From: Geotalea uraniireducens Rf4
GTDB lineage: Bacteria > Desulfobacterota > Desulfuromonadia > Geobacterales > Geobacteraceae
DNA length: 32,000 nt
Reading direction: 5' to 3'
NCBI RefSeq assembly: GCF_000016745.1
Contig: NC_009483.1
Location: 1,560,001-1,592,000, forward strand
Shown: piece by piece, positions 1 to 32,000 of the stretch
How the letters are laid out: each line of letters begins with the position of its first letter
Position numbering within the stretch: the stretch's first letter is position 1
Made by a program: the position numbers and the translations under genes
Notes under the pieces: generated by a model
Seen by the model: only the letters and a program-made list of their open reading frames with translations
Database searches by the model: none
What the model was told of the DNA's origin: nothing

Positions 1-649
1 TTGTCGTCGCGCCAAGCCTGCCTTTCACATACAGGACCAGCGAGCCGAGATAAAACAGGGTGACGAGTGGAGTGAATCGTTGGATGATGTAGGTTACCGC
101 CTGGGTTTGCAGCGGATGACAGGCAAAAAGCAAAGCACAGAAAAGTGGCAGGTAGCGCAATTTTACCGCAGGAGAATCGCTTTTCTCCTGTTCGTCCGCA
201 GCCATTGCAGGAGTCTGTAACGAAAGAGAGAGCAGAAGATAGACAAGCAGGGCGTTTCCGATATGAATGATCAGGTTTGCAACATGGTACCCCCGAACAT
301 CGAGTCCGTGGAGCGCGTAGTTCAGGGCGAAGGTGAAGTAGGAAACAGGCCGCAGGATAAAGTTGTTTTTGATATCAGGATTAATTCCAAGATTAAGAAT
401 CCGGTCTGTATCGGCGAAATAGCTGAAATCTTTAATGGCAGGGTTATTCACCAAATACAGATAATCGTCAAACAGGAACGGGGTTGTGACGGTGTTGAAG
501 TATACGAAAAATCCAGCGGCAATAATGAAAACGACATGCACGAAAGGCTCATGCCACAGACTGATGTCGTCGTTTTCCGTTTCAGGCGACGAGGAACGTT
601 TTTCGCGGTGAATCTTGTTCTTTCCTGGTATTTTGGAAGATTTTTTCAT
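1..649 (-). CDS. Membrane protein, TMTC/PMT_2-like (DUF1736-type) N-terminal domain; partial, continues beyond the window start
   Basis: Hand translation of the minus strand from ATG 649..647 (SD GGAGAA just upstream) is open to position 1. It begins MKKSSKIPGKNKIHREKRSSSPETENDD..FLFDDYLYLVNNP..CHPLQTQAVTYIIQRFTPL. The hydrophobic segments and the FDD / HP..(T)QAV.YI..R motifs are typical of bacterial TPR/O-mannosyltransferase-like membrane proteins. It is absent from the ORF track, probably because it runs off the edge; the listed +strand ORF 263..706 is its antisense shadow. Confidence 0.6.
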   Translation of the reverse strand, partial: MKKSSKIPGKNKIHREKRSSSPETENDDISLWHEPFVHVVFIIAAGFFVYFNTVTTPFLFDDYLYLVNNPAIKDFSYFADTDRILNLGINPDIKNNFILRPVSYFTFALNYALHGLDVRGYHVANLIIHIGNALLVYLLLSLSLQTPAMAADEQEKSDSPAVKLRYLPLFCALLFACHPLQTQAVTYIIQRFTPLVTLFYLGSLVLYVKGRLGATT

Positions 650-766
650 CGGTTCTCCAGGCGGCCGGTGGCAGAGATAAGGTCATTGCTTTCTGACACC
701 TATTAGGAGAAAACGCACATTCTCAATGGCAATATTCTGGCTCCAAGTACGAAATTACAATGATTT

Positions 767-2062
767 CTACTTGTGTAAATTCATTTGCCATGGCGGCGGC
801 CAGATTTTGATTGGATAATTATTGTTTGTTCTCCAAATGCTAAGCTCTTCCTTCCATTTTGGCCATGATGGATCATACGAAAAGTTCATCATCACAGGTC
901 TATATTGAATAAATGAAACAGATAATGACATCAAAACGAGAATAACCGAAACGTAGCTAAAAAATTTAGAAATAGTTTTATCGTTGATAGCACCAACGAT
1001 TAATACCATAATCATTATACTTGGTGCAAAAGTATAGCGAGGTCCACCGGACATATTAACGGAAAACAATGTTGATATTATTGTAACCAAGACTAATGAC
1101 AACATAATTATCTGGGTATCAAGTTGTTTGAATTTTTTGTATGACAATATAGAGATATAGATAATTATTAATAAGCCAAAGCCGGTTTCTATGAAGTCAA
1201 ACTGATAAGATAATATCGATGGGCCAATAACTGTGGACATTATATTACGAACGGCAGCCTCTATTTGTATTACTGATGGAAAGTTAAATATAAAGAGTCC
1301 TAGAAAAGGCGCAGAGAATTCAAATTTAATTAATTTGCTAATCATATAGACCGGGCTGCAGTATACTAAACGTTGTGACAGTCCAGACTCATGCGTTATT
1401 AGTGAATAAGTAAATACACTAATCTGTACCAATAAACAGGCCATTAATATAGCAGTATGTATTATCACCGGTTTAGATTTTGTTTTTATAGCCTTTAATA
1501 AAAACGCTGGTATCATAACGCATGATAAGATACCGGTTAGACCGTTTAGTGCCAGCAAATAGTATTGAGCAATAAGCACTTTACGATTATTAGCATGATG
1601 GTCATAAAGTAAGATCAAAAAAGAGAGAATGCAAAGCCAGTATTGGACTCCTATTGTAGTAACCCAAATTCTTGCATATGCTAAAACTTGAATAAAAAGT
1701 GCAACGGCAAATTTCTTAAATAGTGTATTAAGTATCGGAATATTCCACCAAATAACAACACTTGATACAAATACCTGTACAAAAAATGCTAGATAAGTAG
1801 TTACGTAAGGAGCATAATCAAGCGGAACCATCATTGCAATAGATGTAGCTATACTGTTATAGAGAGTATTATAACCGAATTGTGGAGATAGTAAATTATT
1901 CAACCATGTATGATTGTATGCATAAGAGAAATAGTTAGTTCCTTCTTCAGCCCAAAAACGTGGTTCGATGAGCATCTCTGGTTGACGTATATATGCAACA
2001 AAAACAACAATTAAAGTCATTATGCATTTCAATATAAATTCTTTATTTCTTACATAGAACAT
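767..2062 (-). CDS. Polytopic integral membrane protein, GT-C-like glycosyltransferase candidate
   Basis: 431-aa ORF, with SD AGAGGTGA 7 nt upstream of ATG 2062. The sequence is almost entirely hydrophobic helices. It sits directly next to a GT2 polyprenyl-phosphate glycosyltransferase-like gene, a GtrB/GtrC- or ArnC/ArnT-like arrangement. G+C is markedly lower than in its neighbours. Confidence 0.7.
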   Translation of the reverse strand: MFYVRNKEFILKCIMTLIVVFVAYIRQPEMLIEPRFWAEEGTNYFSYAYNHTWLNNLLSPQFGYNTLYNSIATSIAMMVPLDYAPYVTTYLAFFVQVFVSSVVIWWNIPILNTLFKKFAVALFIQVLAYARIWVTTIGVQYWLCILSFLILLYDHHANNRKVLIAQYYLLALNGLTGILSCVMIPAFLLKAIKTKSKPVIIHTAILMACLLVQISVFTYSLITHESGLSQRLVYCSPVYMISKLIKFEFSAPFLGLFIFNFPSVIQIEAAVRNIMSTVIGPSILSYQFDFIETGFGLLIIIYISILSYKKFKQLDTQIIMLSLVLVTIISTLFSVNMSGGPRYTFAPSIMIMVLIVGAINDKTISKFFSYVSVILVLMSLSVSFIQYRPVMMNFSYDPSWPKWKEELSIWRTNNNYPIKIWPPPWQMNLHK

Positions 2063-2177
2063 TACGCATCACCTCTTAATTAGTCGCCCCCTGAAAGTAC
2101 AGGCAATTGAAGCTATTGATGTTCAACGCTTGACCTGAGAGTTGCTTTAACAGCTCCCCCGAGGAAACGCCTTCCCA

Positions 2178-2921
2178 TCATTTCCTCCTGAAAATATGGC
2201 TGGAAACGAGTCCCGCCTTGTTCAGCCTGAACTGCACGGCGGTCTTCACAACCCCCACCCCATAAATGACGCTACGCCGGAAGTTTATGGAGGAGGCGTC
2301 CTCAAAATACTTGGTGGGACAGCTCACTTCGCCGATACGGTAGCCGAACCAGACAATCTGCGCCAGCATCTGGTTGTCGAATACGAAGTCGTCCGAGTTC
2401 GCATCGAGGGGGAGTTTTTCCAGTATTTCCCGGGAGAAGGCCCGGTAGCCGGTATGATACTCTGAGAGTTTGTGCCCGAGCATCAGGTTTTCAAATAAGG
2501 TGAGAAACCGGTTGGCAACATACTTGTAAAAGGGCATCCCCCCCTTCAACGCGCCTATGCCGAGGATGCGCGAGGCGAGCACCGCATCGAACTCGCCGTA
2601 GGCAATCATGGACGCCATGGCGGTAATCAGCTTGGGGGTATACTGGTAGTCGGGGTGAAGCATGACCACGATGTCCGCGCCAAGGTCGAGGGCCGTTTTG
2701 TAGCAGGTCTTCTGGTTTCCGCCGTATCCCTTGTTCTCTTCATGAACGATGGTCCGAATCCCGAGACGCCGGGCCACCTCGGCCGTGTCGTCCCGACTGG
2801 CGTCATCGACCAGTATCACATCATCGACAAACTCGAAGGGGATCTCCTTATAGGTAATTTCAAGTGTTTTTGCTGCGTTATAGGCCGGCAAAACGACCGC
2901 TATCCTCTTGTTGTTCAGCAT
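2178..2921 (-). CDS. Family 2 glycosyltransferase (DPM1/GtrB-like)
   Basis: The ORF contains [40 protein letters not shown], which are GT2 (GT-A) motifs. The start was moved to the internal Met ([10 protein letters not shown]) at 2921, preceded by GAGGAAG. The 49 codons upstream in the track ORF have no GT2 counterpart. Confidence 0.85.
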
Positions 2922-3281
2922 CGCTTCCTCAATATATGTATTGCATTTCCGAACTGTATCTTGATAAAACCCGAGACGAATGACCAAGCCATTCTCCCTG
3001 CTTTTCCCATACCTCTCCCCGCCAACTTTTACCTTCTCCCGAAATAAAAAAGGCCACTGTCCCGGCATTAGCCCGGCACAAGCGGCCCTTACTCACCCTT
3101 TATCCACTCAGATAAAAAACATCCGCACCCCGGAATGCATAACAAAATCCAATTAAGGGCAACAAACTACTGCAAACGGTACGAGATGTCAAGAGTGCAG
3201 GCTATTTCAGCAAACCTCACCACAGAGACCCGGACCCTCAATTGGCAGGGATGAACAGGATGTTCAGGATTACTGGCCTGA

Positions 3282-3407
3282 TTGGTTGTCGACGCTAAGA
3301 ACGAAAGCGCAAAGAATTTTTACGAAAGATATGGATTCATCAGCACTGAAGGACGACTGCAGCAACTGTTTCTGCCGGCGGAAACACTAGGAGTCTGTCG
3401 GACTTAG
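3282..3407 (+). pseudogene. C-terminal fragment of a GNAT (TacT-like toxin) acetyltransferase
   Basis: The frame reads LVVDAKNESAKNFYERYGFISTEGRLQQLFLPAETLGVCRT*. The motif (V)VDA..E.A..FY...GF....LFLP is the conserved C-terminus of GNAT toxins that pair with DUF1778 antitoxins. An in-frame TGA lies immediately upstream at 3279, and no N-terminal part is present. Confidence 0.45.
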
Positions 3408-3557
3408 GGAATCGTAGCGAGAGGATGGAAAATCGAGGACAGATTTCCGGAAATTTGAGAGCGAATAGTGGACCTATTCGTCGAAAATTTACGGAGATAT
3501 GGACCGATTTGCCATTCTCGCAGTAGATTCATCCCTAAGTCCGACAGGCTCCTAGTG
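3385..3557. repeat. 173-bp long imperfect palindrome (MITE-like) with 26-bp terminal inverted repeats
   Basis: CACTAGGAGTCTGTCGGACTTAGGGA (3385-3410) versus TCCCTAAGTCCGACAGGCTCCTAGTG (3532-3557) gives 25/26 complementary positions. The interior also pairs imperfectly around a centre near 3471. Confidence 0.7.
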
Positions 3558-3640
3558 CAACTTTAAAGTAAAATATCTAAACTTTACCGGGAAAAGGCCG
3601 AAGAGGTAGGTGACGTTCAATCTCATTAGGAGGATGATGT

Positions 3641-4048
3641 ATGGCCTTGATTACATGGAACGACAGCTACAGCGTGAAGGTTAAGCAGATGGATGAACAG
3701 CACAAGAAGCTCGTTGAGATGATCAACCAGCTCCACGACGCCATGAAGGTCGGCCAGGGGAAGCAGGTCGTCGGTGATGTGTTGAACGCCCTCGTTTCCT
3801 ATACCAAGACCCATTTCGCCAACGAAGAATCGCTGATGAAGACTTATGGTTATCCCGGTTACGAGGATCAGAAAAAGGCCCACGCCAACCTCGTTGGCCA
3901 GGTAGGTGACATCCAGAAGAAGTTTCTGGATGGGAATGCGCCTCTTTCCCAGGATGTGATGACATTCCTCAAGGAGTGGCTGGTCAAGCATATCCAGGGG
4001 GCGGACCAGAAATACGGACTTTATTTCAACAGCAAGGGGGTTTGCTGA
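3641..4048 (+). CDS. Bacteriohemerythrin (hemerythrin-like metal-binding protein)
   Basis: 135 aa starting MALITWNDSYSVKVKQMDEQHKKLVEMINQLHDAM..HF..EE..M......H...H..L, the classical bacteriohemerythrin pattern. SD AGGAGGA lies 7 nt upstream. Confidence 0.9.
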   Translation: MALITWNDSYSVKVKQMDEQHKKLVEMINQLHDAMKVGQGKQVVGDVLNALVSYTKTHFANEESLMKTYGYPGYEDQKKAHANLVGQVGDIQKKFLDGNAPLSQDVMTFLKEWLVKHIQGADQKYGLYFNSKGVC

Positions 4049-4165
4049 CCCGGTATTTTAGCGTCTGCATTACCCGTGCCGGCGGGATAGGATGGCGCTG
4101 ACAGTACTTTCCCTTTGGCATGGATATAGCCTTCTTGATTTCCTTCCTTACCTCTGCTATCACTG

Positions 4166-4196
4166 AACAGCCGGGCCAAAAACCCGGCTGTTTTGC
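4166..4196 (+). terminator. Rho-independent terminator
   Basis: AACAGCCGGG-CCAAAAA-CCCGGCTGTT followed by TTGCGTCTT, downstream of the hemerythrin gene. Confidence 0.6.
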
Positions 4197-4228
4197 GTCT
4201 TGATTCGATTTTTCGGAGTGAATGAACC

Positions 4229-6265
<2,037 letters not shown>

Positions 6266-6454
6266 GTATTGCGCCGCTGATTTCACCTCAATCGCCATGC
6301 ATCTGTTCCCCGCCTCAATGACGAAGTCCACTTCTCTGGGCAAATATGTCATAATTGATAAGACTACAATGTCATATTGACATTATAGCAATATAAATTT
6401 GACAAAAAACAAACGGAAGGGGTTTATTGGTGAGGTCGAGGGTAAAGTGGCAGG

Positions 6455-6823
6455 TTACCCTGACTTAATATCCCCCCTGGCAATGGCCAGTATTTCCAAA
6501 AAGACGTAAGGCTTGCGCAGCACCTTTGCTATGCCGGCCTTTCTGGCCAGTTCGCAGACCTCCCGGGTCAATGCGCCTGTGCACATGACGATGTGCAGGT
6601 CGGGGGCCAGCTCCCGTGCCTTTCTGGCCAGCTCTAAACCGTTCATCCCCGGCATTTGGAGATCGGTCAACATCAGCACAAAAGTGCTTTCTTGCATCAT
6701 CTGCAACGCGTCTTCACCATTTTCCGCGCAATGGACTCTCATTCCCGACTGCCTGAAACATTCACTGAGCAGGTTGAGGGTGATTATGTCGTCGTCAACC
6801 AACAGGATGCCGCCGTCTTCCAT
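6455..6823 (-). CDS. Single-domain response regulator (CheY-like receiver)
   Basis: 122 aa: ILLVDDD..., LMLTDLQMPGMNG, and K in LRKP. SD AAGGAGAA is upstream. Confidence 0.9.
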   Translation of the reverse strand: MEDGGILLVDDDIITLNLLSECFRQSGMRVHCAENGEDALQMMQESTFVLMLTDLQMPGMNGLELARKARELAPDLHIVMCTGALTREVCELARKAGIAKVLRKPYVFLEILAIARGDIKSG

Positions 6824-6941
6824 GTTTTCTCCTTATTCCAATTCCAGATCAGTGCGCTTCGTTGGCCGTACTATCTGCACGCCTTCGTTGCCTTACTCCT
6901 CGCCGCCTTTGATTTCATCCTTGATTTGAAATCGGAATTAT

Positions 6942-7241
6942 TTACCTTGCCGGCACTATTCGATAATTCAATGCAAAATCCTGCTCTGTTAATTCATCGA
7001 GCGGCGGGAATGAAGCCTCGATCAATCCACGTTTCCGCAGATCCCGGCAGACATTCAGCATTCTGTCTGCATGGAAATATGAGCCGAATGCCTTTCTGAT
7101 GGACTTGTAGCTGATTATTCCCTCTCCGTTTTCCCTGCTGGTCGCCAGAAGAAGGAGGTACATTCTAATCTCATCAGCCTCCAGATGCTGGAGGATTGCC
7201 TGTTCAACGCTTCTTAATATCCGGAGTTTATCCATGTTCAT
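6942..7241 (-). CDS. Hypothetical small protein (possible winged-helix)
   Basis: The ORF was trimmed to MNMDKLRIL..., with SD AAAGGGGA upstream of ATG 7241. It is divergent from the XRE gene. No recognisable catalytic motifs. Confidence 0.5.
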   Translation of the reverse strand: MNMDKLRILRSVEQAILQHLEADEIRMYLLLLATSRENGEGIISYKSIRKAFGSYFHADRMLNVCRDLRKRGLIEASFPPLDELTEQDFALNYRIVPAR

Positions 7242-7290
7242 CCCCTTTGATTTTCTTAACAAATAAGATAAATAATCTATATTGTCAAGA

Positions 7291-7315
7291 CAAATATGAC
7301 GAATAGTCATATTTG
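7291..7315. promoter_or_regulatory. Perfect 10-5-10 inverted repeat (candidate operator) in the divergent promoter region
   Basis: CAAATATGAC-gaata-GTCATATTTG lies between the divergent genes ending at 7241 and starting at about 7392. Confidence 0.5.
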
Positions 7316-7391
7316 GGCAATGCAATTGACATCACCAGGAAATAGCGTTATACAGAGTTGCAATTTGTTTAAGAAAACAAGGGGATTGGAG

Positions 7392-7844
7392 TTGCGCTTG
7401 AAGCTAGAAATCGGTAGCCGTCTGAAAAGATTGCGGATGGAGAGGAGCCTTACCCAGAAGGAGTTGGCGGTCAGGGTCAGCGGCGGTCTGGATTATACAT
7501 ATATCGGCAAGATAGAGCGAGGGGAGCAGCTTCCATCGCTGAAAATCCTGCTGAAGATCAGCGAAGCCCTCTCCGTCCCGGTAGCTTCCTTTTTCCAGGA
7601 CGAGGCAGTCGCTGCCGTCAGCGACATTTCCTCGTCCGAGCTGCGCTACCTGGTCAGCGAGGAAACGGGGCGCGAACTTGTACGGGCATTGAGGCTTGTG
7701 CACAAGGACGATCTCCCCCTGTTGATCGAGATAATCCAGGTGCTCGGCAGACACAGAAATACCGCGCAAAAGAAAACCTATGAAGAATCTCCGTCGGCCG
7801 TCCTTCTGGCAGCTGAAAAAATGAGCAGCTACAAAAAAAAGTAA
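7392..7844 (+). CDS. XRE-family helix-turn-helix transcriptional regulator
   Basis: IGSRLKRLRMERSLTQKELAVRVSGGLDYTYIGKIERGEQLPSLKILLKISEALSV is a canonical XRE HTH. The start is uncertain: TTG 7392 follows AAGGGGA, while the alternative ATG 7320 has no SD and abuts the operator. Confidence 0.75.
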   Translation: MRLKLEIGSRLKRLRMERSLTQKELAVRVSGGLDYTYIGKIERGEQLPSLKILLKISEALSVPVASFFQDEAVAAVSDISSSELRYLVSEETGRELVRALRLVHKDDLPLLIEIIQVLGRHRNTAQKKTYEESPSAVLLAAEKMSSYKKK

Positions 7845-7896
7845 GGGAATAGTGGCGGGGCAGGTTTAACTGAAAATCAGAGCATGAAGGTTCGGA

Positions 7897-7931
7897 GGGG
7901 GTATACGCTTGACAGGTATACCCCCTTTTTT
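7897..7931 (+). terminator. Rho-independent terminator
   Basis: GGGGGTATAC-gcttgacag-GTATACCCCC followed by TTTTTT. Confidence 0.75.
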
Positions 7932-7936
7932 GCTCA

Positions 7937-8836
7937 TCATCGGGTGCGTTCGTGCTGGCTTTTGGCGACCAGGTAGTAGACGATACCGAGAATGAGCAGG
8001 GTGCCTGCCAGAAATATCTGGGTTTCCAGGGCGTCATGGCGCAGGGTGGAGATGAGTATCTCCCTGATCAGCGCGACGATGATGACGCCGATGAAGACCA
8101 GGATGTTGAAGCTTCCCCCCTTGAGTGTCTTGATCTCATTATCCATGAGCTCAATCATCATCCAGATAATCAACAACGTGCCGAGCGCGCCGAGAATCCC
8201 TTTTTCAACATTCCCCCTGAAGATGTGAACAATGTCCCAGACGAACAGGCCTACCACCGACAGTGATACGCCGACGAGGGCCAGCACCAGGATAAGGTTG
8301 AGGCCGTAGGTGAACCGTTCCGCTGCCATGATCAGCTTCGATTCCAGGCGGTGGGAGAGGAACACCTTTTTCAACTCTTCCTGCTGGTAGGAGGCGCTGA
8401 TGATGTCCAGGTTGATGTCGATTATTTTTTCCACGGCATTGCGATACTTACGCCGATCTGATAAGACGGGGAAGGTCTCCTGGAGCAGTTCTATGAGGAA
8501 CCGGCGGACCACGTTCATGGCGGCGTTGACGAAATGGGGGTTGAGGCCGATCCGTACGTGTGCCTGGCCGATCCGCTGCAAGGTGTGATAGTAGCTGTTG
8601 TCGTAAATGCCCGAGAAGAGGCTGACGAACCACTCCTGTTGGATGATGTGTTGATGCTGCAGCAACTGGTCGTCCTTGAGAAATTCGGCGGTGTCCGGTA
8701 TCTCCAGGAGAAAGTCATAGAACTCGCTGGACATCCGCTCTTTGTTGGCTTCAGCCAGCGGCTGCAGCGATTTAAGCAGTTCCGCATCCTCGTCGGTGAA
8801 AATGTAGTGGCCTTTGATGTCTTGCATGGTGAGCAT
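7937..8836 (-). CDS. Globin-coupled sensor: N-terminal protoglobin/sensor-globin domain fused to a multi-pass membrane (PsiE-like) domain
   Basis: MLTMQDIKGHYIFTDEDAELLKSL..FYDFLL..HTLQRIGQAHVRIGL is the sensor-globin signature, with the proximal His in AHVRIGL. The C-terminal half is hydrophobic helices. The start was set at ATG 8836 after AGGAGA. The architecture matches the membrane-type globin-coupled sensor described in Geobacter. Confidence 0.85.
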   Translation of the reverse strand: MLTMQDIKGHYIFTDEDAELLKSLQPLAEANKERMSSEFYDFLLEIPDTAEFLKDDQLLQHQHIIQQEWFVSLFSGIYDNSYYHTLQRIGQAHVRIGLNPHFVNAAMNVVRRFLIELLQETFPVLSDRRKYRNAVEKIIDINLDIISASYQQEELKKVFLSHRLESKLIMAAERFTYGLNLILVLALVGVSLSVVGLFVWDIVHIFRGNVEKGILGALGTLLIIWMMIELMDNEIKTLKGGSFNILVFIGVIIVALIREILISTLRHDALETQIFLAGTLLILGIVYYLVAKSQHERTR

Positions 8837-9006
8837 GGCGGCTTCTCCTTTTTTCTGATTTGTGCAAGAGTATAGGCGCAAAGGGAGCCGATAGCAAATG
8901 TGTAGACGGTGGAAGGTGTATGGCAGTCAACAATTTCGGGGACATTCCTGTATTGTCTGCAAGCTCTCAAAGAGAGGTTAGATGTTTTCCCGGATGGGGA
9001 AATACG

Positions 9007-9678
9007 CTATTTCCCCAGGGTCTTTTGCCCCGGTTTCCAGCCGAGCGGGCAGAGGGAGCCGGTCTGCAGTGCTTCCAGCACCCGCAGGGTTTCCTCGACG
9101 CTTCTTCCCACATCCAGGTTATGCACCACCTGGTACTGCAAAACTCCTTGCGGATCGATGATGAACAGGCCGCGCAACGCCACCCCTTCCTTATTGTCGA
9201 GAATGCCGTAACGCTCGCTTACCTCCTTTTTAAAATCGGAGAGGAGCGGGTATTTCAGGTTGCCCAGGTCGCCGCGCTTGATCCATGCCAAATGGGAAAA
9301 CTTGCTGTCCACCGAAGCACCCAGCACTTCTGCATCCAGTTTTTTGAAGGCATCGAGCGCATCGTTGAATCCCTTGATTTCCGTCGGGCAGACAAAAGTG
9401 AAGTCGAGCGGATAGAAGAAGAGCACCAGCCACTTGCCGCGGTAGTCGGAGAGACTGATCTTTCTGAATTCCTTGCCCGCTTCGGTGCCGACCACCGCCT
9501 CCAGGCTGAAGTCCGGGGCGAACTGTCCTACTTTTGCCTGGTGCTGCCCCATCATCATTTCCTCGATACCGTGCATCATTGTTGGCGGCATTTCCATTGT
9601 CTGCGCCGGGCTTGAGCTGATGCCGATGAAAATGATTCCTGCAGTGAGCGTTGCAAGCATGGTTTTGGTGTTTTTCAT
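9007..9678 (-). CDS. 2-Cys peroxiredoxin (AhpC/TSA family) with N-terminal signal peptide
   Basis: The active-site motif FYPLDFTFVCPTEI is present with a C-terminal resolving Cys (GSLCPLGW). The N-terminus MKNTKTMLATLTAGIIFIGISSSPAQT looks like a Sec signal peptide. Confidence 0.9.
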   Translation of the reverse strand: MKNTKTMLATLTAGIIFIGISSSPAQTMEMPPTMMHGIEEMMMGQHQAKVGQFAPDFSLEAVVGTEAGKEFRKISLSDYRGKWLVLFFYPLDFTFVCPTEIKGFNDALDAFKKLDAEVLGASVDSKFSHLAWIKRGDLGNLKYPLLSDFKKEVSERYGILDNKEGVALRGLFIIDPQGVLQYQVVHNLDVGRSVEETLRVLEALQTGSLCPLGWKPGQKTLGK

Positions 9679-9849
9679 ATGTGTCTCCCTGAAATACTCT
9701 GTTTTTCACCTGTTAATCCATGATGAGAAACCATTGTACCCGAAGCGGCGGCTTTTTCAAGGAGTGGCGTCGGTTGGCGAAAAACAGTTCTCCTTTGCCT
9801 GATTTTGTGGTAGAAGTGAACGATTATTATCTGAAAAGGAGAATAACGG

Positions 9850-10365
9850 ATGAGTGACGAACAAAACCCCCAGGTCCTGATGGAAACTTCCATGGGAACC
9901 GTAAAAATCGAGCTGTTCAAGGACAAGGCGCCCATTTCCGTGCGCAACTTCCTCTCGTATGTGAAGGAAGGCTATTACGATGGTCTGATCTTCCACCGGG
10001 TTATCAAGACCTTCATGGTTCAAGGTGGCGGGCTGGACGTGGACATGCAGCCGAAGAAGACCAAATTCGCCATCAAGAACGAGGCAGCCAACGGCCTTTC
10101 CAATAAGCGCGGCACCCTTGCCATGGCCAGGACCAGCGTGGTGGACAGCGCAACATCCCAGTTCTTCATCAATGTCGTGGATAACTCTTTCCTCGACTAC
10201 AAGGGGAAAAGCCCCGATCTGTTCGGATATGCCGTGTTTGGGCAGGTAATTGAAGGAATGGAAGTGGTGGACGCCATTAAAGAGGTGAAGACGGGGTCGA
10301 AGGGTGGTCACTCGGACGTGCCGGTTGAGCCTGTGTTCATCAAGTCTATGACAATCGTTGAATAG
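9850..10365 (+). CDS. ppiB: Peptidyl-prolyl cis-trans isomerase, cyclophilin type
   Basis: 171 aa: [39 protein letters not shown] is upstream. Confidence 0.9.
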
Positions 10366-10388
10366 TGAGTGGTGAGTTATGAGTAGTG

Positions 10389-10424
10389 ACGGCCGCGGGA
10401 AATCCTGCGGCCGTTATTATTTGT
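10389..10424 (+). terminator. Rho-independent terminator after the cyclophilin gene
   Basis: ACGGCCGCGGGA-aa-TCCTGCGGCCGT (one mismatch) followed by TATTATTTGTT. Confidence 0.6.
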
Positions 10425-10452
10425 TGACAAACAATTTTGCCGACTATAAAAT
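10424..10452 (+). promoter_or_regulatory. Sigma70-type promoter for metK
   Basis: TTGACA (10424-10429), a 17-nt spacer, then TAAAAT (10447-10452), about 55 nt upstream of the metK ATG. Confidence 0.55.
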
Positions 10453-10508
10453 TCAAAGTCTTTTTTAACATTTTGCACGTCATTACCATATTGAGGAGGA
10501 TTAATAAG

Positions 10509-11678
10509 ATGGAAATGAAGGATTTTATCTTTACATCTGAGTCTGTCTCCGAAGGCCATCCCGACAAGGTTGCCGACCAGGTTTCCGATGCTATTCTTGA
10601 CGCTATTCTTACCCAGGACCCCAAATCGCGGGTTGCCTGCGAAACCTTGGTGACCACCGGCATGACGGTTGTTGCCGGGGAAATCACCACCAACGCCATC
10701 GTCGATTATCCGAAGATCGTCCGTGAGACCATCAAGGAAATCGGCTACAACGACTCGGCCATGGGCTTCGACTGGGAAACCTGCGCAGTGCTTACCTCCA
10801 TCGACAAGCAATCTCCGGACATCGCTCAAGGGGTTACCGAAGGCGAAGGGCTGTTCAAGGAGCAGGGGGCCGGTGACCAGGGGCTCATGTTCGGCTACGC
10901 CTGCAATGAGACGCCGGAGTTGATGCCGATGTCGATCCTGCTCTCCCACAAGCTGGTGAAGAAGCTTGCCGACGTCAGAAAGAGCGGCGTGCTGGACTTC
11001 CTTCGCCCGGATTCCAAGTCCCAGGTTTCCATCCAGTACATCAACGACAGGCCCGTGCATGTGGATACCGTGGTCATCTCTTCCCAGCATACCCCCGAGG
11101 TTTCATACGAAACCATCAAGGAAGGGATCATCGAAGAGGTCGTGAAGAAGATCATCCCTGAGGAATTGATGGACGCCAAGACCCGTTTCCTTATCAACCC
11201 GACCGGCCGGTTCGTCATCGGCGGGCCGATGGGGGACTGCGGTCTTACCGGCCGCAAGATCATCGTTGATAGCTACGGCGGGCACGGCGCCCACGGCGGC
11301 GGTGCATTCTCCGGCAAAGACCCCTCCAAGGTGGACCGTTCCGCCGCATACATGGGGCGTTACGTGGCCAAGAACCTGGTTGCCGCCGGTCTCTGCGAAA
11401 AGTGCGAAGTACAGGTGGCATACGCCATCGGCGTTGCAGAGCCTGTTTCCGTCATGGTCGATACTTCCGGCACCGGCAAGATTCCTTCTGCAAGGATCGC
11501 CCAGATTGTCCGCGAAGTCTTCGACCTCCGCCCCCGCGCCATCATCGAGCAGCTTGACCTGCTCCGTCCGATCTACAAAAAGACTGCCGCTTACGGCCAC
11601 TTCGGCCGCGAACTGCCTGAATTCACCTGGGAGCGCACCGACAAGGTTTCCATCATCAGGGAAAAGGCAGGAATTTAA
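10509..11678 (+). CDS. metK: S-adenosylmethionine synthetase
   Basis: [56 protein letters not shown]. The start is at MEMKDF (10509) after GAGGAGGA, giving 389 aa, the normal MetK length. Confidence 0.95.
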
Positions 11679-11687
11679 CGGCAGGCG

Positions 11688-11762
11688 CGAGGTCCGAGGT
11701 CCGAGGTCCGAGGATCGAGGATCGAGGATCGAGGATCGAGGATCGAGGATCGAGGATCGAGG
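11688..11762 (+). repeat. Heptanucleotide tandem array: (CGAGGTC)x3 (CGAGGAT)x7 CGAGG
   Basis: Counted directly. It starts 10 nt after the metK stop codon and ends 16 nt before the terminator stem. Confidence 0.95.
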
Positions 11763-11778
11763 TAAAACCCTGAATAAG

Positions 11779-11808
11779 AAAGGCCGGTGAAATTTCACCG
11801 GCCTTTTT
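11779..11808. terminator. Rho-independent (probably bidirectional) terminator shared by the convergent metK and response-regulator genes
   Basis: AAAGGCCGGTGAAA/TTTCACCGGCCTTT is a perfect stem, with TTTTATTGTTTT on the + strand and TTTCTTATT on the - strand. Confidence 0.85.
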
Positions 11809-11816
11809 ATTGTTTT

Positions 11817-13741
11817 GTGCGCCAGGCATGGCGCGTGGCGCGTAAGCGCCATCCAATTGGGTATGGTGCCTGATTGGTGACTTGGAGGTGAAAGTCCTCT
11901 TCGGACCCTGATGGTGGGAACCGATAGCTGAACAGCAAGGGTGTCCGGGGCGACCCGGAATCTGAAGGAAGCTGTAGGCAAAGTCCTGGCCCGACGAACA
12001 GGAATCGCATATGAGGCAGCCACATCTGGGCGAGAAGGCAAACAGATTCAAAGCCCGATAACCATCCAGAAAGATGTGGAAGTAGATGCGGCGGGTATAT
12101 GGGATGAAGGTCACGCGCATTACCCTGGGAGGTCTGTCAACCTGCCTTGTGCTACCGGCATCGAGAGGTGCCGGGATGGGTTGGCAGAAGTCAGCAGAGG
12201 CCATACGAGTCGGAATAACCGACCGACAAAGGGCCGAACTTGAAGTAAGCGGACAGGAGCCTTGAGTTTCGATGACGACAGGAGCAGCAGAAGGCCGGGT
12301 TGGGATACCCGGCGCCAGCCCGGAGGGTAGCGGTTGGAAACCGCGAGAGAAAGGGAGAGGTGCGGCAAACGTCACGGGAAGGAAAGCAGCTCACTGGCCG
12401 GAAGCGGCAACGGGACTGATGGAGAAGATCGTCAGTCGCGGCAACATGATGGCGGCATACTCACGGGTAATGCGCAACAAGGGAGCGCCCGGCGTCGATA
12501 ACATGCCGGTAACGGCCCTGAAGGGCTACCTACAGGAGGAATGGCCGCGCATCAGAGAAGAACTGCTGACGGGAACGTATCACCCGCAACCGGTGCGGAA
12601 AGTAGAAATTCCCAAACCGGGAGGCGGCACACGGATGCTGGGAATTCCCACCGTCCTTGACCGACTCATTCAGCAGGCGGTGCATCAAGTTTTGAGCCCG
12701 CTGTTCGACCCTGGTTTCTCCATAAGTTCCCACGGGTTTCGCCCTGGACGGAGCGCCCATCAAGCGATCAAGGCAGCTCGGAAGTATGTAGAGAGCGGCC
12801 TTAGGTGGGTGGTTGACATTGACCTTGAGAAATTTTTCGACCGAGTCCACCACGACACCCTTATGTCGCTGGTGAAACGCAAGGTTGGAGACCGTCTGGT
12901 GCTGTCCCTTATCGACAGCTACCTTAAGGCAGGGATACTTGAAGGAGGAGTGACGTCACCCCGGTTGGAAGGCACGCCGCAAGGCGGGCCTCTCTCGCCG
13001 CTGCTGTCCAACATCCTCCTCGACGAACTGGACAAGAAACTGGAAAGAAGGGGCCATAAGTTCTGCCGCTATGCCGACGACGCAAATATCTATGTTGCAA
13101 CGAGGAGAAGCGGCGAGCGTGTCATGGCCTCAATTACCGGCTACCTGTCCGAGCGGCTCAAGCTCACGGTCAACCAGGGCAAAAGCGCGGTTGACCGTCC
13201 GTGGAAAAGGTCGTTTCTGAGTTACAGCATGACCCGGCACCGCAAACCGCGGCTTACCGTGGCCAAGAAAGCGGCTGCCAGGCTCAAGGCCAACCTCAAG
13301 ACGATCTTTAGGCGGGGAAGGGGTCAGAACATCCAAACCACCGTTGAAGAGACAACCCCGAAACTTAGGGGTTGGTTAAACTACTTTCGGTACGCGGAAG
13401 TAAAAGGCATCTTCGAGGAACTGGACGGATGGCTGAGACGTAAACTGCGTCGCATTCTCTGGAAGCAGTGGAAGCGCCCCAAGACGCGAGCAAAGAAACT
13501 GATGCGGCGGGGATTATCGGAGGCAACTGCATGGCGGTCGGCCACAAACGGCCGCGGCCCCTGGTGGAATGCAGGGGCCGCGCATATGAACAAAGCTGTT
13601 CCGAAATTCTACTTCGACAAACTGGGGCTGGTATCACTCATAGACCAGCTTCACCGACTTCAACGTACTTCATGAACCGCCGTGTACGGAACCGTACGCA
13701 CGGTGGTGTGGGAGGACGGCGGGAGCAATCCCGCCTCCTAC
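11817..13741 (+). mobile_element. Group II intron, class C (IIC)-like, about 1.9 kb
   Basis: The 5' end is GTGCG at 11817. An internal RT/maturase ORF is present. Domain V-like helix at about 13678-13707 (CCGCCGTGTACGG-AA-CCGTACGCACGGTGG) has a 2-nt bulge and a CGC triad instead of AGC. A domain VI-like helix is GGAGGACGGCGGGAGCAATCCCGCCTCC, ending ..CTAC at 13741. It is inserted about 10 nt after a terminator hairpin, in the same orientation. The 3' boundary is good to a few nt only. Confidence 0.85.
12419..13675 (+). CDS. ltrA: Group II intron reverse transcriptase/maturase (no endonuclease domain)
   Basis: KGAPGVDNM (RT0/1), PKPGGGTRMLGIPTVLDRLIQQA, GTPQGGPLSPLLSNILL, RYADDANIYV (YADD catalytic box), and maturase X domain RGWLNYFRYA. 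The C-terminus is GPWWNAGAAHMNKAV..LGLVSL with no HNH. The start was set at MEKIVSRGNMM (12419); the upstream part of the track ORF is intron RNA. Confidence 0.9.
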   Translation: MEKIVSRGNMMAAYSRVMRNKGAPGVDNMPVTALKGYLQEEWPRIREELLTGTYHPQPVRKVEIPKPGGGTRMLGIPTVLDRLIQQAVHQVLSPLFDPGFSISSHGFRPGRSAHQAIKAARKYVESGLRWVVDIDLEKFFDRVHHDTLMSLVKRKVGDRLVLSLIDSYLKAGILEGGVTSPRLEGTPQGGPLSPLLSNILLDELDKKLERRGHKFCRYADDANIYVATRRSGERVMASITGYLSERLKLTVNQGKSAVDRPWKRSFLSYSMTRHRKPRLTVAKKAAARLKANLKTIFRRGRGQNIQTTVEETTPKLRGWLNYFRYAEVKGIFEELDGWLRRKLRRILWKQWKRPKTRAKKLMRRGLSEATAWRSATNGRGPWWNAGAAHMNKAVPKFYFDKLGLVSLIDQLHRLQRTS

Positions 13742-13764
13742 CCGATTTCGTCCCCAACTCCCCG

Positions 13765-13820
13765 TTCCTTTAACCTTTGTCCTCGTTCCTCTATTCTTTG
13801 TCCTCGTTCCTTTGTCCTCG
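13765..13820 (-). repeat. Heptad-periodic GGA-rich repeat array (CGAGGACAAAGGAA-type units at 14/21-nt spacing), read on the minus strand
   Basis: The minus strand reads GCGAGGACAAAGGAACGAGGACAAAGAATAGAGGAACGAGGACAAAGGTTAAAGGAACGGGG. Three copies of GGAACGAGGACAAAG are present, and the array overlaps the last codons and stop of the response-regulator gene. Confidence 0.75.
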
Positions 13821-14522
13821 CGCTTCGCGCGAAAACCTGTACCCCACCCCCCGCACCGTCTGGAAGTAGACCGGTTTTGCCGGGTCCGGCTCGAAATATT
13901 TTCGCAGCCGGACGATAAAGTTGTCGAGGGTCCGTGTCTCGGCATCGGAGGAATAGCCCCAGACGCTTTCCAGCAGAGTTTTGCGCGGTATCGCTTCCCC
14001 TTCCTTCTGGAAAAACAGGGACAGCATCTTCACTTCCAGATCGGTCAGGTCGATCTCCCCCTGGGGCGTTTTGGCCCGGTAGGAGAGGAGAAATACATCG
14101 TTGTCGCCGAAGCGGTAACCTTCTTCAACCGGCTCCGGCCGGTACCAGGCCGAACGGCGCAGCATGCCCCCCACCCGCAGCAGGAATTCATTGAGATTGA
14201 ACGGTTTGGTCAGGTAATCGTCAGCCCCGCCGGTAAGACCGGCGATCCGGTCACGCTCGTCCGAGCGGGCCGTCAACATCAGCACCGGCACCCTCGCATC
14301 GAGCTGCCGGATTTCACGGCAGACGGCAAAACCATCAATCCCCGGCAGCATCACGTCGAGGATGATGAGGTCGAAGCGTTCGTATCTGACCCGTTCCAAG
14401 GCGTCTTCCCCGGTTTCCACATGACTCACCCGGTAATTTTCCAGTTCCAGGTTGAAGCAGATCCCCCGAGCCAGGTGGATTTCGTCTTCAACCAGGAGGA
14501 TGTGCGGTTTGTCTTCGTTCAT
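13791..14522 (-). CDS. OmpR/PhoB-family DNA-binding response regulator
   Basis: ILLVEDE, LIILDVMLPGIDG, LTARS, KPF, and the C-terminal winged helix LT..E..LL..F......R..L...VWG......R.LD..I.RLRKY..TVRGVGYRF. The start is at ATG 14522, forming an ATGA overlap with the kinase stop codon. Confidence 0.9.
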   Translation of the reverse strand: MNEDKPHILLVEDEIHLARGICFNLELENYRVSHVETGEDALERVRYERFDLIILDVMLPGIDGFAVCREIRQLDARVPVLMLTARSDERDRIAGLTGGADDYLTKPFNLNEFLLRVGGMLRRSAWYRPEPVEEGYRFGDNDVFLLSYRAKTPQGEIDLTDLEVKMLSLFFQKEGEAIPRKTLLESVWGYSSDAETRTLDNFIVRLRKYFEPDPAKPVYFQTVRGVGYRFSREARGQRNEDKE

Positions 14523-15484
14523 GCGCATATGCCCCTGTCTGCAAGAGGATCTGCGAGCGGGAGGGTGATGTGGAATGTACACCCTGTCCCCAGTCCCTTG
14601 CTGGTGACGGTTATTTTTCCCCCGTGGGAGTTGATCACCGACTTGACGATGTAGAGCCCCAGGCCGGTGCCGCGGATGTTTTCACCCGGAGTCCGCACAC
14701 GGTAGAACATGTTGAAAATCCTGTCCAGATCGTTTTTGTCCAATCCCTTGCCGTTGTCCTGAAAGGTGAGCAGGCAGTTTTTGCCGCTCTTTTTCATGGT
14801 TACCCGGATGTCGGGGGAAGCGGGCGAGTAGAGGAGCGCGTTCTCGAAGAGATTGCGCAGCGCCATTTCCATTCCTTCGCTGTCGATTTCCGCCATGAGG
14901 GCGTCTTCAGTTTCGATGGTGAGCCTTCCCCCCTCGGGAAGCTCGCTCCGTTTCCTTTCCATGTATTCCTTGACGAAGGCGGAGAAATCAATGGTCTTTA
15001 GTTCCACTGCCAGTTGCCGGTATTCGATGCGGGTGGCCATCAGAAGGTTGCTGATGAGATTGTTGAGCCGCCCGGTGTCCGACAGCATGGTGTCGAGGAA
15101 ATTATCCAGCTTTTCCCGTGGTGGGTTACGCAGTTTGATGGTTTCCAGATGGAGCTGGATGGAGGCGAGGGGGGATTTCAGCTCATGGGTCAACTGGGAC
15201 ATGAAGCTCCGCTGCTGCTGATAGAGCTTTGCCTGACGCCGCCAGTAGAGAAAGATGACGTAGACCCCTGCCAGGATGAGCAGGAGCATCAGGAGCCCTT
15301 CCACGAGCACCAGCCAGTTAAGCCCGTGGCTGATCAGTTCCGGCTTGTAGCGCTGTGCCAGGTCCCGGAATTCCCTGTTGCGGCCGAGGAACCAGTAGAT
15401 CCAGAATATGACGAGCAGTATCCATACCAGCTGGATACCGATTAAAGCAGAGAGTGGGGTAAAGAGTTTTTTATACCATTTCAT
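14519..15484 (-). CDS. Sensor histidine kinase (2 TM, HisKA + HATPase_c)
   Basis: H-box is SFMSQLTHELKSPLASI, N-box is LFENALLYS, and the G-boxes are QDNGKGL and GTGLGLYIVK. Two N-terminal TM helices are separated by only a short loop. Confidence 0.9.
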   Translation of the reverse strand: MKWYKKLFTPLSALIGIQLVWILLVIFWIYWFLGRNREFRDLAQRYKPELISHGLNWLVLVEGLLMLLLILAGVYVIFLYWRRQAKLYQQQRSFMSQLTHELKSPLASIQLHLETIKLRNPPREKLDNFLDTMLSDTGRLNNLISNLLMATRIEYRQLAVELKTIDFSAFVKEYMERKRSELPEGGRLTIETEDALMAEIDSEGMEMALRNLFENALLYSPASPDIRVTMKKSGKNCLLTFQDNGKGLDKNDLDRIFNMFYRVRTPGENIRGTGLGLYIVKSVINSHGGKITVTSKGLGTGCTFHITLPLADPLADRGICA

Positions 15485-15571
15485 GGTTTCTGTGTAGCAT
15501 CCGCTACAGCAATTTGCAAGGGGTTATTTACGGCGCAGAAGCGGGCGCTTATGTAGGCTGATGCAAAAGAA

Positions 15572-15602
15572 AACGGTCGCTTTCCATAAAAAAGCGACCG
15601 TT
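15572..15602 (-). terminator. Rho-independent terminator downstream of the MerR-family gene
   Basis: AACGGTCGCTTT-loop-AAAGCGACCGTT, followed on the minus strand by TTCTTTTG. Confidence 0.6.
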
Positions 15603-15630
15603 GGTAGAGCGGGAAAGTGGGGTGCGGCAA

Positions 15631-16035
15631 TTATCCCCGGCTGACATTGAAGCGCTCGACCATCTTCTGTCGGTAGTCGACAATCTCTTTTCGCAACAAC
15701 GCCAGTTTAGCCATCTTCTCGTCAACCTTGTTAATGTGCATGTCCAATACTTCGATCAGGCGCGGGATCATTTTTTCGGTTTGCTTGGCATCGCCGTAGG
15801 CTATGTATAAATCCTGCATCTCCTTTATGGTCAGACCAAGATCTTTCAGTTTCATGATGAACTTGATCCGCCTGACGTAATAGGGGGTATACCCCCTGGT
15901 CCCGCCATCCGTTCGTTCGACGGATTCTATGATGCCCACTTCCTCCCAGTAACGGAGAGTCCTGGTTGTCAGTCCCAGCGATTTTGCCACATCGCCAATC
16001 GATTCTGCTACTTCATCGCCTCTTAATGTGTTCAT
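15631..16035 (-). CDS. MerR-family transcriptional regulator
   Basis: The HTH is IGDVAKSLGLTTRTLRYWEEVGII...R...G.R.Y, followed by a coiled-coil dimerisation helix. SD AAAGGTGA is upstream. Confidence 0.9.
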   Translation of the reverse strand: MNTLRGDEVAESIGDVAKSLGLTTRTLRYWEEVGIIESVERTDGGTRGYTPYYVRRIKFIMKLKDLGLTIKEMQDLYIAYGDAKQTEKMIPRLIEVLDMHINKVDEKMAKLALLRKEIVDYRQKMVERFNVSRG

Positions 16036-16061
16036 GGATTCACCTTTACGTAAGATAAGTC

Positions 16062-16090
16062 AGGATAGATTGTATTTGAGCCTTTGTCAA
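16062..16090 (-). promoter_or_regulatory. Sigma70-type promoter for the MerR-family gene
   Basis: On the minus strand: TTGACA, a 17-nt spacer, then TATCCT, about 25 nt upstream of the ATG. Confidence 0.45.
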
Positions 16091-16556
16091 TGTTTAAGCT
16101 GGGCTTGATTCGCTCGTTGTTGTTGGTGTGGATGTCCGGGTCGTGGATGTTTTGGTGCAAGTAAAAAAATGTTTTATTTGCGCTTGACATAAACGTAAAC
16201 TGCGGATATTTTATTTCTACAGGTGACAAATGTAGTAGCAAGCGGCGTAACTACTTGAACTGTGGTGGCAACAAGTAGGGCGATTGGATGGCTGCTGTTT
16301 TGCGATTTGACATGCACGTTAGTGTGATGTGCGGCGTATTGGTTGGTGTTAATGTTGTAGTGGCCGTTTGTGATCATATTCCGCACATAGTTTGCCGCAT
16401 AATTGATGCCTGCTGACTGAGTTGTAATTCAGTGTTTTATTATAATGATAATCTTGGTGTTAATGAATGTTAGTAAGGTCGGGATTGTTGGCTGAAATGC
16501 ATAACCGCACTTGGCGTTATAGGTGATAGCTGGAATATAACAGAACGGAGGTTTAT

Positions 16557-18116
16557 ATGGGCGAGCTACGCAAGAGGATCAGAAAGACCAGTCTCCATGC
16601 AAGGATCATGAGCGCTGAGGATACCGTCCCGTTTTTCAAGAACGGCATGGACCTGGGCTGGTCAGGCTTTACGCCGGTCGGCTATCCGAAGGTGGTTCCC
16701 GCTGCGCTGGCGGACCATGTGGAGAAGAACGGCCTGCAAGGGAAGATGCGCTTCAACCTCTTCATCGGTGCCTCCATCGGCGGCGAAGTCGAGGACCGCT
16801 GGGCGAGCCTGCAGATGACCGATAAGCGCTGGCCCTACCAGACCGGCAAGGTGATCCAGAAACAGGTCAATGACGGTACGGTGCGCATGGGGGACAAGCA
16901 CCTGTCGCTATACGCCCAGGACCTGGCTTACGGCTTTTACACCAAGGATAATGGCGGCAGGTTCGATCTCGGTCTGATCGAGGCGAGCGGCATCACCGAG
17001 GACGGCGGGATCATCCTGGCAGGCTCCATCGGTGTCGCCCCTGAAGTCATCCAGAACGCGGATAAGCTGATCATCGAGATCAATACCGCAATCCCGTCCT
17101 TCGAGGGGCTCCACGACATCGTCATGACCGAGCGCCCCCCTTTCAAAAAACCCTATCTGGTCACACGGGTCGACGACCGGGTCGGTTCCCTCCATGTGCC
17201 GTGCGACCCTGACAAGATCGTCGCCATCGTCGAATCGCGGATGCCGGATAACGGCCGCCCCCTCTCTCCGCCGGACGAGATCTCGGAACAGATCGCAGCC
17301 AACATCCTCGACTTTTTCCAGTTCGAGGTAAAGGCAGGCCGCCTGCCGAAAAATTTGCTGCCCCTCCAGTCGGGGGTGGGGAACATCGCCAATGCCGTGG
17401 TCGGCGGTATGGTAAAGGGACCCTTTGCCAACGTCAAGGTCTGGACCGAGGTTCTCCAGGATACCATGCTCGACTTCTTCGATTCCGGCAAGCTCGATTT
17501 CGCTTCCTCCACCTCCCTTTCCCTGTCGGTTGACGGATTCAAACGTCTCTATGCCGACTGGGAAAAGTACACCAGCCGGGTGGTGCTCCGCCCCATACAG
17601 TTCAGCAACCATCCTGAGGCGATCCGCCGCCTTGGTGTCATCGCCATGAACACCCCGGTCGAATTCGATATCTACGGCCACGCCAACTCCACTTTGGTCG
17701 GGGGCACCCGGATGATCAACGGCATCGGCGGCTCCGGCGACTTCCTCCGCAATGCCTATCTCTCCATCATGCATACACCCTCCACCCGTCCGAGCAAGAG
17801 CGACCCGACCGGCATCACCTGCGTCGTGCCGATGGTTCCCCATGTGGATCACACCGAGCATGACCTGGACGTACTGGTCACCGAGCAGGGGCTGGCCGAC
17901 CTGCGCGGCCTCTGCCCGCGGGAGAGGGCGAAGGAAATAGTCGACAAGTGCGTTCACTCCGATTACAAGCCGATCATGCAGGACTATTTCGAGCGGGCCA
18001 GGCGCGAGTGTTTTGAACGGAATGTCGGCCATGAGCCGCACATGCTCTTCAAGGTCTTCAAGATGCAGCAGAAGCTTGCTGAAAAAGGAACCATGAAAAT
18101 TGACAACTGGGATTGA
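16557..18116 (+). CDS. Acetyl-CoA hydrolase/transferase family protein (succinyl-CoA:acetate CoA-transferase-like)
   Basis: 519 aa. The sequence reads SAEDTVPFFKNGMDLGWSGFTPVGYPK..., then a GVGNIANAV segment, then ...NGIGGSGDF. These motifs and the length are typical of the AarC/Ach1/Ato family. Confidence 0.9.
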   Translation: MGELRKRIRKTSLHARIMSAEDTVPFFKNGMDLGWSGFTPVGYPKVVPAALADHVEKNGLQGKMRFNLFIGASIGGEVEDRWASLQMTDKRWPYQTGKVIQKQVNDGTVRMGDKHLSLYAQDLAYGFYTKDNGGRFDLGLIEASGITEDGGIILAGSIGVAPEVIQNADKLIIEINTAIPSFEGLHDIVMTERPPFKKPYLVTRVDDRVGSLHVPCDPDKIVAIVESRMPDNGRPLSPPDEISEQIAANILDFFQFEVKAGRLPKNLLPLQSGVGNIANAVVGGMVKGPFANVKVWTEVLQDTMLDFFDSGKLDFASSTSLSLSVDGFKRLYADWEKYTSRVVLRPIQFSNHPEAIRRLGVIAMNTPVEFDIYGHANSTLVGGTRMINGIGGSGDFLRNAYLSIMHTPSTRPSKSDPTGITCVVPMVPHVDHTEHDLDVLVTEQGLADLRGLCPRERAKEIVDKCVHSDYKPIMQDYFERARRECFERNVGHEPHMLFKVFKMQQKLAEKGTMKIDNWD

Positions 18117-18119
18117 TGC

Positions 18120-18428
18120 ATGTGTTCACCTGGCGCAAACGCAAGCCGGAAGTGCAACAGTACGAGTCCGTACCAGGTGCAGAGTGTGGTAAATGCACTT
18201 GATCTGCTTGAAACCCTGGCGGAAGAGACGCACAACCTCACCGTTTCGTACCTTGCTCATAAGCTGGGTTTGAGCCGGAACAAGGTGACCAGGTTGTTGG
18301 CCATTCTGGAGAAGCGCGAACTGGTGGTATGCGACGCCATCAGCGGGGGGTACAGTCTGGGGCTTTCGGCAGTGGGGCTTGCCCAGAGTTTTCTGAGGAA
18401 TGTAACTGGAAAAGGGGGGGGTGACTGA
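18120..18428 (+). CDS. IclR-type HTH domain protein, lacking the effector-binding domain
   Basis: VQSVVNALDLLETLAEETHNLTVSYLAHKLGLSRNKVTRLLAILEKRELV matches the IclR N-terminal wHTH, but the ORF stops after about 100 aa. The start codon is uncertain because no clear SD is present. Confidence 0.5.
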   Translation: MCSPGANASRKCNSTSPYQVQSVVNALDLLETLAEETHNLTVSYLAHKLGLSRNKVTRLLAILEKRELVVCDAISGGYSLGLSAVGLAQSFLRNVTGKGGGD

Positions 18429-18506
18429 ATATCGGCTAACCTATCGATGATGTAATGGGATGCGGATCGGCGCGGGGTCAAATTTATCGGTAAAGGAGCA
18501 CAAACC

Positions 18507-18815
18507 ATGGCAGAACGAAAGTACGACTGGGGTGAGATAGCACGAAATTCCAAGTATCTGCAATTAAAGAGCAAGAAAAGGACATTTCTCTTCGGCTGGT
18601 GGATCGCATCTTCGATTTATTACTTCTCGTTGCCGCTCCTCTCCGGCTATGTTCCCGATTTGTTCAAAATCAAAATAATCGGCGTCATCAACTTCGGTTA
18701 CCTGTTCATCCTGTCCCAATTCGTCATGTCGTTCTTTGTGGCGATCTACTATACAAAGGTCGCCAACAGCGAATTCGACCGTTTGACCGATGAACTCGTC
18801 AGTGAAATTCAATAA
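18507..18815 (+). CDS. DUF485 (YjcH-like) inner-membrane protein
   Basis: 102 aa with two TM helices, SD AAAGGAG upstream, and a position immediately upstream of actP as in yjcH-actP operons. Confidence 0.85.
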   Translation: MAERKYDWGEIARNSKYLQLKSKKRTFLFGWWIASSIYYFSLPLLSGYVPDLFKIKIIGVINFGYLFILSQFVMSFFVAIYYTKVANSEFDRLTDELVSEIQ

Positions 18816-18826
18816 GGAGGTGATAC

Positions 18827-20794
18827 ATGTTTACCAAAGCACTGTCAGCAACGATGCTCATGCTTTTTTTGACCATGCCGGGACTCGCCGCCGAACCGCC
18901 GAAGCAGGCGCCCCAATCGGCAACGACTGCCGCAGCGCCGGTGCAGAGTCAGGCAGTACCTGCAGCGCAAGCGGCTCCCGCAGCAAAAGCGGCCGTTCCC
19001 GCAGCACCGGCTCTCCAGGAAAAGGTCCGGCCCAACCGGTCCATCACCATTACCATGTTCATGGCGATCATCGGCATCACGCTCTGCGTCGTAATCTGGG
19101 CAGCCAAGCAGACCAAGTCGGCTGCCGACTTCTACACCGCAGGCGGAGGGATTACCGGGCTTCAGAACGGCTGGGCCATTGCCGGCGACTACATGTCGGC
19201 CGCCTCGTTCCTCGGCATGTCCGGCCTGATCTCGCTCTACGGCATCGACGGTTTCATGTACGCGGTCGGCCCCATGTTCTCGTTCATCGCCATCCTGCTG
19301 GTGGTGGCGGAACCGTGCCGCAACGCAGGCAAATACACCCTGGGCGACATCCTCTCCTTCCGCGCCTCGGCAAAGCCGGTGCGGGCCGTGGCAGCGCTTT
19401 CCACGGTCACGGTGTCGCTCTTCTACCTGATCGCCCAGATGGTCGGGGCCGGCAAGCTGATGCAGGTGCTGCTGGACATTCCCTACCGTTTCTCGGTCAT
19501 CGGTGTCGGCGTCCTGATGGTGGGCTATGTTGTCTTCGGCGGCATGAAGGCCACCACCTGGGTACAGATCATCAAGGCCGGTCTGCTCATGTCGGGCACC
19601 GTCCTTCTTGCCCTCCTGGTCATGTTCAAGGCGGGCCTCAACCCGTTCGGATTTTTCTCGGATATCGTCAATAACCAGCTCATCCAGGACCACGTGAGGA
19701 TGAACGTCCTCAAGGATGCGCTGCCGAAGCCGGGCGTCGACTACGGGCAGCGCTTTCTGGAGCCGGGGCTGTTCCTGAAGAATCCACTTGACCAGATCTC
19801 CCTCGGCATTGCCTGGGCGTTGGGCGCAGCCGGCCTGCCCCATATCCTGATGCGCTTTTTCACCGTTCCCAATGCAAAAGAGGCACGGAAATCCATCGTC
19901 ATCGCCCTTTTTATCAACGGCACATTTTTCTTCCTCATCAATCTCATAGGTTTCGGCGCTGCGCTCTACCTGACCCCGCAACTGATCAGCTCCGTTGACA
20001 AGGGCGGCAACATGGCGACGTTGCTGCTGGCCCAGAAACTGGGGGGCGGCGCAGGCTCCATTGGTGGCGACATGTTCCTGGCATTCATCTGCGCCGTGGC
20101 CTTCGCCACCATCCTGGCGGTTGTTTCCGGCCTGGTTCTGGCCGCTTCCGCCGCCATTGCCCACGATGTGTACGTGAACATCATCAAGGACGGAAAGGCC
20201 GATCAGCACCTGCAGGTCAAGGTGGCCCGCATTACCTCTCTCTGTGTCGGGATAGCCGCTATCATCATGGGGCTTATGGCCGAGAAGGAGAACGTTGTCG
20301 CCCTGGTAGCCCTGGCCTTTGCCGTGGCGGCATCGGGAAATTTCCCGGCGGTCATCCTCTCGCTCTTCTGGCGCCGCTTCAATACGGCCGGCATCATTTC
20401 CGCCCTGCTGGTGGGGACCATTACGGCCCTGGGTCTCGTGGTGGTGTCGCCGGTCATGACCTATCCGCAGAAGATCGCTGACGATGCCGGAAAGATCATT
20501 GTGACCCTGGAGAAAAAACAGGCCGAGGGGGCCGTTCTGGCCGACAAGGAGCTGACGGCCCTGGACAAGTCGCGCAAGGACTTCGCGAAGAACAACGGTG
20601 GGACCTCCATGGTCGGGCTGAAGGCGCCTCTCTTTCCGCTCAAGAATCCGGGCATCGTCTCCGTGCCCCTCGGTTTCCTCGCCGCCATCTTCGGTTGCCT
20701 CCTCTTCCGCGACCGGCGGGCCGAAGAAATGTTCGACGAGATCGAGGTGCGGCAGATTACGGGCATCGGCATAGCCAAGGCGACCGATCATTAA
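18827..20794 (+). CDS. actP: Cation/acetate symporter, SSS family (ActP/AplA-like)
   Basis: 655 aa with many TM helices: FYTAGGGITGLQNGWAIAGDYMSAASFLG, GLPHILMRFFTV. SD AAGGAGG is upstream. The N-terminus carries a signal-like segment and an Ala/Pro-rich linker. Confidence 0.9.
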   Translation: MFTKALSATMLMLFLTMPGLAAEPPKQAPQSATTAAAPVQSQAVPAAQAAPAAKAAVPAAPALQEKVRPNRSITITMFMAIIGITLCVVIWAAKQTKSAADFYTAGGGITGLQNGWAIAGDYMSAASFLGMSGLISLYGIDGFMYAVGPMFSFIAILLVVAEPCRNAGKYTLGDILSFRASAKPVRAVAALSTVTVSLFYLIAQMVGAGKLMQVLLDIPYRFSVIGVGVLMVGYVVFGGMKATTWVQIIKAGLLMSGTVLLALLVMFKAGLNPFGFFSDIVNNQLIQDHVRMNVLKDALPKPGVDYGQRFLEPGLFLKNPLDQISLGIAWALGAAGLPHILMRFFTVPNAKEARKSIVIALFINGTFFFLINLIGFGAALYLTPQLISSVDKGGNMATLLLAQKLGGGAGSIGGDMFLAFICAVAFATILAVVSGLVLAASAAIAHDVYVNIIKDGKADQHLQVKVARITSLCVGIAAIIMGLMAEKENVVALVALAFAVAASGNFPAVILSLFWRRFNTAGIISALLVGTITALGLVVVSPVMTYPQKIADDAGKIIVTLEKKQAEGAVLADKELTALDKSRKDFAKNNGGTSMVGLKAPLFPLKNPGIVSVPLGFLAAIFGCLLFRDRRAEEMFDEIEVRQITGIGIAKATDH

Positions 20795-20941
20795 GGAAAC
20801 GAGCCTTTTTCGCCCTGGCTGCGTAAGTCTTCGGGGCTGCTTGTGTGGCGTAGCGATGTTTATGGCCTCCGAGGAGATCCTGCGGGAGACGCCGATCTGG
20901 CCGAAATTTCGCGCCCGGAAGGTAGATTGACCAGTACTGTA

Positions 20942-21070
20942 CGGTTAGGTTTTTCCATCCACACTCCCCCCCTCACCCTAGCCCTCTCCTTTAGGCCCGC
21001 AATTTGGGTCCACAAGGGGCGAGGGGACTTTAAAGCTCCCCTCCCTTGATGGGAGGGGTTGGGGGAGGGT
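20942..21070 (+). repeat. About 129-bp dispersed repeat, copy 1 (C-rich 5' arm, G-rich 3' arm)
   Basis: It aligns with 26451-26579. The last 98 nt (TCACCCTAGCCC...GGGGGAGGGT) are identical by eye. Confidence 0.9.
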
Positions 21071-21148
21071 GCAATGTGCAGGTTTTTATGGCTTGGAGAG
21101 TCAGTGCAATTTTCTACCGGATACTACTGAGATTGACAGCATATATTA

Positions 21149-21175
21149 CCCCGCGCTGCGGCGCGGGGAATTTTT
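21149..21175 (+). terminator. Strong rho-independent terminator
   Basis: CCCCGCGC-tgcg-GCGCGGGG followed by AATTTTT. Confidence 0.75.
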
Positions 21176-21223
21176 CGGCAGTTGCAGGCAGAGAAATTAA
21201 ACAATGGTGGACGAGGGGGGGCC

Positions 21224-21790
21224 ATGGGTGATGCAGAATTGCATGGATATGCGATAGCGACGGAGATGGCGGGGGATGAGGGGGTCCAGCTGCTCTCCGG
21301 CCTGGGCAAGGGAGAGTTGATAAAGATCATCATTGATGACGCGAAAAACTGGCTGGCCCACGACGGGCTCTGGTTCCAGGCAGTGGAGAGCGTCCACGGC
21401 ATGGACGAGGCCATTGCCGCCGACCGGGCCGCCTGGGAGAAGTTCACCGTCATCGAGGCAAAGCGGATCATGGAACGCCTCGGCATGAAGCCCGGCGGCG
21501 GCATCCCTGCCCTGGTGGAATGCCTCAAGCACCGCCTCTATGCGCGGCTGAACCTCCAGGACGTCATGGAACAGAGCGACAGCCGGGTGGTGTTCCGCAT
21601 GGTGGATTGCCGTGTCCAGTCGGCTCGCAGGCGCAAGGGGCTCGCCGACTTCCCGTGCAAGACGGTGGGAATCGTCGAGTACGCGGAGTTCGCCAGGACC
21701 ATCGACCCGCGCATCAGGACCCGGTGTATCGCCTGTCCGCCGGATGCGCATCCGGATCAATACTGGTGCGCCTGGGAATTTACTCTTTGA
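21224..21790 (+). CDS. Hypothetical Cys-rich protein (possibly DUF6125-like; name from memory, unverified)
   Basis: The ORF contains LAHDGLWFQAVE...AAWEKFTVIEAKRI and the C-terminal pattern C..Q....K....FPCK......C..CPPD.....WCAWEF. The start was set at ATG 21224 after GAGGGGGG; the track ORF begins at a TTG. Confidence 0.65.
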   Translation: MGDAELHGYAIATEMAGDEGVQLLSGLGKGELIKIIIDDAKNWLAHDGLWFQAVESVHGMDEAIAADRAAWEKFTVIEAKRIMERLGMKPGGGIPALVECLKHRLYARLNLQDVMEQSDSRVVFRMVDCRVQSARRRKGLADFPCKTVGIVEYAEFARTIDPRIRTRCIACPPDAHPDQYWCAWEFTL

Positions 21791-21975
21791 GGAACGAGGA
21801 AAAAGGAGCGAGGAACGAGGAACGAGGAAAAAGGAACGAGGAGCGAGGAAAAAGGAACGAGGAGCGAGGAAAAAGGAGCGAGGAACGAGGAAAAAGGAGC
21901 GAGGATAATGGCGCGAGGTGAGAGCCTAGAGCCTAGAGGTTTTCCTCGAACCTCGAACCTCGATCCTCGATCCTC
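21791..21975 (+). repeat. Heptad-periodic purine-rich array with a short inverted block
   Basis: Counted directly: 12 forward CGAGG cores spaced 7 or 14 nt apart, then 2x AGAGCCT, then TTTT, then an inverted block (CCTCGAA x2, CCTCGAT x2, CCTC). The array fills the whole intergenic space from the stop codon at 21790 to about 30 nt before the icmF start. Confidence 0.9.
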
Positions 21976-22003
21976 ATATATACGTGAAACGAGGAGAACC
22001 GAC

Positions 22004-25000
22004 ATGCACACAACCGCCGCAGCACCCTATACATCCAAAAACAAGATCCGTTTCGTGACCGCAACCAGCCTGTTCGACGGTCACGACGCAGCTACCAATA
22101 TTATCCGTCGCATGCTCCAGTCCTCGGGGGCCGAGGTGATCCACCTGGGGCACAATCGCTCCGTGGATGTGATCGTCACCGCCGCCATTCAGGAGGACGC
22201 CCAGGGGATAGCGGTCAGTTGCTACCAGGGTGGCCACGTGCCGTTCTTCAAATACATCTGCGACCTGCTCAAAGAGCGGGGCGCCGGGCATATCCGGGTC
22301 TTCGGCGGTGGCGGCGGGGTGATCGTCCCCGAAGAGATCCGGGAGATCGAAGGCTACGGGGTGAGCAAGATATTCTCACCCGAAGACGGCCGGCGCATGG
22401 GGCTGCAGGGGATGGTCAACCACATGCTGGAGCTATGCGATTTCCAGCCGGAACGGGACCTGGATACGGAAATCGAACGGCTTAAAGGACGGGACATCCG
22501 CTCGGTCAATACCCTCATCTCCCTGGCCGAACAGGCGGTCCACGAGCATACGGAAGGGTATGGAAAGGTCAGGGAGCGGGTTCGCGCCATGGGGAGCAAG
22601 GTGCCGGTACTGGGCATTACCGGCACCGGCGGGGCGGGGAAGAGCTCCCTTACCGATGAGCTGGTGCGCCGATTGATACGGGATTTCCCGGAGAAGAGCG
22701 TGGCGATCCTGGCGGTAGACCCTTCCCGGCAGCGGACCGGCGGCGCGCTCCTGGGCGACCGGATCAGGATGAACTCCATCAATACCGACCGGGTCTACAT
22801 GCGCTCGCTGGCCACCCGCGACTCCCGTTCCGAGCTGTCCGCCGCCATTGAAGACGCCATTGCCGTGGTGCGGGCGGCAGGCTTCGACCTGGTGATCGTC
22901 GAGACCTCCGGCATCGGCCAGGGGGATGCCGGGGTGGTGGAGATCTGTGACGTATCCCTCTACGTCATGACCTGCGAATTCGGCGCGCCGACCCAGCTGG
23001 AAAAGATCGACATGCTCGACTTCGCCGACATCGTCGCCCTCAACAAGTTCGAGCGGAAGGGTTCGGAGGATGCCATGCGCAACGTGCGCAAGCAGTACCG
23101 GCGCAACCGCAACCTGTTCGACCTCGCCGACGAGGAGCTGCCGGTGTTCGGCACTATCGCTTCCCAGTTCAACGACCCCGGCACCAATGTCCTTTACCGG
23201 GCGGTGCTCGACCGGTTCAACGAGAAGAAGGGGCTCGGCTGGCAGTCGCAGCTTGCCATTACCGAGCGGGAGAGCCTGAAGAAGTACATCATCCCATCCG
23301 ACCGGATTCATTACCTGGGGGAGATCGTCCAGTCGGTGCGCGGCTACCGGAAAACCGCGGCGGAGCAGGCGCAGATCGCCCGCACCCTCTTCCAGCTCAA
23401 GGGGACCCGTGCCCTCCTTGCCGACAGTGACGCGACCGCGGCGGGGGTTGACCAACTGATAGGATATTACGAGGCCAAGCTCCGGGATGAGCCGCGCCGG
23501 ATCATCGAGAGCTGGCCGGGAATGAAGCAATCGTACCGTCAGGACGCCCTCGTGACAAGTGTGAGGGACAAGGAAATCCGCACCGAACTCTACACCACCT
23601 CCCTCTCCGGGACCAAAATCCCCCGGGTCTGCGTCCCCGATTACGAGGACTGGGGGGAGATCGTCAAGTGGAGCATGAAGGAGAACGTGCCGGGCTCGTT
23701 CCCCTTTACCGCCGGGGTCTTCCCCTTCAAGCGGGTCGAGGAGGACCCTAAACGACAGTTCGCCGGCGAGGGGACCCCGGAGCGGACCAACCGGCGCTTT
23801 CACTACCTTTGCCGGGACGACGGCGCCAAGCGCCTTTCCACGGCCTTCGACAGCGTTACCCTCTACGGCGAGGACCCGGATTTTCCTCCCGACGTCTATG
23901 GCAAGGTGGGGGAGAGCGGCGTCTCCATCTGCACCGTGGAGGACGTGAAGAAGCTCTATGCCGGCTTCGACCTCTGCGCCCCCTCCACCAGCGTCTCCAT
24001 CACCATCAATGGCCCGGCGCCGATGATGCTCGCCATGTTCTTCAATGCGGCCATCGACCAGCAGGTGGACCGGTTCCGCGGGGAAAAGGGGCGTGAGCCC
24101 GCCGCCGCCGAGTACGAGCTGATCCGGGCTTGTACCCTGCAGACCGTGCGCGGCACTGTCCAGGCCGACATCCTCAAAGAAGACCAGGGGCAGAACACCT
24201 GCATCTTCTCCACCGAGTTCGCCCTGAAGATGATGGGTGACATCCAGCAGTACTTCATCGACAAGCAGGTGCGGAATTATTACTCCGTCTCCATCAGCGG
24301 CTACCACATCGCCGAGGCCGGGGCGAACCCCATCAGCCAGCTCGCCTTCACCCTTTCCAACGGCTTCACCTATGTGGAGTATTACCTTTCCCGGGGGATG
24401 CACATCGACGACTTCGCCCCGAACCTCTCCTACTTCTTCTCGAACGGCCTCGACCCGGAGTACACGGTGATAGGCCGTGTGGCGCGGCGCATCTGGGCGG
24501 TAACCATGCGGGAGAAATACGGCGCCAACGAGCGGAGCCAGAAGCTCAAGTACCACATCCAGACCTCCGGCCGCTCGCTCCATGCCCAGGAAATGGACTT
24601 CAACGACATCCGCACCACCCTACAGGCGCTGATGGCCCTCTACGACAACTGCAACTCGCTGCACACCAACGCCTACGACGAGGCGGTCACGACACCCTGC
24701 GAGGAGTCGGTGCGCCGCGCCATGGCGGTGCAGATGATCATCACCAAGGAGTTGGGGCTGAACAGGAACGAGAACCCGCTCCAGGGGGCGTTCATTATCG
24801 ACGAACTGACCGACCTGGTGGAGGAGGCTGTGCTGGCCGAGTTCGAAAGGATCGACCAGCGGGGCGGGGTGCTCGGCGCCATGGAGACCCAGTACCAGCG
24901 GAGCAAGATCCAGGACGAGTCCATGCTTTACGAGCACAAGAAGCACTCGGGCGAGCTCCCCATCATCGGCGTCAACACCTTCCTGAACCCCCGCGCCGAT

Positions 25001-25255
25001 GAGGACGGATACCAGGTGCCGGGCGAACTGGCCCGGGCTACCATTGAAGAAAAGGAGCAGCAGATTCGAAACCTGCGCGCCTTCCAGGAGCGGAACAGGG
25101 TAAAGGCCCCGCTGGCCCTGAAGCGCCTCCAAGAGGTGGCTGTCAGTGGCGGCAATATCTTTGCCGAGTTGATGGAGACGGTGAAGTACGCCTCTCTCGG
25201 CCAGATCACCAGGGCGTTGTTTGAGGTGGGGGGCGAATATCGAAGAAACATGTGA
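22004..25255 (+). CDS. icmF: Fused isobutyryl-CoA mutase (B12-binding domain + MeaB-like G-protein + mutase catalytic domain)
   Basis: The N-terminal B12 motif is [13 protein letters not shown]...GHNRS. The P-loop is [13 protein letters not shown], followed by ALNKFE. The C-terminal region is a methylmalonyl-CoA-mutase-like TIM barrel ([27 protein letters not shown]). The start was set at ATG 22004 after GAGGAGA, giving 1083 aa; the 32 upstream codons in the track ORF are translated repeats. Confidence 0.9.
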
Positions 25256-25380
25256 TGGCGGCGATTGCGAATTTCGAAATATATGACAGAATAATCATTT
25301 GAGATTTTCTTCGTGTCCATTGCGCCTTTGCAGTTCAAAGAGTCCGGTTTCCCCAGCTGATTTTTCAAAGGAGTCACCCC

Positions 25381-26427
25381 ATGACCCGCCCCAAAGAAAC
25401 CTCATACTACCAAACCCTTCCCCTCAGTACCGACCTTGCCCTGCGCCGTCGCTACATGGTGGTGGACGAGCCGATTCCGGGAAACCTCCGCTTCGGCCTT
25501 TTGCTGGAGATCCTGGACCTGGTCGCCGAGAAGACCGCCTTGAATTATGTGAATCGTTTCTACCCGGATGCGCGGGTAGTGACGGCGGCCATCGACAACA
25601 TCTTCGTCCGCCATGCCGCTGACGTGACCAGAGACATCGTCTTCCACGCCCGCATCAATCACGTCGGGCGGTCATCGCTTGAGATCGGCATCCGCGTCGA
25701 ACAGCCGGGCGATCCCACCAACCACATCGCCTCCTGCTACTTCACCATGGTGGCCCGCTCCGGCATGGGGGAGGGGGCGGTGAGCGTGACGCTCCCCCCG
25801 CTGGAATACCTGGACGAAACGGAACAGGCGCGGGCGAAGAAGGCGTTGTCGGGACGGGATGAGTACCGCCAGCAGCAGGCGCTCCTGACGGAGCCCCCGT
25901 CGCGGGAGGAGTACGAGATGCTCGCCGCCCTGCACAAGGCCCAGGAGGAGCCGGGGTTCTCCGGCCTTCTGGCCGGGCGCCTGGTGGCCGATGCCTGGGA
26001 GCGGATGTACCCGGAGCAGGAGAACGTGCCGCAGAAGATCTTCGGCGGCTACCTGATCCGGCGCGCCTACGAGCTTTCCGCCATCTGTTCGGAGCTGGTG
26101 GCGCCGGACCGCTCCATCGTCGCCGCGGTGAACCGGATCAACTTCTTCCACCCGGTCCGGATGGGTGACAAGCTCCACTTCACCTCACGGGTGGTTTACA
26201 CCAGTGGCAGCTTCGTCTGCGTTGAAGCGAGCATCGAGCGGCTCAGCCTCGACCGGACCAGCAAGGCGCTCTCCAATTCGTGCTTGTTCACCTTCGTCAA
26301 CGTGGACCGGGAACTGGTGCACCAGCCGGTGCCTGCCATCTATCCTGCCACCTATGTCGAAGATGCCAGCTACCTGGCGGCCCACCGGAGCTACCAGTCG
26401 ATCGTCCGGCATCATGCGATCATATAG
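25381..26427 (+). CDS. Acyl-CoA thioesterase (tandem hotdog-fold)
   Basis: 348 aa with two hotdog-like halves (..HAADVTRDIVFHARINHVGRSSLEIGIRV.. and ..HPVRMGDKLHFTSRVVYTSGSFVCVEASI..). SD AAAGGAG is upstream, and the gene is co-directional with icmF. Confidence 0.8.
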   Translation: MTRPKETSYYQTLPLSTDLALRRRYMVVDEPIPGNLRFGLLLEILDLVAEKTALNYVNRFYPDARVVTAAIDNIFVRHAADVTRDIVFHARINHVGRSSLEIGIRVEQPGDPTNHIASCYFTMVARSGMGEGAVSVTLPPLEYLDETEQARAKKALSGRDEYRQQQALLTEPPSREEYEMLAALHKAQEEPGFSGLLAGRLVADAWERMYPEQENVPQKIFGGYLIRRAYELSAICSELVAPDRSIVAAVNRINFFHPVRMGDKLHFTSRVVYTSGSFVCVEASIERLSLDRTSKALSNSCLFTFVNVDRELVHQPVPAIYPATYVEDASYLAAHRSYQSIVRHHAII

Positions 26428-26450
26428 GCGCTTGCGGCTTGAGTCCCTTG

Positions 26451-26579
26451 CGGTAAGTTTTTTGTATCCGCACTTCCCCCCTCACCCTAGCCCTCTCCTT
26501 TAGGCCCGCAATTTGGGTCCACAAGGGGCGAGGGGACTTTAAAGCTCCCCTCCCTTGATGGGAGGGGTTGGGGGAGGGT
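26451..26579 (+). repeat. About 129-bp dispersed repeat, copy 2
   Basis: Same orientation as copy 1 at 20942-21070. The differences are confined to the first roughly 30 nt. Confidence 0.9.
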
Positions 26580-26663
26580 CCCGGTTATGCCGGGGATTAA
26601 GGCGAAGAACCTTTGTCGGGACGCTGATGAACGCGGATTAAATGCTGAAAATCTGGAGGAATT

Positions 26664-27200
26664 ATGGATATTTTCCAAGCGATCAACGATAGAAGGAGCA
26701 TCAGGAAATACAAAGATATCCCGGTAGAGTGGGAGAAGATCGGCCAGGTGCTCGACGCGGCCCGGCTCGCCCCTTCCTGGAAGAACATGCAGTGCTGGCG
26801 TTTCCTGGTCCTGACTGCTTCCGATAAGAAAGACGCTATGCTCTCCGCCTTCCCCGACGATAATCCGGGGAAAAAGGCCATTGCCCAGGCGCCGGTGGTG
26901 ATCGTGGTCTGTGCTGACCCGGCCGAATCGGGGATAGAGAACGGCGTCGAGTACTACATCGCCGATACGGCCATCGCCTTCGAGCATATCTGCCTGGCGG
27001 CCCATGGATTGGGGCTCGGCACCTGCTGGATGGGGTGGTACGACGAAGCGGCCATCAAGGGGGAACTTGGCATTCCCGACGGAATCCGGGTGGTGGGGGT
27101 GACGCCGCTCGGCTACCCCGACCAGGAGCCGAAGCAGCGGCCGCGCAAGGAACTCGCTGAAATTGCCTATTACAATGATTGGGGGAAGACCGAATGTTGA
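26664..27200 (+). CDS. Nitroreductase-family protein
   Basis: 178 aa: RRSIRKYKD.PV......VLDAARLAPSWKNMQCWRF. SD GGAGGA is upstream. Confidence 0.88.
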   Translation: MDIFQAINDRRSIRKYKDIPVEWEKIGQVLDAARLAPSWKNMQCWRFLVLTASDKKDAMLSAFPDDNPGKKAIAQAPVVIVVCADPAESGIENGVEYYIADTAIAFEHICLAAHGLGLGTCWMGWYDEAAIKGELGIPDGIRVVGVTPLGYPDQEPKQRPRKELAEIAYYNDWGKTEC

Positions 27201-28363
27201 CTAAAATGGAATCGGAACAGCGGATCATCAGGCTGCAGAAGGAACTGAAGGAGAAGGGGCTCGACGGGGCGCTCTTCATCTATCCCATCGACGTCTATTA
27301 TTTCGCCGGCACCCGCCAGAACTCCACCATCTGGATACCGGCGGACGGCAATCCGCGCCTTTTTGCCCGGAAGAGCTACGCACGCGCCCTGACTGAGAGC
27401 CTCATCGAGGATACCCGACCGTTTCCGGGAAGCAAGGAGTTTCCTGCCCTGTTCGGCGCGGAGGTGCGAAAGATCGGCTTCACTTTCGACGTGGCGCCGG
27501 TGCAGCAGTACAACTACTACTCCAAGCTCCTGCCGGGGCGTGAGTTTGCCGACATCTCCGCCATCAACCGGGATATCCGATCGGTCAAGTCGGAGTGGGA
27601 GCTGGAGCGGATGCGCCACAGCGGTGACCATCTCTGCGAGGTGTTCCGCCAGGTGCCGGAGTTTCTCAAGGCGGGAATGCGGGAAATCGACCTGGCCGCC
27701 GAGTTCGAATACCGGCTGCGAAAGGCGGGGGGCGAGGGATACGTGCGGATGCGCGCCTTCAACCAGGAGCTGTTCCAGGGACTGGCGGTCAGCGGCGCCA
27801 CCTCCGGCAACCCCGGCTTCTTCGACGGTGCGGTAACCGGCCGGGGGCTCTCCACCGCCTCTCCCCACGGCGCCTCCACCGAAGCAATCACCGCCAACAC
27901 TCCCGTTCTCATCGACTACACCGGTGTCTTCAACGGCTACATCGTCGACATGACCCGGATCTTCGCCATCGGCAAGCTTGCGCCGGAGCTGGAGCATGCC
28001 TTTGCCACCTCCCTTGCCATCCAGCAGCACCTGGTGGAAAACCTGAAGCCGGGTGTCATCTGCGAGGAACTGTTCTTCAAGGCCGCCGAAATGGCGGAAC
28101 AGGCGGGGCTGGGGCAGAATTTCATGGGCGCGCCGGGGGAAAACGCCAAATTTGTCGGCCACGGTGTCGGGCTGGAGCTGGACGAGTATCCGGTCCTGGC
28201 CCAAGGCTTCAAGGTGCCGCTCCAGGCGGGGCAGACCATTGCCATTGAGCCCAAGTTCGTCCTCCCCGGCATGGGTGTGGTGGGGATCGAAAATACCTTT
28301 GCAGTGAGCAGCCACGGCGGGGTGAAGATCACCGATCTGGCGGATGAGATCGTTTATCTGTAG
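27194..28363 (+). CDS. M24-family metallopeptidase (Xaa-Pro aminopeptidase/creatinase-like)
   Basis: N-terminal creatinase-like domain, then the pita-bread motifs VLIDYTGVFNGYIVDMTRIF, HGVGLELDEYP and IAIEPK. ATG 27194 overlaps the nitroreductase stop by 7 nt. Confidence 0.88.
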   Translation: MLTKMESEQRIIRLQKELKEKGLDGALFIYPIDVYYFAGTRQNSTIWIPADGNPRLFARKSYARALTESLIEDTRPFPGSKEFPALFGAEVRKIGFTFDVAPVQQYNYYSKLLPGREFADISAINRDIRSVKSEWELERMRHSGDHLCEVFRQVPEFLKAGMREIDLAAEFEYRLRKAGGEGYVRMRAFNQELFQGLAVSGATSGNPGFFDGAVTGRGLSTASPHGASTEAITANTPVLIDYTGVFNGYIVDMTRIFAIGKLAPELEHAFATSLAIQQHLVENLKPGVICEELFFKAAEMAEQAGLGQNFMGAPGENAKFVGHGVGLELDEYPVLAQGFKVPLQAGQTIAIEPKFVLPGMGVVGIENTFAVSSHGGVKITDLADEIVYL

Positions 28364-28399
28364 TGGCGCCGTGAGGAGTGAGGAGAAATGGTCATCAAG

Positions 28400-28426
28400 G
28401 GGCAACCAGCGGGTTGCCCTTTTTTT
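28400..28426 (+). terminator. Rho-independent terminator (after the M24 peptidase gene)
   Basis: GGGCAACC-agcg-GGTTGCCC followed by T7. Confidence 0.85.
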
Positions 28427-28470
28427 GATTCATTCCCATGTTTTAGAAGTATTTAAATATCTAATGTTAA

Positions 28471-28498
28471 TTGACTATGCCAGTGTTTATGGTATGTG
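28471..28498 (+). promoter_or_regulatory. Candidate sigma70 promoter of the small-ORF/AsnB-like operon
   Basis: TTGACT, a 16-nt spacer, then TG-G-TATGTG (extended -10-like). The conserved box ATTAATTTGCAATGATT (28506-28522) lies at the predicted transcription start. Confidence 0.5.
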
Positions 28499-28578
28499 AA
28501 TTGGTATTAATTTGCAATGATTAAGATGCGCGGTCTAGGGTTGATAAGTCAGGAATAATAGCCAAGGAGGAAAAAACG

Positions 28579-28752
28579 ATGGACAACAAAAAGAGCAAAA
28601 GTGCAGCAATCACCGCTGGCACCGGCGAGACTTGGGATACAGGGTCCTGCCGTACATGGAGCAAACCCATAGTCACGCGTATCAACATTAAGAAAACTAT
28701 GTTGTCAACTGGCAGTGTTAATGATGGCGATGGAAGTACCAATGAAGGGTAA
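28579..28752 (+). CDS. Unannotated 57-aa small ORF: candidate RiPP (lasso-like) precursor peptide
   Basis: It is below the 60-aa cutoff of the ORF track. A strong SD, AAGGAGG, lies 8 nt upstream of ATG 28579. Translation: MDNKKSKSAAITAGTGETWDTGSCRTWSKPIVTRINIKKTMLSTGSVNDGDGSTNEG. It sits 87 nt upstream of, and co-directional with, an asparagine-synthetase-like gene. Confidence 0.6.
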   Translation: MDNKKSKSAAITAGTGETWDTGSCRTWSKPIVTRINIKKTMLSTGSVNDGDGSTNEG

Positions 28753-28839
28753 CACACACGTATGTCGGCCACCAGGAGTCTTGCCCGAGAACGCGGGCAG
28801 CAAATACTTAAAAAGACATATTGTGCCCCAGGAGTATAA

Positions 28840-30759
28840 ATGAGCTGTATCTTCGGTTTTTTACGGCGTGATGGTGCTTCAATCGCACCGCTTACCATGG
28901 AGACCATGCGGCGTCACATGGCTGAATGGGGGCCGGACGGCGGTGACGTGTTGCTGGACGGTCCTGCGGCGATGGGACAGATGCGTCTGTTCAGCACGCC
29001 TGAGGCGACGTATGAGAAGATGCCGCTCATTGATGCGGCAGAGGGCTTCATCTTTACCGCGGCCGGACGCGTGGACAACCGGCAAGAGTTGATCGCGGAT
29101 TGCGGATTGCGGATTGCCGAATATGAAAAATGCGGAATCCCGGATGGTGAAGTGATCCTTCAGGCCTATCGCAAATGGGGCGAGGATTGCCCGAAGCGCA
29201 TTTACGGAGACTGGTCTTTCGCCGTATGGCATCCCCGTGAACGCAGGCTTTTTCTCGCCCGCGACCACTATGGCAACACATCGCTTTATTATTATGCAGA
29301 CCGGCATGTGTTTGCCTTTGCTTCTGACCGCAAAGCATTGCTCGCACTGGACCTTGTGCCCAAAGAGATGGACGAACTCTACCTTGCACAGGTGCTGGTT
29401 TCGTGGCCTGCTTATCACGGAGAGCGCACCATCCACACGCCTGTTAAGCGCCTGCCGCCTGCGCATTGCCTGACAGTTTCGCATGAACGCCTCGATGTGC
29501 GCCGGTATTGGCGATTGGAAGAGACTCCCGAACTGCGCCTGCCACGGCGTAATGATTATGTAGAGGCATTTCGCGATCTGTTCGATGAGGCGGTACGCTG
29601 CAGACTGAGGGTTGCAAACGGCGGCAACACACAAGGAAATGGGGCCGGGCAAATTGCCGTAACACTCAGCGGGGGGCTGGATTCCGGGTCGGTTACTGCC
29701 ACGGCGGCGCATTTCCTGCGTAACGAAGGTAGACGCCTGACAGCTTTTACTTCTGTGCCGCTTTCGGATACAAGCGCCTATGTAAAAAAGAACTTTGGCG
29801 ATGAGTTTCCCTTTGCCCGGTCTACCGCGCAATTCGCCGGGAATGTAGATCATCTGCCCATCACCGCGGCAGCAATTACGCCCATACAGGCAATTCGTCG
29901 GATGCTTCGGATTCACGGCGAGCCGGCGCACGCCGCTGGAAATTTTTTCTGGATGCTGGAGCTGGAAGAGACTGCACGTGCCTGTGGCTGCCGTGCCCTG
30001 CTCACCGGTCAGGTGGGTAACGGTGGCATCTCATGGACAGGTGATGTGTTCTCACAGCCGCTCGCATTGCAGTTACGCCATTATGGCTGGAGGAAATGGA
30101 CAAAGGAAAGCGCAAAGCGGATTGCATCCCCTGTCTTGCTGAAGGCATACCGCCGCGCGCGAATGCCGAAGGATTATTCATGGTGCCAATCATCCGCCAT
30201 CCATCCTGATTTTGCTCGCCGCTTGAACCTGCTGGAACAACGATTGAACGACCCTGCCGAGCATCCGCGCAGTCCGCAAGAAAAGCGTTTTCAGATTCTC
30301 CAGCCCGGCTGCTCCTTTGTCGGTGCGCTGCATGCCCAAATGGGGGCAGCTCACGGGCTGGAAATACGCGACCCTACTGCAGATGCACGTGTCCTCGCCT
30401 TCACGCTCTCGGTGCCCGACTACATCTTCATGGACCCGACGACGGGGCTGGATCGTTGGCTCATCCGCGAGGCCATGAAGGGCCGTCTGCCGGACGAGGT
30501 GCGTTTAAATCGCGAGAGGGGTCGTCAGGCGGGCGACCTTGTCCCTCGGCTTCGCGCCTGCGCCGACGAGGTAGAAACCGCCCTGGACGAGTTGGCCGTG
30601 GGGCCTGCGGCCGCCTATCTAAATGTGCCTTATATGCGCGAGGTGTGGGCAATGGTCCGCACCGATGACACTCCGGAAGCTTTTCGCAAGTCGGTAACCA
30701 TTCTCACCAGAGGCATCATGGCCGGATTGTGGGTGAATGGGTTCTACAATGTAACCTGA
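28840..30759 (+). CDS. Asparagine synthetase B-like ATP-dependent amidotransferase (lasso-peptide-cyclase-like)
   Basis: 639 aa. The N-terminal Ntn-like domain starts MSCIFGF, so the Cys is not at position 2. The PP-loop SGGLDS lies at nt 29668-29685 (IAVTLSGGLDSGSV), followed by an AsnB-type C-terminal domain. SD AGGAG is 5 nt upstream. Confidence 0.88.
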   Translation: MSCIFGFLRRDGASIAPLTMETMRRHMAEWGPDGGDVLLDGPAAMGQMRLFSTPEATYEKMPLIDAAEGFIFTAAGRVDNRQELIADCGLRIAEYEKCGIPDGEVILQAYRKWGEDCPKRIYGDWSFAVWHPRERRLFLARDHYGNTSLYYYADRHVFAFASDRKALLALDLVPKEMDELYLAQVLVSWPAYHGERTIHTPVKRLPPAHCLTVSHERLDVRRYWRLEETPELRLPRRNDYVEAFRDLFDEAVRCRLRVANGGNTQGNGAGQIAVTLSGGLDSGSVTATAAHFLRNEGRRLTAFTSVPLSDTSAYVKKNFGDEFPFARSTAQFAGNVDHLPITAAAITPIQAIRRMLRIHGEPAHAAGNFFWMLELEETARACGCRALLTGQVGNGGISWTGDVFSQPLALQLRHYGWRKWTKESAKRIASPVLLKAYRRARMPKDYSWCQSSAIHPDFARRLNLLEQRLNDPAEHPRSPQEKRFQILQPGCSFVGALHAQMGAAHGLEIRDPTADARVLAFTLSVPDYIFMDPTTGLDRWLIREAMKGRLPDEVRLNRERGRQAGDLVPRLRACADEVETALDELAVGPAAAYLNVPYMREVWAMVRTDDTPEAFRKSVTILTRGIMAGLWVNGFYNVT

Positions 30760-30820
30760 AATTGAGATGAGTGAAAACATTACTTGCAGACGGTGGATAG
30801 TGAAGAGGAAAAGTCATCAA

Positions 30821-30847
30821 GGGCAACCAGCGGGTTGCCCTTTTTTT
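30821..30847 (+). terminator. Rho-independent terminator (after the AsnB-like gene)
   Basis: GGGCAACC-agcg-GGTTGCCC followed by T7. Stem and loop are identical to those at 28400-28426. Confidence 0.85.
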
Positions 30848-30892
30848 GAATTCGTTCTCATGTTTAAGAAGCGTTTAAATAGAAAATAATAA

Positions 30893-30920
30893 TTGACAGT
30901 GTCCTGGTTTGTGGTATTTA
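30893..30920 (+). promoter_or_regulatory. Candidate sigma70 promoter of the GNAT/tail-collar operon
   Basis: TTGACA, a 16-nt spacer, then TG-G-TATTTA (extended -10). The conserved box ATTAATTTGCAATAATT lies at 30929-30945. Confidence 0.5.
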
Positions 30921-31079
30921 GATTTAACATTAATTTGCAATAATTGTTAAACTTTATTTTTTGGTAAAGCATACCTGGTATGTCAACCAATCTCAGGCGT
31001 TCTTCAGCGATTCAGAAGCATCTGTCGCTCTCATGTGATTTGGTACGATATGTTGGACATGTCGAACGTCTGGATTCCC

Positions 31080-31583
31080 ATGGAAAACCATAACACCGCC
31101 ACGAAAAGGAGCGAAACTATCCATTTCCGCCCCATTACTGATGAGGATATGGAATTCCTGTACCGTCTGTACGCCTCCACGCGGCTCACGGAGATGGCCG
31201 TTACGGGATGGAACGAAACTCAGATCGAGGCTTTCCTGAGGATGCAGTTCAGGCTTCAGCACATGCAGTATATGCAGAACTATCCCGGTGCATCTTTCAA
31301 TATCGTTTTCATTGACGGCACGCCCGCCGGAAGGCTGTATGTGGACCGCAAAGAGGACAGGATGCTGGTCATCGACATCTCGCTGTTGCCTGACTTCAAG
31401 GGAAAAGGCGCGGGGGGAAGAATTTTGCGGGCACTGGTCGAAGAGGCCGATGCCAAGGGGCTTGTCATGAGTCTGCACGTGGAGAGAAGCAACCCGATTC
31501 TGCAGTTCTATAAAGCGCTCGGTTTTAGGGAACTGGAGTTGAGAGGCATGTACTACTACATGGAGAGAGAACTGTTAAATTGA
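31080..31583 (+). CDS. GNAT-family N-acetyltransferase
   Basis: IHFRPITDEDMEFLYRLY... is followed by the acetyl-CoA-binding motif LLPDFKGKGAGGRILRALVEEA and then FYKALGF. The start is uncertain: the ORF is open from 31035, ATG codons lie at 31059 and 31080, and none has a good SD. Confidence 0.75.
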   Translation: MENHNTATKRSETIHFRPITDEDMEFLYRLYASTRLTEMAVTGWNETQIEAFLRMQFRLQHMQYMQNYPGASFNIVFIDGTPAGRLYVDRKEDRMLVIDISLLPDFKGKGAGGRILRALVEEADAKGLVMSLHVERSNPILQFYKALGFRELELRGMYYYMERELLN

Positions 31584-31591
31584 GGAAAAAG

Positions 31592-31720
31592 ATGGGTGAA
31601 GGTTACCGGCTGTCACACCCAGACATTGGGGATTTCGTTCTTTTCCTCGGACCGGTGGATATCAAAGGGAGAGACGGGATGTATTACGAAGCGGTTTTTA
31701 ACCGTCTGACGTCACGCTAG
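31592..31720 (+). CDS. Unannotated 42-aa ORF, hypothetical
   Basis: MGEGYRLSHPDIGDFVLFLGPVDIKGRDGMYYEAVFNRLTSR. SD GAGGA is 5 nt upstream, and the ATG is 8 nt after the GNAT stop. It lies between the GNAT and tail-collar genes and is below the ORF-track cutoff. Confidence 0.4.
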   Translation: MGEGYRLSHPDIGDFVLFLGPVDIKGRDGMYYEAVFNRLTSR

Positions 31721-31835
31721 AGAAAGGAGGTCAGGGGGGGCACGTGGGAAATGAGTACCTATGTGCGTACTCCATGGTTTGCTTCACCTTGGTCGGCAGC
31801 GCATAACAATCCAGATCAAAAGGAGGAACAAAAGC

Positions 31836-32000
31836 ATGAGCGATCCGTATCTTGGCGAGATCAGGATGTTCGGCGGAGACTATGCGCCGGAGAATTGGCA
31901 TTTTTGTGACGGCACTCTGCTGCCGATCAGTGGCTACGATGCGCTCTATTCACTCATCGGCACAGCCTACGGCGGTGACGGGATCAACAACTTCGCCCTG
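31836..32000 (+). CDS. Phage tail-collar domain protein (microcystin-dependent-protein/MdpB-like), 5' partial
   Basis: MSDPYLGEIRMFGGDYAPENWHFCDGTLLPISGYDALYSLIGTAYGGDGINNFAL is the canonical N-terminus of tail-collar (PF07484-type) proteins. SD AAAGGAGGA is upstream, and the ORF runs off the window end. Confidence 0.8.
   Translation, partial: MSDPYLGEIRMFGGDYAPENWHFCDGTLLPISGYDALYSLIGTAYGGDGINNFAL

Follow-up and report, generated by a model that had tools for sequence, protein, structure and literature searches.

A strain-variable heptanucleotide array between the metK stop codon and terminator of Geotalea uraniireducens, a member of a family of stop-proximal repeats

The metK locus and related arrays in the window

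The stretch of DNA analysed here (the window, 32,000 nucleotides of Geotalea uraniireducens Rf4) holds about 27 genes, among them metK, which encodes S-adenosylmethionine synthetase (Table 1). The coding sequence starts at the ATG at 10509, with a GAGGAGG Shine-Dalgarno sequence immediately 5′ of it, and MetK homologues of 389 amino acids are present in Geotalea and Geomonas, the nearest named ones being from Geotalea species. Downstream of the stop codon lies a tandem array of heptanucleotides, (CGAGGTC)x3 (CGAGGAT)x7 CGAGG, that spans 11688-11762 (75 nt, 10.7 units). An earlier note, made from the letters of this DNA, had given this composition, and it proved exact: a regular-expression search recovered every unit with 0 mismatches, placing the seven CGAGGAT copies at 11709-11757 and the terminal CGAGG at 11758-11762, and TRF scored the array 108 with 100% matches. 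The lack of mismatches indicates that the array is recent. The array was likewise correctly said to start 10 nt after the metK stop, the gap being 9 nt and the first array base the tenth. Its sense strand is rich in G (44% vs 19% C), and the 75 nt contain eleven GAGG motifs, matching the count of Shine-Dalgarno-like motifs noted before, and seven GGA motifs. In addition, the array contains seven GATC and seven TCGA palindromes spaced 7 bp apart, and its longest G-run is GG. The spacer that precedes it is possibly the seed from which it grew.

An A-rich linker connects the array to a strong intrinsic terminator. The distance of 16 nt previously assigned to this interval was only approximate, as the scanned stem begins 14 nt after the array and the GGCCGG core 19 nt after it. 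With the metK stop codon on its 5′ side and the only intrinsic terminator on its 3′ side, the array should belong to the metK 3′ UTR, an assignment of the earlier note that the anatomy of the locus supports. The 5′ side of the hairpin is A-rich, so the terminator is plausibly bidirectional and common to metK and the convergent response-regulator gene in relatives that lack the intron described below.

Table 1. Positions of the metK gene, the heptamer arrays and associated elements in the window
Feature	Position	Strand	Remarks
PPIase array TAG TGAGTGG TGAGTTA TGAGTAG TGA	10363..10389	+	starts at the PPIase stop; terminator next
metK (S-adenosylmethionine synthetase) CDS	10509..11678	+	three S-AdoMet synthetase Pfam domains; TAA at 11676-11678
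9-nt spacer CGGCAGGCG, stop to array	11679..11687	+	kept in L128-130, partly in L131
Sub-array (CGAGGTC)x3	11688..11708	+	regular expression on the window; unit single-copy in L128-130
Sub-array (CGAGGAT)x7 + terminal CGAGG	11709..11762	+	seven GATC sites
A-rich 14-nt linker TAAAACCCTGAATA, array to terminator	11763..11776	+	kept in L128-130
Intrinsic terminator hairpin, core GGCCGGTGAAATTTCACCGGCC, and T-run	11777..11814	+	14 pairs, 7 of them GC; stem 11777-11808
Group II intron with RT/maturase ORF (12272-13675)	11815..13747	+	Rfam RF02001, RF01998, RF00029; RVT_1 and GIIM
Convergent partner array, AGGAACGAGGACAA-type, 7/21-nt period	13757..13822	-	covers the response-regulator gene end
DUF6125 array (GAGGAAC / GAGGAAA / AAGGAGC)x~16.7	21788..21905	+	TRF, Pfam; largest related array
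Inverted partner array CGAGGTT/CGAGGAT (plus strand CCTCGAA/CCTCGAT)	21944..21975	-	28 nt upstream of the icmF-like start (22004)

Directly adjoining the T-run of the terminator is the 5′ end of a group II intron (GTGCG at 11815). Its domains D1-D4 were located by Rfam at 11944-12234 and domains V/VI at 13675-13746, and its 3′ boundary is uncertain by about 1-2 nt. The Rfam and Pfam assignments of this region to a group II intron with an RT/maturase rule out an ahcY gene with a SAH riboswitch 3′ of metK. The intron is absent from all 13 of the metK loci examined in relatives, and the intron-free junction can be reconstructed from one of them (L128). Insertion directly 3′ of Rho-independent terminators is known for bacterial class C-like introns (PMC8919778). 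The intron lies outside the array and now splits an ancestral module composed of array, terminator and array.

Related arrays are found elsewhere in the window. The pattern GAGGNNNGAGGNNNGAGG, which describes three units with a GAGG core, occurs 13 times against 0.02 expected from shuffles, and the TRF output is dominated by period 7 and its multiples. Altogether, the 32 kb contain four arrays with a GAGG core and one TGAGTNN array. Besides metK, three genes, encoding a PPIase, a response regulator and a DUF6125 protein, carry a related heptamer array at or over their stop codon, and at all four gene ends the G-rich strand coincides with the sense strand of the gene in question. The PPIase array repeats the architecture seen at metK with a different unit. 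The partner array that faces metK from beyond the intron overlaps the last ~9 codons and the stop codon (13791-13793) of the response-regulator gene, so that the C-terminal tail REARGQRNEDKE* is encoded by the array; relatives without the extension end in SRGA* or SRKS*. At the DUF6125 gene, the stop codon is supplied by the first array unit, TGAGGAA, and the GAGGAAC array and its inverted partner are predicted to pair with each other (21780-22010, z = -3.2). Arrays thus encroach on the ends of reading frames, to which they give a stop codon or a new C-terminal tail. The metK tract is one local member of this NGAGGNN-type family, whose arrays, in this genome and in many bacterial phyla, directly follow or overlap stop codons, have the sense strand as their G-rich strand and often form convergent pairs around a terminator.

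Turnover of units and modules between strains

The array was compared with 13 metK loci from relatives (L121-L133; Table 2), the strain-level evidence coming from ten orthologous loci. In 12 of the 13, metK and the response-regulator gene converge on a common hairpin terminator and are 81-151 nt apart; in the remaining one (L131) another gene lies downstream of metK. Some heptamer array stands at the metK stop across the Geotalea and Geomonas loci, and the turnover of its unit is complete.

Table 2. Arrays following the metK stop codon in relatives
Locus	Relation to the window	Array
L121, L122, L124	96-99% DNA identity, conspecific	(GTGAGTA)3 and a different terminator
L123	about 96% DNA identity, conspecific	decayed: GTGAGAA GTGAGTA GTTTGAA GTGAATA
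L125 (Geotalea sp. SG265)	83% DNA identity over metK	degenerate GTGACNA: GTGACGA GTGACTA GTAATAT GTGACGT
L126, L127 (G. toluenoxydans)	95% MetK identity	GTGATTG (GTGACTG)3 (GTGACCG)2 GTGATTT
L128-130 (three metagenome samples)	87-91% DNA identity	CGAGGTC-CGAGGAT-CGAGG, 2.7 units; spacer and terminator as in the window
L131	84% DNA identity over metK	CGAGGTT CGAGGTC CGGGGTA
L132 (Geomonas subterranea)	86% DNA identity over metK	(GTTCTAC)3
L133 (G. sulfurreducens)	82% DNA identity over metK	no array

The metagenomic lineage L128-130 has, between its convergent metK and response-regulator genes, a hairpin identical to that of the window. There, the counterpart of 11709..11762 consists of one CGAGGAT and CGAGG, and each unit that is single in the 2.7-unit allele has been amplified in the window, one to three copies and the other to seven. 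The metK array therefore changes by the gain and loss of whole units. This directly supports the proposal of the earlier note that the array is a slipped-strand variable tract, the two alleles having 10.7 and 2.7 units between the same flanks and terminator. Scans of metagenomes anchored on the 5′ junction or on the terminator side yielded no further alleles of this exact array.

A second kind of change involves the module as a whole. When the window was compared by BLAST with conspecific contigs, homology ended at 11682 and returned at 13834, inside the response-regulator gene. This indicates that the array-terminator-array module is exchanged as a unit within the species, and the more distant lineage retains the module of the window. 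Even strains of a single species differ in the unit they carry, and among them the entire module is replaced. The other arrays behave in a similar way. The PPIase array has ~3 units in the window, whereas L128 has 7 (TGAGTTG) and L121 at least 10 (TGAGTAG), and in each genome the response-regulator gene is accompanied by an array of its own in sense orientation (GTTCGAG/GTTCGAA in L125 and L126; GTTCTAT/GTTCTAC in L132). The closest relatives (95-96% protein identity) lack the DUF6125 arrays; they carry an unrelated 104-nt palindromic element between DUF6125 and icmF and differ at the C-terminus of the protein (EFTVENG* against EFTL*). Because the arrays at metK, PPIase, the response regulator and DUF6125 differ in this manner among relatives, they must be quickly gained, lost, resized and supplied with new units.

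These alleles bear on the roles that the earlier note had suggested for the metK tract. The array is predicted to fold on itself (-34.8 kcal/mol, z = -2.5) into a rod of GGUCC:GGAUC helices. The terminator hairpin dominates the predicted folding of the metK 3′ region. The rod would depend on the chance mixture of two units, and the 2.7-unit allele is predicted to be unable to form it. The suggestion of a barrier to 3′ exonucleases consequently survives for the predicted fold of this allele and fails as a conserved property of the locus.

Extremely unlikely, in turn, is the proposal that the metK 3′ UTR acts through its eleven GAGG/GGA motifs as a sponge that binds CsrA or, by mimicry of the Shine-Dalgarno sequence, 30S subunits. 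It draws on the motif density (11 GAGG and 7 GGA in 75 nt, then a terminator) and on a weak likeness to the PrrB/RsmZ model of Rfam (RF00166; 18.8 bits, E = 0.022 in a 301-nt search), but this score is far under the gathering score of 44, and no Rfam family matches the array at gathering thresholds. Furthermore, the seven GGA triplets fall in helices or internal loops of the predicted MFE structure and not in hairpin loops. The comparison of relatives weighs in the same direction: the sister allele L128-130 has 3 motifs only, and the units GTGAGTA, GTGACYG and GTTCTAC of conspecific and congeneric orthologous loci contain neither GGA nor GAGG. Since most orthologous units are devoid of GGA, G. 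sulfurreducens has no array, and neither length nor sequence is conserved among related strains, which the earlier note had itself listed as a refuting outcome, a conserved sponge is not supported. Bacteroidota do not rely on Shine-Dalgarno pairing, and similar arrays occur there among the matches listed in the survey that follows.

Gene-end arrays across phyla

With each GTDB species represented by one genome, at least 120 loci matched (CGAGGNN)x3-CGAGG exactly. This number reflects the breadth of this one pattern and not its abundance, and random bases would lead one to expect about one match. The loci listed lie outside Geobacteraceae and belong to Bacteroidota, Acidobacteriota, Verrucomicrobiota, Planctomycetota, Actinomycetota, Alpha-, Beta- and Gammaproteobacteria, Cyanobacteria (L004), Firmicutes, Chloroflexota and others. 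Their position relative to genes was analysed with a strand-symmetric test independent of gene calls, in which the G-rich strand had to contain an ORF, at least 100 codons long, that ended within 40 nt of the 5′ edge of the array. Among the matches listed, 33 of 99 arrays had such a sense ORF end, compared with 13 of 99 in the mirror arrangement (p = 0.0045) and 8.3% at random positions (p = 1.7e-12). The orientation bias relative to the upstream gene, which the earlier note had named among the points to check, is thus present at the level of the class. In the same set of listed matches, the stop codon often lies 0-6 nt from the array, and the in-register unit xTAGGxx occurs 13 times at the 5′ edge vs 2 at the 3′ edge. 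Again among the matches listed, a heptamer array of opposite polarity within 150 nt accompanies 31 loci on the downstream side and 3 on the upstream side (p = 8e-7), and the unit of this partner is often complementary to the first at 6 of 7 positions, giving long imperfect hairpins.

The survey also helps to assess a function exerted by the DNA itself, through a non-B structure (G-quadruplex, slipped or cruciform), the cluster of seven GATC sites or a protein-binding tract. Such a function is highly improbable. The G-rich strand and the tandem repetition recall the quadruplex-forming GGGNATC repeats (PMC4692102), the GATC and TCGA palindromes recur every 7 bp, and inverted partner arrays could extrude as cruciforms. 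Against this, the G-runs of the metK array are only 2 long and do not provide the four tracts of at least 3 G that define a G-quadruplex, which rules out a three-tetrad structure; about 59% of the units in the cross-phylum sample of listed matches are without GGG, and the orthologous GTGAGTA and GTTCTAC arrays have neither G-runs nor GATC. A polarity signal of the replication strand, of the KOPS or Chi kind, is excluded by the presence of arrays in opposite orientations within ~100 nt of each other.

The dominance of convergent pairs across phyla, among the matches listed, would likewise suit a mobile or exchangeable cassette, similar to a MITE or REPIN, in which the heptamers of an array-terminator-inverted-array element act as terminal inverted repeats. 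The module is palindromic overall, one unit recurs at several loci of a genome, and the module has been swapped between strains whose flanks are 96-99% identical, the lineage at 87-91% keeping that of the window. Nevertheless, a cassette is very unlikely. Neither target-site duplications nor a transposase or RAYT gene were seen, spacers and terminators vary between loci, and each arm is sense-oriented after its own gene, for which an independent origin accounts equally well; the swap itself can be explained by homologous recombination between strains.

Origin of the metK array and comparison with known systems

The reading that best fits the evidence takes the metK tract as a heptanucleotide VNTR, young and hypermutable, in the spacer of a 3′ UTR, without a metK-specific function, and we consider it probable. 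The repeat would arise by slipped-strand mispairing in replication or repair, and the array would fill the space that selection tolerates, between the last codon that is needed and the stem of the terminator. It would have no sequence-dependent regulatory role particular to metK, and any effect of this allele would be generic, as its 3′ UTR is 56 nt longer than that of the 2.7-unit allele and may fold into an imperfect rod. The behaviour of the class matches published work on heptamer SSRs (PMC4692102; Mrazek, 2007, as reported in PMC4679880). With phase-variable loci the tract shares the nature of a hypermutable SSR, its length being polymorphic among relatives, but it is situated downstream of the stop codon of a housekeeping gene, ahead of the terminator, and not in a reading frame or promoter where it could switch expression on or off.

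Neutral slippage alone does not explain the whole picture. It leaves unaccounted for the preference for the sense strand and for stop codons across phyla, the predominance of convergent pairs over divergent ones (31 vs 3 loci among the matches listed), the presence of related units at different genes of one genome and the persistence of an array at the metK stop across Geotalea and Geomonas. These biases point to either a directional, transcription-linked mutation process or a generic selected function.

The second of these possibilities would mean that sense arrays next to stop codons are selected for a job that tolerates changes of sequence, their copy number tuning the effect; we regard it as rather unlikely. 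The job could be to slow 3′ exonucleases by means of a structured 3′ UTR or a REP-like stem-loop, to act as a terminator auxiliary or insulator, or to offer an antisense pad, C-rich, G-poor and unstructured, at which Rho stops convergent read-through. The biases in orientation and placement and the convergent layout across phyla (among the matches listed) speak for such a role, as do the frequent 6/7 complementarity of partner units in long imperfect hairpins and the presence of an array at the metK stop in several genera despite the turnover of units. The DUF6125-icmF arrays stand where relatives have an unrelated palindromic element; the predicted self-fold of the metK array (z = -2.5) and the predicted pairing at 21780-22010 (z = -3.2) agree with a structural task, and the antisense strand of most units is C-rich and G-poor. 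On the other side, neither length nor unit, nor even the presence of an array, is conserved at given loci, and the 2.7-unit allele is unable to fold. The Geomonas unit GTTCTAC is not G-rich, hence its antisense is not rut-like. Cyanobacteria lack Rho, and arrays occur there as well (L004). Together with the Geomonas unit, the cyanobacterial arrays weaken an antisense Rho-loading pad as a universal account. Moreover, no expression effect attributable to such repeats was seen by Rehm et al. (PMC4692102). A role in providing stops in all three frames was also considered and rejected: from a reading of the units, it is true of TGAGTAG and GTGACTG and false of CGAGGNN and GTTCTAC.

A broader proposition is that sense-oriented, G-rich, stop-anchored heptamer arrays (NGAGGNN, GGGNATC and others) form a pan-bacterial class of gene-end elements with one cause, which we hold to be doubtful. 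The cause may be a dedicated generator that depends on the direction of transcription, for example R-loop-driven expansion where the nascent RNA becomes free of ribosomes, or it may be a selected role at the 3′ end, as terminator auxiliary, REP-like stabiliser or insulator against convergent and antisense transcription. Under the selected role, the genome-specific 'dialects' of units may imply a trans-acting reader. If the proposition were true, the metK array would be a freshly expanded case of a real and unrecognised functional category.

Regarded as a young VNTR, the metK repeat is a strain-variable microsatellite and not a conserved regulator, and for that reason an annotation as CsrA sponge or riboregulator would be inappropriate. 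The repeat can be used as a strain-typing (VNTR) marker for Geotalea, and short-read assemblies may break at heptamer arrays of this kind. Of wider interest is that, in many phyla, such arrays start at stop codons, face the way of the gene, pair convergently around terminators and can rewrite the last codons, a bias in placement and orientation that has been noticed and never explained within the literature searched. The metK locus offers natural alleles of 0, 3 and 11 units together with swapped units and is therefore a handy system for setting effects on termination, mRNA stability and antisense transcription against directional mutation.

The earlier note was not aware of a described equivalent. 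This does not hold for stop-proximal G-rich heptamers in general (PMC4692102) or for other heptanucleotides of Geobacter (PMC2700814), and it does hold for the CGAGGNN family, since no description of that family or of such arrays in Geotalea, and no later functional study, was found in the literature searched. The closest known system is that of the GGGAATC arrays of Xanthomonas and the GGGGA(C/T)T arrays of Nostoc, whose function, according to the authors, is yet to be elucidated (Rehm et al., 2015; PMC4692102). In common with the arrays described here, these are tandem 7-nt G-rich units, mostly intergenic and sometimes in convergent inverted pairs, with one unit at many loci per genome; they are transcribed, and they vary greatly in length and sequence between close relatives at the same gene pairs. 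They differ in the host, here a member of Geobacteraceae, in the preferred number of 4 units as opposed to 10.7 at metK, and in their class-defining G-quadruplex property, which the CGAGGNN unit with its GG runs lacks. The metK array has head-to-tail 7-nt units (10.7, where at least 3-4 define the class) within 50 nt after a stop, with related arrays dispersed over the 32 kb and variation between relatives; given that it has only GG runs, it fits the broader heptamer-SSR class and not the G4-forming subclass. Heptanucleotides were the commonest class of long SSRs (LSSR5-11) in many large-genome, non-pathogenic bacteria, and polymerase slippage was proposed as their origin (Mrazek, Guo & Shah, 2007, as relayed in PMC4679880 and PMC4692102). 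The metK array shares with that class, so summarised, the heptanucleotide SSR and the proposed origin by slippage, the 2007 work being a statistical survey.

The REP/BIME elements of enterobacteria are dispersed after stop codons, often between convergent genes, and their 3′ UTR stem-loops can stabilise the upstream mRNA. Inverted pairs of arrays occupy a like position, and at DUF6125-icmF they stand in place of a palindromic element. In contrast to these variable tandem heptamers, REPs are fixed palindromes of 20-40 nt tied to RAYT transposases, and neither a RAYT gene nor a REP consensus was seen in the window. The metK array resembles them in position and has a weak predicted self-fold, but it contains no fixed palindrome. 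CsrB/RsmZ RNAs also combine multiple GGA motifs with an intrinsic terminator, but they are independent sRNA genes conserved between species, with GGA in hairpin loops. The metK array is a repeat in a 3′ UTR with its GGA in predicted stems and internal loops; its orthologues have GGA-free units, and it does not match the family model.

The STRR heptamers of heterocystous cyanobacteria, reportedly described by Mazel et al. in 1990 with the consensus units CCCCAGT, TTGGTCA and CAACAGT, are intergenic tandem heptanucleotides with many copies per genome and a function unknown there, and the likeness to them drawn in the earlier note is upheld. These units are unlike CGAGGNN, however, and Geotalea is not a cyanobacterium, so the metK array falls outside STRR proper. 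These repeats are cited for Calothrix PCC 7601 in PMC4692102. In the same family as Geotalea, Geobacter metallireducens contains 49 copies of elements (Gmet_H4##) with four tandem GGACCGG/GGGACCG units (Aklujkar et al., 2009; PMC2700814). Similarly to the arrays studied here, these are dispersed G-rich heptanucleotide tandems, annotated as putative regulatory elements. They have another unit, fixed at ~4 copies inside a larger conserved GC-rich element, and are found within genes as well as between them, with no association with stop codons or terminators reported; the units of the G. metallireducens heptanucleotide elements (GGACCGG, MTYCTGA) rule out that they are the same family (PMC2700814). 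Finally, the TAACTGA direct repeats of marine Beggiatoaceae and cyanobacteria (MacGregor, 2015; PMC4679880) are also genome-wide intergenic heptamers with a strong orientation to genes and a scattered phylogenetic distribution. Contrary to the Geotalea arrays, which follow stop codons and are G-rich, they face start codons in 5′ UTRs, have an AT-rich unit and contain stops in every frame. In conclusion, stop-proximal, sense-oriented heptamer arrays are already a known kind of repeat, to which the CGAGGNN array at the metK gene of Geotalea adds a member.

Turnover of the metK module and the neighbouring PPIase array

The comparison of window positions 11682-13834 with the four conspecific metK loci (L121-L124) demonstrated that the flanks are 96-99% identical, whereas the module of array, terminator and inverted array between metK and the convergent response-regulator gene is completely different. 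The window's module is also present in a lineage that shares only 87-91% identity. The history of the module is uncoupled from that of its flanks, through either recombination or cassette exchange. In the (CGAGGAT)7 block of the metK array (11709-11765, + strand), GATC and TCGA palindromes each occur seven times, 7 bp apart; this dense cluster of potential targets for methylation or restriction is found in no orthologue. Copy number varies at the PPIase array, which has about 3 units in the window, 7 in L128 of the sister lineage (3825-3880) and at least 10 in the conspecific L121 (3805-3880). This array is a second VNTR, separated by 1.3 kb from the metK array that lies downstream of it.

The earlier note had listed a sponge for a protein such as CsrA among the possible roles of the metK array. 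The Rfam match to PrrB/RsmZ at 11686-11811 (+) is sub-threshold, with 18.8 bits where the gathering score is 44 (E = 0.022 for the 301 nt searched). Repeated GGA motifs followed by a terminator cause this match, which is a resemblance only.

Features of the window associated with heptamer arrays and the metK terminator
Feature	Position	Strand	Description
PPIase array	10363-10389	+	stop-array-terminator layout as at metK; unit TGAGTNN
Complete group II intron	11815-13747	+	Rfam D1-D4 and DV/VI matches; RT/maturase ORF 12272-13675
Array-encoded response-regulator gene end	13791-13832	-	heptamer array supplies last ~9 codons and stop
DUF6125-icmF spacer arrays	21788-21975		16.7-unit GAGGAAC-type array and inverted CCTCGAA/CCTCGAT array, filling the spacer
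GATTGCG x3.9 heptamer repeat	29091-29117	+	inside glutamine-amidotransferase domain of asparagine-synthase-like gene 28840-30759

Heptamer arrays at gene ends

Among the GTDB species-representative matches listed (L001-L120), (CGAGGNN)≥4 arrays are spread over numerous bacterial phyla. They tend to lie directly behind ORF ends with the G-rich strand as sense, and the stop often falls within an in-register variant unit, xTAGGxx (13 at the 5′ edge versus 2 at the 3′ edge). Among the same matches, opposite-polarity partner arrays were found downstream at 31 loci and upstream at 3, often with near-complementary units and sometimes with a gap of only 3-7 nt.

Arrays also reach into coding sequence. 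The array-derived tail of the window's response regulator reads REARGQRNEDKE before the stop, and in the relatives compared (L121, L125, L126, L128) the protein ends in SRGA or SRKS, or in other array-derived tails (TRKAVRSEYEK). Protein C-termini are rewritten by heptamer arrays. The GATTGCG repeat encodes ...DCGLRIAE..., and three units make 21 nt, so that the reading frame is kept.

The DUF6125 stop codon is part of the first array unit, TGAGGAA, and the C-terminus is longer in the closest relatives than in the window (EFTVENG-stop). In these relatives (L134-L138 compared), an unrelated 104-nt palindromic element takes the place of the arrays. The icmF start follows the CCUC-rich inverted array at a distance of 28 nt, and this array could pair either with the GAGG array or with GAGGAG, the Shine-Dalgarno sequence of icmF. 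Long heptamer arrays like those of the window are expected to break short-read assemblies, and the contigs of the closest DUF6125 homologues (P0121-P0124) are all very short (0.7-4.3 kb). No heptamer array was found at this locus in the relatives inspected (L134-L137), so the contig breaks there have another cause.

The group II intron behind the metK terminator

In 12 of the 13 related loci, all intron-free, the terminator hairpin (11777-11814) is common to metK and the response-regulator gene; L131 has another downstream gene. The intron, absent from all 13, now splits the response-regulator gene, with its array at 13757-13822, from this hairpin. To arrive at the metK-side hairpin, response-regulator transcripts would now have to traverse the intron in antisense, a distance of about 1.9 kb. 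The intron is inserted directly 3′ of the T-run of the metK terminator, in the orientation of metK, a position that fits the homing of class C-like introns just behind intrinsic terminators.

Follow-up and report, generated by a model that had tools for sequence, protein, structure and literature searches.

The spacer between a DUF6125 gene and icmF in Geotalea uraniireducens Rf4 is filled by a purine-rich array of seven-nucleotide units, followed by a shorter block of reverse-complement units. This raises the question of whether the array is a device dedicated to icmF, as an initial annotation of the sequence had proposed, or one instance of a wider class of repeats. The locus was analyzed within a window of 32,000 nucleotides (contig NC_009483.1, positions 1,560,001 to 1,592,000; coordinates below are those of the window unless the genome is named), and compared with the rest of the genome and with related loci.

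The array begins on the stop codon of the DUF6125 gene, its first heptad, TGAGGAA, including the TGA at 21788-21790, and 28 nt separate its end from the icmF ATG (22004). After this first unit, CGAGGAA or CGAGGAG alternates with AAAGGAG or AAAGGAA, and the forward part is completed by CGAGGAT, AATGGCG, and CGAGGTG. The twelve CGAGG cores listed in the initial annotation are found between 21795 and 21914, with spacings of 7 or 14 nt only, and Tandem Repeats Finder reports a period of 7 over 21789-21905 (16.7 copies) with a 21-nt super-period (91% matches). Between 21788 and 21935, every N[G/A]AGG core falls in the same phase modulo 7 (19/19). The AGAGCCT doublet, the TTTT, and the inverted CCTCGAA/CCTCGAT block are likewise present as first described: Tandem Repeats Finder delimits 2.6 copies of AGAGCCT at 21921-21938 and 4.6 copies of a CCTCGAA-type unit at 21944-21975, where CCTCG occurs four times, every 7 nt, at 21944-21965. 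Searching the window for CGAGGANCGAGGA with at most one mismatch returns 19 matches, versus 0.29 +/- 0.52 in dinucleotide shuffles, none of which reaches 19 (0/100), and the loop sequence AGAGCCTAGAGCC is found once in the whole 5.14 Mb genome. Consisting of a 7-nt unit repeated head to tail in at least three copies, the icmF array is a tandem heptanucleotide repeat. The number of SD-like sites had been overcounted, the "around 25" of the initial annotation being 18 within 21791-21975 (5 GGAG and 13 GAGG), to which 16 overlapping AGGA motifs are added.

Features of the icmF locus and of two sister arrays, in window coordinates
Feature	Position	Strand	Description
Terminator-like hairpin	21149..21178	+	8 G-C pairs and a T-run, upstream of the DUF6125 gene
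DUF6125 gene	21182..21790	+	Pfam PF19620 (E 2.8e-89); start uncertain, TTG 21182 gives the longest ORF
Forward purine-rich heptad array	21788..21920	+	19 in-phase units, 12 CGAGG cores
Centre/loop	21921..21943	+	AGAGCCT x2, AGAGG, TTTT; identical in L094; AGAGCCT loop at no other locus of the genome
Inverted block	21944..21975	+	CCTCGAA x2, CCTCGAT x2, CCTC; complementary to the CGAGG cores
Spurious icmF ORF extension	21908..22003	+	32 codons; ATG inside the array, in frame here, out of frame in L094
icmF tail and RBS	21976..22003	+	Unique sequence; GAGGAGA at 21991-21997, 6 nt 5' of the ATG; identical in L094
icmF	22004..25255	+	Fused isobutyryl-CoA mutase, 1083 aa; B12-binding, MeaB GTPase and MM_CoA_mutase domains (Pfam)
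metK sister array	11680..11765	+	(CGAGGTC)x3 (CGAGGAT)x7 CGAGG
Second sister array	13750..13820	-	CGAGGAC/AAAGGAA-type units

Two sister arrays lie in the same window. The first follows the metK stop (11678) and precedes the terminator hairpin of that gene (about 11780-11808), and the second, complementary in type to the metK array, begins at the stop of a response-regulator gene (13791-14582, minus strand).

The transporter operon that precedes the DUF6125 gene probably ends at the terminator-like hairpin, and DUF6125, icmF, and the thioesterase gene therefore probably form a single operon with its own transcription unit. Neither promoter-like nor terminator-like sites were found within 21791-22003, which rules out an internal promoter or an intrinsic terminator in the array; the stem of the array is followed by AUAUAUACG and not directly by a U-run, as the stem of an intrinsic terminator would be. 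An Rfam search of the array returned no match, either at E values up to 1 or at the gathering threshold, thus discarding a cobalamin riboswitch or any other Rfam family. The icmF SD is present at the place first assigned to it, and a GGAGG-type RBS occupies the equivalent position in most orthologues (GGAGGAGAAC in L004 and L014). In an exact-protein look-up, a Logan contig encoding the exact IcmF protein ends within the inverted block, while three start variants of the DUF6125 protein returned no record.

About 30 distinct orthologous DUF6125-icmF spacers were gathered from species genomes, public genome contigs, and metagenome contigs. Fourteen of them are free of repeats and only 13-45 nt long, nearly all ending in a GGAGG-type RBS. 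Orthologous loci that keep the DUF6125-icmF order with no array at all, which the initial annotation had counted against a role of the array in icmF expression, do therefore exist as far as gene order is concerned. Eleven other spacers contain unrelated palindromes of a kind common in these genomes, and four carry heptad hairpins made of other units (GGTTCTA in L009, GTGAATG in L012 and, as read by eye, GCGAATN in L076 and CNCTRGG in L108). With about half of the orthologous spacers holding a hairpin-forming insert, the sequences suggest that a stem-loop could be favoured at this site, and not just tolerated.

A single spacer resembles that of G. uraniireducens, and it belongs to L094, a 390-kb metagenome contig that is the sole close relative for this locus and shares 94.8% and 98.8% identity with the window in its two flanks. 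The comparison of array length in relatives, which the initial annotation had suggested, gives a spacer of 279 nt in L094 versus 216 nt here. The first units, the centre (CGAGGAT, AATGGCG, CGAGGTG, AGAGCCT, AGAGCCT, AGAGG, and TTTT), and the 28-nt tail are identical in both. In contrast, the forward arm comprises 18 reshuffled heptads in L094 versus 17 here, and the inverted arm reads (CCTCGAA)x12 followed by CCTC in L094 versus four units here (CCTCGAA x2 and CCTCGAT x2). Both copy number and unit order thus vary between close relatives at one and the same locus. Since the borders and the loop are fixed while the units differ, the array behaves as a slippage-driven variable repeat, and the differences between the two versions indicate that the arms change independently and fast, as slippage predicts.

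The same comparison bears on the start of icmF. The ORF track begins at ATG 21908, and the initial annotation had considered the resulting 32-codon extension as spurious. This ATG lies 96 nt upstream of the icmF ATG here, versus 152 nt in L094 (56 nt more), where its equivalent opens a 56-codon frame overlapping icmF. A start that loses the icmF frame in L094 makes the extension spurious, and in orthologues whose spacers measure 13-45 nt the gene begins at the position corresponding to ATG 22004. At the level of sequence, this confirms the 32-codon N-terminal extension of icmF as an artefact.

The complementarity of the two arms and the alternative hairpins announced by the initial annotation are borne out by RNA folding. 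A 231-nt RNA of the locus has a predicted minimum free energy (MFE) of -63.7 kcal/mol, versus -50.6 +/- 4.1 kcal/mol for its shuffles (z -3.2), and the MFE structure accounts for only 0.0016 of the ensemble. Base-pair probabilities indicate that the inverted block pairs with at least four forward registers, at 21808-28 (the strongest), 21836-49, 21857-70, and 21878-91. In the predicted ensemble, 81% of the inverted block is paired, exclusively to forward units, and no pairing with the icmF SD is observed. The L094 version is predicted to form a much longer fold, of -104.8 kcal/mol.

These predictions bear on a translational explanation: the ~18 SD-like sites, together with the anti-SD-like CCUC block, would adjust how icmF is translated or how it is coupled to the upstream gene, through titration of 30S subunits or through competition with the icmF SD (CGAGGAG). 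The latter is itself a CGAGGAG unit located 14 nt 3' of the inverted block, in the predicted ensemble the CCUCG block pairs with forward units in preference to it, and an AGGAG lies 8 nt 5' of ATG 21908. However, the inverted units triple in L094 without a matching change of the forward arm, so that, to judge from the two sequences, the stoichiometry that titration between SD and anti-SD requires is not kept between the two relatives, and 14 of the ~30 orthologous spacers dispense with an array in the same gene order. Together with the features of the sister arrays described below, which are mostly not SD-like and, for the CGAGG type, lie in both orientations, this makes such tuning very unlikely.

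The single-contig 5.14-Mb genome (G000) was surveyed with Tandem Repeats Finder against approximate gene calls made with a purpose-built program based on codon usage (3901 genes, 83% coding). The genome contains 241 tandem clusters of period 7, versus 11 of period 6 and 28 of period 8. The 241 clusters merge into 199 loci totalling 14.4 kb, and 176 of these (88%) are intergenic or fall in spurious 5' ORF extensions, while ~17% of the genome is non-coding according to the approximate gene calls; the icmF array is part of this genome-wide excess of period 7 outside coding sequence. Dozens of unit types are represented, among which AACCTCG, ACCGCCG, ACCACCG, AACGTAG, AACTGGG, and CCCCAGT, and at most of the 199 loci the units are not SD-like. 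With 199 loci, both orientations, and a balance between arms that shifts in L094, the icmF-specific role through SD-like sites or translational coupling put forward in the initial annotation is not supported.

As for their context, 152 heptad loci lie in same-strand spacers, 21 in convergent and 10 in divergent ones. The divergent spacers are depleted, 10 loci being seen where about 18-21% are expected (P 7e-7 to 3e-9). Where the flanking genes share a strand, the gap between the upstream stop codon and the array has a median of 5 nt, and the spacer without its array a median length of 47 nt. These short distances indicate that the arrays occupy short operon-type spacers, from a stop codon to the next RBS. 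The 72 adjacent pairs of period-7 clusters comprise 42 inverted complements, among them the icmF locus, 3 direct pairs, and 27 unrelated pairs; the loops of the inverted pairs are usually of 2-20 nt. Given the excess of inverted over direct pairs (42:3), the hairpin layout is typical of the heptad family. At least nine other loci combine a CGAGGAN/AAAGGAN forward array with an inverted (AACCTCG)n array, and the loop differs from one locus to the next. This composite grammar is found six times in sense and three times in antisense relative to transcription, and the CGAGGTT unit 11 times in sense and 12 times in antisense. The sense strand is the G-rich one at 118 of 188 arrays (118:70), and at 147 of 238 (147:91) the G-rich strand is the leading one; this bias is uninformative as a signal, because the sense bias matches the leading-strand bias and the general co-orientation of genes with replication (66%). 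Beyond G. uraniireducens, of the 151 Desulfuromonadales genomes sampled, 24 contain CGAGGNN x4 arrays, patchily over four families, the counts not being phylogenetically independent, and a reversed-pattern control over the same 151 genomes returns almost nothing.

Over 34 hairpin loci, the sense RNA is predicted to be the more stable at 19 and the antisense RNA at 15 (P 0.62), which represents no difference and gives no indication of strand-specific RNA selection. Since the sense strand gains no stability, the transcripts bear no G.U-type signature of selection. The predicted pairing may therefore matter equally in RNA or in DNA, and an origin or role at the DNA level could fit equally well.

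A specific form of such a role, in which the array would be a phase-variable locus (through ATG 21908 and the icmF frame) or a set of iteron-like protein-binding sites, is nevertheless highly improbable. The number of units does vary, with ATG 21908 in frame here and opening an overlapping 56-codon uORF in L094, the 21-nt super-period corresponds to two helical turns, and the hairpin loci show no preference for the sense-strand RNA. But no promoter-like site exists in or near the array, divergent spacers, which bear promoters, are those depleted of arrays, and the diversity of units between loci speaks against a single sequence-specific binding protein.

The abundance of AGGA motifs brings to mind another protein, CsrA. 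In gammaproteobacteria, GGA-rich sponge RNAs sequester CsrA, and, by analogy, the 16 AGGA motifs within 185 nt might form a platform sequestering the lone CsrA homologue, encoded by the single csrA gene of the genome (4754595-4754753 of G000). In FliW-type CsrA systems, however, the antagonist is a protein and not a sponge RNA. Moreover, the GGA motifs are predicted mostly in stems or in long unstructured runs instead of hairpin loops, the element is not conserved, and GGA-bearing arrays lie in both orientations. A CsrA platform is thus hardly credible.

Several families of tandem heptanucleotides, designated STRR sequences, are present in the non-coding DNA of heterocystous cyanobacteria, their canonical units being CCCCAGT, TTGGTCA, and CAACAGT. 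A (CCCCAGT)n array is found at 4468949-4469031 of the G. uraniireducens genome, the unit of which we take to be that of STRR1. The icmF array is not an STRR sequence in the strict sense: STRRs are defined by a cyanobacterial host and three canonical units, whereas the icmF array has a host assigned by its neighbouring genes to the Desulfuromonadales, CGAGGAN/AAAGGAN units, and a hairpin layout.

Hairpin repeats in transcribed spacers and at operon 3' ends are best known from the REP/BIME elements of enterobacteria, which stabilise the upstream mRNA, although a REP near a stop codon can reduce the expression of the gene that precedes it. A REP is a single imperfect palindrome of ~35 nt that has a conserved head and is moved by RAYT transposases. 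The arms of the icmF array are instead tandem heptads with a locus-specific loop, and REP/BIME is therefore a functional analogue only. In the genome, none of the 14 Y1-transposase genes is near a heptad locus, the PF01797 matches lying 826 nt to 74 kb from the nearest one, which rules out an association of the RAYT/REP type.

Closer relatives in terms of taxonomy have been described in Geobacter. In G. metallireducens, multicopy heptanucleotide families include GGACCGG x4 (49 copies) and MTYCTGA x5, according to the main text of Aklujkar et al. 2009 (PMC2700814). The main text on G. bemidjiensis reports intergenic direct repeats of 6-42 nt, and repeats of some kind in 12% of the intergenic regions (Aklujkar et al. 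2010, PMC2996986). In the main text of both papers a regulatory function is proposed as putative only (PMC2700814, PMC2996986), and the same main texts do not mention CGAGGNN/CCTCGNN hairpin arrays, arrays of variable length, or the icmF locus. Like the icmF array, these repeats consist of tandem heptanucleotide or direct units filling intergenic regions, in the same bacterial family; unlike it, they have, as reported there, fixed short copy numbers and other units.

Heptamers are also found in more distant hosts. The GGGAATC repeats of Xanthomonas and the GGGGAYT repeats of Nostoc are intergenic, genome-wide simple sequence repeats of period 7 only, and slippage is their proposed origin; some form inverted stem-loop pairs, and length and sequence vary widely between close species in the same spacer (Rehm et al. 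2015, PMC4692102). That bacteria show an overall excess of heptamer repeats was reported by Mrazek et al. 2007, as cited in that paper (PMC4692102). The Xanthomonas and Nostoc units, rich in G, were investigated for their ability to form G-quadruplexes (PMC4692102), whereas those of the icmF array contain GG doublets only. Furthermore, the host phylum is a different one, and inverted pairing is dominant (42:3) among the neighbouring arrays here. In marine Beggiatoaceae, TAACTGA arrays form 169 intergenic sets close to start codons, with a patchy distribution across phyla and a proposed role in translation of which the mechanism is unsettled (MacGregor 2015, PMC4679880). They are made of a single dominant unit, in 2-6 copies, almost always direct (one indirect repeat), and lie forward, upstream of ORFs, in contrast to the family of G. 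uraniireducens, where units are numerous, arrays are longer, and inverted pairs and both orientations occur. [quoted passage not shown]

Some heptad arrays are associated with small genes of the PF05635 family, which encode 23S rRNA intervening-sequence or Avd-like proteins and are inserted within operons. In G. uraniireducens, five of the six PF05635 genes are within 91 nt of a heptad locus, as close as only 1.4% of the genome is, and the sixth has arms of period 8/9. The best PF05635 loci of 12 other Desulfuromonadales genomes are all bracketed by period-7 arrays (12/12), the arms being mostly reverse complements where the consensus units are comparable. In the cysD-cysN spacer of three genomes (G036, G087, and G045), a PF05635 gene lies between forward CGAGGNN and inverted CCTCGNN arrays, and the arms of the icmF array are of these same types. 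A literature search for a link between PF05635/S23p and repeats returned nothing useful.

This association makes it possible to read the icmF array as a gene-less cassette. By analogy with these loci, it might be a MITE-like, ORF-less relative of the PF05635 cassettes, the gene having been lost or never gained, and its stem would do what the cassette stem does, for instance allow excision by a double-strand RNase as in rRNA intervening sequences. However, the arms of the icmF array enclose only 23-38 nt devoid of any ORF in place of a PF05635 gene of about 120 codons, the 38-nt centre holds no recognisable gene remnant and is unchanged in L094, and the loop has no convincing homology to the ends of PF05635 cassettes. 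The 199 heptad loci also contrast with the mere six PF05635 genes, at least one of which has direct instead of inverted arms. In addition, PF05635 is present in 106 of the 151 Desulfuromonadales genomes, most of them without CGAGGNN arrays, and the mobility of the cassettes is itself hypothetical. A cassette origin of the icmF array is therefore unlikely. The wider proposal that hairpin heptad arrays in general could be the gene-less form of undescribed, operon-embedded PF05635 cassettes, each acting as a programmed cleavage site for a double-strand RNase in polycistronic mRNA, is also drawn by analogy and is doubtful.

Taken as a whole, the evidence favours, with a probability of about 0.7, the reading of the icmF array as a hypervariable heptanucleotide-repeat hairpin belonging to a genome-wide family of ~200 arrays, any molecular effect of which would be generic and not specific to icmF. 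As one of about 200 loci of a known class of repeats, the array is unlikely to be a dedicated regulator of icmF. What is new is its characterisation as a member of this already described heptanucleotide-repeat class. Replication slippage would have given rise to the array and would lengthen and shorten each arm independently, and arrays would last only at sites where lengths not divisible by three are harmless. Slippage alone does not explain the inverted pairing or the recurrence of CGAGGNN over four families (24 of 151 genomes). The inverted pairs (42:3) and the avoidance of divergent spacers point to a structure-forming element in transcribed DNA and not to a plain microsatellite, with no sign of strand-specific selection on the RNA. 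As DUF6125 and icmF are probably co-transcribed, the array would be transcribed with them, and the transcript between the two cistrons would fold into a long imperfect stem-loop with several registers. If this stem-loop has any effect, it may be, by analogy, as a site for an RNase III-type double-strand RNase or as a barrier to 3'-exonucleases, uncoupling the fates of the two cistrons; the SD-like sequence of the array would not be involved. Any particular RNA-level effect of this kind, which depends on modelled structures, deserves much less confidence than the overall reading.

In practical terms, the array generates a false 32-codon N-terminal extension in the annotation of icmF and breaks short-read assembly, the Logan contig stopping in the inverted block, and it is better treated as a variable repeat to be masked than as a regulatory site. 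For the biology of these bacteria, the icmF spacer provides a well-documented locus for an old question, namely why some bacteria gather hundreds of 7-nt tandem repeats in their spacers. Its value resides in a near-identical relative with another number of units and in about 30 orthologous spacers, while the inverted pairing (42:3) and the avoidance of divergent spacers narrow the possible answers.

The genome of G. uraniireducens (G000) carries six genes of the PF05635 family (23S rRNA intervening-sequence protein/Avd-like), and further genes of this family are represented by loci L174-L189. Heptad bracketing of PF05635 genes is found in G000 and in 12 of the 12 sampled genomes of the order. 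Period-7 arrays flank these small genes almost always, on both sides and usually with inverted arms, and period-8/9 arrays do so once. At the cysD-cysN spacer of three other genomes of the order (G036, G087, and G045), a PF05635 cassette possesses CGAGGNN/CCTCGNN arms, the final CGAGGAT unit of which supplies the ATG of the PF05635 gene.

Two further CGAGG-type arrays of the window begin at a stop codon or a few nucleotides off, that of metK (plus strand) for one and that of an OmpR-type response regulator (minus strand) for the other. The metK array is part of the 3' UTR, located between the metK stop codon and the intrinsic terminator. The convergent spacer between both genes, comprising the forward CGAGG array, the terminator, and a complementary array, is interrupted by a group II intron, assigned by Rfam matches and an RT/maturase ORF and located immediately 3' of the terminator hairpin. 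Bacterial introns of class C, which target terminators, typically occupy such a position just after a terminator.

A single 250-kb bin (4250000-4500000) contains 32 heptad loci, several times the genome mean of about 9.5 per bin. G000 also contains an array of CCCCAGT, the unit known from cyanobacterial STRR1 repeats. Two long ORFs, according to our own gene calls, each enclose a CGAGG/AACCTCG hairpin array, and the reading frame runs uninterrupted straight across. Most likely, each consists of two genes joined by the stop-free repeat; alternatively, these may be in-frame heptad arrays within genuine genes.

Coordinates of the features in the window and in the whole genome (G000)
Feature	Sequence	Position	Strand
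CGAGG-type array, metK	window	11680-11765	+
metK terminator hairpin	window	about 11780-11808	
Group II intron	window	11815-13750	+
Intron part RF02001 (Rfam)	window	11944-12118	+
Intron part RF01998 (Rfam)	window	12152-12234	+
RT/maturase ORF	window	12272-13675	+
Intron domain V/VI, RF00029 (Rfam)	window	13675-13746	+
CGAGG-type array, response regulator	window	13750-13820	-
Long ORF	G000	47902-50265	
Enclosed array	G000	48639-48735	
Long ORF	G000	1216155-1218962	
Enclosed array	G000	1217540-1217656	
PF05635 gene	G000	991587-991898	
PF05635 gene	G000	1969421-1969735	
PF05635 gene	G000	3775230-3775535	
PF05635 gene	G000	4460462-4460749	
PF05635 gene	G000	4467622-4467933	
PF05635 gene	G000	4470923-4471231	
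(CCCCAGT)n array	G000	4468949-4469031	

Hairpin-forming inserts of some sort occupy about half of the orthologous DUF6125-icmF spacers (loci L004, L007, L008, L010, L013, L014, L020, L099, and L109, together with L009, L012, L076, and L108). Some are GTAGGGGCG...CGCCCCTAC-type palindromes, others are C-rich/G-rich palindromes, and the remaining ones are heptad hairpins of differing units, one of them from an Elusimicrobiota MAG. This occupancy is well above that of G. bemidjiensis intergenic regions, for which PMC2996986 gives 12% occupancy by repeats. Because of this difference, stem-loops may be preferentially located, or favoured, in the DUF6125-icmF spacer.

Follow-up and report, generated by a model that had tools for sequence, protein, structure and literature searches.

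Two similar copies of one intergenic region bracket a small precursor-peptide gene and an asparagine-synthetase-like gene in Geotalea uraniireducens Rf4, and the question is what these copies are and how the arrangement arose. We analysed a stretch of 32,000 nucleotides of this genome (the window). Positions below are window coordinates, from which 26549 is subtracted to obtain the coordinates of the locus itself (L001), and the features of the locus described here all lie on the plus strand.

Two copies of a predicted terminator and promoter region

The first copy, module A (28371..28523), starts 8 nt past the stop codon of an M24 peptidase gene (27194..28363), whereas the second, module B (30793..30947), lies between the genes for the C1 cyclase and a GNAT acetyltransferase. 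Global alignment of 28371-28523 with 30793-30947 gave a collinear match with 121 of 156 columns identical (78%) and three single-base indels. Local alignment of the 800-nt surroundings recovered 28377-28522 against 30799-30945 with a score of 65.5 (shuffles, 10.1 ± 1.1; maximum 14.5), and nhmmer matched module A to module B with E=3e-18. Whole-length similarity in the same orientation, as claimed in the preliminary description, was therefore borne out. The similarity is not confined to the terminator hairpin, since the part after the terminator, taken alone, is 73% identical and scores 39 versus −13 ± 5 for shuffles. It also ends abruptly: no similarity was detected in the 50 nt to the left (3′ end of the M24 gene versus 3′ flank of C1; P=0.18) or in the 55 nt to the right, where two 5′ UTRs are compared (P=0.69), and the shared sequence stops 2-3 nt past the second of two candidate −10 elements (P2, below). 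All the elements listed previously, namely a GGA-rich start, a hairpin with T7, TTGACw, a 16-nt spacer, a TG-extended −10 and a conserved box, were found in both copies. The GGA-rich start of module A (28371..28385) is a two-unit heptamer repeat, GTGAGGA x2.1, according to TRF and the alignment, which also shows that the repeat has decayed in module B (30793-30807). Their sequence marks the two stretches as paralogues derived from one intergenic module, in which a predicted Rho-independent terminator is followed by an AT-rich, putative sigma-70-type promoter region.

A unique 33-nt spacer (30760..30792) separates the C1 stop codon from module B; it has no significant match to the 3′ end of the M24 gene. 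We considered this spacer as a remnant of the start of the kinase gene found behind related cyclases and rejected the idea (P 0.1-0.5 against L005, L008, C2, L011 and L015; P=0.04 against L014, which is lost after correction for six tests). A coding function of the module was likewise discarded, the small ORFs across it being disrupted by 1-nt indels between the copies.

Both hairpins have the structure of intrinsic terminators, with GC-rich stems of 8-11 bp, a 4-nt loop and an adjoining T7. Terminator A (28397..28426; −20.3 kcal/mol, z −4.7) consists of the stem strands GGGCAACC and GGTTGCCC around the loop AGCG, and terminator B (30819..30847; −18.1 kcal/mol, z −4.2) has the same stem and loop; none of 200 shuffles folded as stably as either. 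The identical hairpin sequence with its T7 occupies 28400-28426 and 30821-30847. The longest perfect run between the copies is the 28-nt hairpin stretch, which is longer than expected by chance (P about 0.012). Hairpin A is 34 nt past the M24 stop (28363) and hairpin B 59 nt past the C1 stop (30759), each on the same strand as the gene before it. Terminator A would end the nitroreductase-M24 transcript, and terminator B would end that of pep1-C1.

The hairpin folds on the minus strand too (−15.7 and −17.8 kcal/mol), and in our scan copy B came up as a weak terminator on that strand, as might be seen if the module encoded a minus-strand small RNA ending at the reversed hairpin. We regard this as highly improbable: copy A has no U-tract after the minus-strand hairpin, there is no promoter-like site on the minus strand of either module, the 5′ UTR folds no better than shuffles, and a search of Rfam gave nothing at the gathering threshold (in a permissive search MicX reached 22.5 bits versus 75).

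The module might also belong to a dispersed intergenic repeat family, either REP-/MITE-like or a widely reused mobile promoter, of which two copies lie near each other by chance. The window does contain other repeats, including a 138-nt G/C-rich palindromic repeat (93% identity) and heptamer arrays reminiscent of the two heptamer units with which the module opens. However, only two copies of the module are present in the 32 kb and about 7 kb downstream (~39 kb of genome), and neither is flanked by terminal inverted repeats or target duplications, the sole inverted repeat being the terminator stem. The 20-nt hairpin had three unrelated single matches in 185,579 species genomes, a search whose returns did not include the source genome; a gapped pattern from the hairpin to TTTGCAAT gave 33 chance matches in metagenomes, none of them module-like; and BLAST revealed no plasmid or phage match. 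A dispersed repeat is therefore an improbable explanation.

Candidate promoters and the conserved box

Two candidate promoters can be read in each module. P1 comprises TTGACT, 16 nt and TGgTATGTG in module A (28471..28498), and TTGACA, 16 nt and TGgTATTTA in module B (30893..30920). Its −35 is strong, with five and six of six consensus positions, respectively, and is accompanied by the extended TG, but its −10 hexamers (TATGTG and TATTTA) lack the near-invariant final T (T−7), and a consensus promoter scan did not report P1 of module A. P2 (TGcAATGAT in module A, TGcAATAAT in module B) keeps A−11 and T−7 in both copies and has a weak −35; the scan passed P2 of module B only. A crude scan of the plus strand from module B to the contig end picked up no further consensus promoters or strong terminators. 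We also considered a sigma-54 promoter (GG-N10-GC, TGGCAC-N5-TTGCW; here TGGTAT...TTGCA) and rejected it, as the two elements are 9 nt apart in copy A (GG-N9-GC) and the GG is missing from copy B.

P2 lies within the box conserved between the copies, ATTAATTTGCAATGATT in module A (28506..28522; P2 at 28513-28521, with a TTGCAA core) and ATTAATTTGCAATAATT in module B (30929..30945; P2 at 30936-30944, with TTTAGA 16 nt upstream). The preliminary description took this box to be operator-like, that is, ATTAATTTGCAATRATT would be bound at the transcription start by a dedicated regulator rather than form a part of the core promoter. Its pattern, ATTAATTTGCAAT(G/A)ATT, has two matches in the 32-kb window at up to three mismatches (28506 and 30929; 0.07 expected), and no identical stretch outside the hairpin is longer than the box. 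Moreover, each of the four independent relatives (L010/L012, L013, L014) has one TTGCAA core ahead of GNAT, and none of four precursor-upstream regions of GNAT-less clusters has any (~1e-3 once the post hoc selection of the hexamer is allowed for). This recurrence makes some function of the box plausible. The identity of the two boxes, in contrast, carries little weight, as a 13-nt perfect run is at chance level for copies that are 78% identical (P about 0.3). The box has weak palindromic symmetry, which the sole difference between the copies reduces further; as TGn plus AATRAT it is a good extended −10, better than that of P1; and the island described below holds no regulator gene. An operator for a dedicated regulator thus seems to us rather unlikely.

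A second precursor-cyclase pair at the front of a lasso island

Between the modules lie pep1 (28579..28752), encoding a 57-aa lasso precursor with the leader motif W-KP-V-RI-IK-TM and the predicted core LSTGSVNDGDGSTNEG, and C1 (28840..30759), encoding a 639-aa asparagine-synthetase-like lasso cyclase. C1 is 64% identical to a further cyclase, C2, encoded downstream. The best model for C1 is the lasso cyclase NF033535 (351 bits, under the cut-off of 525), and the albusnodin/ikarugamycin cyclase model gave 74 bits (cut-off 300).

The first gene behind module B encodes the GNAT acetyltransferase (31059..31583; the start is that of the 174-aa NCBI product, another gene call being 31080). It is followed by a DUF6916 remnant (31592..31720), which retains only the last ~38 residues of a protein that relatives encode in full (~95 aa), and by the first of three tail-collar-domain genes (31836..32000, cut by the window end), with the main lasso genes beyond. 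On the downstream contig the order continues with the other two tail-collar genes, pep2, C2, two HPr-kinase-like genes, a sulfotransferase gene, B1 and B2. B1 (PqqD/RRE) and B2 (a leader protease, Transglut_core3) are the cluster's only copies and stand at its downstream end. The locus has the hallmarks of a lasso cluster, with Asp8 in the predicted cores of both pep1 and pep2, AsnB-like cyclases, and PqqD and Transglut_core3 proteins downstream, so lasso peptides are its predicted products. The GNAT, DUF6916 and tail-collar genes are the front of this main cluster, which runs past the window end. This strengthens the earlier proposal of a functional link between the two operons, since the GNAT/tail-collar genes proved to be the 5′ part of a cluster with the sole B1/B2 at its end. 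A literature search combining lasso peptides and tail collar found nothing.

The cassette, then, adds a second precursor and a second cyclase, and has no B1 or B2 genes of its own. Since pep1 also has the leader motif in common with pep2, pep1-C1 would depend on B1 and B2 of the downstream operon. Promoter A would drive pep1-C1, and promoter B the long operon from GNAT to B2; a separate internal promoter may be present ahead of pep2, where there is a 142-nt gap.

Comparison with relatives shows how this region was assembled. In a close relative (L050) the M24 gene, a core gene of Geobacteraceae, is followed after 45 nt by a gene for an EamA-type membrane protein (M24 and EamA 95% and 97% identical, respectively, to those of G. 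uraniireducens), with neither module nor GNAT. In G. uraniireducens ~10.7 kb separates the same two genes, with module A first and module B 2.4 kb further in. The ancestral order of M24, one module and GNAT envisaged at the outset is thus contradicted. The closest relatives differ from part to part of the island: those of the tail-collar, C2, second kinase-like and sulfotransferase genes are in L014, that of GNAT in L010-L012 and that of C1 in L005, and DUF6916 is truncated at the joint between GNAT and tail-collar genes. As the relative passes directly from M24 to EamA, the entire 10.7 kb with its two modules is, judged from these comparisons, a mosaic, horizontally acquired insertion. No direct or inverted terminal repeats were found at its ends (P=0.73 and 0.95).

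In five related clusters (L010, L011, L012, L014 and, in part, L015) a single precursor gene and a single cyclase gene come directly after GNAT, DUF6916 and the three tail-collar genes; the five have one upstream region and no cassette upstream of GNAT. With an nhmmer profile no module was detected in 13 loci of relatives, the regions ahead of GNAT included, nor in the 33 sequences matched in metagenomes. A weak local match of module B to L012 in the AT-rich/TTGAC part (P=0.005 before correction for four tests) is a lead only. The idea that the first 30 nt of the module are a conserved island terminus, matching the start of the AFOR-GNAT spacer in L010/L012, was rejected (P about 0.4).

Origin of the module pair

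Tandem duplication or insertion of a promoter-to-terminator cassette had been proposed for the origin of the bracketing copies. Judged from the five related clusters that lack it, the cassette is a derived addition. Simple tandem duplication of promoter plus genes, on the other hand, does not fit: the two cyclases fall into different clades (the nearest to C1 is P0002, 78%, and to C2 P0053, 76%), with synonymous sites that are saturated and fourfold sites only 41% identical, as against 72-78% identity of the modules. By Jukes-Cantor distance the modules are 0.27-0.35 apart, compared with a neutral distance of 0.13-0.15 from host to L050; the module copies are therefore much less diverged than C1 and C2, and more so than neutral sites between host and relative. 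The duplication of the module would date from the joining of pep1-C1 to the island rather than from the divergence of C1 and C2, and would predate the split of the G. uraniireducens strain from its island-free relative.

We consider it probable that the promoter region was reused: the module would have been duplicated when pep1-C1 was grafted onto the horizontally acquired lasso island, placing both units under the same transcriptional input, with pep1-C1 served by B1 and B2 of the operon. Two near-identical promoter regions would give pep1-C1 and the main operon equal transcriptional input. Bearing a copy of the cluster's own terminator and promoter region, the pair would be insulated from the upstream host gene and co-expressed with the B1 and B2 that it needs.

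When mapped against the empty site in L050, the island and the repeat prove to have left edges no more than 7 nt apart, a coincidence that plain duplication does not predict.

The module might instead be a recombination joint and not just regulatory, with module-headed units stacked at one site, or with the 150-bp direct repeats allowing pep1-C1 to loop out or amplify. The coincidence of edges points this way, as do the mosaic of at least three sources and the 28-nt perfect stretch, which could support homologous recombination. However, there is no integrase, transposase or recombinase among the ten large ORFs at 767-20794, the ORFs at 25381-31720 or the downstream contig; the right island end has no third copy; and a divergence of 22-28% is too high for efficient homologous exchange. 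Nor did searching for the exact M24 and C1 proteins reveal a contig without the cassette: the sole exact-M24 contig carries it, and both public contigs bearing C1 have GNAT directly downstream. We thus give a recombination joint little chance. A broader version, for which we see a slimmer chance still, makes the module a portable joint of lasso islands in general, where precursor-cyclase units, each starting with a module, are stacked at the island 5′ end by recombination at or next to it. If true, this would account for the coincidence of the left edges and for the three-source mosaic, and the direct repeats could let an extra unit loop out or amplify.

Promoter-region reuse, our preferred reading, would make the locus an example of an orphan precursor-cyclase pair wired into an existing RiPP cluster. 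For lasso mining it would mean that the small peptide/AsnB pair and the cluster 5 kb downstream are best interpreted jointly, with two products to be expected from this one island.

Comparison with known systems

Promoter duplication and reuse are already known, and the G. uraniireducens lasso cluster is already in a genome-mining list as Gura_1351 (PMC4289311). In the class of putative mobile promoters (Matus-Garcia, Nijveen and van Passel 2012; commentary PMC3575422), non-homologous genes of the same genome share, in outline, homologous non-coding sequence upstream, the requirement being 80% identity or more across 50 nt or more in the interval from −150 to −50 relative to the start codon. 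Like them, the module precedes non-homologous genes (precursor versus GNAT) without an insertion sequence, and the role proposed is the rewiring or sharing of regulation. Unlike them, the copies are only 72-78% identical (73% after the terminator), and, the GNAT 5′ UTR being long, this interval upstream of the GNAT start (31059) takes in only about 39 nt of module B and leaves out most of what the copies share. The module also carries an upstream terminator, and its copies are adjacent in one biosynthetic island rather than scattered.

Integron arrays and tandem island accretion likewise place gene units at a fixed chromosomal point, separated by a hairpin-bearing repeat. In contrast to integron arrays, neither the window ORFs tested nor the downstream genes include an integrase, and the far end lacks a repeat; a simple GC stem followed by a run of T makes up the hairpin, which does not resemble attC, and each unit has its own candidate promoter.

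Albusnodin-type lasso pathways include an acetyltransferase, and the GNAT gene here is in conserved linkage with lasso genes, which had invited an analogy. The analogy fails on sequence: no predicted core, here or in relatives, contains a lysine, and with the N-terminal amine taken up in ring formation, albusnodin-like lysine acetylation would have no substrate.

The locus also resembles paeninodin-type clusters, with which it shares the precursor Thr at −2, the leader motif P-x-x-x-x-I-x-I-x-x-T, the Asp8 core, an AsnB-like cyclase, split B1 (PqqD) and B2 (transglutaminase-core), and kinase-like and sulfotransferase genes. It differs from them in combining two precursor-cyclase pairs of different clades with one B1/B2 set, in having the second pair on its own predicted terminator-promoter unit, and in carrying GNAT, DUF6916 and three tail-collar genes as a conserved cluster front.

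A duplicated terminator-promoter module

The two stretches that bracket the cassette, which consists of the 57-aa lasso precursor pep1 (28579-28752) and the AsnB-like cyclase C1 (28840-30759), are alike over their whole length, as claimed in the preliminary description. Global alignment of copy A (28371-28523) with copy B (30793-30947) gave 121 identical columns out of 156 (78%) and required three indels of one base each, and the best local match (28377-28522 against 30799-30945) scored 65.5, compared with 10.1±1.1 for shuffles of the 800-nt surroundings. The likeness is not confined to the hairpin, since the part downstream of it was, by itself, 73% identical and scored 39, versus -13±5 for shuffles. 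Each element previously listed was found in its place on reading the sequence. Similarity is lost abruptly at both the left and the right edges. Repeat and box-pattern searches of the 32 kb revealed only these two copies; a dispersed family of copies, or a regulon sharing the conserved box, is possible elsewhere in the G. uraniireducens genome.

The window also holds other repeats. An intergenic repeat of 138 nt (20933-21070 and 26442-26579; 93% identity, with an identical core of about 110 nt) is G/C-rich, internally palindromic and of REP/MITE-type look, and is unrelated to the module. Heptamer tandem arrays, among them CGAGGAT x7.7, GAGGAAC x16.7 and one inverted array, lie at 11709-11762, 13759-13813, 21789-21905 and 21944-21975. 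Such arrays, with the inverted one, flank a group II intron (11944-13746 by Rfam matches; reverse transcriptase/maturase ORF 12272-13675) just past the SAM synthetase gene, and another is found ahead of an icmF-like gene. The module, too, opens with a comparable repeat, its GGA-rich start consisting of two heptamer units.

The first half of the module is a canonical intrinsic terminator, located 34 (A) and 59 (B) nt past same-strand stop codons. The hairpins are identical, with a U7 tail and folding energies of -20.3 and -18.1 kcal/mol, respectively, and their 28-nt run is the only identical run between the copies that is longer than expected (P about 0.012). The second half is AT-rich and contains two promoter candidates. 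The first, P1, is the one proposed in the preliminary description; it combines an excellent -35 element (TTGACT in A, TTGACA in B) with an extended TG and a spacer of 16 nt, and its -10 hexamers miss the last T (TATGTG and TATTTA). The second, P2, is a candidate extended -10 element inside the conserved box (TGcAATGAT in A, TGcAATAAT in B), in which A-11 and T-7 are kept in both copies; in copy B, TTTAGA lies 16 nt upstream of it. Similarity between the copies ends 2-3 nt past the P2 -10 element, as would be expected of a terminator-to-core-promoter unit. Sigma-54 dependence of the module and membership of a known RNA family (Rfam) were both rejected.

The box itself (28506-28522 and 30929-30945), represented by the strings ATTAATTTGCAATRATT or TTGCAAT, has a 13-nt perfect run that is expected at the copies' level of identity (P about 0.3), and is weakly palindromic at best. 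The TTGCAA core of the box is present a single time upstream of GNAT in each independent relative (L010/L012, L013 and L014), and in none of four precursor-upstream regions of clusters lacking GNAT, a distribution whose probability is roughly 1e-3 once the post hoc hexamer choice is taken into account. The box may plausibly have a function, be it that of a -10 element or of a binding site; this is a lead rather than a result.

Gene context and proposed working

The locus continues beyond the window on the public contig L001 (13.2 kb; its coordinates are window positions minus 26549). GNAT, a 42-aa DUF6916 fragment and three tail-collar genes are followed by a second, 56-aa peptide (pep2), the AsnB-like cyclase C2, two ScmC/HPr-kinase-like genes, a sulfotransferase, PqqD (B1), a transglutaminase-core protease (B2) and EamA. 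The genes earlier described as a GNAT/42-aa ORF/tail-collar operon are therefore the front part of a full lasso cluster, which is already in a genome-mining list as Gura_1351 (PMC4289311). The best lasso model for C1 is NF033535, at 351 bits, under its 525-bit cut-off. In pep1, pep2 and six relatives alike, the leader carries the motif W-KP-V-RI-IK-TM and core position 8 is an Asp. Genes for B1 and B2 are lacking from the cassette.

Terminator A would likely end the transcript of the M24 peptidase gene (27194-28363) on the chromosomal flank, and promoter A would likely drive pep1-C1. Terminator B would likely end the pep1-C1 transcript, and promoter B drive the long downstream operon; a crude scan of the + strand from module B to the contig end found no further consensus promoter or strong terminator. 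Since pep1-C1 would have to borrow B1 and B2 from that operon, the two similar promoters would provide matched expression.

In at least five further contigs, which come from different organisms, GNAT, DUF6916 and the three tail-collar genes (window 31059-32000 and L001 4531-6942, compared with L010-L015) immediately precede a lasso precursor and a cyclase; the linkage of GNAT to this lasso family is real and conserved. Another GNAT match, P0123 (86% identity), is carried by a 1.9-kb contig, a candidate for a further Geotalea genome with the island. Our literature search found no mention of tail-collar genes linked with lasso peptide clusters.

Two side observations concern C1 and its nearest clusters. 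Precursor-like ORFs of those clusters (L005 9074-9214 and 9450-9584; also L007) carry the full leader motif and only 6-7 residues past the TL cleavage site (AGIGSPP, EMEEST). A stretch of that length is too short to fold as a lasso, and AGIGSPP lacks acidic residues entirely; these ORFs may be decoys, pseudogenes or encode a different product. Within the C1 coding region, a tandem heptamer (GATTGCG x3.9, 29091-29117; protein ...ADCGLRIAEY...) is a potential slippage site, probably harmless because the peptide is conserved in the homologue P0028.

Origin of the cassette and the island

Related contigs (L010, L011, L012, L014 and, in part, L015) have one upstream region, GNAT, DUF6916, three tail-collar genes, one precursor and one cyclase. 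A precursor-cyclase pair upstream of GNAT was found in none of the five, and the cassette is a derived addition. The proposal that it was an insertion stands to that extent. The ancestral site proposed with it, M24 followed by one module and GNAT, does not: the close relative L050 has M24 (95% identical), 45 nt and EamA (97% identical), whereas in G. uraniireducens these two core genes are about 10.7 kb apart, with the two modules, the cassette and the entire lasso cluster between them. In G. daltonii yet another gene follows M24.

The lasso supercluster island, absent from L050, begins at window position 28371 and runs out of the window to about 12535 on L001. Its left edge lies within 7 nt of that of module A, a coincidence that is the only hint of anything past plain promoter duplication. 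No terminal direct or inverted repeats were found at the island ends, and no integrase or transposase among ten large ORFs at 767-20794, the ORFs at 25381-31720 or the downstream genes. EamA lies 43 nt past B2, and transcription from the island may extend into it; beyond EamA, too, G. uraniireducens and L050 differ in sequence.

C1 and C2 share 64% protein identity, with 41% identity at 4-fold degenerate sites, which are essentially saturated. In a neighbour-joining tree they fall into different subclades, C1 with P0002-P0005 (77-78%), whose clusters lack both GNAT and tail-collar genes, and C2 with P0053 (76%), from L014. Given the separate subclades and the saturation, the cassette is not a recent copy of pep2-C2. 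The module copies are separated by a Jukes-Cantor distance of 0.27, or 0.35 with the hairpin excluded, far below the C1-C2 divergence and about twice the neutral G. uraniireducens-L050 distance (0.13-0.15; 4-fold sites of M24 and EamA). The simplest reading of these distances is that the module-cassette-module-operon composite was assembled before the island reached this site; alternatively, the two modules derived from two related sources. One weak match between module B and the L012 spacer hints that this copy represents the ancestral promoter region of GNAT.

The island is a mosaic. L014 provides the best match for C2, the tail-collar and sulfotransferase genes and the second kinase-like gene (76-84%), L010-L012 for GNAT (74-76%; L014 67%) and L005 for C1 (77%). 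DUF6916 (31592-31720), 92-102 aa in relatives, is reduced to its C-terminal ~38 residues, and the truncation falls exactly at the GNAT/tail-collar joint, where the best relative switches from L010-L012 to L014, suggesting a recombination scar.

Comparison with known systems

The suggested parallel with the acetyltransferase of the albusnodin pathway fails at the substrate. Albusnodin-like lysine acetylation would have nothing to act on, because the predicted cores are lysine-free and the N-terminal amine is spent in the ring. An integron-like array was rejected, and BLAST found no plasmid or phage counterpart of the module. Conceptually, the nearest parallel is promoter reuse by so-called 'putative mobile promoters', in which homologous upstream regions precede non-homologous genes without an insertion sequence (PMC3575422). 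The idea is the same, although the module pair misses the cut-off of that study, being less than 80% identical outside the hairpin and having only about 39 nt between -150 and -50 relative to GNAT. The feature is a further example of a duplicated, reused regulatory region, within a lasso cluster that had already been listed.

Follow-up and report, generated by a model that had tools for sequence, protein, structure and literature searches.

Two adjacent genes of Geotalea uraniireducens, hereafter called A1 and C1, most probably form an extra precursor and macrolactam synthetase module of a paeninodin-like lasso locus, one that, judged from its sequence, would use the B1 and B2 proteins of a neighboring module. 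Both genes lie within the 32-kb stretch of DNA that was analyzed (hereafter the window; all window features described below are on the + strand). The original prediction had placed a 57-aa ORF with a strong Shine-Dalgarno site 87 nt upstream of a 639-aa AsnB homolog, and this arrangement was confirmed. The precursor gene A1 occupies positions 28579-28752 and is separated by an 87-nt gap from the C1 ORF at 28840-30759 (GenBank ABQ25547.1), and direct reading of the sequence located AAGGAGG at 28564-28570, 8 nt before the A1 ATG. Strong Shine-Dalgarno sites precede both genes. The peptide gene had been described as hidden, a description that cannot be kept because RefSeq already holds it as the hypothetical protein WP_157046145.1. 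C1 is 100% identical to a G. uraniireducens protein annotated as "asparagine synthase" in public records.

The 57-aa peptide gave no match against NCBIfam and Pfam. As its precursor family is unmodeled in these collections, conservation was established by alignment instead. The precursor alignment divides A1 into a 41-aa leader (28579-28701) and a 16-aa core, LSTGSVNDGDGSTNEG, which together with the stop codon spans 28702-28752. The leader contains a WSKP motif (28657-28668) with its Trp at -15 and a Thr at -2 (28696-28698), that is, the [Y/W]xxP motif and the penultimate Thr by which lasso precursors are recognized, and the residues W, P, R, K and T(-2) are invariant in the alignment. Experiments have defined WxxP with its W at -15 as the motif that paeninodin-type RREs recognize (PMC13381572). 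A leader motif like that of A1 recurs in all of the subfamily loci surveyed, and in every one of them the small-ORF homolog that bears it adjoins the cyclase gene, which makes the A1 ORF more than a chance reading frame. Within the core, Asp8 (codon at 28723-28725) falls in the position 7-9 interval where lasso cores carry Asp or Glu; it is found in 18 of 18 full-length subfamily cores, and the predicted ring runs from Leu1 to Asp8. The same Leu1 to Asp8 linkage occurs in citrulassin-type lasso peptides, which are actinobacterial and have a different leader type and peptidyl-arginine deiminase tailoring, so that a bulky first core residue is not unprecedented. The tail that follows the ring, GDGSTNEG, contains Ser and Thr and has no classical bulky plug residue. 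Neither precursor of the locus ends in the C-terminal Ser that serves as phospho-acceptor (A1 ends in ...STNEG and the second precursor, A2, in ...FTTH), and the Bacillaceae and cyanobacterial precursors of the same survey mostly do. The core tails are short, at 6-9 aa, with much Gly, Ser and Thr. By its sequence, A1 is a typical lasso precursor with a paeninodin-like leader.

The predicted C1 protein contains the Pfam domains Asn_synthase and GATase_7. Its best profile was that of the lasso cyclases, NF033535, at 350.6 bits, a score that does not reach the curated cut-off of 525; it scored 180.9 bits on the asparagine synthase model TIGR01536 (cut-off 267.1) and 125.5 bits on the exopolysaccharide (EPS) amidotransferase model (cut-off 816.9). 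C2, the second cyclase of the locus, lies inside a canonical cluster and likewise remained below 525 on NF033535, with 353.5 bits; this model evidently does not cover the subfamily to which C1 and C2 belong. The PP-loop SGGLDS that had been recognized in the enzyme was located at residues 277-282 (29668-29685) and is present in 119 of 120 homologs. The N-terminus reads MSCIFG, with MSC in place of MC; just ahead of the IFG motif most of the 120 homologs have Gly or Ala, and Cys stands there only in C1. The original prediction that glutaminase function is missing was upheld, and by sequence C1 is without a functional N-terminal Cys nucleophile. With no Cys directly after the initiator Met and a TIGR01536 score under the cut-off, C1 departs from true AsnB enzymes and has the predicted features of a lasso C enzyme: AsnB-like, with a PP-loop and without a functional N-terminal Cys. 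C1 showed no deviation at any of the 125 columns with 95% or more conservation across 116 homologs, against a family median of two. On these sequence grounds C1 is regarded as an intact lasso-family cyclase.

An M24 peptidase gene upstream and a GNAT gene downstream had been named as the neighbors of the pair, and both were confirmed by Pfam. Pfam scans of 26 ORFs identified no PqqD or transglutaminase-like gene in the whole 32-kb window. Because no B or RRE gene was found inside the window, the search was extended beyond it. A contig, L001, matches the window at all 5451 overlapping nt and continues past the window end; positions above 32,000 given here are window-equivalent coordinates on this contig. 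Downstream of C1 lies the GNAT acetyltransferase gene (31080-31583; Pfam Acetyltransf_1), the first gene of a block leading into a second lasso module, followed by a DUF6916 remnant of 42 aa (31592-31720; 104 aa in Sporomusa) and three phage-tail-collar-domain genes, the first of which (31836-32000) is cut by the window end. Homologous GNAT genes stand upstream of A-C in three other loci (L003, L011 and L048). Gene calls and Pfam labels on the contig then gave A2 (33633-33803), C2 (33881-35782; ABQ25552), two HPr-kinase-like genes (35772-37483) and a sulfotransferase gene (37476-38345). These are followed by B1, a PqqD/RRE protein with lasso_PqqD_Bac as its best match (38335-38631), and by the leader peptidase B2 (38603-39067), which at 111.6 bits clears the NF033537 cut-off of 33. 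Among solved structures, B1 matched TbiB1 and a lasso PqqD chaperone. The two HPr-kinase paralogs, of the kind that characterizes the paeninodin-like subfamily, gave weak matches to HprK_rel_A/B and ScmC; both follow C2 and neither adjoins A1-C1. The continuation contig thus supplies the B1 plus B2 that are encoded with lasso clusters, B1 lying beyond the window end, 7.6 kb past the C1 stop codon.

The orphan or minimal-cassette look of A1-C1 is consequently a window-edge artefact. The reported lack of a B protease and RRE holds inside the window and fails on the identical contig, where B1 and B2 are encoded at 38335-39067, and the idea of a minimal two-gene cassette loses its support. A lasso system whose B and RRE functions are encoded elsewhere had been offered as one of the possibilities, and this proved essentially right, at the same locus. 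The M24 peptidase was considered as a substitute leader peptidase and rejected: it is an Xaa-Pro/creatinase-type aminopeptidase, a terminator stands between it and A1, and the other loci lack it.

Strong intrinsic terminators, called at 28397-28422 and 30819-30842, flank the pair, in agreement with the claim that it has a terminator of its own. The terminator of the M24 peptidase transcript (28397-28430) has an 11-bp stem with 6 G-C pairs and a T-run, with a fold energy of -20.3 kcal/mol and z = -3.56; that of the A1-C1 transcript (30819-30849) has a 10-bp stem and a T-run, with z = -3.31. Each lies within a copy of a direct repeat. The first copy, of 146 nt (28377-28522), holds the M24 terminator, a promoter-like stretch and a conserved ATTAATTTGCAAT box, and the second (30799-30945) holds the A1-C1 terminator and then, in front of the GNAT operon, a promoter-like stretch (TTGACA). 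Aligned over 148 nt, the copies show 79.7% identity (E = 3e-29). The promoter-like element attributed to the pair was not recovered by a sigma-70 scan, which identified no site upstream of A1 and three in the region against 2.2 expected, a chance level. By eye, TTGACT (28471-28476) is followed after 16 nt by TG-n-TATGTG, an element that is weak but conserved in the second repeat copy. A sigma-54 reading of TGGTATTAATTTGCA, also made by eye, was rejected, the GG-GC spacing being one base short. The spacer between A1 and C1 folds as a whole at -22.5 kcal/mol (z = -1.9) and contains a hairpin (28781-28800) with a 7-bp G+C-rich stem and no T-run, which may perhaps act as a partial attenuator or an mRNA-stabilizing element. 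An Rfam scan of the window found no RNA element in the A1-C1 cassette and only a group II intron elsewhere.

The organization of related loci places the pair in context. In the 13 other subfamily loci the cyclase gene is followed by one or more kinases, a sulfotransferase and B1; B1 is next to the cyclase in all 13, and B2 in most. A small ORF with the leader motif does co-occur with the cyclase, and B and RRE genes are not consistently absent. A1-C1 is the only member among the 14 loci examined without an adjacent kinase-kinase-sulfotransferase-B1 set. The nearest relatives of C1 (77% identity) sit in complete C-kinase-kinase-sulfotransferase-B1-B2 clusters. C1 groups with P0002-P0005 (76-78% identity), and C2 with P0053, P0061 and P0078 (76-78% identity). 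Between C1 and C2 the identity is about 64-66%; with each having closer relatives in other organisms, a recent duplication of C2 as the origin of C1 was rejected. The A1-C1 module was probably acquired horizontally, and its makeup suggests part of a second cluster, set beside the resident one together with a copy of the latter's terminator-promoter region. The leaders of A1 and A2 match at 11 of their last 17 positions by direct reading. Hosts of the subfamily include Geobacteraceae, Desulfobacteraceae, Nitrospirota, Chloroflexota and Sporomusa. Two HPr-kinase-like enzymes and a sulfotransferase are encoded in its clusters, joined in some loci by sulfate-activation genes.

One of the closest known parallels is the paeninodin cluster of Paenibacillus dendritiformis (padeA-C-K-B1-B2-D), whose precursor shares the WxxP leader motif (Trp at -15) and the Thr at -2 (PMC13381572). 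Paeninodin-like clusters share with the Geotalea locus the split B1 (PqqD RRE) and B2, an AsnB-like cyclase and HPr-kinase-like tailoring genes (PMC8498205, PMC13381572), and in both the ring closes from residue 1 to Asp8 or Asp9. Unlike paeninodin, the A1 core has no terminal Ser, which is the phosphorylation site of paeninodin, and the Geotalea locus encodes two kinase paralogs and a sulfotransferase. A1-C1 is, in addition, 3-8 kb from K, B1 and B2, with the second A-C pair between, and the Geotalea cyclases are only about 28-33% identical to those of Bacillaceae. Pseudomycoidin of Bacillus pseudomycoides (psmCAKB1B2ND) is also the product of a paeninodin-type cluster and, as with A1, its tail lacks a sufficient plug; C-terminal phosphorylation and glycosylation have been proposed to maintain its threading, and its cyclase, given a leaderless core, can do without the leader peptidase (PMC6993621). 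A1, in contrast, has a full leader that would still have to be cleaved; the Geotalea locus encodes a sulfotransferase, and the contig showed no NTP-transferase.

For G. uraniireducens Rf4, a lasso cluster (Gura_1351) had previously been predicted, as given in the relevant passages of Letzel et al. 2014, which cite earlier genome mining and also remark on the HPr kinase and sulfotransferase genes of such clusters (PMC4289311). It is almost certainly the same locus. Those passages give one asparagine-synthase tag, which corresponds to either C1 (ABQ25547) or C2 (ABQ25552), and do not discuss a second A-C pair.

Sequence precedent for a shared B1/B2 machinery comes from three Bacillaceae loci in which two AsnB-like cyclases accompany a single K-B1-B2 set, as in Geotalea: Oceanobacillus piezotolerans (L014), Lederbergia wuyishanensis (L015) and Neobacillus vireti (L022). 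The cyclases of L014 and L015 are directly adjacent, whereas five unrelated genes (GNAT, the DUF6916 remnant and three tail-collar genes) separate the modules in Geotalea. A literature search on two-cyclase lasso systems returned nothing specific, and we know of no experimental study of these Bacillaceae loci.

The events at the locus would then proceed as follows. The 57-aa precursor would be translated from its own short transcript, the PqqD-type RRE protein B1 would bind the A1 leader motif (W-15 xxP ... T-2), and the transglutaminase-fold peptidase B2 would cleave after Met41. Using ATP and the PP-loop SGGLDS, C1 would adenylate the Asp8 side chain of the core and join it to the newly exposed Leu1 amine, closing a ring of 8 residues. 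Calculated monoisotopic masses are 1508.623 for the linear core and 1490.612 for its cleaved and dehydrated form ([M+H]+ 1491.619); a phosphate would add 79.966 and a sulfate 79.957. Leader similarity suggests that A1 is served by B1 and B2. The HPr-kinase-like enzymes and the sulfotransferase may then modify Ser or Thr in the small-residue tail, and such a modification could give the bulk needed to hold the threaded lasso; we infer that the product would be threaded and phosphorylated or sulfated. For want of a classical bulky plug residue in the tail, the product in its unmodified form might, by analogy with unmodified pseudomycoidin, be an unthreaded branched-cyclic peptide (PMC6993621). 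A further point against the proposed explanation is that the A1 C-terminus is not Ser, the known target of paeninodin-type kinases. The complete scheme, in which an acquired A-C module borrows the resident RRE and peptidase and the shared kinases and sulfotransferase add phosphate or sulfate to tail Ser/Thr as a steric plug, is a bolder reading and less likely than not. A role for C1 as a cyclase specialized for a bulky first residue (Leu1, against Ala1 for C2) was considered and rejected: single cyclases in L046, L050 and L051 serve two or three precursors with differing first residues (A and V, F and A, or L, L and F). The same versatility leaves the need for a second cyclase unexplained.

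Among the other readings of the pair, silence or failure of the module is unlikely, though the most substantial: A1-C1 would be a leftover of a once-complete second cluster, either unexpressed or yielding an unthreaded or degraded peptide without a role. Its isolated position among the 14 loci, the missing plug residues, the lack of a sigma-70 site above chance upstream of A1 and the sufficiency of one cyclase for several precursors elsewhere would all fit such decay. Set against this are two intact ORFs with strong Shine-Dalgarno sites, a cyclase with 0/125 deviations where the family median is 2, the retained leader motif and Asp8 of A1, and, upstream of A1, a region conserved as a copy of the one that precedes the GNAT block.

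Far less probable is an autonomous two-gene RiPP system, in which C1 would act on the full-length peptide without leader removal and form a side-chain isopeptide or amidate Asp/Glu in the acidic tail. It draws on the absence of any B or RRE gene between the terminators or anywhere in the window, on the terminator and strong ribosome-binding site that A1-C1 has of its own, and on the ability of a paeninodin-type cyclase to work on a leaderless core without a leader peptidase (PMC6993621). A1 nevertheless retains, as precursors of canonical clusters do, Asp8 and the complete leader signature for RRE binding and cleavage, C1 is without deviation at near-invariant family positions, its closest relatives belong to complete clusters, and B1 and B2 are encoded 7.6 kb downstream; the leader-retaining chemistry once suggested for the pair thus found no support. 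The annotation of C1 and its two Pfam domains would also suit a housekeeping glutamine-dependent asparagine synthetase or an exopolysaccharide-associated amidotransferase beside a spurious small ORF. This last reading is already refuted by the present results, with both model scores below their cut-offs, an N-terminal Cys nucleophile that is not conserved across the family, and a similar small ORF and lasso genes next to each homolog examined.

As a probable extra module of the paeninodin-like locus, the A1-C1 pair is a slightly unusual but otherwise ordinary representative of a known lasso family, and the Geotalea locus does not overturn the current understanding of lasso biosynthesis. Its main lesson is a caution: a biosynthetic cassette which seems orphaned can be merely the cut made by a window edge. 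The lasso subfamily to which the locus belongs is widespread and experimentally unstudied, and no sulfated lasso peptide was described in the literature searched. Were B1 and B2 indeed borrowed and the tail modified, the locus would yield a sulfated lasso peptide for the first time and exemplify modular borrowing between RiPP pathways. If A1-C1 is active, it would be a natural test of whether one RRE and peptidase set serves two cyclases, and a handle on sulfation or phosphorylation as a possible lasso plug.

The cassette consists of two forward-strand genes, A1 (28579-28752, a 57-aa precursor ORF) and C1 (28840-30759, a 639-aa AsnB-like ORF), each with a Shine-Dalgarno site (AAGGAGG 8 nt ahead of the A1 ATG, AGGAG 5 nt ahead of the C1 ATG) and separated by an 87-nt spacer in which a modest hairpin is possible (folding z = -1.9). 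Strong intrinsic terminators closely flank the pair on both sides (28397-28422, z = -3.6; 30819-30842, z = -3.3), followed outward by nitroreductase and M24 peptidase genes 5' and a GNAT gene 3'. The 26 other ORFs examined in the 32-kb window include no PqqD-like or transglutaminase-like protein, and no RNA element was detected in the cassette by Rfam. The original prediction, made from sequence alone, had described these ORFs and terminators, the M24 peptidase and GNAT neighbours and the lack of B protease and RRE genes in the window, and all of this was borne out except for a promoter-like element belonging to the pair, for which a sigma-70 scan 5' of A1 gave no support. Elsewhere in the window, a group II intron was identified at 11944-13746, its Rfam domains D1-D4 (11944-12234) and D5/6 (13675-13746) flanking a reverse-transcriptase/maturase ORF (12272-13675). 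Sizeable ORFs of 431, 184, 237 and 312 aa at 767-2062 (-) and 9757-12041 (-) had no Pfam match; some of these frames may be non-coding, lying antisense to real genes.

A 13.2-kb contig, L001, was found via P0038, a same-genome paralogue of C1, and matches the window at every one of the 5451 bases that overlap, then extends beyond its end. In coordinates continued past position 32000 along this contig, A1-C1 (28579-30759) is followed by the GNAT gene (31080-31583), a DUF6916 gene (31592-31720), three phage-tail-collar-domain genes (31836-33491), a second precursor gene, A2 (33633-33803, L001 7084-7254; 56 aa, core AGASVALDSSLFTTH), a second cyclase gene, C2 (33881-35782), two HPr-kinase/ScmC-like genes (35772-37483), a sulfotransferase gene (37476-38345), a PqqD-family RRE protein gene, B1 (38335-38631), a transglutaminase-core leader peptidase gene, B2 (38603-39067), and a gene for a small EamA/SMR-like membrane protein (39111-39548). 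B2 scored 111.6 bits on the curated lasso B2 model, above its cut-off of 33, the best matches of B1 were lasso PqqD chaperones (among solved structures, TbiB1 and a lasso PqqD chaperone), and C2 scored 353.5 bits on the lasso cyclase model, level with C1. The RRE and peptidase genes thus begin 6.3 kb beyond the window end. A minimal orphan cassette, and the undescribed chemistry proposed for it, are therefore unsupported, since B1 and B2 sit in the same locus; the alternative originally offered, that B/RRE functions are supplied from elsewhere, was essentially correct, with "elsewhere" being this locus. The 42-aa DUF6916 product is probably a truncated remnant, as only the C-terminal part of the 104-aa Sporomusa protein aligns with it. 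In the protein collection searched, A2 is represented only by Logan assemblies; it has no NCBI accession and seems to have been left without annotation in the public genome entry.

C1, which is 100% identical to Geotalea uraniireducens protein ABQ25547.1, contains Asn_synthase and GATase_7/6 domains, with the PP-loop SGGLDS at residues 277-282. In the profile search, its top NCBIfam model was the lasso peptide isopeptide-bond-forming cyclase NF033535 (350.6 bits); asparagine synthase TIGR01536 scored 180.9 bits, under its cut-off of 267.1, and EPS-associated amidotransferase models were also far behind. The family is large and tightly conserved, at 55-78% identity over Geobacteraceae, Desulfobacteraceae, Nitrospirota, Chloroflexota, Brocadiaceae and Sporomusa. 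SGGLDS was retained in 119 of the 120 best homologues, most of which have Gly or Ala at the position of the AsnB nucleophilic Cys. Loss of glutaminase function had been proposed from the "MSC" N-terminus, which is found in C1 alone among these proteins; the proposal stands on the stronger ground of the substituted Cys position across the family. In an alignment of 116 homologues, 125 columns are conserved at 95% or more; C1 matches every one of them (family median, 2 deviations) and by this measure is not decaying.

Small ORFs homologous to A1, carrying its leader motif, adjoin the cyclase gene in every subfamily locus examined. Their shared invariant leader signature is W-x-x-P-x-[VI]-x-R-[IL]-x-[IM]-K-[KR]-T-[ML]; counted from the predicted cleavage after Met41, A1 has Trp at -15 and Thr at -2. 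Biochemical and structural work has established that paeninodin-type RRE proteins bind precursors via WxxP, with Trp at -15 (PMC13381572). The predicted A1 core is LSTGSVNDGDGSTNEG, and Asp8 is shared by it and each of the 18 full-length cores gathered, whereas residue 1 is highly variable (A, L, V, F, Y, Q, S); core tails are 6-9 residues and Gly/Ser/Thr-rich. A1, with this leader signature and Asp8, is a typical precursor of the subfamily, suited to having its leader recognised and removed and a macrolactam formed between residue 1 and Asp8. It already has a RefSeq entry as hypothetical protein WP_157046145.1.

Thirteen other subfamily loci were compared (the C2 module, Sporomusa L003, L004-L007 as one, L008, L011, L044, L046 and L048-L053). 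In 13 of 13 the genes after the cyclase encode one or two kinase paralogues, a sulfotransferase and B1, with B2 less than 10 kb away in most, so that a consistent absence of B/RRE genes beside the homologues was not observed. The nearest relatives of C1 (P0002, P0003 and P0004, 77% identity) share this layout, and C1 is the sole member examined without these genes directly beside the cyclase. Insofar as two cyclases with one set of HPr-kinase-like (K), B1 and B2 genes also occur in Oceanobacillus, Lederbergia and Neobacillus, such putative sharing is not unique to G. uraniireducens. These Bacillaceae loci are paeninodin-like (L014 10001-16136, L015 10001-16108, L022 4079-11953), each with just one kinase-B1-B2 set; the second cyclase of Neobacillus vireti has its own precursor and lies 2 kb past B2. 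The converse arrangement was seen at L052 10942-11583, where an extra PqqD and transglutaminase-core pair without an adjacent cyclase lies amid toxin-antitoxin genes about 3.4 kb 3' of a complete cluster. A block of GNAT, sometimes DUF6916, and three paralogous tail-collar (PF07484) genes of about 180 aa lies directly 5' of a lasso precursor-cyclase pair at four independent loci, from G. uraniireducens, Sporomusa silvacetica, a Geobacteraceae MAG and a metagenome contig (window 31080-32000, continued on L001, where the block spans 4531-6942; L003 5111-7592; L011 7561-9760; L048 7187-9505). The cluster of P0002, the closest relative of C1 (77% identity), contains two to three tandem precursor genes per contig with the full leader kept (L004 7074-7865, L005 4496-5009, L006 2697-3488, L007 9074-9865). 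Their cores are merely 6-8 aa and lack Asp8 (AGIGSPP, EMEEST, YEATAYV; variants VGIGSPPT, EMDGSG), which precludes a normal lasso; the cyclase of this cluster is intact.

A recent tandem duplication as the origin of A1-C1 was ruled out because C1 and C2, 64-66% identical, fall in different subclades and each has closer relatives (76-78% identity) elsewhere. A1-C1 has the look of a fragment from a second cluster. The cassette is exactly bracketed by a 146-nt direct repeat (28377-28522 and 30799-30945; 79.7% identity, E = 3e-29). Within each copy, a terminator precedes a TTGAC(T/A)-16 nt-TGnTAT stretch and a conserved ATTAATTTGCAAT box; only these two copies were found in the window and all fetched loci. 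The repeat would fit an insertion or duplication that handed A1-C1 a copy of the GNAT-block regulatory region, and suggests possible co-regulation with that block.

In the proposed pathway, a short transcript of the cassette's own would yield A1, B1 would bind its WxxP leader, B2 would cleave after Met41, and C1 would adenylate Asp8 and close the Leu1-Asp8 ring. Recognition of both leaders by one B1 is plausible, since A1 and A2 agree at 11 of the last 17 leader residues, including all invariant positions. A classical plug residue is absent from the A1 tail, GDGSTNEG. The related peptide pseudomycoidin is not threaded when unmodified, and its lasso was proposed to be held by bulky groups added at the C-terminus (PMC6993621); by analogy, one may speculate that the kinases and sulfotransferase act on Ser12 or Thr13 of the A1 core. 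Sulfate-activation genes (PAPS_reduct/CysD-like plus a GTPase-APS-kinase fusion) lie inside three sister lasso clusters alongside the sulfotransferase gene (L003 406-3086, L048 19268-21893, L049 4484-7389), which suggests that peptide sulfation is real in the subfamily; none were seen within the G. uraniireducens contig.

Judged from sequence, the A1-C1 locus has the testable defining features of a lasso system. It resembles the paeninodin-type pathway in its split B1/B2, W-15 leader and HPrK-like kinase, but differs from paeninodin proper in lacking a C-terminal Ser, in adding a second kinase paralogue and a sulfotransferase, and in having an extra A-C module set apart from the other genes. 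Genome mining had already listed a lasso cluster of G. uraniireducens Rf4 under the asparagine synthase tag Gura_1351, with a remark that clusters of this kind contain HPr kinase and sulfotransferase genes (PMC4289311); reviews also mention putative sulfotransferases in paeninodin-like clusters (PMC8498205). The literature searched contained no report of lasso peptide sulfation and none of a two-cyclase locus that had been characterised. The remaining interest of the locus lies in its shared-machinery architecture and in the putative phospho/sulfo tailoring of the subfamily.

Follow-up and report, generated by a model that had tools for sequence, protein, structure and literature searches.

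ORF57, a 57-codon reading frame of Geotalea uraniireducens Rf4, is most probably the translated precursor of a lasso-type ribosomal peptide. We designate it A1. It lies in a stretch of 32,000 nucleotides (the window, whose numbering is used for all coordinates), directly upstream of C1, a homologue of lasso cyclases. The two genes are an additional precursor-cyclase module at the 5' edge of an island, bracketed by a duplicated terminator/promoter segment. The island holds two precursor-cyclase pairs, A1-C1 and A2-C2, and the cyclase of the first belongs to a different clade from that of the second. A1 adds a further member to a known class; the system is not of a new kind. The lasso-precursor reading had been put forward in a first-pass annotation of this DNA, and it is upheld here by four residues of A1 that are invariant among its homologues (W27, P30, T40 and D49) together with the adjoining cyclase homologue.

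The A1 gene and its precursor family

ORF57 occupies positions 28579-28752 on the plus strand (57 codons followed by TAA; translation MDNKKSKSAAITAGTGETWDTGSCRTWSKPIVTRINIKKTMLSTGSVNDGDGSTNEG), and the sequence places a ribosome-binding site, AAGGAGG, at 28564-28570 on the same strand, 8 nt before the ATG. The existing annotation of this reading frame is 'hypothetical protein' only. From the alignment of homologues and the spacing of the motifs, the leader comprises residues 1-41 (28579-28701, plus strand), with a predicted cut after M41. It begins with an N-terminal extension, MDNKKSKSAAITAGTGET..., that is common to the C1 clade, and continues with W27-S-K-P30-I-V32-T-R-I-N-I-K-K-T40-M41, in which the codons of W27, P30, T40 and M41 are found at 28657-28659, 28666-28668, 28696-28698 and 28699-28701, respectively. 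The predicted core LSTGSVNDGDGSTNEG, residues 42-57, fills the rest of the gene including the stop codon (28702-28752, plus strand); it is delimited by the conservation of the Asp at core position 8 and was used for the predicted masses. Its first residue, L42, is encoded at 28702-28704 and its eighth, D49, at 28723-28725. The residue numbers given in the first-pass annotation (W27, P30, V32, T40, M41, D49, T12-A-G14 and D20) were all correct.

We compared A1 with its orthologues, 15 sequences in all. Over the 15-codon leader motif the summed entropies of codon positions 1, 2 and 3 are 10.1, 7.5 and 20.0, third positions being about twice as variable as the other two, and pN was lower than pS in 105 of the 105 pairs. 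Since the variation is dominated by third positions and pN lies below pS, the A1 reading frame is conserved and the scenario of a non-coding leader is ruled out; the loss of frame over conserved nucleotides that the first-pass annotation had envisaged is the reverse of what the orthologues display. On these comparative grounds A1 is coding, and the substitution pattern shows that it is the peptide, rather than an RNA, that is under selection. In a leave-one-out analysis, a profile HMM made from the 14 precursors of other organisms, with ORF57 absent, was run against the 826 stop-to-stop segments of the window and recovered ORF57 with 61.5 bits (E = 2.2e-18); nothing else was found among the remaining segments, the runner-up having E = 0.16.

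Scans of ORF57 against Pfam and NCBIfam assigned no family, an Rfam scan of the whole window gave no match near ORF57 (its sole match is a group II intron elsewhere), and a word-indexed search with ORF57 returned ORF57 alone, while an exhaustive phmmer search gave 12 matches, ten of them small peptides. The precursor family was instead uncovered through the flanks of cyclase homologues and a profile search. Homologous small ORFs adjoin C homologues in Desulfobacterota, Nitrospirota, Chloroflexota, Brocadiaceae, Riflebacteria and Sporomusa, and when genomes were scanned for relatives of C1 and the flanks inspected, a small ORF with the same motif stood beside each close C1 homologue. The 15 precursors that we aligned are all non-identical and come from Desulfobacterota, Nitrospirota, Chloroflexota, Brocadiaceae, Sporomusa and unbinned MAGs. 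No column of the alignment is invariant except those of W27, P30, T40 and D49 (15/15 each), all four of which had been singled out beforehand. The earlier annotation had also paired D51 with D49 as a residue to inspect; D49 is invariant but D51 is not conserved. The motif positions W27, P30 and T40, on which it had made the lasso reading depend, are thus kept in every one of the 15 precursors.

The profile of this alignment retrieves at least 107 small proteins of 46-99 aa, all of them unnamed and none with a Pfam domain. Residue counts refer to the 102 of the 107 that match the strict motif, and tail counts to 95 of them. The aromatic residue of the motif is Trp in 102/102, and the residue that follows the Thr, at position -1, is Met in 79 and Leu in 18. 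Core position 8 is Asp in 95/102 and Glu in 2/102, three further members having Asp or Glu at position 9, and the core is 14-17 residues long in 86/102. By eye, the rings of the listed cores are rich in Gly and Ser, with x3-G-S-x2-D a frequent pattern, and the A1 core carries this G4-S5 signature. Gly, Ser and Thr together account for 51% of tail residues, and the C-terminal residue is most often T (16), G (15), I (13), P (9) or S (8) among the 95; that of A1 is Gly. A segment MDNEK..[IM]T.GTG is common to the N-termini of the C1-clade precursors. The family can be recognised by its invariant W, P and T(-2), D8, the ring signature G4-S5 and a tail that is rich in Ser/Thr and has no plug. A 99-aa ORF, P0124, fuses an N-terminal cyclase fragment to an A1-like precursor, which shows that precursor-cyclase modules get rearranged.

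Against this family the features of A1 fall into place. W27-S-K-P30-I-V32 fits the aromatic-x-x-Pro-x-hydrophobic motif, with W and P invariant in 15/15 and binding predicted from the sequence; the YxxPxL motif and a Thr at -2 are hallmarks of lasso leaders (PMC6784204). The penultimate leader Thr that had been noticed in A1 is T40, invariant throughout the alignment, and the Asp that had been placed at the right distance for an 8-residue ring is D49, equally invariant there and matched by D8 in 95 of the 102 family members. Two of the supposed misfits turn out to be ordinary: a long N-terminal extension is normal in the subfamily (25-34 residues precede the Trp also in A2 and at the related loci L003, L005, L083 and L088), and Leu, which had seemed an odd first core residue, is the commonest one in the family (19/102). 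The alternative arrangement T12-A-G14...D20 did not survive the alignment of 15 precursors, in which W19 and D20 vary; we rejected cleavage and ring formation there because these residues are not conserved and the segment is absent from most family members.

The C1 cyclase, the island and the duplicated segment

C1 (639 aa, 28840-30759, plus strand) was assigned from its GATase_7 and Asn_synthase domains, its best NCBIfam match and its place in the cyclase tree. It starts 87 nt after A1 and is preceded by an AGGAG ribosome-binding site. The spacer contains a GC-rich 7-bp hairpin at 28781-28800 on the plus strand that is not followed by a T-run (z = -1.9 and MFE -22.5 kcal/mol over 28750-28842). 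It may serve as a partial attenuator or stabilise the mRNA, a weak indication. The PP-loop, SGGLDS, is intact at residues 277-282. The best match of C1 is NF033535, the lasso isopeptide cyclase model, with 350.6 bits and E = 1.9e-104; C2 scores 353.5 bits, likewise under the cut-off of 525, and the best stretch of the two proteins aligns with profile positions 1-390/407 of 668. Because its score is below the curated 525-bit cut-off of this clade-specific model, C1 is by sequence a lasso-cyclase homologue and not a member of the NF033535 model itself. The search with C1 gave 1276 homologues; a metagenome scan added few close relatives, and a PDB sequence search found generic Asn-synthetase-type structures only. 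In the cyclase tree, C1 has the shortest branch of its clade. The precursor adjoins this cyclase homologue and co-varies with it.

Upstream of A1 lie genes for an IcmF-like mutase, a thioesterase, a nitroreductase and an M24 peptidase, which are unrelated and have GC3 values of 0.76-0.85. Downstream, the genes were read from the public contig L038, which is identical at this locus (window coordinate = L038 + 26549). A GNAT acetyltransferase gene, assigned by domain match, opens the next module (31080-31583, plus strand; 167 aa from the ATG at 31080). It is followed by a short DUF6916 ORF at 31592-31720 (plus strand; 42 aa, covering profile positions 61-91 of 91 only, versus 104 aa in the Sporomusa homologue) and by the first of three phage-tail-collar genes (PF07484, by domain match), which runs on the plus strand from 31836 past the window end at 32000; the two further Collar genes lie beyond that end, before A2. 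By extrapolation from L038, the second precursor A2 (MDRDKQSCPDSSVISGESVAASTRSAWSAPTITRIEIKRTM|AGASVALDSSLFTTH) lies at 33633-33803 and its cyclase C2 (633 aa) at 33881-35782, followed by two HprK-like genes, K (35772-36578) and X (36575-37483), and by a sulfotransferase gene, ST (Sulfotransfer_1; 37476-38345). The genes for the PqqD-type RRE protein B1 (38335-38631), the Transglut_core3 peptidase B2 (38603-39067) and an EamA transporter (39111-39548) come last. B1 matches NF033536 with 63.2 bits, below the cut-off of 80, and also TIGR03859 (PqqD) weakly; B2 matches NF033537 with 111.6 bits, above the cut-off of 33. Within the window itself we found no RRE or leader peptidase. B1 and B2 thus stand about 9.6 kb downstream of A1-C1, in the same orientation and the same island, and between them and C1 lie at least seven genes and a terminator-like hairpin directly after C1. 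GC3 in the lasso island is 0.50-0.76, versus 0.76-0.85 in the neighbouring housekeeping genes.

This architecture recurs. Of 15 distinct related loci, 13 carry the gene set A-C-K-X-ST-B1, with B2, NTP_transf_5 and an ABC transporter variably present. In Sporomusa and a Riflebacteria MAG, genes for PAPS synthesis (CysD, CysN/C) stand next to the cluster, which supports a real sulfation step. The GNAT/DUF6916/three tail-collar module precedes the lasso genes in 5 of the 15 loci, the order being GNAT, Collar x3, A, C at L005, L090 and L091; in the literature searched we found no link of lasso peptides with tail collars.

The A1-C1 module is framed by a 148-nt direct repeat (79.7% identity, E = 3e-29), both copies on the plus strand. 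Copy 1 (28377-28522) contains the terminator hairpin of the M24 peptidase gene at 28397-28422 followed by a T-run, then AT-rich, promoter-like sequence (AATTGAC ... GGTAT) and the 17-mer ATTAATTTGCAATGATT at 28506-28522. Copy 2 (30799-30945), which precedes the GNAT gene, contains the terminator hairpin behind C1 at 30819-30842, a promoter-like TTGACA and ATTAATTTGCAATAATT at 30929-30945. The 17-mer ATTAATTTGCAAT[G/A]ATT occurs twice, versus 0.01 occurrences expected by chance. The 148-nt repeat was not found in any of the related loci, and all the other loci that we examined have one cyclase, often with several precursors.

We considered whether A1-C1 might be a recent tandem duplication of A2-C2 and rejected it, C1 being nearer to foreign cyclases and the N-terminal motif of A1 being that of their clade. 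C1 shares 77-78% identity with cyclases from two MAGs, one of Desulfobacteraceae and one of Nitrospirota, but only 66% with C2, and in the tree it clusters with cyclases whose precursors bear the A1-type N-terminus. The arrangement is most simply read as the insertion of an A-C module ahead of the GNAT operon, along with a second copy of that operon's upstream region. The duplicated terminator/promoter segment may place A1-C1 under the same regulation as the next operon.

Proposed maturation and competing readings

In the model that we favour, B1, the PqqD-like RRE protein, would bind the A1 leader through W27-x-x-P30-x-V32 ... T40-M41, and the transglutaminase-fold peptidase B2 would cleave it after M41. 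The co-transcribed C1 would then use ATP to adenylate the side chain of Asp49 and join it to the alpha-amine of Leu42 in an isopeptide bond. The expected product is a 16-aa lariat made of an 8-residue macrolactam (L42-D49) and an 8-residue tail, GDGSTNEG, with a predicted unmodified monoisotopic mass M of 1490.612 ([M+H]+ 1491.619). The sulfotransferase and/or the two HprK-like kinases might modify Ser53/Thr54 in this tail with O-sulfate or phosphate, and the A1 product is possibly O-sulfated and/or phosphorylated; such a modification could act as a steric lock, as proposed for pseudomycoidin. That B1 and B2 serve A1 in trans is an assumption of the model, and we likewise infer where the leader is cut, which residues close the ring, and that the product is modified and threaded.

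The tail of A1 has no F, W, Y, R, H, K or Cys, so neither a classical plug nor a disulfide is present. The same enzymes could therefore make an unthreaded branched-cyclic lactam with the L42-D49 ring, a variant of the main model in which the small tail slips out unless it is modified; we regard this as a possible outcome, but not the probable one. Tails with none of F/W/Y/R/H/K, like GDGSTNEG, occur in 32 of 95 family members, and in the excerpts of the pseudomycoidin study (PMC6993621) the peptide does not form a threaded lasso when kinase and nucleotidyltransferase are left out, and an added bulky residue restores threading. The same excerpts indicate that pseudomycoidin-type tails can be without a natural plug (PMC6993621). 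The first-pass annotation was therefore right that A1 has no bulky tail residue, but with a third of the tails alike (32/95) and the pseudomycoidin precedent this is no misfit. On the other side, K, X and ST are three candidate tailoring enzymes and 90 of the 95 family tails have a Ser or Thr within their last four residues, which makes a lock based on modification plausible.

It is unlikely, in our estimate, that A1-C1 is a silent or decaying orphan, acquired horizontally or by duplication, cut off from the B proteins and without a product. Its separation from B1 and B2, the terminator-like hairpin behind C1 and the GC3 of the island, which is lower than that of the neighbouring housekeeping genes, are compatible with such a fate, as is the P0124 fusion, a sign of module rearrangement. 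Decay does occur in the C1 clade, since the leader-bearing ORFs beside the closest relatives of the cyclase (L001/L039/L040, 77-78% identity) stop 6-8 codons past the cleavage site, with no Asp8. In G. uraniireducens, however, both ORFs are intact and have strong ribosome-binding sites, A1 still has W27, P30, T40 and D49 as well as the G4-S5 signature in its core, C1 has an intact PP-loop and a short branch, and the pair has its own copy of the promoter-like repeat.

Quite unlikely, too, is a self-sufficient minimal system in which C1 matures A1 independently of the B proteins and the leader is removed by a protease of the host. For pseudomycoidin, according to the excerpts of that study (PMC6993621), the genes for precursor and cyclase are enough in E. 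coli as well as in B. subtilis, and clusters with no B gene are noted, while A1-C1 is apparently a transcription unit of its own between two terminators. The invariance of W27, P30 and the Thr at -2 nevertheless argues for continued selection on recognition by B1/B2, and B1 is present in 13/15 related loci.

That ORF57 is not a peptide gene at all, being a non-coding leader or regulatory uORF of the asnB-like gene or else a PqqA-like precursor, is very improbable: only the WxKP likeness to PqqA and the hairpin in the A1-C1 spacer speak for it, against a conserved frame and amino-acid motif with predominantly third-position variation, a variable C-terminal core with a fixed Asp8 as is typical of RiPP precursors, no Rfam match in the region, no pqqB-E or radical-SAM genes nearby and no PqqA-type Glu-x-x-x-Tyr pair. 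PqqA identity was rejected on the same observations and on the lack of any Tyr in the peptide. What remains of the resemblance noted at first pass is the mode of binding: A1 has, as PqqA has, a WxKP-type motif for a PqqD-fold RRE (binding that is predicted here), and this likeness is only a common way of binding a PqqD-type domain. Unlike PqqA, A1 has no Glu/Tyr cross-link pair, there are no PqqB/C/E genes, and its partner is an Asn-synthetase-like cyclase.

Relation to known lasso peptides and significance

The lasso-precursor reading is borne out by comparison with the paeninodin-type precursors of Bacillus (L008, L009, L012 and L016), whose leaders have the same spacing as A1, with an aromatic residue at -15, Pro at -12, a hydrophobic residue at -10 and Thr at -2, and share the Met at -1. 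The precursor at L008 is an example (MKKEWRNPELSILNINLTM|AGPGIKTPD..., pattern ...T-M|AGPG....D). As in the A1 island, paeninodin and pseudomycoidin clusters have split B1 (PqqD RRE) and B2 proteins, an Asn-synthetase-like cyclase and an HprK-like kinase, and their NTP_transf_5 (PsmN-like) and ABC transporter genes are a trait of many relatives of the A1 cluster. The differences are equally clear. Rings of the A1 family have 8 residues (X1-D8) and those of paeninodin/pseudomycoidin 9 (A1-D9); cores are 14-17 aa versus about 23-26. The Bacillus precursors L008-L016 all end in Ser, whereas A1 ends in Gly and a terminal Ser is not conserved in its family, so the paeninodin-type target of the kinase is missing from A1. 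The long N-terminal leader extension of the A1 family, and the two HprK-like paralogues with a PAPS-type sulfotransferase found in 13/15 A1-type loci, also set it apart from paeninodin/pseudomycoidin, and identity between A1-type cyclases and those of Bacillus is no more than 28-33%.

Short class II lassos offer another point of reference. Sungsanpin, chaxapeptin and citrulassin have an 8-residue X1-D8 ring with a residue other than Gly at position 1; citrulassin has Leu1, and the cores of such peptides are 15-16 aa long, like that of A1. They carry bulky hydrophobic plugs and actinobacterial YxxPxL leaders with -17/-14/-12 spacing, and they are not known to undergo kinase or sulfotransferase tailoring.

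A lasso cluster of G. uraniireducens Rf4 (Gura_1351) had already been predicted by genome mining (Letzel et al. 2014, PMC4289311, which refers to still earlier mining work). Organism and island are the same, and the present analysis resolves two precursor-cyclase pairs in it; in that survey lasso precursors were mostly not assignable (PMC4289311). HPr kinase and sulfotransferase genes were noted there in some lasso clusters, and in the literature searched the link of sulfotransferases to lasso clusters has been noted bioinformatically only (PMC4289311). No description of a product of the sulfotransferase-bearing subfamily, nor the leader string IDIKRTM, was found in that literature. As far as the excerpts of the pseudomycoidin study go, psmC and psmA on one plasmid are enough for ring formation, and the third locking strategy that its authors propose consists of bulky modifications at the C-terminus (PMC6993621).

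Seen as a whole, the subfamily considered for such a lock combines a W-x-x-P...T-M/L leader, an x3-G-S-x2-D ring and a short Gly/Ser/Thr tail with two HprK-like kinases and a sulfotransferase, and in Geobacteraceae, Sporomusa and other lineages its cluster has the GNAT and three tail-collar module ahead of it. A speculative view, which we think rather doubtful, is that the subfamily makes very small lariats with a Ser/Thr sulfate or phosphate as obligatory lock or functional group, maybe tied to the GNAT-collar module.

The analysis assigns a function to an ORF annotated merely as hypothetical and places two precursor-cyclase pairs of different cyclase clades in one G. uraniireducens lasso island. 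For genome biology this is an ordinary finding; for natural-product mining it provides a concrete target with predicted masses. Of note are the chemistry of the sulfotransferase/HprK subfamily and its recurrent GNAT and tail-collar neighbours: sulfated lasso peptides, or a modification that serves as the lock, would be new chemistry. If the speculative view of the subfamily were true, its lariats would perhaps be ligands or cofactors of a surface or receptor-binding apparatus, not antibiotics, and A1-C1, under its duplicated promoter, would supply G. uraniireducens with a second, highly acidic ligand.

The GNAT and tail-collar module

In 5 of the 15 distinct related loci, a GNAT acetyltransferase gene and three consecutive genes for phage-tail-collar-domain proteins (Collar, PF07484), sometimes with DUF6916, lie directly 5' of the lasso precursor and cyclase genes. 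In G. uraniireducens this module runs from window position 31080 past the window end at 32000 (4531-6942 of L038, the identical locus that reaches further downstream). The module was also found in L005 (3561-5757), L090 (4187-6505), L092 (3958-5523) and, from Sporomusa silvacetica, L091 (4111-6592), and the loci carrying it include those of Geobacteraceae and of the Firmicute Sporomusa. We found no paper connecting lasso peptides with tail-collar proteins in the literature searched. The DUF6916 ORF of the window (31592-31720) encodes 42 aa, whereas its Sporomusa homologue has 104 aa, and it matches only positions 61-91 of the 91 in the profile; this ORF is probably a truncated remnant.

Island composition and the repeat around A1-C1

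All genes of the lasso/Collar island (window 28397 onward) have GC3 values of 0.50-0.76, lower than the 0.76-0.85 of the upstream genes (an IcmF-like gene, thioesterase, nitroreductase and M24 peptidase). This drop is consistent with horizontal acquisition of the island, with its boundary at the peptidase terminator. Elsewhere in the window, a group II intron (11944-13746), with Rfam matches to D1-D4 and to domain V/VI, contains a 467-aa ORF (12272-13675).

The lasso-type precursor ORF A1 (28579-28752, forward strand) and its Asn-synthetase-like cyclase C1 (28840-30759, forward strand) are bracketed by a 148-nt direct repeat, whose two copies (28377-28522 and 30799-30945) share 79.7% identity. 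The repeat comprises a terminator hairpin, an AT-rich promoter-like stretch and the 17-mer ATTAATTTGCAAT[G/A]ATT, and a search of the related loci found it in none of them. The repeat suggests that the A1-C1 module and a copy of the GNAT operon's upstream region were inserted together, and that A1-C1 and this operon may be co-regulated.

Variant precursors and clusters

In L001 (5074-5865), L039 (9074-9865) and L040 (4496-5500), the cyclase closest in sequence to C1 (77-78% identity, in a full cluster) is adjoined by three leader-bearing small ORFs that stop only 6-8 codons past the T-L cleavage site, after AGIGSPP, EMEEST and YEATAYV. These ORFs lack Asp8, and the Pro is lost in one L040 copy; they represent either precursors in decay or the substrates of a non-lasso process.

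The second precursor of the G. uraniireducens island, A2 (L038 7084-7254; extrapolated window 33633-33803), has the core AGASVALDSSLFTTH, with bulky L/F/H in its tail. It entered the protein collection solely from a Logan assembly (P0128) and is not listed in the NCBI genome record, where it thus seems to be unannotated. P0124, a 99-aa ORF on a 6971-nt metagenome contig, joins a cyclase-like N-terminus (MSAVFGILRRDG...WGPD) directly to an A1-like precursor (72% identity to A1), a fusion suggesting that recombination or truncation has taken place between the two kinds of module. In a Chloroflexota MAG (L089 6602-10976), two precursors flank the cyclase, and both HprK-like proteins, K and X, are encoded; since the sulfotransferase, the PqqD-like RRE (B1) and the leader peptidase (B2) are all absent within 7 kb downstream, this could be a lasso-cluster variant that lacks the B proteins.

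Sulfate-activation neighbours

Genes for sulfate activation (a CysD-like PAPS_reduct protein and a CysN/APS-kinase fusion) adjoin the lasso/sulfotransferase cluster in S. silvacetica (L091 1-2086) and, together with TauE, in a Riflebacteria MAG (L093 2511-6389). Their position fits a PAPS-dependent sulfation of the peptide.
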